A stretch of 64,000 nt of DNA, taken from the NCBI GenBank assembly GCA_017499595.2, contig CM039005.1, positions 310,001 to 374,000 on the forward strand, given 5' to 3'. Below, one piece after another: positions 1 to 64,000 of this stretch (positions within the stretch are counted from its first letter, which is position 1; the number at the start of each line of letters is the position of its first letter). Below the pieces are notes generated by a model. The model made no database searches. It was not told where the DNA came from and saw only the letters and a program-made list of their open reading frames with translations. Made by a program: the position numbers and the translations under genes. This DNA comes from Psilocybe cubensis. Its lineage: Eukaryota.

Positions 1-2491
1 CGACGTTGTGTGTAGCGGAATGAGGTCTTTGGATGACAAATTTACCTTTCATACCACACCCCGGCAACTCTTCAATATCATTGCCGTCTATAGGGACAGA
101 GGGCACGTTTTGGTAATACCGTCTCAGAGAAACACACAGAGGATGAGAACTGGCAGAGGCGAGACGAGTGATCAGGGCCGATATCAAAGAATCGTGCTCT
201 GAGGAACAGATCATTTGGTCGGTAACTTTGGGCTCAGTCCCCTCCGTCAAGGTCCCCGTCTTGTCAAAGACGACTACATCAATTTGGGAGGCCTCCTGGA
301 ACGCCTCCCCCCCTCCACGCGCAAGGATACCATGCTTGGCTGCTAGTCCTGATCCTACTAGGAGAGCAGTCGGAGCAGCAAGGCCGATTCCACATGGACA
401 AGCAATGACAAATACAGAAATTGCGAACTCCAATGTCCAATACGCTACGCGCACAATATCAGCTTTGTGAATAAAATAGAACATAAAACAAGGGCTCACG
501 CCATCCTCCAGCACTATTGGCTATTACTTCGGGATCCAGGACACCTCCGAGGCCTAAGGAAAGCCAGACAACCCAGGTGATGATGGCAAGCGCCGTCACG
601 ACTGGCACAAAATACGACGTCACGATATCAACGACTCTCTCAACAGGCGCCCGCTTCGTCTGGCCTTCTCTAACAGCCTCAATAACCTGCTCCAACCTGT
701 AAATATCTTCAGTCCGGAAAAACTTCAATTTCCCCAAATAATTCGATCCACATACATTGTACCACCATCCAGCGCCTCCACACGCATATCCACTGCGCGC
801 AGCCGGTTGATTGTCCCCACGAATATCTGGTCTCCTCTAGCTTTAACGACGTCCTTGCTTTCCCCTGTCAACGAGCTCTCGTCGAAAAACGTTGAGTCGG
901 AGGAGACGATGATGCCATCGGCTGGGGGCGTTGCGCCGGGCGGCACGCGCACGATATCGCCAACTTCAAGCATATCTACCGAGATTTTCTCGACGCCCCG
1001 GGGGTAGTGTGAAGTAGTAGGGTCAGAGGTCTCCTCGGAGGAACCTACGGATTCCGACTTAAGTCCATCTTGTGTGAGCGACTCGGAGGATGTAGGCGAT
1101 GGCGAGGCCTTTTCGTATTCCTCATTTGAAGTTACCAGGAGCGCGTCGGAGCTTCTCAGTCCACTCAAGAGTGTTATGGCGTTGGCCGCTTGGTGCTTGC
1201 TAAATGCTTCGATATATTTTCCTGGTAAAGCGTCATGAGTCAATTTTCAGAATTTCAACAATACAGGCACTTCATGAAGATAGGACGTACCAATGAGGAG
1301 AAACATGGACAAAAATCCGACCGAGTCAAAGTAAGTCATAGATCCATCTGCCTCATGTGTCCCATGCACGTCTGTAGCGGCTATGGCAAGTTCAGCGACA
1401 GAGGAGAAGTATGCCACAGAGACTCCTAGGGATATCTTGGGAGAACATCTCAAATTGATGCCAAATCTTTGGATAACAAAACGCCACACACTTACTAGAA
1501 GATTCATGCTTCCAAATCGCAGGAATCGCGTCGCCCATGACGCCTGGCTTCCTGGCTTCCATAAATGCCATAACTCTTTCAGCGATCGTCGATGGAAATC
1601 CTATTGAAGCCAGACTTTTTCAACTATCATGTCTCGTTCACGTTAATGCTCACTTACCATCGCCGAATAAAACATGACAGGAGTAGCCAAGATGAATAGT
1701 GCCCACTCCCCTCTCATTACCTGCCCTGCCCAAATCCGTTCCTCGAAATATCGTCTCCCAGGGTTATCTTTCTTTACCAACGACATGTAGACGATTCCAA
1801 TAATAAGAATGGGTATGCATGCAAGGACGGCTACAACCAGACGTTGCAATAAATTTCGCTGCTCTTTTCGATACATACTGCGTGCCATGTCGTCTGAAGA
1901 GGGAGGATGCCATAGCAATATTCTGGAGATTGGGCTGGTTGGAAGGGTATTTGAAAGGGCCTTGATAATTGTACGGATAGTAAAATTTGGTGCGGAAGGC
2001 GTATACGAAAAACGGAGGACATTAGCAGGATCTTGTTGATTTGGTGCTTCGATTGTCAATGGGGACAGTGAGGTCAAAGACAGCTTATGAAGCACGTCTG
2101 AAGCATCACTTGGTCTGAATCCAAAGGGATATCAGCTAACCTCAACTAACCATTTGTCAAAGGAAATGCCATACACGGTGCCCAAGCCCCTAAATTCCAC
2201 GGCAACACTCCTGGTCGTTCCCTTGGACATTTTCGCGGCCCCAATTGCCACAATACCCACAATCGTACACTCATACCCAATATCTTCAATCATGTTCCTC
2301 ACATCCTCCGCGAGCTCCTTGCGCACAATCACTGCCGACGCGCATTTTCCAAGCTGGTTGACCACTATGTCGGTGACGCCAGAGATCTCCGAGACCGCGT
2401 CAGTAATCGCACGTGAGCATGCGACGCATGTCATCCCACCCACAGCGAGTTGCAAGGCATAAGTCTGCGCTGGTGGAGAAATAGTGGACAT
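1..2491 (-). CDS. P1B-type heavy-metal (copper) transporting ATPase, multi-exon, 3' end runs off the window start
   Basis: N-terminal HMA motif GMTCVAC (2132-2491 ORF); YFDS motif; actuator [19 protein letters not shown] and DESSLTGES; reverse strand of ~240-420 reads [10 protein letters not shown]...[10 protein letters not shown] (CPC motif and phosphorylation site). Confidence 0.93.
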
Positions 2492-5399
2492 GGAACTAGG
2501 GTCGGGAGTGGTGATGTGGTCCTTCGTGGTCGTGGTGAAGTGGTGAAGTGGTGGTCTCTGGACTTAATTAAAAATCCGTGGAGGGAAAAGTCCAGTGGAA
2601 ATTCTTCCTGCCGTTGTTTGTCGCTAAAATATCTTCTAGTCGGGTTTTGTAATCGCAGCGAAGCCTCGAACTGGAGAGATGGCAGCCTGTAAGTAGCAGC
2701 GAGAGGGAAAAGCGACCAGAACAAAAGGCACCGTCTTTATAATCCCAACGTGATACCAATCCTGAATCTTCATCAGCCACATATAAGTCTGCGTAATATT
2801 AATAGTCCGAGCCGCATTCTTTCGGTGCGAAGTTTTGAAGCATATATGCCTCACTGAACTCGCGCGGCGTACCAATGGATCGGGATATCCAGTGGAGGTA
2901 TTCAGAAAAAGCTTCTTTGAAGGTCAGCAGTTAGTTTTCAGGTTCCTCGAGGTCTTCTTTTCTCACTGGGCACTGAGGCATTTTATGGACACCGGCCCTT
3001 CATGCTACGCGTACGCATCACTAAAGACTTGCTATGTGACGTGGAAACGGATGATATCGACGTCAAATTGCTATTTTTGCAAACAATCGCGGAGGAAATG
3101 AGTAATGTAATGGTCTTGTGCGTACGCGTGTGTGTTTTCGAGGGCTCGGTATGAGTGGGAGATGACTGAAGATGACCACTCTTTGTATTATATATCTCCG
3201 ATATTAAAACTTAAACTTCAAGTTTTGCATCAGTGCTATTGGTGGATAGCTTTCCAAGACAAATAGAAGATAGGGGTTACAATTAAAATACCCATAGCTC
3301 CAGAGTCAACCCCAGGGACTCTGTCATCAGAACGTAATAAAGGCAGCCTCTTACAAGGATGCTACGATACAATGACAATCTCGTATTCCACGCTCACCTC
3401 GCCTCGAGTTATTTCTCCACCACTTTCCCAGTATTGTCGTATAAATAGCGTGCTTGGTACGTACATCGGAGACACTCCGGGTAGTGGTGGAATATCGACG
3501 GATATCCGATGGTTGTCTTCATGGTAATCATTCATCAAGATGGCTTATGGCCAAGGCAAGGAGAAAATCTGGAGCTTGGGTGTGCGTCAAGGGTAACCGA
3601 ACCACCTAATCCAAGACCGCCGTGCGAGCAAATGCTGCGGAGGGATCGGAGCAAATATGCCTCAAATGCATCGAGGAGTATCATATTTATGGTCCTTGAA
3701 AGGGTTATGTCATAATGCATCTTTGAGATAGATAGATAATCCATTCCTCCCTTCCGACCGTTGAATATTGTCCAAATGACAGGATGAAGATGCAATGGTT
3801 CGAGAGGCGTAAGTTTTAACAAAGTTTTAACAAGGATGTTGGTCGATTAAGATTGACCGGTGTACAGTGGTATTCGATCCAGAGGATGTTGTTTAACTTT
3901 AAGCACAATACCGATCAGTTCCGCCTGTTGCGTTCCAGATTCTGCCCCATGAAGAGCAACTCCCATTGGTGTTATTCAATCACTCGTGGTGCAAACATAT
4001 CCTCTACTATCATTGTTTAGTGATCTCCTTGATTGTCGTCAACTTTCTTTATGGAGGAAGCCAGAGTTGGAACATAAGCCTTTCATAGGCCATGGTTCAT
4101 CACACGTCCAGTCGGACTTGAAAGTGCTTGTCAGATCCGAAATGTTGCCAGTACTGGTCGGTCATGGACCCTAGGAAGTGGTGTGAGACAAAGATGCAGT
4201 TGTGTGGAGATTTCCAACAGTCAAGTAGGTTTGGCTGCAGTGTGGCTTCCCGGAAAGACCGAATAGTAACAAGTCGACGTGAAGAGGGTCCAAGAATAAC
4301 ACAGAGCAAGCTAGTTAGATAATGGCAGAGCTGTGCCGACTTTTATCCGTTTAGTTTGTCAAAAAGACTTGATATGCAGAACCGTGTGCATTGAAGCCAA
4401 AAGAGCTAAAACGTGCCCTCGTTGAGCAGCTCCAACATTATCGAACGGCATATAATAAGCATTACTTCGAGAACGACGCGTCTTTTTATACTCCCGAGGA
4501 CGTCAGTTTTCAACTCAGTGTTCGCGGTGTCCATATCCGAGTGAGAAATATATAGCATTCCAGTAGCATGGAGGATGTCATAGCCGCGACAGCGAAAATG
4601 CCACAAGTAGTCGTACAGCCGCACTACAGCAGTCTTAAAGATCGGGAAACAGAGTCTGGACAGAGAACCCGGCAGAAATGCGTTCCCAGAGGGCGTATAA
4701 AAGCCCTTTGACGGTTGACAGTGCATGTTGAACATTCATTTCACAGCAGAGATCAACTTGAAGGCTCCTCGGTGCATTCATGTTGGTTTTTTTACTCCTG
4801 AGATAATAGGAAGATTAACGTTTTAGACACATGTATCAAAGATGTCGAGTATAATAAATTATAATGGAGCCAACCTTCTGAGGTCTGAGCGCCTGATCCC
4901 GTGCACGAATACATCAAAACGAGTCTGTGACAAGCCTGTGATGAGTCGAAGACGGAGTCGCTCAGGCAGACGTCCCCCACGCACTTCGGACGTCTCAGGT
5001 TGAAAACCAGCAAGACGCCGATGTCAAAAAGAAACACACGCACTCGTTCAACAACTTTTACTGACCAAAGGACCTTGAATGTGTTCCTTCTGGTCGAAAC
5101 CACGCCGAGACCTCCACGCACCACCTTCCTCGCCCCAGGTTTCTCATCTTCAGATCTCTGTAACAGTACAGACCGAGGTTGTGGCTGAAGGCGTCCTATC
5201 CGACATCCCAGAGGAACCAGAAGAGGTCGAGGACACCTTCTCACCCATTGAAGGGGAAGAGGAAGAAGCCGGTTCCTCGCCTGCCGCAGCAGGTTTCATA
5301 AATTCCCACGGTTCATTGACTCCGCCACCGCGCCGTCGTCGTCACTCTTGCCCACAACCACGACCGCCATTTTCCTCAACACCGTCCAGATTGTCCTTA

Positions 5400-6095
5400 A
5401 TGTCGCTACCACGGGGGAACTATGACCCAAGGAGGGTCTGTTTAAACCCATTCCCTGAGTTTACTCTCGGAAAACATCGTAGAACAGTTGGTGTGTATCT
5501 AGCAGGAGCCTTGGTGCGTAATTTCGATTTTAGTGCCAAAGGAACCATATAGCTAACATTGGCACTCTCCAAACAATCGAATGGCATTGAAAATAGTTTG
5601 CATTAGCCAACTGGACGTTCCTGGATGCAGCCATTCTCTCAGCACACGCCAAAGCGCCCTATGGTGCCCCGCCAGATGCGGACGCACCCGTGCATCTGAC
5701 ATTCGTGGACTGGATCCCTGGGATCTGCTCTTTGCTAGGATACCTTGTCATTAACCTTATTGACAAGGATCGCATCCGCGGAGACGAAGGTTTTGGTGAC
5801 TCACGCGCGGTGTGGCGGGCACGGTTATTCTTGTTCATTGGGTTTGCATTGATGGCGGGCGGGCTTGCTGGCAGTGTGGTGCGTTTTTTTTTCGATGATG
5901 TGTCAATGCTGTTCTGACCTGTGTCTCTCAAAGACCGTGTTGGTGTTAAAGTACATCTTGAAAGGATACCCCGAGCAGTTCACATACTACGGATATGCCA
6001 ATGTTTCTCAGAGTGTCGCACTCATGCTCTCCGCAATCGTGCTTTGGATTGCACAGAACACAAGCAGCGAATACGAGTACAATCTCACCCTGTAA
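5400..6095 (+). CDS. VPS68: Vacuolar protein sorting Vps68 / UPF0220 family small membrane protein (3 exons)
   Basis: MSLPRGNY...GVYLAGAL / FALANWTFLDAA...VHLTFVDWIPGICSLLG...WRARLFLFIGFALMAGGLAGS / VLVLKYI...SEYEYNLTL; GT-AG introns near 5513-5596 and 5879-5932. Confidence 0.85.
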
Positions 6096-6727
6096 CTGCT
6101 CATCGCGCACCACCCATTTCACATCCATTCAGAACTTTTTACCTATACTTCCGTCTCGCAGCTGTTATCGTTTCTTGATGTTGTATTACCGGATTTTGAT
6201 TCTCCATTTCAATCACATAGTGCTCAGAATTCTGTCGAGAAATTCTTATTCAGGGACTCAACGTCTACTTGTATAGAAGTATGAATAAAGGTAGTTTCCA
6301 ACAACTAGCTCACCTTCCACGTTCCAAACTCATTTAATTCTATCAGTAATATGGTTTCAAGGATAAACTCGGAACTTCTATATCAGCCTCTGAACCAGTG
6401 TTTCTCACATTTCATCCACCTGGGAGTGGATTACTGATAATTGATATATTGTTAAGACAATCTTACTGCCTCAAGAGTCTCAAGTGCGGTACCTACGAAC
6501 ACACGAATACCATGGTAATAAAGTTATCACGTTACGATGTCATGACTTACCATGTTCGGTTGATTTTCGGGTCTGTTGGATTAAACGTTGAAACCTCTGT
6601 CAAACACAGTTCCCAACAGTGGCTTTGTTAGGGTTCGTTCGTTCATAAATTCAGGCACTTTGTTTAAAGAAGGCCGTCATACAAAACGCCATTTTTTGAG
6701 GCAAGCATGGAACATTTTTGAAACCAT

Positions 6728-7633
6728 TTACCAGTTCTGAATCCATTCTAGTCTAAAATCGTCTAAAGTCAACGGTCTACTACTGCGTTCCACCACCGAA
6801 ACCTGCAAACTTTCTGAACTGAGAGTCTTGACAGACTGTAGCCGTTTCATCAAAATCTGATCCTTAGTCGCGGCGCTGTCTCTGGCTCCAGAGACAGCTA
6901 GTTCAGGTCCAGCCTGTAGCGTGATTTCGCACAAACAAGAAGGCAGTCGTGAGTGTGCCATGTAGTCGGATCGTTCGTCCAAATTTTTTCCGAATGCTAG
7001 AGCTTCTTCAAGCTCTACGACGAATGCGCCCGCTGCCCCCAGACCTGTCACCTTCAAGCTCCGCAGTGATGGGCAAGCATCCTCCAATGACGACATCTGG
7101 AATAGACCATGTGGGTTTCGATTACCGTCGAGGTGAAGGTAATTCAACAGCGGGAAGCGACCTGGTGTCGATGGGAACGGATAGAAACCGGAAATAGTGA
7201 GATTGACTAGCAATGGAAATGACGTCCTGAACACGCGCGCGATGAGAGAGGTTCCCGAAAAAGGAGACGTGGCGATAAATGTGAAGGTCTTTAACGTAGG
7301 GGCTGAAAGCGCGATGAGCCGGTTAATGTAGCGAGTTTCACGATCTGTCAGACTTTTGGGTGGCGATAACGATGTAGGTGAGGCGGTTTTGCACGACGTG
7401 TCGGACAAAAAGAGTCGTTCTATGGGGCGTAGGTGTGATGGTATAGAATCAAGGCGTTCCACAAGAGCCATGATTTGTGAGGTTCCGGTTGCACAAATGC
7501 TACGATAGAGATAAGGCTTCGTCACTTGGTTGAAATATTTTGATACACTGCTAAGAGTGCGAATAGTGGTACCGTCATCATCGCAAACTAGCTGACAGAT
7601 GTAGGCATGAAGTTCAGTTGGGAGTGTGTCCAT
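6728..7633 (-). CDS. F-box-like domain protein, 301 aa, intronless
   Basis: N-terminus MDTLPTELHAYICQL...LSSVSKYFNQVTKPYLY fits the F-box-like pattern, followed by LRR-like repeats (FPLLVNLTISG, FPLLNYLHLDG, CPSLRSLKVTG). Confidence 0.75.
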   Translation of the reverse strand: MDTLPTELHAYICQLVCDDDGTTIRTLSSVSKYFNQVTKPYLYRSICATGTSQIMALVERLDSIPSHLRPIERLFLSDTSCKTASPTSLSPPKSLTDRETRYINRLIALSAPTLKTFTFIATSPFSGTSLIARVFRTSFPLLVNLTISGFYPFPSTPGRFPLLNYLHLDGNRNPHGLFQMSSLEDACPSLRSLKVTGLGAAGAFVVELEEALAFGKNLDERSDYMAHSRLPSCLCEITLQAGPELAVSGARDSAATKDQILMKRLQSVKTLSSESLQVSVVERSSRPLTLDDFRLEWIQNW

Positions 7634-7828
7634 GATTTTAGCGGTTTTTCGGTTTTAGAGCAACAGGAAGAAAAAAGTGGTGAACGGTCGGTCGTCCAAT
7701 TGCTATAGGATGAATACGACCACCTTTTACCAAATTTACTAACCATGGTGTGCTCAGAAATCAAAAATGGCTGAAGATGGTGCTCCGATGGCGACATCTG
7801 GCGACATTGGCATACATCACATGACTTA

Positions 7829-7860
7829 CAGAACGCGTCGCGCGACGCGTTCTGACGCGT
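7829..7860. promoter_or_regulatory. 26-bp perfect palindrome and three ACGCGT (MCB-like) boxes upstream of the F-box gene
   Basis: CAGAACGCGTCGCGCGACGCGTTCTG (7829-7854) is self-complementary; ACGCGT at 7833, 7845 and 7855; about 200 bp 5' of the ATG at 7633. Confidence 0.55.
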
Positions 7861-7989
7861 GCTTTTGGCTGGGCACTTTACTTTTTCGGAGGAAATAGGC
7901 GTTAGGACAGGGGAAAACATTCCAATTTGACGTATGTATGGTACATTCTTCTGAGAGTGATATAGTCTACACTAAGGCAGTTTCTGACG

Positions 7990-8715
7990 TCAATTGTAGG
8001 CTTTGAGGGCAAGTTCCATTGCGGCGTCTATTTCAGCTTTAATTTCATTTCCAACTTTGACCAACTCGGGCTGTATGCCAAATAAATATCAAAAAAGGAA
8101 TCAGCAATGGACATCATAAAAACCAAAAAGACTGACCGGAGAAAAGGCAATAATAGCAGACCCCATGTCCGAGATGCCAGCGTTCAGACCGTCAAGGTCT
8201 CGTTTTATGATAGATGTGGCTACACCAGATGCAACCGACTCGAAAGCGGTTTTCTTTAGAATAATCTGCTCAAGAGCAGATATTATGATTGGCTTTACAA
8301 ACTTTATCGCTTCCAATATTCGTTCCGCATCTTCCAAGGAGACAGGTAGTGGTTGAACTCGCTATTAGACGAATTATATGACCCTTTGTAATTCAGAAAA
8401 GCAAAGAAAATACCTTGACACGAGCAGAGCCTTTATCTAGCGAAGCACGAAGATTGACTACGTCAAGGTGGATAGACTATGAGTGAAACGTTAGGCCATT
8501 TATAGACTGCTTCAAAATTCAAAACGTACCAACGCCATAGTCAACGACCCTCCTGTGTCTGGAAAGCTGGATAAAGCTTTCTGGAGCGCTCGTGTTCGAG
8601 AAATTATCGTAGCAATGTCTGATTCCACATCGGAGACGGTTGTGACTCCAGGTGTGCTGTAAATAGGGATGACTGAAGCTAGGGCAGCTGAGAGGAAGCT
8701 TGAAGCGAACTTCAT
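7990..8715 (-). CDS. Hydrophobic surface binding protein A (HsbA)-family secreted protein, 4 exons
   Basis: Signal peptide MKFASSFLSAALAS; TVSDVESDIATI...FPDTGGSLTMAL / SIHLDVVNL / DAERILEAI...IISALEQIILKKTAF...IKRDLDGL / EIKAEIDAAMELALKAYN*; TATA-like element ~8762-8768 on the minus strand. Confidence 0.8.
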
Positions 8716-11700
8716 GTTGCTGAGACTGAGCTAAGAACCACGACGAAGACTCTCCTCTTTCTTTTATAGCGATAATCCTTGCATAACAGATTAAGAGTAT
8801 CTTGTGGCGCATCAGGCTGATGCATGAGCTCGACTAGCTCGACAGGGTGTCTATAAATAACCAACAGAACTAGTAAATGCGTGTGCCAGTTATAGGCAAG
8901 TTTTTATGCGTTAGATCAGGCTACAGGAAGATCCCAGGTTCATTATAAGATTCGAAGACCTAGGAGGCCATAATAAATTCCCTGGATGTCGGTCAATGTC
9001 AATGATCACTACACTATCCTCCGCCCCCGTAGTGCATACACATTCCACCTTCACAGAGCAGGAAACCGAGTGCCGTCATTACGGATGTAAAATGGAGATG
9101 TCTTATGCACTTAAGAGGTAGATCTGTAAGTAAAATAGACCTCACTACCCCAGCCGAACTTCAGACATGCTTCATTCAACAAATGGCATTAACCGAGATA
9201 AAGTTTAACCGAATACCCTTTTTCTTTTCCTGCGTTCTTACACCTCTGTCTTTATACAAGTTCGGTTCCCACCTACCCGGTAAACATGAGCGACTGCATG
9301 ATAGGACCGATATAACTCTTGTCAGGAGGGCTATTTCAAGAATCCAAATCTTACAGGATAATTAACATGCATGCATGGTACTTACTACGGCATTGGGCCT
9401 GGGAGATAGTGCACACTAACGAGAGGGGTTGTGACGGCAATAGATCTAATGATGATGGTCGGGAAAGATAGCTTCTCTCAATCTGACGCGCGGTGACATG
9501 CACCGACCATTCTTGTCGTCCTTCTCAGAAATATTTCTTCAGAACAAGTTCGTGAGGAGACAAGACAGTTGTCAATTTCAAATGCAAACCAGTATAGGGA
9601 GTGGAACAGCCTATTGAAATCAATCGATATGGTTGAATCTTACTGGATAGTAAAAGGTTTTGGTGGCATGACCTCAGACACATCTTACATTCAAACAAAC
9701 TGCCGGTCTGCACTGAATTCCGAACGCCATTCTCGTGAGTATGACAATGAGTGAGTTATATCGGGCACAGCAAGCTACCTTGTTCAAAGTATTCGAAGCA
9801 CGCTTAAATTGGGATGCATATGTCAACACCGAGTTCAGATAAAGGAAGATTCAAAGATAGGTCATATATGTATCTGTCAAGTTTGTTGCTTTTTGAACAG
9901 TGTCGACTTGTATACTAAGAAATCTGTGGCTGACGCAATCGCAAGGAACACAAGGGCGCGTGCCTGTTCTCAGACGTCAGGAATAATTCCGTGTAAGTCC
10001 GTTGAATGAAACACAGCTGATGAAGAGAGGTCGGTGTTGAGATGTTCCAATCGTCTTAGGTTTACGTTGATACTGGTGATGAGCAAATCCTTATCAGATT
10101 TGCAGATTTTTCTTTTTAAATGAGTGTCAAACTTGCCTCTCGTTGACTGGGATTTAATTGACGTTTAGAACACTGATTCTCCGAGTTCAAAGACAAGATT
10201 TCAACTTTTAATAGGTCTCCAAAAGTCCAACCATTGAAATTGAGCAGGGTGTCGTGTACTATCGCTGCTATCCCTGTACGTCACCTTCCCCACCATCCTT
10301 CCGATCAATGTCGATCCAGGTACATGTTTTTTGTGTGGTCCCCTTGATCGTGGGCTGTGACGCTATAGCCCTAGCCCTGGATTTTAGTTGACAACATCTC
10401 CGAGCACATGGGAGGATTGTTATAATTAAAATAGAGGCGGACTTGCAGTGCAACAGATTCCAGACTAACATAAGGCCATTGAAATTGTTGAATCTAACAC
10501 GACGATGCGACTTGTAGTAATACAACTTATCCGTCTTCCATTCTCGCCTCTCCGGAATGATCAATTATAGCAATGAGCAAATGCTACAGAGACGCGGTTT
10601 CAGTCTCATGATTAGCTGCATATTTGGCCTACTATTCGCAGGTGTCCGAAAAGTCATTATCACTCTGATTTGAGTGGTTGATCGTTTATCCTTCCTTGAG
10701 CAAGGAATGATATATATATTTAGATTGTCTGTTCATCTGATTTAGCCAATGAATTCGATGTGTTGGCAACACAACCGAACATCAACCGGCCTTCAAGGTT
10801 AACTTGAACGCCAAAGGATGTCCAGCACTGACATGAACTGGTGCCCATGCTTTCATCCTCTAATAGGGTAATCGTGCGCAAAATGCCGTCTTTGACCTTT
10901 TCTTCCAGGATAAAATCAATACTTGGTAATGATGCATAAAGTTGAATTGGATCCAATGGCTTTAAGTTGATGTAGAATCAGTGGTAGAAACTACCCTTCA
11001 CAAGAGCATAAGGTACGAATTTTGTAATGTAAGAAAACCTCATACGCCTCTGCATTAAGGATTGTACCATTGACAAGTCCGGCCGCCGGCCAAGAAAAAG
11101 AATTCATACGGATTAGGTAGGAGCGAGGAAACGAGGCTGATAAGAAGATAAATAGAGTTCAATAGACGCCCAAAGCCAATTCCTTGGCCCATCTTTCCCA
11201 ACCACAGCTACGTCCCAGTGCAATGGACTGCGATACCCGCGGACCACATTGAATCCAAAATTGGATGCCGCATGGTGTCAGACACTTCTAGATTGGCTTT
11301 GCCGCACGATGGCTTAAGGCTGCTCGGAAATCCTGCATACCTCATGTCTGACATGTCAGCATACTGCGCACCGTTTTCGCCAGACCTTGCACAGAGCTCT
11401 CTCATTTCCTGTAACTATTGACTGGTTTCTACGTCGTACTCAGAGTGGAGATACTGCGTTCAGGAAGCTTTCGAATTTCCGAGTTCCGACAATGGGCCAC
11501 CCGACGGCCCATCAGATTCAAAGGCCATGGGAAAAGGTTCTGTTGATCATGTTGTGCTGAGTTTGAAACGTGTTGCTTCGCAAATCTAGGTTTGTCACCT
11601 TTCCCCCACGCTTCTCTCCTTTAACCCTCATCTTAGAGAGCCACGTTCTGCTCACTCGCGACTTTCTACCAGCAATACCCACTTTCAAGTCGCTGAAAGC

Positions 11701-11803
11701 ACTTATCTATCAATATCACCCTTGTGAATTACTCCAAACAGTCAGTCTTAGGCGTATCAGACGCGTAAAGCTTGTTGCTGAATAGTTGTGTGCCACAGCA
11801 ATC

Positions 11804-12133
11804 ATGTCCTCGTACACCCGCCTTCCGCGCGCACCACGTCTCCAAAGCATCCCTCTCCCTCCTGTTGATGACGACTACAGGGATCAGGAGCTCCTCACAT
11901 ATGCTCTTCAAGACCGCTACTCTCCTGCGTCCTCAGAATCTTTAATTCTGAGCCCGTATACACCACCGAAGACAAGCCCCATATCCCTGTCATTTGACAA
12001 TGTCTATAGCCAGTTCCAGGCTCTCAATATTGCCGCTGGATCATCCGAAGGATCTGAGTACTACACGTCCTATGGGCACCACCGCAAATCGAGTACAGCA
12101 GGATCCAAGAAGCAAGGTCGTCGACTTGGATAG
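11804..12133 (+). CDS. Small Ser/Pro-rich hypothetical protein (~109 aa)
   Basis: Open frame with an ATG in good context (ATCATGTCC), C/T-rich leader and coding-like composition; no family recognised. Confidence 0.5.
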   Translation: MSSYTRLPRAPRLQSIPLPPVDDDYRDQELLTYALQDRYSPASSESLILSPYTPPKTSPISLSFDNVYSQFQALNIAAGSSEGSEYYTSYGHHRKSSTAGSKKQGRRLG

Positions 12134-13285
12134 TTGACCTACATCCGTCTCATGAGAGGACCAAAAGTCCTAACCAGTAGCCAACCATATTTCACCACAG
12201 ACTTTATCGAGTAGCGGGTCATTGACAGTACCAGGGGGTACTGTCGTTCATGACCGTGTCGGAGGAGTTGGGACATTTGATCGGACATGACCTGCTTACT
12301 GCAGCGCTAAGCATGGTCGTTTATTTCTTTCCCTTATGTTTCCCCCATTTTTCGCTCTGTAATCATCCCGCGTTTCCTTCTCCCGTCTTCATCAATACCT
12401 CACACATAGATATCGTCGATGTAGCACACTGATATCTGTATCATGAATTGAAAGTCCTTATCATATATCTTGAGACTACCTTGTCAATGGTCTTTGGCTA
12501 AGTGTTTAATTAGAAGTTAACAAGATGTGTGTCTCTAGCCCTTCAGATCCCTTTGTCACTCTGTGCCTTGAGCTTCTATCTTTGTGTGGTGACCACATGT
12601 TCAGATAGCACTGAGCAATCATGAACTAGTAAACAGATTATTTAAGAGGAAGCTGAACCATTGTCTCACGATACACAGGTGTCATACAGGAGCACATTTG
12701 TTATCAAACCATTGATCACACCATGTCGACCGAGAATGAATTACGCAAAGATGCTCAGACCGTTCAGCGCTGACAGATTTTTATATCTGTATATATTATT
12801 ACCCAACGACGTTTTGTGTTGATCGCCAACTCATGAAACCTCGATCATGCTTAGCTAGGCTTGACCGTACCTTTCTATGCAATATAATTAGTTTTGCGGT
12901 CCAGAACTTTATTTGCCTTGCAATCCATTGATTTATACCATAGGATTCTCTCTCCATCTCTAATCTCTGGCAGTGCTATTTCTAGCCATGACCAGGCTCC
13001 TCACATGTATGTTCAAGGTCAGCGTCCGTTTCCAGAGACGACCTTTAATTGAGTAGACTAAATCTTATTTAAAGGGCAGTTGATTGAATATCCTACCTTA
13101 ATCCTGTTCTGCTCTCGAATTCGTAGCTCACCCTTCAAGACAGCTCGTCACTATCTTTCCAACAGGGTGGCTCAGTACGTAGCAGCTCAAATAAAACTCT
13201 CTCTTTTTTGCGTTTAACCTATAGATCGTCAGTACCTTGCCATAGGGTGGTTGCAAAAACCGCATGATACTTTTCTTTTTGCAAC

Positions 13286-13966
13286 ATGCCACCGTCGCCC
13301 GCCGAATATCCTCGTACTAGCGTTGAGCACGAATCCAGCGATTGGACAGCATTACACGAGCAGGTACCTTCCACAACCTCACCAGCACCCCTTAGTCCAA
13401 CATCCAAACAAGATGGAGGCGACTACCCGCCTCCCCTAATTTCCAGGCGCTCCGTCCCACTTCCGGCATTAAGCGCGAGCCCAATTATACTCAATCCCCT
13501 TTTAGCCTACACGGCAAACACGCCCTTCATTGCGTTCAATCTTTCCCAACCTTCATCGGCGGCAACCTTGTCACCTAGTGCAACTTTCAACACGTTGACA
13601 GGTCAAGATTTCTGGAGACAGCTGCCCGCGATGAGACCTGAAGGCATTGGATCAATGACCATTCGGCTTGCAGGTGCCGCTGATTGGAGGCCTATTGTCG
13701 TCTTCCCCAAATCGATTTATGACAGCGTGGTTACGGTCGAAGATGTACTACAGGCAGTGAGCCGCGCATTCCGAGTGGCTGTCCTCAGGCGCCAGGGGCA
13801 AAGAGACATATATGCCAGTAGCGACAATCAACGGAGAAGGCACTCCTCAATCCCGTGGGATTACTCCAGCAATCACGGAGAATCCTATAGAATCTGGTGG
13901 GGAGGGTTATATGCCTGTCCAAATGAACGTGATGTTTGGATCTTGCATACGCGGTTGCATTGTTAG
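13286..13966 (+). CDS. DUF6699-like protein (paralogue 1), intronless
   Basis: Pro-rich N-terminus, LNPLL, FNLSQP, PIVV, VTVEDVLQAV, C-terminal WGGL...DVWILH. Confidence 0.7.
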   Translation: MPPSPAEYPRTSVEHESSDWTALHEQVPSTTSPAPLSPTSKQDGGDYPPPLISRRSVPLPALSASPIILNPLLAYTANTPFIAFNLSQPSSAATLSPSATFNTLTGQDFWRQLPAMRPEGIGSMTIRLAGAADWRPIVVFPKSIYDSVVTVEDVLQAVSRAFRVAVLRRQGQRDIYASSDNQRRRHSSIPWDYSSNHGESYRIWWGGLYACPNERDVWILHTRLHC

Positions 13967-14509
13967 TTATACATGGCCATGTACTAATCGGCAATACAAA
14001 TCTATTCTAGTAAATTGTTGATTTACCACACAGATACCCTTACCTCAGGCGGTCGGCTCATTCGAATGATGTAACTTACGTCAAGAAAATGGAAGACCGT
14101 CATTGAGCTCTTAAGCTATTCTGTAAGAACCGTTGTAATCCGACAAGTTGGACAACCGATTTATAGCCATTGAAGACTAAAGATAACACGTTAACAAAAG
14201 TGTGCCGATTCCCGGCGGGAATTCAACAAGTGAGTAGGGCAAGCGGACTCATCTAGACATATGACCTGTTGAGAGGACCAGCCCAAAATAACGGCGATCA
14301 GTAATGTTTCGGTCATTCACTGTGAAGTTACTGAGTTGAACGTTTTGACTATACCCACAACTCATATATCACTGTTTGATAATCTGTTGAGGCCATCACC
14401 GTGCAGATTCTCATGTATCGTAACTATCGCTCTCAAGTTAGTGAGGATCCGTACCTGATAGTCTGGCGACACTGAATATAAGTGGTTCTAGCAGCCGAAC
14501 ACCCGTCTC

Positions 14510-15208
14510 ATGCATCCTAGGTCTGACCGCTACTACGGGGCTCAGAATCAACAAATCAATAATCAGGGAAATCTCCAGGTCGATCATCCACGTACACCAG
14601 CCCAACAACCCCCACCTCTACTGCCCAACAACGTGATCTCCTTACCGTCTCTTATCGACATGACCCATGTCAAGATACATCCCCTACTGAGATACACTGG
14701 AGTACCATCAAGATTGGAGTACGACATTGTCAAGCCCCCCCACACGGCATGTCTTCTGAATCAAACATCCGACGCCGACTGGCAGTATTTACCCGCAGTT
14801 GAGCCACCGTTCTCGCGGATGGTCTCAGAGCTGGTTATCAAGGTACCGGGAGTTCCATCCTTCGTGATCGTATATCCGGAGGATAAATCCAGCGGAATAA
14901 TCACCATTTGGGATGTATTTCGTGGCGTCTACAAGGCAGTTCGAGGGGTCGTCGAAAGCAAATATGGGCAGGATGTTGACACCGTCTTGCAGCACCCATT
15001 TTTTCGGAATAGATTCGGCCCTATGCCTATTGGCCTCAGTCAACTGAAGGAGAAAGGAGAAAAAGAAAGAAGAATGTACGAAATTATAAGGGATTACTTT
15101 GGCGGTGGCAAATTTATCTGGGCGGGCTTATATCCAAGCCGCACTGAGCCAGATGTATGGGTACTCCATACAAGAAACCATGGAATAATGTCTAAACTAG
15201 CCTATTGA
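14510..15208 (+). CDS. DUF6699-like protein (paralogue 2), intronless
   Basis: IHPLL, YDIVKPP, PAVEPP, ITIWDVFRGVY, YFGGGKFIWAGL...DVWVLH. Confidence 0.75.
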   Translation: MHPRSDRYYGAQNQQINNQGNLQVDHPRTPAQQPPPLLPNNVISLPSLIDMTHVKIHPLLRYTGVPSRLEYDIVKPPHTACLLNQTSDADWQYLPAVEPPFSRMVSELVIKVPGVPSFVIVYPEDKSSGIITIWDVFRGVYKAVRGVVESKYGQDVDTVLQHPFFRNRFGPMPIGLSQLKEKGEKERRMYEIIRDYFGGGKFIWAGLYPSRTEPDVWVLHTRNHGIMSKLAY

Positions 15209-15933
15209 AATGATATTCATCCATATATCAGGATTGCTCAGTAGACATGCTGCAAACTACTTTTACACATATTCACAGGAATAGAAAAAGGGATGTAATG
15301 AGTAGAATAGGGGCTGATAGGGCCTCAACGCGGTATCACGCGAGCGATGACGATATCAATATTCAAACTCCGATTAAATTTCAACGTTCAACTTTTCGGA
15401 GTGTTGATATCCAACGAGAATGCTCCTCTCACCTTTTTTCTCCTGGTATTCAGTTATATTTCTGGCCCAAATCTCGCTACGATGCAGTTATACCTGTGCT
15501 TTGCATTCAAATCAATCAGGACGCCAGTGATCCTATCGTGATGTTTGAACCAGGTCCAATGGCAGTTATGCAATCACAGTTCATCATCACAAGTAGAATC
15601 AAGCTATACCGAGTCACCGTAAGAGTCAAATACAAGCTTGTTGATGTTCTCAGATACTCATTCCGATCAACTCAGTGACATGAGCATCACATTTTCCCTC
15701 GTCCTATCTCAATACTGCTTGGATTCGCACACACCATACCCCAGCCATAAAAATAGCAACAACTCATGGAGCTATAGAAGACGTCAAATCTTATGGAAGG
15801 TCACCTACGATATGAAAAATGCTAGCCGATATCACCATTCTGGGTTTAAATGGCGTTCGATGGCAGTGGGGTATGCCTGTTGGTTTCATTCTCACCCCCC
15901 GGTCTGCCTTTATCCCAACCACCTTAGGCGGCG

Positions 15934-18471
15934 ATGAATGATAAACTAGTCGACAATCAGAGAGATGGAGAAAAGGCAGACAACGCAAGTGTTGGCAATG
16001 CGTCGCTATCGGTGGTGGACCCCAAAGGACAAGGTCACCTCAATCCTGGGGAGCTTACGTTTGAAGAAGGTGTGCCCCTTCCATCGTCTCGATGTCATTG
16101 GTTCCTCAATGTTGTCTCAATTAGACGTTGCCGGTGGGATGGGGCGGCACTTAGGAGTGTTCAGTTGCACGATGCTTATGTGAGTTCTGTGCCACTGTTC
16201 AAATGGAACGTTCACCTGAACATTGCTATCAGCGTTGGTAGAATCATTGGGACTGGAATTTTTTCGACACCATCGTCTATTTTATCCTCTGTAGGTTCTG
16301 TCGGAGCGTCGCTTATGCTCTGGGTTCTTGGATTCGTCTTATCCTTCTGTGGATTGTTTGTTTGGCTCGAGTACGGAACAATGTTTCCGCGCTCCGGAGG
16401 AGAGAAGGTCTATCTTGAGGCCGTGTTCAAGAAACCCAAATATCTCGCTACAGTCATATTTGCGAGCAACGCGATTCTACTCGGGTTTACGGCATCTGGC
16501 TGTATTGTGAGTGGGTGCTCTGTTCGACTATCTATCTATTTATATATTTCAACTTGGTACCATGTGCAGGTATTTGCCAATAAGTGAGTCTCTTGAATCG
16601 AGAATTAATGTCACTGTGAATCATTAAGTATTAAATATGTATAGTATTCTCATTTCTGCCGGTCATGCTGCAGAGCGTTGGGTAGTGAGAGGAATAGCGC
16701 TTGGAGGTAGGCTTCATCCTTTTGGATTCCAATTTCCATTTCACGCTGACAAGACCACAGTGATATTTTTTGTGACTGTACTCCATGGCTTAACACCTAA
16801 ATTGGGTGTTCTTCTCATGAACGTAAGCAAAATCGCATCGTAACTTTGTTTCATAACCTACCTTATTCCAGGCCCTGAGCGTCTTCAAAATCATAATCCT
16901 TCTCTTTATCGTGATTACAGGTGCGGAAATCATTTTTTTCACTTCGCCTTCTCTTATACATGCTTAGGCTGGGTTGTACTTTCGGGAAAAACGCGTATTC
17001 ATGATCCCCATGCCAACTTCCGGGATGCTTTTAGTGGAAGCTCGCACAGCAGTAACGACGTAAGATATTTTAATTTATATCGGACTTCACATACGTATAC
17101 CTTTGCTATCCAGTACGCTACCGCTACGTTCAAAGTCCTCAATGCCTACGCTGGGTGGTCAAACGTCAATTACGTGATGAATGATGTAAAGAATCCTGTA
17201 CGGACACTGAAGATTGCAGGCCCACTTGGGCTTGGGATATGTGCTGTTTTCTATCTGCTCGCGAATGTGGCATACTTTGCGTGAGTTCATTGATACTTTT
17301 CAAGAAGAATAGCTCTTACAAACAAGGCCAGCGCTGCTACTAAGCAAGAGATTCGGACATCGGGTGTCACTGTTGCCTCGTTATTTTTCAAAAATGTCTT
17401 CGGGACAGAAGCACAGAAAGCTCTATCCGCGATTGTCGCCCTCAGGTATGTCTACCTCCCACAGCTCACCCAGATTCAACTCACGATGGAAAATGCAGTG
17501 CTCTAGGCAATGTTATTACCATCACATACGCAGCTTCTCGAGTCAACCAAGGTGAGGATCGTACATATCCACTATCAGTATACGATGATCATTGATTCTC
17601 AAAATCTTCAGAACTTGCGAAAGAAGGGGTACCTCTCCCATTTGGCAATAAGTTCTGGGCGTCAAATTGGCCGACGGGGAAGTCGCCCCTTCCTGGATTG
17701 ATCGTCCACCTTATTCCTTCGGTGTGCATTCCCTATGATTGCATACCTCCCGCGGTCCCTCAACCATATTAACAGATAATTGTAATCATTGCTCCACCAC
17801 CATCTGTTGCTTACCCATTTATTTTGGACGTTGAGGGATACCCTCAGCAAATAATTAATCTGTTCATAGTCGGGGTATGTCTATATGAATAATCGGGACC
17901 ACGCCGTTGCTAAAATCCACTTACAGGGATTATTTTGGCTGAGATGGAGGAAACCTCATCTGCATCGGCCATTCAAAGGTCTGTCAAACATGCATAAACG
18001 TCTTCAATTGACTGATCTGTCATCTCAAGTGTGGCTACCTTTAGCCCTCTTCTTCCTAGCGGCATCTGTCTTCCGTATGTATTCTTACGCACCTGTCCAA
18101 AGACTGATGAAAACATTACCATGCTTCACAGTCCTTGTCGCACCGTTTTTACGCCCTGCAAACAAAGTGGGAGATACTCCACCTTTACCGTACTATCTGT
18201 AAGTAAACCTACGGGTTTGATACGTTCAGGACTAACAACCGGTTGACCTATTTCAAGTTATTGTCTAGTTGGCATTGCAATCATGCTTGCAGGGGTGATA
18301 TACTGGGCTGTGTGGCGGGTAGTGCTCCCAAAGGTATTTGGGTATGAGCTTGTACCGCGCAAGGAGACTCTCGAGGACGGTACGGTAGTAAACATGGTAC
18401 GTTGAACTTTCAGGGACTATGTTAGGACGTACTGATGCAATGCTCAGTTTTCGAGGAAGAAGGTTGACTAG
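15934..18471 (+). CDS. APC-superfamily amino-acid permease, Mup1 (high-affinity methionine permease)-like, many exons
   Basis: GRIIGTGIFSTPSSIL, LEYGTMFPRSGGEKVYLE, YAGWSNVNYV, KNPVRTLKIAGP, QELAKEG; ends FSRKKVD* at 18471. Confidence 0.9.
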
Positions 18472-18917
18472 ACCTGTAGATATGCTGCACTGTTATGCTT
18501 TGGTCTGTGCAATCGACCTTTTTACAACTTCACGTACTTCTCTCTCTTTAACTATTAAGCTTCCCCAATGGATGGTACCGCACCGCAGAAGATCGGCCAG
18601 AATCCTATTGTGCTATCTGTTTTTCTTCGACGGTCTTCGGGTCGGCTTCTGGGGACAGTGACACAACGGTACTATAATACCCGAAAGGTTCACCTCCCGG
18701 AAATGTCGTCATGAATATATTCATCACGCAATGTTGGGCCAATACCGGAGTGATACATACAATGACAATGTGATCTTAGGTGAGTAGGTACTACTACAAG
18801 GTGCATGGAATTATATGTTGATACAATGGTGAGACCATTTTTAATTTGATATATTCATTGTTTAATTCGTGACTGTCCGTTACCTTCCGCCTCTATTCCT
18901 TCATATCTCGCGTGTCT

Positions 18918-19496
18918 TTAGACCAGATCCAACACCCAAGTATTCTCCCCGCAAGTGGCTTCGCTCAGTCCAAACCAGCGGGTCTTCCCGTTGAGATATT
19001 TCTTCATGGCCAAAGTGACTTCATTCTCGTTACGGTCGTACACTTCTTCCCTTTTGATCTCCCCGTGTTCCCCCTGGACAATTTGCGGAAGTAGGAAACG
19101 GTTATACGCCTCCAACCTGAAAAGACCCTGCCTTCGAAGGGCCTCGGTGCGAATGGTTGAGTATATAGTGACCAGCACATCCCAGATGGTGAGAAAATTT
19201 GTTCTTGTCGCCGATCCCGGAGCTACCACAATTGGATATAGGGACAATGACGCGATGCGGACATAAATTCGATTGGTGGAGGAAGGTAACAACGCCGGCG
19301 CAGTAAGCAGCTGTCTGGGAACCTCGGCCTGCCATGGTCCAAGACTTATGTCCCAATCAAAACCGGGCCGACTGTTAATGCAGGATAGAACGGGGTGCAG
19401 CACCGAACGGGATCCTGTGTCGTCCGGAAGAGGTACTGTGCTCTTACGGGGTAGTACTGGAGGTGCAATCACAGCACGTGTAATCGACCCGGACAT
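18918..19496 (-). CDS. DUF6699-like protein (paralogue 3), intronless
   Basis: LHPVL, WDISLGP, YPIVV, LTIWDVLVTIY, YLNGKTRWFGL...NTWVLDL. Confidence 0.75.
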   Translation of the reverse strand: MSGSITRAVIAPPVLPRKSTVPLPDDTGSRSVLHPVLSCINSRPGFDWDISLGPWQAEVPRQLLTAPALLPSSTNRIYVRIASLSLYPIVVAPGSATRTNFLTIWDVLVTIYSTIRTEALRRQGLFRLEAYNRFLLPQIVQGEHGEIKREEVYDRNENEVTLAMKKYLNGKTRWFGLSEATCGENTWVLDLV

Positions 19497-21323
19497 GCTT
19501 GCAAAGAACTCGTGCGAAGTCGTATGCTTTACAACGACCCTTGATCAGATGAGCTTCGCTTCCCTAATTCATTTATTAACAACTTCGATTAGGACTCTAT
19601 TCGGTGTTCGATGAATACGCACCTCTTTCAAAACCCTAATTCGTGGCTTATAGCGCGTCAAGCGTGAAAACCAAGTTGAAGCAGTCCTCAAGAAATCAGT
19701 TGTGGTGAGCAGATGGGATGTTTGGATCGAAATTCGCGAGGCGAAATAGGATCGCTGATTTTTATGGGTCTCTATCACTCTGACTAAAAGGATAGAATGG
19801 GGATATGCAACTTTCCTTTGTCCTCATATCAAAATAAAGCCACTCCTGCGATCGCCCTCGCACATCAAAACCATCATCTGCTTTAACCTTCGGGCAATCT
19901 CTCATTGGTCCCTCGGAAACCCTCCTTTGTTGGTTTATATAGCGTCCGAACCACGAGGCTCGTACTTGAGCTCTCAACGTGCTTACATGTATGTAGGTGG
20001 TGAGCGATTTACATAAATTGAAATATCTATTGGAATTTGCTAGATCTATACAAGTTAAACAATGGTTTTCTTTCTTCTTTCGCGGATCTTATTGTGCGTT
20101 CAGGTCTATGTGTTTCATTTCGAATCTTCAAAGAAGTACTCAAATGTTGGTAATGGACTTTAATTAGCTTGGCGGTGAATATCTAAATGCACCTTTTTGA
20201 ACACTTAGACCGCTGCAATAGATTGGAATAGGAACAAGTTTTTTACGTTTACCTCTTATTTGTGAGATTATATTCGTCCTGCGTATTGCTGACATCTGTA
20301 TCCATTTAAAGTGTTGCTGGTATCATATGCGCCAGCGCTGTGAGTAAACAACCAGCCAACGGGAGAGGTATATCTAACGTGTTACGCTCTTTGCGCAACA
20401 TGCATTTAATAAATGGTGTGTGAGTAATGTTAAAAACCAACCTACAGCATAGTCATGCATAACGAATTACTTGAATAGAACACAATGTCTACTGTGCTTT
20501 GGAACGTACGCTAGCATCAAAACTTTCAAATGCACACTCTTCCAAGTCTGGTTTTGCAACTGCGTGTTTCAGGTCCTCATGCTGTCCAACTCTGTCTTCA
20601 GGATTCGCTATCGGATCGGCCGTCACATTGGATTTTGAACTGGCACCAAATCCTTCGGTATGTTGACCTGTGCCTCCTCCAAATCCCCAGGTTTTCTCAT
20701 ATTGACTCCTATTTAAGGTTCCGGAGAAATGGCCTGGCTCCCCACTTATACGTGGCTGTATCTGAGCAAAAAGGATGTCTGAGCATCTGCGCAAGACGTG
20801 AGAGAAATGAAACCTACGCCATGAGAAATTTTCTCCTCCTCTCCATCATCGTTATGTTCATGGGTTGTTTTGCTAATGTAGAACACCAGCTGTCATTGGC
20901 ATAGACACTTCATCAAAGCCTAGATGGGAAATACCAAGGGTCTGTGTGAGGGGTGCGCACAATGTGTTTGACTTGTGAGTATGTTTGCATGTTGCTAGTA
21001 AGAGATTGAGTTAACGCTTTCCATGCACATTCAACAGGGGATGTTTATATGGTGCGCATGGGGCAGTGGGACCAAAGTGGGACCTAGTCACCTGGTAATC
21101 GTCATGAACATCAGTCACGCGAGGCGCCATGTCATATATGGCAAGGGATGACGATTCGGTAACTTGTAGTGCGTTGTGGGTCCGCTTTCTTTCGTTCTTC
21201 CATTATGGAAAATCTATTAAATAATGACTCTCATGCGAATGATGCTATGGCTACTGGTTAAATAAGCGTTTGGGGGTCATAAGTAGCTACCGGCTGCCAT
21301 CCTTGATTATTTTGTAGTGGTGA

Positions 21324-23896
21324 CTATCTTGTCATGGGATTACGAGCACGCATAGCTTCTCCTCTATAGTAAATCCATATAGGGAATGGTATACCCAACA
21401 CAATAGCAAGACCAGCTAACATCTAAAACAACGCGTGATTCAGGTCAATCATAACGATAGGACGCCAGTGTAAATTTAACGGATAGTTACTGAATTTCCA
21501 GGTCCTTCTCCCAACACCTTGTACATTTGGTCACCAAATAACGGGAAAGCGAATCCGAGAATCGAACGAAAGACCTGTATGTTGAATTTTTGCTGAAAAT
21601 CACTTCGGAGAAGTCTATACAACGTGAGTGTCTTACCGATGCGGCAGCCAAGGCGCTAGCGGCGAATTTGAACGCATCAACTAGATATAAAGTAATGGGT
21701 AGGCTGCAACCAAAAAAAATCAATAGCAGTAAAGATAACGAATCCAAAGTAAGCATACAACACGGTCATCATTCCTATGTAAATGTGTTAGACCTCTTGA
21801 ATATCTGCCATCTCTACGCAAACTAGACATACCAAAACCGAAGATAGCAGTTCCAATGATGGGCATAATCCAATGAATCCTGGCTTGAGCTGACCATCCA
21901 TACCAACTAGGAGAGTTTATTCAAAAATCAGCCAGTCTCCGGAAATACGACAACTATTACTCACAAAAGTCCAATTGGTACCAACAGTGACCCGATCAGC
22001 ATGGATGGAATGCGCATCTCTGGTTTTCCCTTTCCTCCGTTTCTATCAGCAAGCTATGGTTTAAGAGGGGGTCATTATGGATACCTTGCAGCTCAAGGGG
22101 AAATATTCTTACATATTTATATAGTGCATCCGCACCTCTAGCACCCCAAACGGTTGAAAGTATAAATCCGACTCCGAGGCCTATATAAGCCAACCCGCCT
22201 GCTCCAGGTCCGAATCCATACGTGTCGCTGAAAAGATCTTTGTAGCTTTTAGCAGGCGATACACACACGGCAGACTGCACACAGGACTGCTTACTGGCAA
22301 AAGTAGAGAACATGAGGTAGTAAATGCCTAAAAATAATCCCAAAAGTTAGCTCAGGTGAACGAAAGTTAAAGAATGGCATGTGGGCCACTGACCATATAT
22401 GCTACGTGTTTCATAAGTTTACTTATATGTAGTTAAAGATGAATGCACTCACAATGCCATGAAAAGACTCATAATGAAGCATATGAAGCTTCCAAATAAC
22501 ATTTCCAGAGGACGAGTGAGATTAATCCACAGAATCTTGGTCATATTTCCTCGAGCTTGAATCAGCATAGGATGCGCTCTTGCTGCCTTTTGTTCATTTC
22601 CCTCGCGCTGAGCCTTACGCATGCGGATCACGGGTGCGTATGTCTCTCGAAGTAGTGGGATTCCGATCACGCTTCCTACAGCGCAGAAAACTGATTACAC
22701 CCAACAAATAATTCACGGAGCAGCACTTAGTCCAGATATAGTATCATAGCCGTAGAGGGGACTTACTTGCGATAACAATGAAAACCCATTTTATGCCAAC
22801 GGTCTGTGTGATATAACCACCAGCCACAGGCCCAATGGCAGGACCTACTCATGGATTTCAAAAAATTGATTCAGGAGCCAGTGACTTCATACTCACCAAG
22901 CAAAGGGCCAAGGTTGAACATCCCCATAGCAACCGCTCGTTCTCTTGGAGCAAAGAGGTCACTCACTGTGCCGCCGCCGATAGCAATCGGTGCACCTCCT
23001 GAAAGTCCACCTATCGAAGGGAACATAAATAAGAATCTTACCCATGACAAGCACCAAAGGACCTACATAAGAAGCGAAATGCTATCAATGCTGCTGTATT
23101 GGGTGCAAATGCACAGCTCAGGTTGAACACGATGGAGAGCAAATTGCCGACATGTAGGATCTGTATTTACCAAAATTAATTTTACGACGTCCGAGTTGAC
23201 ATCGAATGACAAACATACCCACGTCCTTCCATACATCTCTGATAATGGCGCCAAAATGAGAGGCTAAAGCACCAGCGGCGTATCAGCAGACTGGACGTGC
23301 ATAAGACAGATTTACGTTAATTTCAATATACCCATGATCAACTTACTCCAAGTGCGAGAGATATCAGGAACACAGTCAGCGTCATTGCGAGTATGGTCGA
23401 GCTATGAATGTCGAACTTCTCTGCAAGCTCTGGGAGCCCGGGAGACATCATTGAACTAGCGAGGGGCGGTATCAATGTGTACAATGCGACCTGCGTGCAA
23501 ATATTATGAACATAGAGTAAAAGGAGGAGATGAAAGTGCGAAGCTACGAACCACAGCCATAGATATCCACTTCCTATGAGTTGACCAGTTTCTCGCATTT
23601 GCTGGATCGGATTCCCATTCCTCGTCCTCTTCTTCTTGCTTCAACTGTATCTTCTCCTCTATCACTGCGATGGACGTAGGACACTTCACAAGCTTCTCGC
23701 TTCCGATGTCAACATCAACTGCACCACCACCAAGATTATCATTGATTGTCGAAGATTTCCTTGTTTGGCTGATATCCACATCGACATCCATGGAGACATT
23801 TGACCCAGGGACGATGGTACTTGGTGCCGTTGATGCAGCGCCAAACGCTATTGACCCAGACTCCAAATCTGCGACTCTACCTTCACGGCCGCTCAT
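21324..23896 (-). CDS. MFS transporter, DHA1 drug:H+ antiporter family, many exons
   Basis: WESDPANARNWSTHRKW, PLASSMMSPGL, APLSEMYGR, RETYAPVI, NLTRPLEML, YLVDAF...SALAAAS. Confidence 0.92.
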
Positions 23897-25377
23897 GATA
23901 CTGCAGGTACGATTGAATGGTCCAATATATACGTAGACACAGACACAGAAGGGGCAGCAAGACAGGAGACTCAGAAGCAGGAAGATATTCTTTGCAGGCA
24001 ATGAGTGAGTGCATTTTATAGCAAGAAAGTGCCGCTGGTACATATTTTTAATTCAGTAACGTTACTCAGGTGCGAGGGGAACGCATGTACAAAACCAATC
24101 CCCGGGATGCACTGTTATGCTTTGCTGGTCGTGAAAAAGCACATTGTTATTGAGTTAAAAGTATATCTAATGGGAAACAATCTCAGGCACTCAATATAAC
24201 CACGTCGGACACAAAGTCACCCTACCGAAATTAACCCACCGGCCGATGTCACGATATGACGTTATATCTCTGACGCCACGGGGAGGTTCTGACGTTAATA
24301 TCTGTTACAATATACTGACACAAATCTATCACGCTGATGGCTAAATCATGGGACATCTTGAAAAACCCCATATACCAAGTCCCATAATGAAATCTACTCA
24401 TCGATGGAGACATGGGGGGACATCTTTATACCCTATTGACGGTATAGTTTACATAGTAACCCAGCCGTCGTCAAGTTGATGACGAAGAGTTTTGGTGAGC
24501 AATGTGCGCCGAGTGGCTTCATCTGATGACCACCAACGTATATTGAAAATCTCTGCCTCTGTGTCCAGAGATACATAGTCAATGTAAGTAAATCTTTCAT
24601 TCACTTGTAAATATGTGGTTTAATTCTGTTCTAGTTAAATGGAACGCTTATCCGAAGCATCTTCCGTCGATCTCTGAGCGCTTGTAGGCAACATTGATTC
24701 AAGCTCACGCAGTCTAATATTAGTTGTAATCAGTTAGGGCTGCAGTTACTGACCGGCGGTTGCACAAACCACTCACGACAGAGTAACTAAGTAGCTACAA
24801 AACAAACCAATAAGCTGGGGATGCCCTAATTGACGTCGGTGTCCGCAATTCAACATAACATTGGCTCCTTGTTTGCCAGTGGAGGGTTCGATGTAGGAGA
24901 AACATTGATGGTTTAAGCCCTGGCACATATATGTTACTACCGAAGATTAACGACAACGTAGGTAATACTGTCCCTTCCGTCTAACGCGAGAAGTCTCCTT
25001 ACCCTTGTAATTCTGAAGGGGTCTGAAGGTCTGCCAAGGACAAGTCATGCCAAAAATAGATCTGTTATCTGACTCGGCACCCGCCAAAGGATTGTCTTCG
25101 GCAAGTCATCATTCTGCAGTCAGAAGTGCTTTCGATCCAGATTCCAGAATCCAGACTGCCCAATCATGGAGATAATAGGATTATCGACATATCAAGAGAC
25201 ATAAGAAACGATTTTCAAAAATGCAATTTTGGGCAGATAGTCTGCGGCATTCACGGTTTGGCGTTCAGCATCGCGAATCCAAGTCGACCAATAAAACTAC
25301 ACATCTTCTCAATATCAAATACCAATTAATTATTTCCTACCTGAACTTTTTTCGACTGTGCAACTGGGGCATGCAAC

Positions 25378-25406
25378 TTGAAGCTTGAAGCTTGAAGCTT
25401 GAAGCT
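25378..25406. repeat. Heptamer tandem repeat (TTGAAGC)x4
   Basis: ttgaagcttgaagcttgaagcttgaagct in the intergenic region ~320 bp upstream of the P450. Confidence 0.8.
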
Positions 25407-25717
25407 CCAGCTGATGCGGAACGTGCACCAATAATAGCTCGCATCCATGGTTTATTTTGAGCATTTTCGCCGCACAACAAACTTTCGTGTTCAAAAGCCC
25501 GCTGTGTTTGACACCTACCAAAGAAGGGAAGCATCGTTCAGCTGCAAATTCCGCTACAGAACGGAGAACACACCTAGGGTAGCGCGTGGGAAACTTGCCT
25601 TTGCTCAAACCCGGGCTTCGCTCAAGATATGCATTGGAAAACCTTTTTACGTTAGCCTCCGACTCTTTCTGCCTGCTATAAATTGGATGATGATGTACTT
25701 GAGGTATACGGTATAGT

Positions 25718-28119
25718 ATGGCGTCGCTGCTAGAACTTGCGAGCAACAATATTGGCCTTTCTTCTCTGATTCTTTCCTGTTTCGGCTTAACGTGGCTGTA
25801 CTACAGGCGCTCATCTACACTTGTCAACGTTCCTGGACCCCGACCTTCATCGTTGCTAACAGGTGTACCTCAGACCTATATTAATGCTGGTATAAAGCTT
25901 ACGGTTATTAGGGAATCTTTTGGATGTTGTTGCACCCGCTACTGGACGCGACTGGCTGCTGAATGTGAGCAACTTGTATGGAGGAGTAGCGAAGCTGGGA
26001 ACGTTGTTTGGGGTGAGCGTCAATCTTGTCATATAGAGAATCTGCTAAATTTAACACGTAGGGACATTCCCTTCTTGTGCACGATCCCAGGGCTCTACAT
26101 CAGGTTTTGGTGAAAGATCAGGATATTTTTGAAGAATGGAGCGCATGGACGACGTTGGTCTTTCTCTTGCTAAACAAATTGGGATAAATCTGACTTGTAG
26201 AAATTGATTAGGACCAACTCACTACTCTTCGGTCCAGGGCTGCTGGCTACAGTGGGGAGCCAGCACAAGAAGCAGAGGAAAATGCTAGGCCCTGCTTTTT
26301 CAGTCAAGCATCTTCGTGTCATGACCCCCATGTTCGTCTCCATTGCTCGCGAAGTGCGTATCCAATTATCATTATCCCGTGTCAAGTACTGAAATCATGA
26401 ACAACATTAAGCTCGAGTCTCATCTTTCGTCAATCGCGCAAAGCACTCCTCAGGAAGTCGATGTCATAGGATGGTTGACCAGATTTGCGCTCGAGGCGAT
26501 CGGTCGAGGCGGTATGGGCCGCTCTTTTGGAAACATGTCCCAGTCCACAATCTTCTCAGAAGCCGCAAAACAATTGACGTGAGTGATCAATCGTCTGCCT
26601 TGTTATGCACTGCGATTCGACTCACCCATTTTCAAATTTTCTCTACCAGAGCAACATTGTCGGTGATGAGCCCAGGCGCCACACTTACCCCCTACTTCAA
26701 GTATCTAGGCCCAGCACAGTTCCGCAGGTTCCTCCTCAAGTCGATTCCCTGGTCCCTACTGCAGCGGCTAGTGGAGATCGTTGATATAATGGACGACGAG
26801 GCGAAGAAGATTCTGGCGGAGCAGCAGAAGGATCTGGGTAGGCATGAGAAGGACAACGACACCAAAGACATCATCCGAATTCTTCGTAAGCTTGTCGACA
26901 GTTTGTTGCACGTAAAATGTTTGATCATATCTTGTTTATAGTGAGGGCGAACCAGGCGTCTTCTGAGGAAGAGCGCATGACGGAGGATGAGCTCGTCGCT
27001 CAGATATCGTAAACACCCATTCCATCCCGGCGTTGTCTTCTCTACACAACTCTAACGTCTTTCCTAGCATTCTCGTTTTCACGGCAATGGATACAACATC
27101 CACAGCAATTGCGCGTGTCTTGCACCTCCTAGCCTTGAACCCCGATGTGCAAGAAAGACTCCGAGCCGAGGTCGTCGAGGCGTACCACCACAACGACGAC
27201 GCAATTGACTTCAATAACCTTTCTGCACTGCCATATTTGGATGCTATCATTAAAGAGACGCTGCGAGTGTGAGTTACGCCTCACGCTTATTGTGCTCTGA
27301 TACCTCCCCTCGCGTGTCATTGACTCCGCTTCTCCAGATACCCACCGATTCCAATGATGTTCCGACAGTGAGTTGTCAGGTTCTTACCATCCGACGTTGA
27401 AACAAACATCTCAATCCATCTATCCACCTCCATCAACAGAACACTCAAAGACGCTGTACTCCCGCTGTTACACCCCATCACCGGCGAAAATGGGCAAATC
27501 CTAAACGAAGTCCACGTCGAAAAGGGGACAGATATCGTGGTGAACATCATTGGTGCCAACCACAACCCCAAGACGTGGGGCCCAGATGCGAGCGAGTGGA
27601 AGCCTGACCGATGGCTGGCGGAGCTGCCCGAGAGCGTGACGAAGATCCATGACCTGTCCGGAGTGTTTGCACACCAGTGCGTATGGCCCATGCCCCTAGT
27701 TGGGTATTTGGCGTTTTCAAGATGCTAATGGGATTTATGCATATAGGATGACGTTTATCGCTGGAAACCGGTCATGCATGTGAGTACAAACAACAGTGCT
27801 TCGATGGTTCCACCAGGTCTGATCCAACTTTTACTCGTGCAAAAAGTGGATTCAACTTCGCACAACTAGAAATGCGTAAGTACCCAAGTTGTTGAATCCG
27901 AATTTCACACCTTTACTGCCTAATCCCCCACTGACTATATATTATTCTGCTTTTCGAATAGGCGTGGTCCTCGCCATCCTCATTCAAACCCTTGAATTCA
28001 GCGTGCCTAAAGACAAATCGATCGCATGGAACTCGGGACTTTTGATGACACCAGTTATCGAAGGAGATTCGTCCATTCATACCCAGATGCCTTTGATTGT
28101 GAAGAGGAGGAATCTGTAA
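25718..28119 (+). CDS. Cytochrome P450 (CYP5150-like by motif), multi-exon
   Basis: N-terminal TM followed by VPGP; HKKQRKML; I-helix FTAMDTTS; ExxR (KETLR); PDRW; heme motif FIAGNRSC/GFNFA split by an intron at ~27780-27847. Confidence 0.93.
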
Positions 28120-29508
28120 TTCTTATTTGTACTCCTTTGAATAGTGTTGGGTTATCAGTACTACAGGCGTTAATGAGGCGAATGGAAGAATATAGACCAT
28201 AAAATGTTCCCCGTTGAGAAGAGACAACTGCGTTCCCAGAGGTTCAACCCAACGGTTTCAAAATAGCATACAGAGTCGTGGCTGCCGTCAGTGACATTTT
28301 TGAGTCTGTTTGATTTATGCAAGAGAAGAGTGAAAACGAAAAACAAAAACTAAAACAAAAGCTAAAAAAACAAACAGATGGTGCAATTATGGGTCATGTG
28401 ATCTCCATGAGCGATGCGTGATCGCGACGCGTCAAGGGCGACAGTAATAGGGGGTGAACAAGGGAAATGGCATAATCGTTGCTGGATCGCACATTTGTTC
28501 TGGACATCCCATATACCTATGAACCGAGAGTCCTATGTCTCAGATATAGATGAAATTTTGTGGATAGTCCCAGAAAGTCATTATAAAATTTATACATATA
28601 TTTTTTGACGATCCCATTTGCTCCATGTCAAGCCTTGGACATTGACTCACTCAAAACTCACGTTTATAACCCCATTATTTCAATCCAGCGCCACCCATGT
28701 AGAATATGCGTGTAAAAGCGGGCTAGCTATTATGTTCATTGTCCATGATGGATAAATGAAGTATGATCTCTGAACCTTAGGTTTCAGTCCTCGACATCGT
28801 TTTATACGTCTGGAACCATTTGCACAAATTCCCAAAGTTCTCAAGGCAGTGATGGTAAGACAAATTAGTTTTGGAGTGAACCACGTACACCCGACCTTTT
28901 ATAAGTATACACAGAATAAATGTGCAATCCGGCAACCATATATCGCAAAGAGATTAAGAGATAAGATCGTTCGGAATACCCACGGGTGAACACACAACAA
29001 CGTAAGCATGCAGATTTGGATGTTGTTATCAGATTTTGAACTTATTCTCAGGCTTTACGACAGTGGGAGAAAACCGTTCTTTCTCCGATACAGATGATTT
29101 GAGTCAGCCCCCAATAGGCTGCGAATAGCCCTAGCCACCTTCGATGTAGCCTTGATCTCTGAAGGCTATACAAGGTGCTATAATTCATGGAAATTCAAAC
29201 ATCGTGGGCAAAATGAGGTTGTGTGAGTGAGTGCATAATATTAAAACGTGCTCTGCTTGGGGCAATAAAGGTAGAACGCAGTCTCGCCTAGAAACCTCGC
29301 GGCTCTTTGTATACCGGTAAAAGAAGGGACTGCCTGGGAAATAATCAGCAGCAACATATTTGCATCATTTACACGTTTGAAACGCGAGTCAGAGCCCGGA
29401 TCCACGGATTAATGTAAAAAGCCTGGGATTTGGAACACACATTCGAGTCCCATTGTTTTTACAGAACGTTATTCCCTCCCTCTACTCTCTCCACTTTACG
29501 ATACAATA

Positions 29509-31399
29509 ATGCCATCCAACCTCACTCCGTCGTCCCAACAACGTCACAGTGTACCCGACAACCAGTGGATTGATCCTCCCATACTCGCAAGCGGTGATTC
29601 ATACAGTAAAGAATCCATGAACCTCCCTGTTCTCGATACAAGTCTGGATCAGGTATCAGAAAATGATTACGACCAATTCAGTACTCCATTGGATCTAGAA
29701 GTAGTTGCGAGCATAACCCGCCTCATCGAAGAGATTCTTGACTCCCAGTATGCAGTTCAAAATCAGATGGGTGATGCAGCCGGTGATCCCACTCTGGATA
29801 TATTGCCAGTGGCGAGCGACCTGGATTATCAAGACAGTCGCTCATCGGTGTCTCTCCCTGCTGAACCATTACTGGCTTCAATGACCCCAGTCAATCAAGA
29901 CAGTTATCATACGGTTCATGGGGCGATCGAGGATTCATTCCATCCTCCAGGCATCAATCCATCACCTCATATCCCGATGGGCGCTTTCTCGGGCGCGTGG
30001 AGACGTGATGATGAAAGGTTAGTTCTCAAATCCCGCCCCCGCGATATATTCGAGTTAAATATACTGGACTTTTAGGGCGTTGATGGGACATGCTGGACCG
30101 TCTCGGAGCGACAAGCAATATTACGACCATACCCAGCCACTTAACGAGCAGGGTATGGCGCTGCAACAGATAACCGCCGGGTCTTTGAGCGGCGGACTGT
30201 TTCCATCAGAAAGCTATCCATCTACATATCGGCAGGCCACACAATTGCCACACACGATGGGCACAGCATACTCTGTCCCTCCTCAGCAAAGGTTGGACGT
30301 CACAGGGGATTCCTTTTATCCTCAGATTAGTGAACCCACATGTGAGTAATTTTGATGTTAGCTCAGAAAATGCTGTCATTGACAATAATACACGTTTACA
30401 GACCCAATTGACAAGTGGGATGCTATACCAGCGCATGGCAATAGAATGTCAGTCCTAACATCATATCCCGCCACACTAAGCTAAAGACAGTGTATTTTGT
30501 CAGGCCATCGCTTATTTCACAGTCCGAAATAGGATACGAACATCTTCAACAGGGCGTATCATATCACAGAACAAGGACAGCACAAGCTGTAACGGGCGGT
30601 TCAAACAACCACCATCCAACTGCATCCTTCACCTTGGAAAGAGAGGAGAAGAGATCCCAACTAATATCCATCAATGATGGTTATGACATCGGCTCCGGGC
30701 CCAGCAATGGGCACGTAGAGCAACCTATCAATGATCCCCAGACATATGATGGAAGGTACGAGGATTCTTTTTCCTCTCTTTGGAATAGGCAGTGACATTA
30801 TCTTTTTCACAATACCAGGGGAAGTGAGCAGCCAGCTTTCAAGCGCGGCGAAGACATTGGCAGGTACAAACCTCTTTAACAGCGACTGTTGAAACTGTGA
30901 ACTGACGAAAAAATGGTTTCTGCACAGGGCTGGGAGCATGTCTCGAAAGAGACAGTACGAAAACTCGGGCACAGAGAGCGAGTCCGCGGAGAGCTCCCGG
31001 AAGATCAAGAGAGCCAAGGGCACCAAATCTGAGTCCACAGATTTGGTGCCGAACTTCAGGGACATGGAAGAGGCGGCAGGGGCACCGGTACCCAGGCAAT
31101 TGAAGCCAAAGGTGCCAAAGATGATGAAGGCATACTCCCATGCCATTGTCAAATTGGAGACTCCTGACTCAAAGGGTAAAGGCCGAAAATGGCACTTTGT
31201 GCCAACCGGTTCAAGTGAGAGCGAGGAAGCTGCTAGTAAGGCTTTTGGCAGTGGCCAACAGTCCATTAGCATGGACAATGTAAGAGTAGAGTAAGCGTCA
31301 TTTCTCACCGTCGTGTCGATAAGATTGTGACTTACGTACCTTATCTTTTCAGGACCGGTCGCCCAGACCTATCTAAACCAAAGCGGACGCGGCGATGTG
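29509..31399 (+). CDS. Hypothetical low-complexity, probably nuclear protein; exon structure uncertain, possibly disrupted
   Basis: Series of coding-like ORFs (29509-30075, 30080-30349, 30490-30795, 30938-31294) separated by GT-AG intron-like gaps; basic clusters RKRQ and RKIKR. Confidence 0.4.
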
Positions 31400-33129
31400 A
31401 AAAGTGAGAGCGCCGTACTGGGCATATCTTGGGGTTCAGGATGCCGTTAGATAGCTTCAATGGTAGTGGAGGTAGTTGACACATTGACGACATAGAAATA
31501 CCATACAATTTTTTTTTATCTCATACCTTTTATCGGGCCCGCTGATCGATGGGTCGCCATGATTTCTCACGGCGAAATCTAGCCATTGCGTCTCTATAAA
31601 ATATAAAAGTGACAGTTAATAACGCTGGAAGGAGATTCTGAAAGAATAAAATGGTAAAGAAATTAGAGAAAATATCAGGTCTAAGCAGTAGATCGATCTT
31701 TCAAAATATACCGAAACTAAACATTTGTGGGTGCTGATCTGAAAGGAGAATGGAATGATTACCACGGCGCCCTGACGGGAGGTGGAAAAGACTAGCCGAG
31801 AATTTGGGATGGACGCAAATGTCAATGTCAGAACCAATGCGAGTCTTCAAAACCAACACCGGCGTCTAAGCCAATACCAGTGCATGTCAGTGCTAATGCT
31901 TGAGTGTCTATTAAAGTACACGTGCAATACATGCCAAAAGAAAATATTCAACAAAACGAGAACGAAGAATGTATGTGAAAAAAAAAAAATAAGGAAGACA
32001 GAATGTCCATGATATGTACAGAGCGAGTTCAATATAAATGTCTATATGAAAAGAGTTGAAAATAAATCTGAAAAGCTGATGAAAGAGAACAGGAAGAAGG
32101 AAGGTAGAGCGTCCATTCAAGTAGAAAAGAAGGAACAAAAATCCAGTGTACGGTATGAAAAGCTGAAAAGATCGTCATCGTCTGTCGTAAAAGCGAAAAG
32201 CGGGAACTGCATATGATGGAGATGGCAACTATTAAGTCGAATACATTACTCTATGATATCGTATCGCATAGTCTGTCTGTTCGTGCAAAGCTGTCATGAG
32301 AAGAAACATATCCAATCGTCATTATCGAACAAAAGGGAAAATGCAGATTCAAATACAGAGAGAAAAGACCAGTGTCTTCAACAGGCGTTTGTTGATTGCG
32401 ATGTTGAATACGATTTTTTCATTATGTGTTTGGTTTCGATTTGAATGCGATTGTGGATTTTCACAACACATACAGATATTGGGGAAAGAGGAGGTGAAAG
32501 TGCATCGATGACGATCAAATCAAATCGCGGATTGATCAGTGTATGCAAGTATGACCCGCATTAAAGAGTGAAAAGCAAGACACCAGCTGGAGAACAGTGA
32601 CTGGAGAAACCGCGACGACAGCCACCCGAAAATCGCGACTCCTGTCGCATCCAGGGGAAGAAAACACCTCCATGAAACGAAAACGCGGAGGAGAACCAGA
32701 ACAAGGAAGCGCCGACGAATGTGTGAATCAGGCCGCAAATACAAAGTTGGATGCGAATGAGAGAGTGGAAAAGATAAACCAGCAGGTATTTGTCCTATTG
32801 TCTCCTGTCGGTGTTGTCCCGCCCTGATTCTGATTTGAATTCCTGCTGGGATGTATACTGTTTTGCGTCCCTCGAGAGGTTACATACCAGTTGGTGGAGG
32901 GCAGGTACGATGCGATGTGATGCACCAGAGCAACGCGAGCACATCTTTTGCTGCCACGCTCTGCGCTTTGAATCCCTCCGCGTCGTTGTATCCTTCACTG
33001 CGACAGACACCCAGTCCTCCGTCTAGCTTGACCGTTTGACCGCTTCATCCTCACTTCCACACATGCGTGGACCTCCAACGCTCACCCCAATCCACACTTA
33101 GACCCACACCCACACTTACAACAAGGCCC

Positions 33130-35652
33130 TCAGATCCTCCCTCCTCCTCCCACCCTTGCTGCTCCCACTCCGCCATTACCACCTCCGCCTTGCCGCATAT
33201 TCACATTGGAACTGGGGTTGGCGACGGTACTGACATTGTTACCCGAGTCGACGTAGGGTACAGTCGGTATTGTGAGTCCCATTTGAAGGTTCAAATTCGA
33301 TTTGGAGCGCGCGAGAACGTCAGCTGCAACATCCTCTCCATACTGTTCCGCCAGTTGTCTGTAAAAAATCAAAATCAAGTTAAAAATCCAGAATGAAAAG
33401 AAGCAAAAATCAACTCACGCAACGTAATTATTCATAATCGCCACCATACTGCTCCTACTAAGCCTATACGCCTTAGGCATCATCCCCTTCCCAAACCGAT
33501 ACGTCACATGGTTTGCACACAGCAGACTGATGATCATGACCGCCAAATGCAGCGGCACAATCGCACCAAACGCAACCGTATACCACACCTTCAACACCCG
33601 CCTCTCAAAGTCCATATAATCCTTCTTACACCCGGGCAACAGCGAGCGCGCGTAGCACGTCTGCGATACCGTCGCCTCGACGAACGGGGAGAAGTAGCCG
33701 CAGCATCTGAGAGCGTTTTGGATGCGCACGCGCCCTTCGGCGCCGAGGTCTTGGCTCCATTGTTTGTTTACTTTGCCTTCGAGGTTGAATGTGCGGCGTT
33801 TGTATGTCATGTACCCTGGGACGAGGACTAAGATGAAGACGACCCATAAAAGCGCGGTGTATAGTGCGAGGAAAGAACGATTGTTTGTGAGTATACCTGC
33901 CCAGCCGATGAGCGAGACGAGAATGCCAGAGATAGAGAAGAGGGTGGATATGATGAGTTCCGTTCTGTTTCCAACTCGTATTATATCGGCTGAGGTGAAG
34001 ATGTTGAACCAGGTGAGGAGAATGAGGATGAGAGTTGTGAAAGAGTAGGTTGTGAGCTGGGTAAAATTATGTTAGATTAGATTAGATTAATTAGATGATC
34101 AATACAAATCGAGAACTTGACCCCGCGTCCCGCGTGCACAACGCGCCAAGCAGCGCCAATATTCATTTCAATTGAAAAAGAAAGACGAAACGGCAACCCA
34201 AGCCCACAACGAAATAACATCCCAAGATGGTAGAATATAAAGGAGACTCACGGCGAAATTGGCAACGAATAGCATCCATTTGAACCGGTTCCACCTGAGT
34301 TTTTTCTTCGGGGGACCTCTCGCTCGTGGTGTTATCTTGACTCCTTCTCCTCCCACTACTTTCCCAGTACTTGTACCCATACCAGGTCCAGATTTCCCAA
34401 ACCACCCTCTTCGACCGGTATCTTCTCTCAACATACCATCGTCCTCATTCACCCCCTCAGCACCTTCATCCTCATCGCCATATTCATCTCCATCCCCATC
34501 CCCGCGCCCTCCAATCCTCGCCTCCCCACTGCGAAACGCATCCACACCCCCACCCATCTTCGGCACGATCCCCGCACCAAACACCGGCTCCTGGTGCCTC
34601 TGACGAGGTTGATCGGCGGCTTTGGAAGGTGAAGAGGACTCGGCCATGCGCGAGGCTGAGGCGCGCGTGTAGTGATATGGCACACGCTTTCTCGGGCCAC
34701 CAGCTGGTGTTCCACTCCCTGCGCCTGCGCTATACACACCCGCCCCAGAGCCATACCAAGACCCAAGCCGAGACCCAGACCCAGAAGAAGGCGACGGCGG
34801 CGCCGAAAATTTCGTCGGCACGTAGTTGACAGTCAGAGACAGATTTGAGCCTGCTAAGGAGGAGGAGGACATGATGGGCGTTATTGGGCGCTCGCGGTCA
34901 AGTGCATGTGGGTGAGAGGAGGAAGCGGCTGGGTGGATATCATGCGTTGGGATCTGTCTCTGGGTAGAGATTTGTTGGATTTGCGGTTTGGGTTTCGGTT
35001 GCGCAAGGGCGTCGCGCGACCTATCGCGCTGTTGGCGTTCCCGTTCCCGTTCCCGTTCGGCTTCCCGCTCAAGCATCCGTTCCCTCTCCCGCTCCCGCTC
35101 ATAATTCATCTCGCGCTCGCGTTCACGGTCTCTCTTCTCCCGCCGCTTCGCCTTGTCTCGTTCATCGTTGTCGCGGTCGCGGTCGCGCTCGGGACTTCGA
35201 TATCTATCTCTCTCGCGGTCGCGCACACGCTCACGATCCCGAATCTGGTACCGCCCACCAGCACCTCCCGCCCTATCCCTCTCCCTCTCGTACTCCCTAT
35301 CACGACTGCGATATCGCTCCTCACGACCACGGTCTCTGTCTCTGCTCTCTCTTCTCTCCCTCCTCTCCCAGTCCCAGTCCCTGTCTCTACCACCGTCTCT
35401 GTCTTTGTCCCGACTCTCTCTTTTATCTATCACATACTCCCTTTCTCTTCTATCCCTGCTGTCTCTTCGATCACGCACATATTCCCTGTCCCGATACTCG
35501 TCTTTACTTTCCCGCCTCCTCTCATTTCTATCCCGCTCACCTCTAACAGGCGAAACCCCCCTTGTCGGTGTAGCAAACGGATCCCGCGCCATCGGCAGAG
35601 GAAGCGAGCTGCTCCCACCACGCTGCTCGGAGGCAATATTGGACGTGCGCAT
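33130..35652 (-). CDS. Basidiomycete tetraspanin Tsp2-family protein with a long RE/RD-repeat N-terminus (start codon uncertain)
   Basis: LRWNRFKWMLFVAN, LIGWAGILTNNRSFLALY, IQNALRCCGYFSPFVEATVSQTCYARSLLPGCK (CCG motif), NHVTYRFGKGMMPKAYRL, QLAEQYG; introns ~34059-34249 and ~33361-33418. Confidence 0.88.
34990..35545 (-). repeat. Coding low-complexity (GA-rich) tract encoding Arg-Glu/Arg-Asp dipeptide runs
   Basis: RERERERDR-type runs over ~185 codons within the Tsp2 ORF. Confidence 0.85.
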
Positions 35653-38600
35653 GTCAGGTACGTTCGTGGACAACCTGTTGGATGTTGATGTGATGATGGT
35701 GTTGGCGTTGGTGTTGGTGTTGGTGATGATGGCGTTATTAAAGTTCAACTTCGAGCTCGGGTCAGTGTACGTGCGTGTACCGGAAGCAACAGCTGTAGAA
35801 TCCGACGCAACAGAAGAGACAGCAGTCGGCGTACTATCACTCGTGAACGTACTTGGAAAACCTAGCAAAGCGGGGTCGTCCGGCGCGGTGAACGTGCTGA
35901 GTGTGATAGGAATCTGGATCGATTCTGCAGCCCGGCTTGTACGGCGTTGCGTGGTGTGTGGTGAGTCAGATGACAGTGACTCTGACGATGCGGCTGATGT
36001 GGTGGATGGTGAAAGGGACGAGGTGTCGCCTTCGGTGTCTGTGAATGTGTCTGCGTGGGCGGGGAGGTTGAGGAATCTGTGTTGTGATGTTGTAGTGGAG
36101 GGATGATGGGAGGGGAGGAAGAAAAGGTTGAAGGGGAGAAGAAAAAACGTCAGTTAACGGTACGTCCTCGGTTGTTTTCGACAAATTCACAAAGGCGGGA
36201 AAAGGAACGGCAAAGCAAAGTCGAAGCCAAAGAAAAAGGGCAAAAGAGAGAAACGATACACAACGTACAGCTACGGCGTTCAGCGTGCAACGAGCAACGA
36301 GCACCGTGCAACGTGGTCAAGTCTCAAAGGCCGCCTGCAACCGTAACCGAAAAGAAACGAAAAGCAATTATGACGAGACGTAACCCCGGAGAACGGTAAC
36401 AGCGAACGGCAAACGGCAAAACGGTAAGAATATGAAGTAAGAATGAGGTAAGAAGACGCAGTGTATGACACGGACACGGGAAACGCCGCGGAAACTCGAC
36501 ACTGGTGCAATTCTACCTAGCACGTAAAATTATAACCCTACTTGATAGGAAGAGAAAAAGAGAAGAAAGAAAGTGAAAGAAAGAAAAAACATCCGCGTTC
36601 ACAGCTCCAGATAAAAATCCACGGCACAGTACCAGAATCCACGATCCCAAAAATCCAGCGGTACACCCTCCCCTTCGTGTGTCCAAACCACGCGCAACAG
36701 AGTTAAATTAAGCCACGGGTGACAGGACGCGGCAGCTGGACGACGACAGCGCGGACGGATAACGTGCCGCGGGCAAAATGGAAAGTGGTATGCGGTCATG
36801 CATTGCGCAAATGTGATCCAGGGCACGCCAGCTGTAATATGTTTAGATGGCATATTAATGCCCTAGAGCCGCGAATGCAAATATAGGCAGGGAAAAGACG
36901 GGAATAAATAGATAGACGGAAGCAGAACTGCTTCAGAAGCCGCAGCGTCAATCATCTGACCGTTCGAACGCGAACTTCTGAACGAGCTGCGCCGGCGGGA
37001 TGGCAGATAGGCAGCCGTCGAGTAGATTTGCGTGAGCTGACTTGCACCCTGACAAGGGCAAATCCGCTAGTAAGCCGCAAATCCATTACAATAACCCACT
37101 AATCCGCGTGGGATGTCGTGCGTCAGCGTGACGACATGACTTCGGGTGTCGATATGTTCCTAGAGCAACGGCAACAAGCTACAGCTGAGCGGGCTAGTAG
37201 TAGTGTATCTCACGACATACTAGCGGTACTCACTAGTCGCTAGCCTGGATATGGGCAGGACACCGTTCACGGCATGGGTCCCGTACGTCCACGTTTACGT
37301 AGGCTGGCGCCTAATGTAAATCCACGTCTAGTTCAACCTAGCACAAGGCAAATCATACACGCAGCTAGACTCGAAGTCAAGGATCGATGGGCAGACGATG
37401 ACGATCCATGACGGGTACATGTGTGCATGCATGTTCGTTGGCGTTGGCGTTGGAATTGGAGTACACTCCTTTATTTTAGAAGACATAAACCAGATCCAGA
37501 ATCCCGAATCCCGAATCGACGAGAAGACGAAAAGAGATGTTCAGGTATCACAAAAAGCACAAAAGGTTCGACAAGAACCTTCGGAAGAAGAAATGTTCGA
37601 AAGTATAAAAGCAAGGAAAACAGAAAACAAAACACAAAACGAAACGAGGATGAACAGTAAATGGAGCACGAGAGAACACGAACACAAGAACGAAAACAAA
37701 TACGGGAAAAGAACAGAAAAAAAAGCAAAACAACTCACTCGTCGACATCCCTGCTCTCCCTCATTTCAGCTGTCCTTCCGCTCCCCCTATCTCGCTTCCT
37801 CCGTATGCTATTCGGCATGTATCAAATGGAAGGCTGGACGTCAGACGCGTCGTGCAATCGTATGCTCCCAATTTAGACCTCGTATCGATACCGAAATAGT
37901 TGAATAAAGCACTTCAAAGTCGCGTTCTCGTCGAAAAGTCAACAATCGGTGCCTACCCTGTACGCCGACGACAGTAGTGCGATAGAGTGTGAATGTGAAT
38001 GCGTATCGGTACCACTGACGTTACCCTTGACACTGGATACCGCTAGTCCGCTGTCAACACTGAACAAAGCGAAGCATGTAGTAGAGAACAAGCACGCATA
38101 CATGCACTCAGACACTCCAGGCAGGCACCAGAGCCCAATAAAAAATATATTCTCACGCATCCGCATAATTATTATTAATATCGTAAATTAACCCGAGCCG
38201 AAGTTAGCCGAGGCGGATATCATCGAGGATCGATCAAGGTTTTTAATTACCCGATCCTCGGCAGCGCTCGGCGCGTCGGGAACGGTGCTCTTGGCGGCTC
38301 TTGGCTGGCGCGCCCCTTTCAGGTACATGCGCTCGAGAGCTTCAGCGACACAGGTGGCCTTTGAAGGTCGACGCGCTGAGAAAGGGGAGACACAATTACA
38401 AGCGACCTACATATGACCTGTACGGCTCCTAGTGTGGGTGAGGAAACTCAGAATGGACTACGCAGATAGAAGCACGGAGGGCGCTTATGCAAAACATTGG
38501 GTATCAGCATGCATAAGGGCTCGAGAACTGTCAACTGTCATTTTTATGCATGTTGTGTTGACTCAGATTATTGCAGTATCTGTTATCTAGGTCTGCTATC

Positions 38601-39315
38601 TAACGACTTCAAGGCTACAAGTTTGATAGAGAATATCTCTTAATTTATATGAGGTTAACAGAACAAAACTGAGAGGTGAAGAGATAGCAATGAAGACATC
38701 TTCCTGATCCCCATGTCTGTGTTCTGGGTCTCCACTTCTCCTCTCCACACGAGGCTTTTATTCTGGATTAATAAGAGGTTTACATGTTTGAGAGTGTGTA
38801 GTCTGTGACAAAAAAATGTTGCACTTTGTGTCCAACCTTGCAGAATGAACCGGCGGAAAATAAGTGAGAAGTGGTCCTTGGAGGTTCCCTTCAGAGTCCT
38901 GTCTTGCAAATCTTTGACCTTTGTTGGGCTGCAAATTTTAAGGTGCTTGTTTGACTTTACGATATGCTTTATTTTACCCTTTCTCATCAGATTTGGTGAT
39001 GGCATGGTTGCGCCAATTCCTGTTACTATTTGACGTGTCTACTGCGGGTGCTATCTACTATATCTACTACAAATTGAGCAATATCCACCCATTCCATCCA
39101 TTTTTGGGTACTGCAATTCAATACTATAGTGCCCTCATTGACAATCAACAATAGGACAGCAAGGCACTTGCCAACAGTGCCAACGACTTGTATACAATTT
39201 TTGGGAATTAATCAGCCAATTTTGGGTAGGTTTTGAGTTTAGAATTGGGACCATGGCGACTTTGTATGCCTTTTTTTAGTCCCCACCATTGGCGCCGGGT
39301 ACCGAAAGCAACAAA

Positions 39316-40783
39316 ATGCCCAATCTAGGCCAGAATTCACACATCAACAAAGTCCCCAGTGAAATATGGTGTTATATCTTGCTGATGAGCCTCACACGCG
39401 GCGAAAAGGACGATCTTGCTGCTTCCTACCCTACCACTTCACCGAATTGCCTTCAGGAGGCTGTGATGTTCTCTAGCGTCTGTTCCAAATTTTGCATCGT
39501 TGTAACTCGCTTGTTGGAACTATGGAATTATATCAATATACGCATGGCAGCGACGGGAATATCTCCCCTTCCAATGAGCTTATTGTCCTTGCTCTCGAAC
39601 AATCCTCTTTACGACCATTGACTCTCTCACTCAAATTCTGCTTCAAAACAATTGAATGCAAAACAGATAGAAAAGTGACAGTAAGGAAGATACCCATTAC
39701 ATATTCAGGCCAAAAAGGGTGCGACATGCTAGAACTCTTCGTGAATAACATCCACCGTGCCGAGCATCTAGTCTTGGACGTGCAGGCCATATATAACGTT
39801 CGTGATTCCAAGGGACAACAGATATATAGTATGGGCCGTATTCTCGCCAAAGCTGCCCCGCTTATGCTCAGCGCTAAAATCATTGGACGGCAACCACCTA
39901 CCTACATATTACCCAAGTCGCCCGTACAGCAGACTAGATCATACAAGATTGTATCCTTTCCGTCACATATTGCTAAAGGCACTCCAGATGTCACCCAAAA
40001 CGCAAAGTTTGACGTTTTGTGGTGATGTAGTGTACTCAAACGTCTGTTCATCCAATCCTCCCTTCCTACACCTTTTGGATTTGGATGTCGAGGGTCCAGT
40101 AGAGCCGAAGGAGTTACTAGAGGCTTTGAAACTCATTTCTGCCCTCCAACAATGCTGAGTGTGCCAAATCACAAAGATTTTTGCTTTACAACCAGGCATT
40201 ATTGATATTCAAGTTACTATGCCCAAGTTACAAGTCCTGAATATAGGCAAGTGTTACGCCGGCCAGACAACGAATAATCATGACTCAATCCCATTGCCAC
40301 AACTACTTTCTCACATTGTTGCCCCTTCTCTACGCACTCTTATTCTTCGATGTGGCCGTGGTATCTGGCTTCATGACAACTTCATGACATTCATCAAACG
40401 GTCAGGATTGGCGTTGGAGCATCTTGTGCTTGACCCCGACAGAACAACCACAGAGCAGAAGCAAAAAATTCTATCCTGTGTTCCCAACTTGAAAGCGCTG
40501 GAAATATACAGCGGTAACTGGATGATGGATTCCGGACCACAATGCCCATACCTATTTGTACATGACACAACATTGGACATATTCTGGACAAAGATCCAGC
40601 CACCCGTGTCTGAACTTCGTCAAACCCGGGACTAACTATGTTTCTGAAGTATACGGTGAACCCGTCGATCCAAACAAGAAATGCATGTTGTTCACTGCGC
40701 CTAGATTGGCGTACAAGTTGGAATACTACTGGATAGGAAGTGAATCCTGGGAGGAGGTTTTTGGAGAGTCCCAACGTCTTTAG
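39316..40783 (+). pseudogene. F-box/LRR-like pseudogene with frameshifts and an internal stop
   Basis: INKVPSEIWCYI...SSVCSKF...ELW continues in other frames (LALEQSSLRPLTLSL; MPKLQVLNI; APSLRTLIL; RSGLALEHLVL; VPNLKALEI); shifts near 39540, 39890 and 40560-40620; TGA at 40156-40158; no intron signals seen at the breaks. Confidence 0.7.
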
Positions 40784-40925
40784 ATAGCTGAAAACACTTG
40801 TAGTTTGCTCAATGGCTCGTACTAAAGTAATAAATGTCTTCATCAGCTGAATGGCATTGTCTATTATGTACCCTTCATATGCTTAGCCTTAATCTATCAT
40901 TAACATCCAAAGAGTGATATGATAT

Positions 40926-41595
40926 CACTGAGGGCGTTGACCGCTATAAGTTAAATATACAGCAGAAAACTTACATGTCTTATGTAAGTTTAGGTGTATG
41001 TTCAACTTACAGCATATGTGTCGGGAAAACAAAAATTTAACAAAGACATATTGTGTTTGGTGGCTATATGCCAACCAAACACAATTGCTGTAAGTAGCCT
41101 GTAAATAGAATAAACACCTAAATTACACAAATTGTGTTTGTCCGGTATTAGTAAAACATATACATTTTCTGTAAATGACACAAACAGCACTTTCTGTAAG
41201 TAAAATTTACACACAAAAAACACTATTTGTGTATGTCAGACTTATACCATTAAATGAATTGAAAAACTTGTGTAAGTATAACATACACAAATTGTTTTCT
41301 TTGTGTGTAATTTTTACTTACAGTAAGTGCTGTTTGTATTACTTACAGAAAATGTGTATGTTTTACTAACACTGGACAAACACAATTTGTGTAATTTAGG
41401 TGTTTATTCTATTTACAGGCTATTTACAGCAATTGTGTTTGGTCGGCATACAGCCACCAAACACAATATATCTTTGTTAAATTTTTGTTTTCCCAACACA
41501 TATGCTGTAAGTTGAACATACACCTAAACTTACATAAGACATGTAAGTTTACTGCTGTATGTTTAATTTACTTACAGCAGTCGGCGCCTGCAGTA
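40926..41595. mobile_element. Foldback/MITE-like non-autonomous DNA transposon with ~320-bp inverted arms and CACTG termini (CMC/EnSpm-like)
   Basis: Left arm 40926-~41247 is the reverse complement of right arm ~41270-41595; starts CACTG, ends CAGTA (degenerate CAGTG); TAT flanks both sides (40923-40925, 41596-41598). Confidence 0.8.
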
Positions 41596-41672
41596 TATGG
41601 CGCCCATCACCGTCTGCGACTTGGGAAAAACCATAATCAAATCTGTCATTCCATTGACAACTACATTGTTCC

Positions 41673-42115
41673 TATCAGGGTTTCTCTAGTTTCCCCTCTT
41701 TATCTTCACAGAATTATCTTATCCTTTCATTATCTTATCAATTATCTGATTAGATAGTTTATTTCTTTCATCACAGCCTTCTTGCTCTACTTCTTTCTAG
41801 TAATTCTATATGATTCCTAGTCTTACTCATCCTTTTTCTATATGATGTCACTTTTATTCTTTAACCTTCCTTTATGATGTAATGTAGGGAATATTCTAGA
41901 ATAGCTGTAGAGTATAAATACTGGACTTGTAGATGGCTGTAGCTTTAGCTTCAATCTCTTAGGATATCCATTATCATTGGTATAATCTCTTAGAATCATT
42001 GAGTCTCTCTCACTCTCTTATTTTCTCTCTGCTCTCTTACTCTTCCTCTGCTCTCTCTCTCTTGCTTGATCTTTGTTGGTGGCCTTGTCACACTGATTAT
42101 AGTGTTGCCCTGACA
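41673..42115 (+). mobile_element. 5' LTR (443 bp) of a Ty3/gypsy retrotransposon remnant
   Basis: TATCAGGG (degenerate TGTCAGGG)...CCCTGACA terminal inverted repeats; TATAAATA at 41913-41920; followed by a PBS-like site and gag. Confidence 0.88.
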
Positions 42116-42117
42116 GA

Positions 42118-42128
42118 AGATTGAAGCT
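42118..42128 (+). other. Self-priming primer-binding site (Tf1-type)
   Basis: AGATTGAAGCT, 2 nt after the LTR end, is the exact complement of AGCTTCAATCT (41947-41957), which lies ~27 nt downstream of the LTR TATA box. Confidence 0.72.
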
Positions 42129-42150
42129 CTCTCAAGACAACTCCACCATC

Positions 42151-42594
42151 TGTCAGGGCAACACTATAATCAGTGTGACAAGGCCACCAACAAAGATCAA
42201 GCAAGAGAAAGAGAGCAGAGGAAGAGTAAGAGAGCAGAGAGAAAATAAGAGAGTAAGAAAGACTCAATGATTCTAAGAGATCACACCAATGATAGTGGAT
42301 ATCCTAAGAAATTGAAGCTGAAGCTACAGCTACCTACAAGTCCAGTATTTATACTCTACAGCTATTCTAGAATATTCCCTACATTACATCATAAAGGAAG
42401 GTTAAAGAATAAAAGTGACATCATATAGAAAAAGGATGAGTAAGACTAGGAATCATATAGAATTTACTAGAAAGAAGTGGAGCAAGAAGGCTGTGATGAA
42501 AGAAATAAACTATCTAATCAGATAATTGATAAGATAATGAAAGGATAAGATAATTCTGTGAAGATAAAGAGGGGAAACTGGAGAAACCCTGACA
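42151..42594 (-). mobile_element. Solo LTR (444 bp) of the same family, inserted in inverted orientation
   Basis: Reverse complement of 41673-42115; TGTCAGGG...CCCTGACA ends; 5-bp TSD CCATC at 42146-42150 and 42595-42599. Confidence 0.92.
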
Positions 42595-43052
42595 CCATCT
42601 CTCTTTCAACACCAAACTCTTCACTTCTTCAACCTCTTCAACATTATCACCTCAACCTTCTTTCTCCACTTCCAATCTACCAATCTCTTCACCAATCTCT
42701 TCACCAATCTCTTTACCAACCTCTACTTCTCCACCAACCTTCAACATCTTCCTTAAGACTTTTCCTCAAGACCTTTGGCTCATCATCTTTCCTACTCTCT
42801 GTTGTGTGCTGTGTGTAAACTTAGTAGATAGGGATACCAACTGTTGGGGCAGACACAGTCCTACTAGTATTCTGTTTTTGGTAGGCTAGAAAATATCCAG
42901 TAACCCTGTGATCCTAGGTTTAGAGCCCTGAGTGGTGTAACAACTGGGTATCCAGTAGATAGATATTTTTTTTAGAGTACTTAGTGTAATTTCAAGGGCA
43001 CTTTCAGTAGATAGCTTCTCCCACACACACATCAGAGAGCCTACTCCTACCC

Positions 43053-43631
43053 ATGGACATGGATCCCTTCCAATTGCCTCCCACCTCTCCTTCTGTGGAA
43101 GAGCTCATGCATGAGGTCCAGCTCCTTACCCAAGAGTTGAATTTTCTTAGACAGCAGCAGCAGTCATCATCTACTCCACCACACCCTCAGCAACCAGTCA
43201 GTCAGTCACCATCATTACCACCACCACCACCACCACCTGCTGCTCTAGATATTCACTCTTTCCCTACCCCTCATGTTGCCCCTTCCTGTTCACACTCTGT
43301 CATTAAAGTCTCACCTCCAGATCCATTTGATGGTTCTATGGAGAAGGCAGAAAACTTCCTCAGTTAGCTCAAATTATATTTCTATGGAAAAGGGATTACA
43401 GATGACTTTCAGAAAGTTATTTGTACTCTATCTCATATGAAAGGAGATACTGCTGGGAAGTGGGCATATGAGAAGACTAAAGTAATAGACAATGCTTAGT
43501 CCCAAGAAGGTCTTTGGGATGACTTTGTTTATGAATTTAGGGAAGTGTTTGCAGATCCAGACCCCTCCAACACAGCTAATCATAAAATGCACATGCTCAA
43601 GCAAGGCAGGCAGACTGCTGATGAGTATGTA
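43053..43631 (+). pseudogene. gag: Degenerate, truncated Ty3/gypsy gag (Retrotrans_gag-like)
   Basis: IKVSPPDPFDGS...FLS*LKLYF...ICTLSHMKGDTAGKWA...WDDFVYEFREVF...MLKQGRQTADEYV with in-frame TAG stops; sequence character changes abruptly at ~43632. Confidence 0.85.
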
Positions 43632-45207
43632 AAATTTTTTGGAAAAAAAAAACTACAAATGTGTTCAAAAAAGCATAATCTACATATCTGTGGTTCAAAA
43701 ATGTAGAATAGTGTGAGTGCAAAAGGGCTGAAAAGGTTCAGAGGTAAGCCAACTTTTGCTTACCTAAGGGGGTGCTGGTTCTATAGTGAACTCTCTGTGA
43801 TTTGGGGACCCAGTCACTGGCTTGGGTCACCAGAAATATTATGTAATTTGGCACGCTTGGGCCCTTCCGCGCGCCAAAAAATTCAGAATTTTGTGCATTT
43901 CAGTGTGCTAAGTTCTCCAAGAATCTCCCGATCGCCCGCCTTGTCACTTGCGGTCACCAGAGTTTGGCGGGTGCATAGACCCTCAGGTCACCAGCTTTTC
44001 GATGTCCGACAACTTTTTAAGTAACTTCGCGGCCATTGGCGGCATGGCCATCTTAATTGGGCTCCGCCGCGTCATGTGATGGTTCCCGCAATCCGTTACA
44101 CGGTCGCGTTTTGGAGCTTCTGCAAACCGTTTAAATGTTGAACATAAACAGTGACACCAGTTCAATCTTGTTTATTATGGGTTGGATAGTAATGGGTATA
44201 ATTATATCTTATTGTATGTACCAAACTCAATTTTAAAGCCTCAGACTTTTGCAAAAAAGACTCATTAGAGCCTTCAAAAATTAATATTTACACCAGTAAG
44301 AAAGGTTTACTTCTGCTCTGACAGTACTGTATTCACTATGTACATGCTTTTGTGTGTATGCTGGAGTGTGAACTGCTAAAGTATACATGCAAAGAGTGCA
44401 TGCTGCAGTTGGCACATAAGATTGTATGCAATCTCCTCATTTCTTGGAAATAATTCAACTAGTTATTGTTATGATCACGTTGACCCGTGTCAGTACTCAT
44501 TTAAACGGCTGAAAAGTGAAATAAAAGTACAATCTACATCCTGAAACACAAATAATTCACAGATGAGACTCGGAATTTTGCATTTTCACCTTTAAATAAG
44601 TCATTTTATGCTCAAATTTAGGCAAGTTGATGCTTCCACTCCTTGATATTAGGCAAACGAGGAAGGACAGATTAGTCTGACTATATACAAGAGTATAGTG
44701 TACTGATTTAGATGTTTCTGACATTACAATTTTAAAAAAATCTTCCAAATCATTGAAATTGATGGGAAGCGGGACTTGCGAGTTTCACTGCGGACCTCAA
44801 GTGAAGTCACAGACCTTTGTGACCTAGGGCCTAAATTTGGCGGGCGGTGATGAGCCCAATCTTACGATGAAGTCGAGTTGGCCGGGATGTGAGAAATATT
44901 ACGTCATACGCGTGCTTTTGTTTACGCCCCTGTCCTATTGGACTTTGGCGAACGAGTTCCGCCCGACGGTGACCACATGCATGATGCCCCAACACTGTAT
45001 CTTATCGTCCTTTCACTTTCTGCCACCATCTTGGACAACGACGAGCTTGGGCGGTTATCGTGAGATAGGCAACAACCGGGCCAACAATTTGACGTTATCG
45101 CAAAGGTACCGTCGTCGTCCTGTACGAACCCACAGCCTACTGTTTCATTAACTGCTGGGACTACCCAAGGACCTGAACAAGTCGTCGGAGGTTTGTATCA
45201 GCTTCCT

Positions 45208-48200
45208 ATGAAGAGCGGTCTGGCATTACCCAGGCGAGTGCTGTCGGTGAGGTCCCCGAAGCAGAGACTGGGATCCGCCGCGTGTCGCGCATATCATGAC
45301 GAATCGTTCGGGTTTCGCAAACCACGCGAATACGACTTTCCAGACTGTACGTCGCGCATTTTTATCTTGCTTTGAAGCCAATCAAACTTATCGCTGTCGC
45401 CGTTATGCGCAGATACCGAGGTACAGCTCAACAACCGCGCGAAAAACTCCCCACTTCTTCGTTATGTCGATTCCATGCGTACGCATAGCCATCGCGCCGC
45501 CCGCATCGACCCTCTGGATCTCATCCATCGAGAAGAAGTCGCCGCACTCTTTCCGGAGAGATACGGTTTGAATGATGATGACAAAGTATACGACGTCAAT
45601 GGTATTATATGGACGAAACGCGTCGGGGAGGCAGGCGAAGGTGAAGAGTTGTGGAATCTAAAGCAAATCAGGGAGCACTTGAGGAAGGTTTATGTTGGGA
45701 ATATTGCATATGAGGTGAGCCGCCCTTCATTTTTCGCGTCGGTTGAGTGACTCATAATACCTCGAGTTCATGCATTCGCCTTCGAAAACTGAGCGACTGT
45801 GGTTCTCGCACCTCCTGGAGTCCCAATCTTTACCCTCCCCAGAAGACACGCCATTAGTTCAAATGGATATCACGAAAAAGAAGCGCATTCATGAACTATT
45901 GGCACGAAGTGAGGTCTTCGACAACTTTCTGCAACTAAAGTTCCCCAATTTGAAACGTGTAAGCTCCTCCCCTTCATTTGTGTGCTCGACTTCACAAGCT
46001 TATCTCATGTGTAGTATGGGCTTGAAGGGGGAGAGTCCATGCTCCCTGCTCTTGACTCTCTCTTTTCAGCTGCTTCCCTGGGTGAGATCCGTACGTACGT
46101 AAGAGTTGAAAATGTTTCTAATACATTGTGTTGTAGCCGGCGTACACCACGTTATTCTTGGTTCGTTCGCAGATCTACTCGTTCTTTTCATTGGATTAAC
46201 AGGATATTAGCTATGCCACATAGAGGTAGACTCAACCTCCTCACCGACATCCTCCAATACTCCCCCGCAGCCTTGTTCCATAAAATCAAGGGTGGGTACG
46301 AAATTCCGGAAGACCTGGGTGCGGAAGGAGACGTATTGAGTCATTTGGGTGAGGCCATGTTTATGTCAAACTTTATCAATATGATTTAACTGGTTTGCAT
46401 GCTTTTAGTTTCGTCGCCCTCATTGTCATACCCTGGTGCATCTCACCCAATCAAGGTCTCTCTTTTGCCTAATCCTTCGCATCTCGGTAAGCAGACCTCG
46501 TAGGAACACTGATGGTAGTGGGGAGTGACATGAAGTTTTCAGAGGCTGTCAACTCCGTCGCTATGGGCAAAACTCGTGCTAAACAGTACTCCCTCCTGAA
46601 GACATCGCCGGATGACTGCAAGTTGGGCGACAAAGTGATGTGTGTCCAACTTCATGGAGATGCTAGTTTCACTGGACAAGGTGTCGTCATGGAGAGTCTG
46701 GGTCTCAGTGAGTCTCTAAGTCTGTTGGGTTGTGAGGAACACGGCGGCTGACAGGATGTAACAGGCAATTTGCCCCACTTCACCAGTGGAGGAAGTGTGC
46801 ATTTGGTTGTTGAGTACGTATTTTGGATTTTCTATGCGTGAATAGCTAGCGTTGAACGTTCCCTTTATTTTTGTAGCAATAAGTGAGGAGAATATTCTAC
46901 TTAAATATTGTCATAAAATGTGTACTAACAACGCACCCATAGCATCGGATATACTACCCCGGCTTCTAACGCTCGTTCATCCCTGTATTGCTCTGACATT
47001 GGAAAAATGATAAACGCTCCCGTTTTGCATGTCAATGGTGATCACCCCGAAGGTAAGCTAGCTTTTCCGGCTCCCAGATATATTATCTCTGAAACTAGGT
47101 CTTTAGATGTGGCAAAGGCCATGGATATTGCGTTCAGGTATAGGAACTACTTCAGAAAGGATATCATCGTAGATTTGTTGGTGTATAGACGATGGTACGT
47201 TTTTCTCTAGTCCCCGCTACTTGTGATCATGCTGACGACACGTCCACTATGTTTAGGGGGTGAGTAACGTATTTTATCCTGCATGGCTACCTGACCTAAT
47301 GAACTATCGGCGAAGACACAACGAGCTGGATTTACCTAGCATCACCAGCCCCTTGATGTACGAAAAGATCGCTGCACGGAAATCTGTACCTCAACTTTAC
47401 GAACAAAAGCTTGTCGTACGTCACCTTTCCTAAACATCTCAACATTCCCATGATTAATCGTTTCCTCTACCCAGGCGGAAGAAGTTTTGACTTTGGAAGA
47501 TATCAACGCTGTCCGAACTTCGTACAAGTCTCAGCTGGAGGCGGAGCTCGCACGGGTTCCAACTTACGTCCCGTCTGCTTCGATGCTGGAGGAACAATGG
47601 TCGGGCATTGTATGGCCAGCGACCCCAGAGGCACAGCATAACCCTGTCACAGGCGTTGAGAGGGATGTCCTTGAGAAGATTGGCAAGGCCAGCGTTGCTG
47701 TACCCGAAGGATTCGTACGTTCGCCTTTCTACTTACTGCTTTACAGGCGGGCGTGCTGAAAGGACGCATGGACGTACAGCAAATTCATCCCAAACTGCAT
47801 CGACATGTTAAGAATCGCTTGCAGAGCGTCACCACTGGGAAGGGAATTGACTTCGCTACCGCTGAGGTGAGTGGTTATTTACTATCCGAAGCCGGGGTTT
47901 CGCATTGCTTATGAGCATGTGCACAGGCCCTGGCATTTGGCTCCCTCTTGCTAGAGGGCAATGATGTTCGAATCTCAGGACAGGACGTGGGTCGAGGCAC
48001 GTTCAGCCACCGGCATGCAATGCTCGTTAATCAACAGAATGAGGGTGTCATCGTCCCGCTCAATGATGAGTTGAAAGCAGATGGTAAACTGGAGCTTGCG
48101 AACAGTAAGTCCCACGCTTCTTCACGGGTGGCCTTATTGAGTTTTAACATTTAAACATATAGGTTCGCTGAGTGAGATGGCAGTACTTGGTGTACGGCTA

Positions 48201-49341
48201 ATTTCCTCGTTTTATATCTTAACAATGTTGATAAAAAGGCTTTGTTTGATAGTTCGAATATGGTGCCAGCTGGGAAAGACCAAATCTGCTGCCAATTTGG
48301 GAAGCACAAGTACGTTCCGGTCATCATCATACTCATCGTTTTGGTGTCAAAACTTGATGTTTCCAGTTCGGAGATTTCTTCAATGGGGCACAAATTATCA
48401 TTGATACATTCATCTCCTCCTCTGAAAGTTCGTTGTACATCACATTTTGATTAATTATATCGGTGGTTGACCTCCCCTCCCCAACATAGCTAAATGGCTG
48501 AAGCAAAGTGCGATGGTTCTCATGCTCCCACATGGACTTGACGGGGCAGGTCCAGAGCATTCTTCCTCAAGATTGGAAAGAATGCTCCAGGTAAGATCGT
48601 TTCACTTTCCTACGGCGCGAAAGTCTTCTCACCATGTTTTTTTACTTCAAGCTAACCAACGATCGATATGATTACAACTCGGAGCCTAACAACATCAACA
48701 TGCACGTTACTTTCCCGACTACGCCAGCACAGTACTTCCATCTACTCAGGAGACAAATTTGTCGTAACTATAGGAAACCTCTTGTCATCGCTGGGCCAAA
48801 GGGTCTTCTCCGCCTCTCGGTGCGTCATCTAGTGGAAATCAGATCCTGATTTATATATGCCTATTGTGACTTTATTTAGGCTGCGGCATCAACGATGGAA
48901 GATATGGAGTCCGGAACCCAGTTCAAGCCTGTCATCGCTGACCCCGTAGCTCACCCGGTGAAAGTGAAAAAACTCGTCATGCTCTCCGGGAAAATATATT
49001 ATGACCTGATAAAGGAACGACAAGCACGGGGCTTGGATGATAGTGTTGCGTTCATACGCATTGAAGAACTTGCCCCATTCCCCTTTGAGCAGCTGGAAGA
49101 AGTATTGGAGCAGTATCCAAACGTTGAGACTTACAGCTGGTTGCAGGAAGAGCCTAGAAACCAAGGCGCGTTTGCGCATGTTTCAGGGAGGATAGCCTCA
49201 GTGCTTAGGAAGATGGGTAAAGGGAATGAAGAACTAGTGTATTTGGGAAGAAAGGAGAGTGCCTTGCCTGCTCCTGGAGTTGGAAAGTTGTACCAAGTCC
49301 AGCAGAGGCAGGTGTTGGAGTCTCCGTTTGTCGGTCTGTAA
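45208..49341 (+). CDS. 2-oxoacid dehydrogenase E1, DHTKD1 (2-oxoadipate dehydrogenase)-like, mitochondrial, many exons
   Basis: Arg-rich presequence; [94 protein letters not shown]; short N-terminus as in DHTKD1 rather than Kgd1. Confidence 0.9.
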
Positions 49342-50115
49342 CTTAGCCAGCTCAACATTGTTCTCTTCTCGGTGATAATCAATAAATAGTCAAGCTAGTC
49401 AAGTGTAACCTGTAATTAGCTCGGGTCGGTCTCTGATCCGGAATACTTTACAGCTATTTTCATATCGATAGGCCCAACGTAAAAATATATTCATACAGTC
49501 GGACTTGAATATTGACTCATTTCTGCGTAACCGAGTTACATAAGGAATGCTCCTATGTTGATTTTATTTTAATCTATGGTACGATCTTGCAGAAAAGCGC
49601 TGACATGCCTTTCAGCTTGAGAAGGGAGTGTCTCTAGGATGCTGCTGATGTGGTGGTATTGCTTTAGTTCTCGTAGCTCGACTTTTTTTGTCAATACTCA
49701 TCGACGATTTTGCTAGTTCCCCTGATTTGCCGTCTTTAAATTTGATGCTCCGCTCAATAAAATTCATTATCCGTGTATGTGTAAATTTAGCGGATAGGTC
49801 TATCGATATGAAAATAGCTATAATTTTGTCATATGCTCAATTGTTGAATTGCGAAGACGACTACATCGACTTTTGGCGCATTGACACTGACAGTAACCAA
49901 GCGCCCCTGGCAAGATCTATTTGGGGTAACTGCCGTGTAGGCCTTGGACACTCGTTGAAGACATTGTCAATGACCCAGTGGCACATCTACTCTATTGTCA
50001 TGGCCAACATTGCCGCGCTTTTCTCAGTAATGCTAGTGGTATACCTGACAACAGTGGCACGCTATCATTCTATAAAAGCATTATGATCATGTTCACCAAC
50101 CTTAATTCACCCAAG

Positions 50116-50967
50116 ATGAAAATTTCAGCACTCATGTATGTTTTTCTCCTTCAGGTTGTCTCACTTGCTTCGGCAAAAGGAAACCAACACAGAAGTGATA
50201 AGTATCATAAGGATCGCTCATTCATCTTTGGTGGAATGTAAGTCCCTCACTATGCTTTCTGATTTTGATTTTGATATTAACCCCAATACTGTTCTAGGAG
50301 ATTTGGGGAGGGGTATGATCCGGATTGGGCACCAGGAACTTCCCACCACCGATATACGTTTTGGCCTCTATCTTGGCCAGTATCTAATGACGTAACACCG
50401 GGATACGCTGGTTACTTGGATGTACAAGACAAGTATGGCGATTCCAGCAATCCAGACCGTAAGGGCGGGCCGATGACGGTTTTATTTCTTACTGCCGACT
50501 CCACCAACCTCGCCGTTGTCGCAGATCAATACACGACTGAACAATTATCGCTATCTATTGCTGCCAATTGCACCTCATTCGTATCAGAATCTTTTCTGTC
50601 CAATGTAACGGATAGTATCAAAACTTATGAAGGCATTCCTCGACCAGAGAATGTTTTACAGTACTATCGATCCAGCAGCATTGCGCTTGCATCGAGCGGG
50701 TACATCAACAATGCGACGTATAGTGCGCCTGGTACTCCGGATACTGAAGTTCCACAATTATTTGGACTGCAGTGCTTCAACCAAACCATTGGTAACACTG
50801 CACCTCTATCTATAGAAATGAAAGGAATAGACGGAGTGAAGATTGCTGGGGTCATCTTGTCAGTACTGGTTGGTATGGCATTTATGATCTTGGGTACACT
50901 TTATTGTTACCGTTCTTACCTCAAGAAGAAGGTTCAGAAAAAGCGGGATATGGTTCCCCTCTTTTAA
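50116..50967 (+). CDS. Uncharacterised type-I membrane glycoprotein (signal peptide plus C-terminal TM), 2 exons
   Basis: MKISALMYVFLLQVVSLASA; FWPLSW, YGDSSNPDRKGGPM, PENVLQYYRSSSIAL..GYINNATY, CFNQTIG; TM IAGVILSVLVGMAFMILGTLY followed by KKKVQKKR. Confidence 0.75.
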
Positions 50968-52770
50968 TATCTTCTGTGTAATAACTGCCAATGGAGTTTA
51001 AAGCTATAAAGCACTTCTGACGTTTTAATTTGGCGTTTGATACTTGTTTCCTTCATCGATCATCGGCGCACGATATATCCGACGTAGAACTTGGGATTTG
51101 GAGAGCTATAAATACTGATTCAGGTTTACTACAATAAATCAAATATATCTTGGTTCCTATGCGTTTATCGACATGAAAAATAGACTGCTATCAAATTGTA
51201 GCAACAAACGCTAAAATACTAGGGGAATTTCGTAAATCATCGAAATGATAGAGGCTGTACAAACAATTGAAAGGGACAAGCAACAGGTACGGAAACGGAA
51301 CAACGACTTAGAGGAACAAATTTCATGGTCCGTGATCAGCGATAGGAGTTTTCAGGAGTTGTATCCTTGTTCTAAAGATTGCTCGTACATTCGGCTGTAT
51401 CACCACCCGATACATCCGCGGGCGCTTGCAGGAAACGCCCTGTCTACCTGTTAAGATGGTGCTTATTGTACTTTTCGGGCCGCCTTGTCATTTCGGCTTC
51501 TAGATGGCAGTCATTTACGTCATTCTGCGGGCCCATGAGGACGTTCCTTCGACCAACTCTGGATACGTTATGTGCGATAGTGTTACAACTGAAGTCAAAT
51601 ATCCGTTGAGCATTATGAATCCGTGGTGCTGAAGGACATCTAACACCTTCCGCCGATCTCAGTCTTTGTCCAGCCGAGGCTATTTCACCCGAAATACATT
51701 AATTCGCTGTATCGAAGCAGGTGGGTGTATATATGCAATGACAGCCTGTTGTACAAGTAGTGAGAACCAGCATCCATGTGGTATAACGGGTGACTGACAC
51801 ATTTCACAGGCTACCTCCGAGGGGATTCACTGGAGGTCTTGGAGACGTCCGTCTGTGTCAACGCTGAGTGTAGTGCAATAAACTTTCAACACTACACGCG
51901 TTACATGCCCAATGCCCCAATTTACAGTAGAGAATAATAGGGGGGGTATTCACTCTTTAGTCTTATACAATGACGATGGCCGGAATATGAGTTGGATAAA
52001 ACGACAATCATGGTCGAGAAGAAAGGATCTCGTATATTCAGTGATTCGTCGAAACAAACATGATTGTGTGTAACAGAATGAACAATTATGTATCAACACT
52101 AACGGCCCGTTTCTGCACCTGAAAGACCCTTGTGGAGGGTACTCGGGAATTTGTCAAATCGCGGACTCGGGATCCGTCTCTAAAATATTTTCAATTCTCA
52201 TGGGAAGAGGATGCTCATAGATACAGCACGATCGAGCTGGTTCCCTGGTTGGTGATATTGACTGTCACGAAAATGTCATGTTATTGATAATACACACGAC
52301 CCCAGGTATCAAAGTCCCAACCAAGTTGCTTCACTCGCCAATCAGAACAAAGAGTGAAGCACGGCAGTGAACCGAACCAACATTGTGAACCTGTTAGATT
52401 TATGGCTCAAAAAAGAGACTTTGGGCATCTGAACCAGTTCATTTATTTGACAGACAGATGGTGAGATACCACGGTGGACCCTGACCACGCAAACGAGCGC
52501 AAATATCACTTTCTTCTACCTTATCAAAATAACCAGAATGTCTTTTGCTCTGTTACAAGAACGATACATCACACCTATTTGCAGTCATCTACCACCCCAT
52601 CTCATCATATCATCGTAATTTTAACCTACATCGTTCCCTTGCAATTCTGACCTCATAGGCTCGAAGGTATAGTATTTCCACACACACACAATTCCTCTAA
52701 ACTTGTTGCGCTTACCCGTTAATCCATGTCCATAGATCATTTAAAAAAGTAAGGGTCAGTTGAAACAATC

Positions 52771-53487
52771 ATGCCCGCGTTTTTATTCCACTCGACGTCA
52801 ACCTATTCGACGCCCTCCCTCAACGATCAAGGACTAGCTCACAATGAAGGGCAACCAAACGCAACGGTTGAAGATGATTTCCAGCCGTTTCCATCCCTTT
52901 CCCAACCACCACCACTCGACCGCAAACGTCATATTCCTTTGCCAGTTTTGACCAACCAAACCTCTACATTGAATGGCCTTTTAATGTCTAGCTGGGAAGA
53001 AAAGGCACACATACAGTGGGACATTACACAACGACCCGGAGAAGCACAGTTTGCAGGTATCAAGTCGGATGACACCATGGCGAGACGAGACGTGTTTTGG
53101 GGGAATGCAACTTGCCCTCCCACCAACGAGTACATTAAAATTCGTATCGGAGCAAATTTTGCGTTCTTGGATATAACCGTAACGCCAAGCGGCCCACTTA
53201 CGATACTGGATGTCCTCAATGCAGTTTATCAAGGGGTGCGCGAAGAGGCGCTCAAAAGATGGCGTAGTGGAAAGTTTGAGGGAGGTGATGTTCCACCGCG
53301 ACCTCCGTTCGCTTTGATGCGTGACGGAAGGTCGCAAGACGAAACAAAGCTGGCAGAGTCAGAAGTCCCACGAATAATCCGGGCCCATATGCAAGGGATG
53401 ACCCGATGGGCAGGACTCCACAAACCTCATCGAGATGAGGGCGGTGTGTGGCTTTTGAAGATCGCCCCGGCACAAAAAATGATGTGA
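52771..53487 (+). CDS. DUF6699-like protein (paralogue 4), intronless
   Basis: LNGLL, IQWDITQRP, NATCPP, LTILDVLNAVY, HMQGMTRWAGL...GVWLLKI. Confidence 0.75.
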   Translation: MPAFLFHSTSTYSTPSLNDQGLAHNEGQPNATVEDDFQPFPSLSQPPPLDRKRHIPLPVLTNQTSTLNGLLMSSWEEKAHIQWDITQRPGEAQFAGIKSDDTMARRDVFWGNATCPPTNEYIKIRIGANFAFLDITVTPSGPLTILDVLNAVYQGVREEALKRWRSGKFEGGDVPPRPPFALMRDGRSQDETKLAESEVPRIIRAHMQGMTRWAGLHKPHRDEGGVWLLKIAPAQKMM

Positions 53488-54273
53488 TCAGCGAAGTTCG
53501 CCAAGCCCTTGATTCCGATGTCTCCACAGGCAGAGCAGGAGAGAAATAGTATCCACTGGAAATGACGAACGAGATGTAAATTTATCGAACATAAAATCCC
53601 TACTCACATTGTTTATCCATACCAAAATATTTTCAATGTTGTAAATCGCCACTATCTAAGTGCAAGGGTACCTATCAAAGGGGAATTTTTGTGCTTGGTC
53701 AGCGTGAAGAGATTCCCTCGAACTGGATTAGTATCTGCCGAGGTTGTAGAACACATTTCAAGACAGAAAATGGGTTACATACTTTGTTGAGCAAGCCACA
53801 TACAACAGATTTGCCACTGTCGGCGTTGGTGTCATGAATGTTGGAAAGAAAGAAGCTGATAACGGGACCAATTAACTAGAGGCCTCAAGGCTCTGCCCAG
53901 AGTAAAATACAGCCTAAAATAGTAATTCAATGCGTGCCGCCTTTCGGCAAAGGCTACAGTTGTTAAAGACTGCATGCCAAAATGGTAGGCCAGTGACCTG
54001 CCGACGGTCGGCATGTCAGGCGTTACGGGCAGTCACTGCCTTTGTTTTGATTGGTTGTTCAGCCTTTAGAGGGACACACCACAGGCACAAACAGGTAAAT
54101 GTCACTGAAAGAAAATCGAAAAAAGAAATTGCATGTATGATATATTGCGAGTATTACTTTACTGGCATATATCAGTACTGGGGATCTTTGCGATAAATGA
54201 ATCTGGTGAACTGAAAGTTATGTAGTATGTTTTGGAACGGCTATCTCCGTTCGATGGCTTGATCTTAAAGAGG

Positions 54274-55188
54274 TTACGAGTGCTGAACTCTGTACACGAT
54301 GTTTTGTAAGTATGTGAAAATGTATCAAAAACTGTACTCACTGAACAAACCATCTGCCGTCGTTGGCAACACACAACCCCCCGTGGGCATTCTGTGTTGC
54401 CTGGCAATTAGTGGAGAGGAAATCGGTCAAGCTGGCCTGTTCAATATAATCCAATATATCAGAAGAACCTCTTGTCATACAGATACCATGACATACAAAG
54501 TCAGTGCGGCAGTAGTTTAATCCAGTAGATGCTTGATTCAAGAAGAACGATGTGCAGCTGGAGAATGTCAGAGAAACGACGTTATTGGCCTAATAACCAG
54601 CCAATATTATCAGCGTTAACTCAAGAAGTGGAAGATAGTAATATTTCATACCCCATTGTCAATTTCAAATGTTGGAGCTTAGAGTTAGGATTAATAGAAG
54701 CCTCTACCGACACATGTCATGACACATACATATGCTCTGACTCTCAAAACGCAATGCATCAGCAATGATATGGCAATCGTTTGGGTCTGGGCCTCCTCCT
54801 GCTGGATCGTGACAGAACGTTGTGCCTTTAAGCATGAAAATAGGTGATTAGTTCTGAAAATGTATTTGTGACGGCAGCTTAACTTACACGGAGCATCACA
54901 CACGCTTGCAGTTTGACGGGACTCTAACAATGCGCCAACGCCGGATTCAATCGTTGCGGAGTCTGCAATGCCTTCGCAGGTGATAATATCGAGCTTTACA
55001 TTTTTCTCTGCGCCAATGTATTGCGTTGAAGTAATAGCCTGACGTCCTTGGCACATTCTCCCTGGAAAAAGTGTGAATCATCGGTCGACTGGACCTTTAA
55101 TTGGAGCTTTCTCACCAGGTACCAAAGGTGTAGCACTGGTGAAGGCAGCGGTAGCCAAAGCAGTAAGAATGAAAGCTGAGAAGTACAT
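54274..55188 (-). CDS. Small secreted cysteine-rich protein (~190 aa, 10 Cys, 7 exons)
   Basis: Manual splicing gives MYFSAFILTALATAAFTSATPLVPG-RMCQG...ESRQTASVCDAP-CTTFCHDPAGGGPDPNDCHIIADALRFESQSI-SPTFEIDNG-ANNVVSLTFSSCTSFFLNQASTGLNYCRTDF-ASLTDFLSTNCQATQNAHGGLCVANDGRWFVQ-VQHS*; all introns GT-AG and in frame; TATAAAA ~40 nt upstream. Confidence 0.82.
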
Positions 55189-56214
55189 GTCTGTGCTGAG
55201 AGTTTGAGGTAACTGGTACTTCGAGCTTTTATAGAACAAACTCGGTCTGTTCTATTCTAGTTGCCATATGATACTCATCAGAAGGCCCAATTTGACCGTG
55301 ACCGTGTTGGAGCCGCTTGCACTTGTGATTCGAAGTATCTAAGTAAAGCAGAAATACATCTATAACATAGTGCTTCCACAACAGAAGCTCGGCTTTTGCC
55401 CCGAGCATAACGGGCCCTAAGACTGTGTTAGGTATTAGTAAACCAAACTGCTCTCAGTCGGAGTCCAGGTTTTATGATTAATCATTGGTCGACGCGGGAA
55501 TTACTAAATTTGCCAACATCGGCAACACTACATATCTGAACCAAATTTAAAAGCCAGCTTTACAGTCTATTGCATGATTTCCAGACAAAACTTACCCAGA
55601 TCTGAAAGCTGGTTGATTTGTTGTAGTTTTTGAGTTGGGCTAAACTTCTATATGCCTCCTGGCGTTCTTTTGTACATCTCAAGGTGCTCAGACTTGTTGA
55701 GTTAATCATAGTATTTAATTCTCTACAAAGAAGTGTCATCCCACGACGGGGACGACGTGACCACTATGTAGGCCCCAAAAGAAGCCCTATTCAGAAGGAA
55801 TCCAGTTAGAAATTTGGCTCTCCTCTGTTTTATGAGGTTAAATAAGCCCGCGTGGCTCACATGCCGGCATATCGGGACAAATCCAATCAAGGCTTCATCC
55901 GTTGATTTGCAACCAAGAAAGCACTAAGCTATCTTATCCATACATGTGACCAGCCTCGAGGTCTGCCGGGGCATGAATTAAACTGTTGAACTGTCCTGCA
56001 TGCCGCATGATAAATAAGTGCAAGGCATGTCGTGGGATATTATCTTCTTTCATATCGACCACCATCTCCACCGGCGCTTATTGCAACTTAAGTACCTTGA
56101 TTCGCTGATTCGTTATTACCACAAGACCCAGAAGATATGGACGACTTGCCACTTGAGGTGCAAGCAGTTTCTATCTCGGTACGTTTGCTTGATATTTAAA
56201 AACTTTTCATACCG

Positions 56215-56712
56215 ATGAAAAAAATCTTGAAGATTCGTTCTTCTATATCAGGCATGGATGGTCGTGCGGTGTCTCCAGTCATATCACGGACTCCAAGGGC
56301 CACCATACACCCTATCATGGACAAAGAGTCAACGTTGTCCCTTCAAAACCACATGGGAAGTTACCCTGAATATTTCGATTCGTCGATCCCAGAAAACGAC
56401 AGGGTGCCTTGGGCCCTAAAGTTTCTTCCACAAGAACTCGCTGAATACGACGTCAAAAAATTGGAATTCGAGGAAGATAAAAAGAGGTGGGAAGAAGAAA
56501 TGGAGGGATTGCGAGCAGAGAAGCTGTTTGAATTACGCAAGGAAGTTGTACGCGTTTGGCTTAGGAGGGAGCAAAAAGAGTGGGATTTATGTCGGGCCGA
56601 GTGGGAATTACAAAGGAAGAGTCTCAAGGAGAAGATGCGTACCGAGTTAGAGGCGCTAAAATATCAGTTCCGTGCGACACACTCAACATCCCAGGCTTTG
56701 AAGCGGTACTGA
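56215..56712 (+). CDS. Hypothetical protein with a charged coiled-coil C-terminus (5' end uncertain)
   Basis: 165-aa ORF with an E/K/R-rich helical region (EFEEDKKRWEEEMEGLRAE...). Confidence 0.45.
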   Translation: MKKILKIRSSISGMDGRAVSPVISRTPRATIHPIMDKESTLSLQNHMGSYPEYFDSSIPENDRVPWALKFLPQELAEYDVKKLEFEEDKKRWEEEMEGLRAEKLFELRKEVVRVWLRREQKEWDLCRAEWELQRKSLKEKMRTELEALKYQFRATHSTSQALKRY

Positions 56713-57429
56713 ACATTCCCTAACCCACTCGCTACTTGATCAACGTACCCATCATTGTCAGTGGTCAAGTCAGCTCGGTTAATTCCATATACTAATAAAT
56801 CCACTCTACTGTTGATAACTCTAGCATTAGCATCTATACAGACGAAAGGATACCTCTGTCACCTGTGCGTCAATAAATTATGGTATACCGTACACAGTAT
56901 GTGTTGTTCTAGTGGGGTGGGATTTTAACGTTCCTGGATTGAATTTTGCTGAACTTCACCTTTATTATTATTCTACTAGTTCAATAATCTGGCATTATGA
57001 TCTAGCATGATAAGCACAGCGCCGATGTTCAGAATAACCTTGGAATACAAAAGGAGCTTTGTCACAGTGGACACCCACTGGTCGTGTATATCCAAATAAG
57101 GTTGTTGACAAATCCCCCGCAGCTGTTATGCTTTATTTTTAGAACATTGGGGATAACCAATAAAAGAAAAAAAATATAAAACATTCTACGGGGACAAGAA
57201 GTGGGAAACGGAGCTGTCCTTATTCCAGTGATACATAAACAGCAATACAACGGTCGCACCCGGTGGCGAACAATTATTTCAGAATCAATTCAGAAACGTC
57301 ACCAATTTTGGATGCGTCGGTATCGAAATCGACTACATAAGGATCGCTTGAAACATTGGAGTTAGCCTCCTCATCTCACCTGGAACTACTCTTGCAACGT
57401 CCGAGTCTTGATATACCTTACTTTGACTC

Positions 57430-60400
57430 ATGAGTATAAATACAGATACAGGAGAGAAGCAAGGCCTCCCCACTTCGAATGACGTCCCGTCTAGTTCGAG
57501 TGAGCCACAACCTACCGCTCACCTTCACCCGGATTCGAGTAATGCCCCGCAGGTATCGGGTGCTACCAGCCTTCCTCCAGAGGGTGTCGTCGGTGAGGCG
57601 GAAGAGAAGAAGCGAAACTTCGAGCCGGGGAAAGAGCAGGAGGCGCCAACGCGTAAGTTCTTGATTCATCATAACGTCGCATGCTGACGCCCGTGCAGAT
57701 GCAAATGTTGACATGTCCCAGGTCAGTTGGCACTCATTGTTAACTGGCTGTACAAGGACTGAGATACCGTAGATCCATCTGACAGCGGAAGACCTGTACG
57801 ACAAGGACAAGGTCGACCTGGAAACGATAGTTATCGACGATGTTTTCCAGTTATTGCAATGTGACGAAGGTGGTTTATCCACTGAGGAAGCTGAGAGACG
57901 CCTGGAGCTTTTCGGACCGAACAAGCTGGAGGATAAGCAACAAAACCCGTTTCTGCAGGTGAGTCAAGGTCCAGTTGGAAAACAGAACCAGTCTCTCATT
58001 TTAACTACCAAGTTTCTGAGTTTCATGTGGAACCCGTTGTCGTGGGTTATGGAAGCGGCCGCCCTTGTGGCCATTGTGTTGTCTAATGGACAGGGATCGC
58101 CTCCGGATTGGGAAGATTTCTGCGGGATCATCTTTCTTCTTTTCGTCAACTCTGCCATTGGATTCTATGAGGAGAGAAATGCCGGCAACGCTGTCAGGGC
58201 GCTTATGGATGCTCTCGCCCCGAAAGCAAAGGTCAAGCGAAACGGAGCTTGGGGAGAAATTGAGTCTGCGATCCTTGTTCCTGGCGACATCGTTTCGTTC
58301 AAGATCGGAGACATTGTTCCAGCAGATTGTCGACTCATAGAGGCCGTCAACGTCTCCATCGACCAGGCCGCCCTTACAGGAGAGTCTCTGCCGCAGAATA
58401 AGAAGGCTGGTGATCAGTGTTTTTCGTGAGTCCCGCTGGCAATTACAAATGGAAATTGCGCTTTGTTGTCGTTTATTTACTGATTTAATCACGTGACTGA
58501 CAGGGGTTCGACGTGTAAGCAGGGAGAAGCAGAGGCCATTGTTATTTCAACTGGTCCCAACACTTTCTTTGGACGGGCTGCCTCTCTTGTAGGACAGGAC
58601 GATGATACCACCGGACACTTGCAAAAGATTCTGGCTCAGATCGGCTCGTTCTGCCTCATTACCATTGGTATATTCGTTTTGGCCGAAATTTTCGTTCTTT
58701 ATGCTGGTTTTCGATTCAGATATCGCCGAGGATTGGATAACATTCTCGTTCTATTGATTGGTGGAATTCCCATTGCTATGCCCACAGTTCTTTCGGTCAC
58801 TCTGGCTGTAGGTGCTACCCAGTTGGCAAAGTACAAGGCCATCGTCACGCGCATCACTGCCATTGAAGAGCTGGCTGGCGTCACAATCCTCTGCTCTGAC
58901 AAAACTGGCACACTTACCACCAATAAACTGACCATTGATCGCAATACTATCAAGACATACGGTCGTTTCAGCGCTGAAGAAGTTATTCTTCTCGCAGCAT
59001 ATGCTTCACGCGTTGAGAACCAGGACGCGATCGATATGTCCGTGGTCCAAGCTTTAGGCGACTCTGCTCGTGCACGGGCAGGGATCAAGCTTCTTGATTT
59101 CAAGCCATTCAATCCAGTCGACAAGCGAACGGAGATCACATATCGTGAAGAGTCCACCGGGAAACTCAAGCGCGTGACCAAAGGTATGACGGGAATCATC
59201 ATCGAACTTTGCTCGAGAAACAAGACAGAAGAGCAAGAAAAGCGCCTGGAACAAGATGTGGAAGAATACGCTACTCGCGGTCTTCGCGCTCTTGCTGTGG
59301 CATATGAGGAGCTTCCTGGAGACGACTACACTGCTGAAGGCAACGGTTTTGAGCTTATTGGGCTTCTGGCTATTTTCGATCCTCCTCGTTCGGACACCAA
59401 GCAAACTATCGATGATGCCCTTGCTCTTGGTGTAAAGGTTAAAATGGTAACTGGAGACCAATTGGCTATTGCAAAAGAAACAGGCCGCCGTCTTGGGTTG
59501 GGTGACCATATGTATCCCGCCAAAGTCCTTAAGGAGGGTCCTGCGCCTGGGTCGAAGCATGCAAATCTAGACGAGATGATTATGGATGCAGATGGTTTTG
59601 CAGGAGTTTTCCCAGAACACAAGTACGAGATTGTTAAACGGCTGCAGGCGCTAGGCCATCTTGTTGCAATGACGGGAGACGGAGCCAACGACGCCCCTGC
59701 CCTCTCTCGTGCTAACGTCGGAATTGCAGTCGAGGGAGCCACAGATGCAGCTCGCGGCGCAGCCGATATTGTATTGACAGAGCCTGGTCTTTCTACAATC
59801 GTCCACGCCATTCGCCAATCTCGAATTATCTTTCAGCGTATGCGCAACTATGCAATCTACGCGTGTGCTGTGACCATCCGTATTGTGGTTGCATTCGCTG
59901 TTCTGGCCTTCACATACAAGTTCGACTTCCCGCCATTCATGATCCTAATCATTGCTCTGCTCAATGACGGTACCATTATGACCCTGTCTCTTGATCGCGT
60001 TCTTCCTTCTACTGAACCAGATGCATGGGATCTCACAGAGATTTTCTCTTACGCTATTGCATACGGCCTATACCTTACCGCCTCCACGTAAGTCGTTAGG
60101 CACCTCAAATCCAGCTTATACTGATGACTTGGCTCAGTGTTGCGCTGATTGTGGTTATTGTGGAAACTACGTTTTTTCAGCGTAAATTTGGTGTACAACT
60201 CAATCGAGCTGGGCCAGTCGACAAAAATGATCCCCAGCTTCATATGATCGCCTACCTTCAAGTTGCTATCATTTCCCAAGCGTTGATCTTTGTCACTCGC
60301 TCGCATGGTTTCTTCTTTATGGAACGCCCTTCAGTCGCCCTGATGCTCGCGTTCTGCGTGGCTCAACTTATATCCTCTATTATTGCTGCTTATGGTGATT

Positions 60401-60884
60401 GGGGCTTCACAAATATTCACTCTATATCCGGTGGCTGGATTGGCATCGTTTGGGTCTGGGTACGTAAACCTAGACTTCATTTTCAAAATGAAATACATCG
60501 TTAATGCTCCGTTTACCGCAGAATATCATATGGTTCATCCCCCTTGACTGGGTCAAATTTGCCATGAAAGCGACCGTCATCCGGCATCTTCGCAACAAGC
60601 GGTTAGGCGAGTACGCGGAGAGTGGACCACCTCTCGAACGCACGTCATCTCGAGTTGCCTCCATCCATGAATCGCTCTATTCTAATCGTACCACATTCCT
60701 CCGGAGGACCATGCGTAAAGTGGGATTTGGCGGAAAGGTATCTATGAAGCCCGATGAGCTGAAGCGATTCAGCAGCATTCAAGCTGCAAAGACTGGCCAG
60801 ACGCTTGCCAGGTATCCGAGTCGAACGGCGGCAGCAGCTACGGCTGGACCATCCCGTGTCCCAGCTCCATTCACTACGGCCTGA
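57430..60884 (+). CDS. PMA1: Plasma-membrane H+-ATPase (P3A)
   Basis: [84 protein letters not shown]. Confidence 0.96.
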
Positions 60885-63558
60885 ATTATATTGCTTCTTT
60901 CACTGACTGAGATCTGTTTGATCGCAGAGCTTCCATACTTGTTCATACAGGTTATATACCTCGTTCAGATACGGATAGATGTAGCCGTACTGATAATATT
61001 TACCATACACGACCACCGTTGTTAATGCCTATTACGATTGCAATGCCATTTACATACTACACAACTCATACACCTGACGAAACTGTGGGACACTCAATGA
61101 CCGTTTCTTATTACTCCAACCTTTATTTCAGTTACCTCACTCACTTGGTAGTCATTGAAACCCTGGGGCTGCAAATTATGATGTAGGTCTGACATCAATT
61201 TCAGACCTGTCCAAATTGATTTAGGGCCTTTTATCCGTATCGTGACGTGATCTGTTAATGATCACGGAGTAGGGTAAGTAATTAACATATTATAGCCATG
61301 GAGAAGTCATCAGTATGAGTTGAGGCTCAGATATTCCCCTTGTGGAGGCAAGCTTATGTGGAAATAGCAAATTTCAGTTTACAACAAAATTACATTCTTC
61401 GCGAGAAGATGTCGATACTCCTACGTATACAGACAGAACTAACGGCAAGATTAGCATATGCCTACTGTTGAAAATGAAGTCGTACAACATTTTGACTCTC
61501 TCGAGAGAAAACACGCAATCTAGCAAGCGGAGCCTACTGGAATGCTGGCGCATCTAGAAAAGAGAATTCAAAGGACGAGTTAAAAACCTTGTATGTTACA
61601 AAAATGGTCTCCACCCACTTGAAGAATGGTACGGCCCGACAGCAACTAAGGCCTGTGTTACCTGAGTATTAATCCTGTGTAAGCAAAAAATCCAAGGTCT
61701 ATAACAAGTAGGCGTCTAGTTACAGTCCTATGAAACGTGAAAAATCAGTTGAACGCCCGGCTGCCTTCATCTAGTTTAACTTACAGCATCACTTGAGCCT
61801 GGAGAAAGACATAGGCATAAGTTTATCATCGTCAGAACGCTCCGGGACACTGTCATGGATGGGACATACACTGAGCACCAGCACCTCCTCCTGGAATGGC
61901 TAATACAGCTGAGCTAGAGACGAGCATGACGAGAGCAGCGAGGTTGAGTATTTTGACCATTGTATGGGTTGTATTTCAATAGGGATTCTGGTTTATTTTG
62001 CGATGGGTCATTTTCTAGATATTGAGGGTCTTTTATACGCGATTCTGGAGGTACGGCATTTTCCACCCCACCTAGCCAAATCCTTTTGGTTGCTCCAACG
62101 CCCTTTTGCAATTTCCGTCAATTCTAATGGAAGAGGAGCGCATAGACGTGAGCATGACAGGTTTCATAACTTCATAAACGATTAGGCCTGCCTGTCCGAA
62201 TTTCTTATACAAAATCACAATATTTGGAGCTATGGATGTTGGACCTAGATGTCCTACCTCCGAAACGAGTGTCTTTCCAAGGAAGTTCTAGATGAAGACC
62301 ACCTGAAATAGACATATTGGTTAGACATATTCCCACTGACTGGTGCTTTCTAAGCATTTCCAGTCAGGGTTGTAACATTCACCGATACGCCTTTGGACCA
62401 AGATGCATACCAGTATCATACTGGCAATTTGTCAATGAAAAACACTGAACCTTCCACTCTATGTTTACGATGTAAAGCTATAAGATTAAGTGTGAATGCG
62501 GTTATTAGGTACCTGACATGCAGTCAACATCTACAACTAGTATGAATTGAAGACCACAGAAAAAGATTCCAAGCCCAGATACTCTTCAGATGAAATAGAA
62601 TAGCTTTTGTACCCCAAATACAAGGATGCTCTTCACTTTCTCGGTCTTTTCATGTGGAAAATGCTATACGGTTCTAGACTGGCTCATTCTAGCTATGCGA
62701 CCTCTTTCGGGAAGTCTTCATGCATGCCAAAAGCCGACGGATATAGCCGCTCGCATAAAATTGCAAGAGCCGCCCGGTGGAAACGTTGGCGCAGTCTGGT
62801 TCTACCTATAGATCGCGAGCGCTAATATGTAGGCATGCAAAGTTGAAGTACTCTTGCCATCATTTCTGGTCGAAGCTGAAGAGCTTGCTACATTGAGAAT
62901 TTATAGACTTTTGATTATACATGTATATTACACAACAGTCTGATATGTTACAACTATGCTACGTCTTGTATATCTTAAGGATAAGAAATTGAGATATTGG
63001 ATCCCCAGTTTCATAACAAGGTCACTCACGCCTCATTGGAATTGGATCACGAAGATTAGCATACCGCGCCTTCAGGAAGACTGAAACATCTGAGTGGGGC
63101 CAACGGGGTGTAAGCAAATTATCCACTAAATGGAGGTCGTGGCACTTACTTGGGATATGGCACTGCTCGACAACATTTCAAGTTGTGTCTACCTGACAAC
63201 CATACAATATTTAGCACAAGACCACTGCTACTGAGAAACGTTTGTTACAATCCTGCAAAACGAAACATTGTGCGTAAATATCAATTGAAGAACATGGCGT
63301 ATAAATTGACATACAGAATCACTGGCGCCTGGATAAAGGAGCATTATAAATGCGACTGTCAGCCACAACGCCTTTAAACCTAGAAAAAAAACGAACATTG
63401 GGCTCCAGGTCCACCACCTGGAATAGCTAGGACAGCCGAGGTGGAAAACAGCAAGACTAACGCTGTGAAAGTAATGAATTTGAACATGGTTATAGGTGGT
63501 GAGGTGTCTTGTCGAGCTGAGCGATGCTATTGAAGAATGAGTATCTTAGGCCGCCGTT

Positions 63559-64000
63559 TTATACACAACTGCAAGGCCTCGGTCGGCACTTTCCAGCTCG
63601 TCTAGAGCCCTGCAATTGGGGTATCAACATTTCAAGTTGAATATTGCCAAGAAACACTTTTAATTCTAAAGGTGACGTGAGAGCGCTCCAGGTCACCTTA
63701 CGTATGTCAACTGCGACGCCTACTGCACGTTCCACAGCATTTCCGGACGCCATTCGACAAAAACGGGGCTTAGAGACTAGAGGCAGTAATGGAAAGACAG
63801 GCACACGGAGTCAAAAATAGCGTGCCAAGTGCTTTCCGGGGCCATGTGCGCATAAAATAGATACATACCAGGGCAGAAGGGGCAGTTAGGGCGCTCCAAG
63901 CTTTTGACCCTACAATATTGGAGATCCCTAACATTTTCTTCTTCAAAAGTAGGCACAGCGGGGATATTGGTGGAGCACACGACAGTAACTTTAGGAAGAA
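63559..64000 (-). CDS. Possible exon fragments of a gene entering from the window end
   Basis: Open frame ...LERPNCPFCP then an intron-like GTATGT...CTAG segment, continuing SKPRFCRMASG...; no family recognised. Confidence 0.2.

Follow-up and report, generated by a model that had tools for sequence, protein, structure and literature searches.

A solo LTR inserted in reverse behind the 5′ LTR of a dead retrotransposon copy of the same family: a probable relic with predicted capacity for hairpin RNA

Little is known about how the silencing of retrotransposon families begins, and the proven natural triggers that our literature search turned up derive from DNA transposons of maize. The Mu killer and Ac killer loci of maize are natural inverted repeats of the 5′-end of a DNA transposon, for which dsRNA, siRNA, and heritable trans-silencing have been demonstrated. 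The Mu killer hairpin RNA is approximately 4 kb long (PMC3440606) and the locus includes transposase sequence; the repeats of the Ac killers measure 1.8-3.9 kb, and in one of them, p1-ww-id4, the promoter, apparently that of Ac, lies inside the repeat (10.1101/2020.01.07.897926). In mouse oocytes, the inverted LTR pair LTRIS_Mm, located in the intron of a host lncRNA, gives rise to 21-23 nt RNAs, which were observed directly (PMC6944382). Inverted tandems and opposite-orientation nesting of LTR elements were also described in Drosophila populations, generally in few strains, and the available sections of that paper claim no silencing role for them (PMC5932611). At the DNA level, the yeast fragile site FS2 is formed by inverted Ty1 elements with a 280-bp spacing, an effect that inverted delta LTRs may show in weaker form (PMC3778018). 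All these systems are summarized from the available portions of the sources. No natural LTR-retrotransposon killer locus of a fungus was found in the titles and opening lines of abstracts of the open-access literature.

The locus described here lies in a 64,000-nucleotide stretch of DNA, the window (G000:C8:310001-374000), of a 46.6-Mb assembly comprising 21 contigs; its genes are rich in introns, which indicates a fungus. Like the maize killers, it carries a natural inverted duplication of an element 5′-end; however, the element is a retrotransposon, the arrangement arose by nested insertion, and the 169-bp non-coding stem is a prediction. It shares with p1-ww-id4 the promoter inside the repeat, and with LTRIS_Mm the inverted pair of same-family LTRs as a potential hairpin source, but here, judged by sequence alone, the LTRs are their own putative promoters. 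The Drosophila nestings have the same origin and are mostly strain-limited, just as the locus in the window is absent from another isolate, and FS2 shares the closely spaced inverted retrotransposon repeats, which are represented here by 443-bp arms and a 35-bp spacer. By analogy, the locus could act like the LTRIS_Mm pair, and it is not classifiable as a killer. Being clean, polymorphic, and marked by its own alleles, it offers a test case in which RNAi or histone marks could be held responsible for whatever silencing occurs, since the family lacks CpG; if inert, it is an ordinary nested insertion. The features of the region are as follows.

40926-41595, no strand assigned: palindromic non-coding DNA transposon of 670 bp, ending 77 bp upstream of the host LTR
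41673-42115, plus strand: 5′ LTR of the host element, 443 bp, beginning with TATCAGGG, that is, with G>A at base 2
41913-41920, plus strand: TATA box TATAAATA of the host LTR
41947-41957, plus strand: 11-nt self-primer complementary to the PBS, marking the putative RNA 5′-end, 34 nt past the TATA start
41947-42115, plus strand: R-U5 of the host LTR, arm 1 of the predicted 169-bp RNA stem
42116-42150, plus strand: 35-nt loop, formed by the first part of the host leader and containing the self-priming PBS (42118-42128)
42146-42150, no strand assigned: left copy of the target-site duplication (TSD) CCATC
42151-42594, minus strand: inserted solo LTR of the same family as the host, 444 bp
42151-42319, minus strand: R-U5 of the solo LTR, arm 2 of the stem, with the putative RNA start at 42319
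42346-42353, minus strand: TATA box TATAAATA of the solo LTR
42595-42599, no strand assigned: right copy of the TSD CCATC
42600-43052, plus strand: remaining leader of the host
43053-43630, plus strand: broken and truncated host gag with stops at 43365 and 43497; pol and the 3′ LTR are absent
43631-43781, plus strand: left-truncated, unrelated short repeat at the deletion junction, found in at least 36 other places; its tail continues past 44848
43782-44848, no strand assigned: 1.07-kb repeat inside the short repeat, found in 4 other places

The structure is that of a solo LTR nested in reverse, 35 bp behind the 5′ LTR of a family member that is itself dead. In the uninterrupted family members, CCATC is present once at the same point of the leader, which represents the empty site; thus, the duplication is a true TSD and the 444-bp solo LTR a real insertion, as the initial annotation had proposed. 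An exact 5-bp duplication was found in 50 of the 57 insertion units of the family that were examined, and a target-site preference for CCATC was rejected, because the 50 duplications show no fixed motif. The two arms are 97% identical over 443 bp and differ by 13 transitions, no transversions, and one indel, in good agreement with the dozen or so transitions and single indel counted earlier by eye. The two converging TATA boxes reported at the same time also proved to be real motifs, identical at both positions. The separation of the PBS from gag, pointed out there as well, stands in so far as the insertion lies between them, but it has no consequence today because the host gag contains stops and everything past 43630 has been lost. 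Beyond the old-type alleles shared by both arms, the host arm carries 9 substitutions (and 1 deletion relative to the family majority) and the insert arm carries 4, which agrees with the order of nesting; the U3 of the solo LTR is identical to the family majority at all columns. Bases private to one arm lie at 41971 in the host LTR and at 42259 and 42310 in the solo LTR. Six of the nine host-LTR-specific substitutions cluster within 52 bp (41933-41984) around the putative RNA start. The C>T changes of the host fell into CpC (6), CpA (5), and CpT (1) contexts, with one context unresolved, and hypermutation of the CpG type was rejected as the source of the arm differences because there is no CpG there to mutate. 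Gene conversion between the arms and derivation of the insert from the host itself were likewise rejected, as no derived allele is exclusive to both arms.

The host can be aligned to its siblings over 41675-43630 at 93-96% identity and nowhere beyond, and its broken gag shows 93-95% identity to the 11 siblings compared. The short repeat at the deletion junction (43631-43781 plus 44849-44866) has 151 bp kept without CpG and contains a small hairpin near its end. Past the repeats, the right neighbor is a 2-oxoglutarate dehydrogenase E1 gene and the left-side neighbor is a hypothetical gene; a Pfam search with the ORFs left of the locus gave no match. A weak inverted repeat with 50-nt arms of 78% identity, possibly an old MITE, lies just downstream of the dehydrogenase gene (49448-49823). 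The DNA transposon upstream of the host LTR has 301-nt arms, a 22-nt loop, CACTG ends, and a 3-bp duplication, and we take it to be CACTA-like. Palindromic transposons of this kind, with arms of ~300 bp, have at least 24 genomic copies, two of which directly abut each other at G000:C3:717211-718530. Transcription of the minus strand from the solo LTR would continue into the copy at 40926-41595. The locus is therefore one layer of a pile of transposons from four families, and long hairpin-forming repeats are common in the genome.

The 19-nt pattern of the LTR ends of the retrotransposon family occurs at 102 genomic places, with 38 pairs at element spacing, and 42 PBS sites were found. In the intact sibling L034, Pfam recognized Ty3_capsid and zf-CCHC in gag, and RVT_1, RT_RNaseH, Integrase_H2C2, rve, SH3_Tf2-1, and Chromo in pol; no protease family scored above the Pfam threshold in this element. 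By the sequence order of reverse transcriptase, RNase H, and integrase with a terminal chromodomain, the family is classed as a Ty3/Gypsy chromovirus. Its LTRs have TG...CA ends, and the elements have a polypurine tract and a 5-bp target duplication. Chromovirus clades described in basidiomycetes include MarY1, Tcn1/2, and Laccy (PMC2864245). According to the available part of the source, complementarity of the PBS to the RNA 5′-end is the signature of self-priming in Tf1/Tj1 (PMC4600332). In all 41 of 41 5′ LTRs, the sequence following the 5′ LTR matches a site inside the LTR over 11-12 nt, and this match lies 34 nt after the TATA in the 40 5′ LTRs that bear this TATA motif, while complementary matches in control flanks (n = 58) did not exceed 9 nt. 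By this complementarity, the family is assigned to the Tf1/sushi type of self-priming elements; it shares with Tf1/Tj1 of fission yeasts the gag and pol layout, the PBS–RNA 5′-end complementarity, and the 5-bp duplications. The self-priming match places the putative RNA 5′-ends at 41947 (plus strand) and 42319 (minus strand).

The family is almost free of CpG: 37 elements contain 11 CpG in 234,997 bp compared with 9,789 expected, and in 29 of the 37, including intact 6.4-kb elements (e.g., L034:1001-7393), there is none at all. In pol of L034, CGN and NCG codons are never used. In contrast, nine other LTR families sampled in the same genome (33 loci) show CpG observed/expected ratios of 0.49-1.23. 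Deficiency of CG in basidiomycete transposons has been published (Clutterbuck 2017, as cited in PMC11451569). The accessible portions of two further reports state that methylation in Pleurotus is mostly at CpG and that 21-nt RNAs go with transposon silencing there (PMC6191308), and that active elements of Marasmius show low CpG methylation (PMC9674265). If this fungus resembles Pleurotus and Marasmius, a CpG-free family could not be locked by CG methylation; consequently, RNAi becomes more relevant and heritable CG silencing unlikely. Under this condition, a heritable killer becomes harder to sustain, and the routes still possible are RNAi after transcription or histone marks. At the domain level, the genome contains 3 Dicer_dimer loci, 8 Piwi loci (20 exon matches), and 4 DNA-methylase loci.

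The initial annotation had suggested that a transcript from either LTR could fold back into about 170 bp of dsRNA, and this holds as a prediction. With the putative RNA 5′-end at the start of the stem, the model gives a stem of 169 bp and a loop of 35 nt, reachable from either LTR promoter, so either could yield the hairpin RNA. The calculated fold energy is -296 kcal/mol for the plus strand and -331 kcal/mol for the minus strand, whereas the same stretch of a normal element reaches -39 kcal/mol; z is -34 and -36, respectively, and 0 of 100 shuffles was as good on either strand. Judged from its sequence, the solo LTR appears to be the better-preserved promoter with the more perfect stem. In run X10, which is guessed to be an RNA run of another strain and whose contigs show presence only, one spliced contig matched the neighboring dehydrogenase gene and none matched the LTR or gag, a result that is given no weight here.

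Several observations bear on the age of the locus relative to the rest of the family. The leader-gag part of the host carries 18 private substitutions in 1031 bp, the joint highest number among 42 copies, of which 15 have zero. Both arms carry old R-region alleles that are common to 8 of 94 other LTRs; besides the arms, their carriers are an element with 6 differences between its two LTRs, a broken element, and five solo LTRs. Identical LTR pairs occur in 23 of the 37 elements, both ORFs are full length in 21 of these 23, and none of the 23 has the old R alleles, suggesting that most copies inserted after the locus was formed. The hairpin locus thus probably predates most intact copies of the family, with the reservation that dating of the solo LTR is indirect, as it has 2 private substitutions only and private changes may predate insertion (L041, L055), and that the LTR tree is mostly unresolved (3 of 49 inner branches are well supported).

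Not every isolate of the species has the locus. Run X16 consists of raw DNA reads of another isolate under the same species label, with the neighboring gene covered ~33x. At three host-private positions all of its reads had the family letter (358/358 and 342/342 at 42760, 468/468 and 471/471 at 43064, 818/818 and 900/900 at 43365), and since the host alleles are absent at several private sites, this isolate lacks the host copy. Its gag depth corresponds to ~45-50 internal copies, and 110-118 LTRs were estimated, compared with 42 and 102 in the present genome. This similar load shows, for one isolate against one, no large effect of the locus on the load of the family.

Considering these results, we read the locus, with a probability of about two in three, as a near-neutral relic of nested self-insertion that retains the capacity for hairpin RNA. 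As a source of LTR siRNA it is most likely minor at best, and it did not halt the family. In the proposed order of events, a self-priming chromovirus copy first inserted between the 2-oxoglutarate dehydrogenase E1 gene and the hypothetical gene on the left, as its remnant shows. A second copy, of the same older sub-lineage, then entered the leader of the first in reverse orientation, 35 bp from its start, as the duplicated CCATC and the empty site show, and would have been reduced to a solo LTR by LTR-LTR recombination, the standard mechanism. The host lost pol and the 3′ LTR by deletion and gained its stop codons, both of which are visible in the present copy. A firing LTR promoter would read R-U5, the loop, and antisense U5-R, giving the 169-bp hairpin as a putative Dicer substrate, and siRNAs from it would cover the 5′-end of the family mRNA. 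The exact geometry counts against the relic reading, being rare under uniform insertion: the family would be expected to contain ~0.18 self-insertions, and ~0.001 that are reverse and lie no more than 100 bp from the end of a 5′ LTR. Insertion was found to be non-uniform, with 10 of 58 flanks matching transposon proteins (12 minus 2 of the family itself; a lower bound) and 19 of 58 being CpG-poor. The intact U3 of the solo LTR and the preservation of both TATA boxes count against it as well. Furthermore, a silencer that segregates in an outbreeding fungus may not have been in the same nucleus as the expanding elements, and the finding that young copies differ from the arms mainly within the stem region could also be caused by a hairpin effect.

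The most serious alternative, which we nevertheless consider rather unlikely, is a working hairpin-siRNA locus that damps the family post-transcriptionally, with Dicer cutting the hairpin and Argonaute targeting R-U5. This region starts every family mRNA and holds the self-primer, RNAi would be the main brake in the absence of CpG, and sub-lineages with a changed R would have partly escaped. The near-perfect minus-strand fold, the intact U3 of the solo LTR, the Dicer and Piwi domains, and the near absence of CpG are consistent with such a role, as are the precedents of the mouse-oocyte LTR pair and the Pleurotus 21-nt RNAs, in so far as the available parts of those reports describe them. About half of the stem 21-mers are within one mismatch of the family 5′ LTRs (median 77 and 81 of 149). 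Moreover, the median number of changes that separate the solo arm from the 23 youngest elements is 1 in U3 (275 bp) but 10-11 in R-U5 (169 bp), and the old-type element L050 differs from the 21 intact copies at 9 of 170 R-U5 sites, 0 of 274 U3 sites, and 4 of 653 four-fold sites. However, the family expanded later and its load is similar with and without the locus, and the old-to-young shift extends to the leader outside the stem, where L050 and the intact copies differ at 14 of 459 sites, as would fit a template-switched 5′ block. The diversity of R among the 21 intact copies (18 of 116 segregating sites) is just ~1.8 times that of four-fold sites (58 of 653), with an uncorrected p = 0.04 from one of several comparisons among related, non-independent copies. 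Template-switching exchange of a 5′ block, or weak constraint on the CT-rich R, explains the divergence equally well as escape. A bolder version, which we hold to be improbable, is that a CpG-purged family was kept in check by RNAi from its own misplaced copies, LTR-hairpin siRNAs acting against R-U5 until a later burst with a changed R-U5; the burst sub-lineage differs from the solo arm by ~6% in R-U5 and under 1% in U3. If true, a mushroom-forming fungus would possess a natural retrotransposon killer locus along with fossil traces of the escape from it.

It is very improbable that the main effect of the locus is exerted at the DNA level, the 443-bp, 97% identical inverted repeat with its 35-bp spacer serving as a hairpin fragile site, which may also have caused the loss of the 3′ part of the host. 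FS2 is a precedent for this, as far as its description was available, and each of the three family loci with inverted LTRs shows damage, but this is expected anyway in old copies. In addition, the deletion begins ~1 kb past the repeat (43630), both arms and the duplication are intact, and the lack of any derived allele exclusive to both arms gives no sign of arm-arm conversion. The other two loci, L069 and L070, were found among ~60 loci, and both are old copies. In each, an inverted family LTR faces the 5′ LTR from ~6 kb away without duplications, so they probably arose by rearrangement. At L070:7339-7748 (G000:C13:1.915 Mb) the inverted LTR and 6 nt of the PBS are fused to the end of pol, and this copy also carries a 775-bp element with 34-bp terminal inverted repeats. 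L069:783-7777 (G000:C4:2.90 Mb) has a partial 3′ LTR, 380 bp of foreign Gypsy pol, and then the inverted LTR, which is shortened much like its 5′ LTR.

Still less probable is a true Mu killer-like locus imposing dominant, heritable trans-silencing on the whole family, as the initial annotation had envisaged. The inverted duplication of the 5′-end with its own promoter does resemble the Ac killer p1-ww-id4 as described in the accessible part of its report, but the locus is of an older layer than the elements whose LTR pairs are identical (23 of 37), and the 21 intact ones among these co-reside with it in the genome and look younger. There is no copy-number deficit relative to the non-carrier isolate, and CpG, the dominant methylation context in Pleurotus, is almost lacking in the family. 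The stem is short and non-coding in comparison with the Mu killer hairpin RNA, and medians of 31 and 46 of its 149 21-mers match the 40 other 5′ LTRs exactly. These comparisons, which are indirect, lean against heritable trans-silencing, and the analogy was not borne out.

An assembly or fold-back read artefact is the least credible explanation: among the matches listed for the region compared (42116-45900, the side of the right arm, in 4 of 17 runs, with the contig runs X2 and X5 collapsing repeat variants) no read or contig crosses 42150/42151, but a fold-back would give identical arms without duplication instead of 13 transitions, an indel, and an exact 5-bp duplication, and X2, which may be the source sample and hence non-independent, shows 0 differences over 44819-45900 at the right edge of the pile.

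Further repeat structures were observed elsewhere in the genome. The solo LTRs L085 and L086 (G000:C9:1.382 and 1.393 Mb) lie 10.7 kb apart in identical flanks and represent a local segmental duplication. A Copia reverse transcriptase domain forms a tandem array with a 4714-bp period at G000:C2:2200959-2253546 (9 identical-scoring units and neighbors), and a second such array, with a 4484-bp period, is located at C4:2.866-2.880 Mb.
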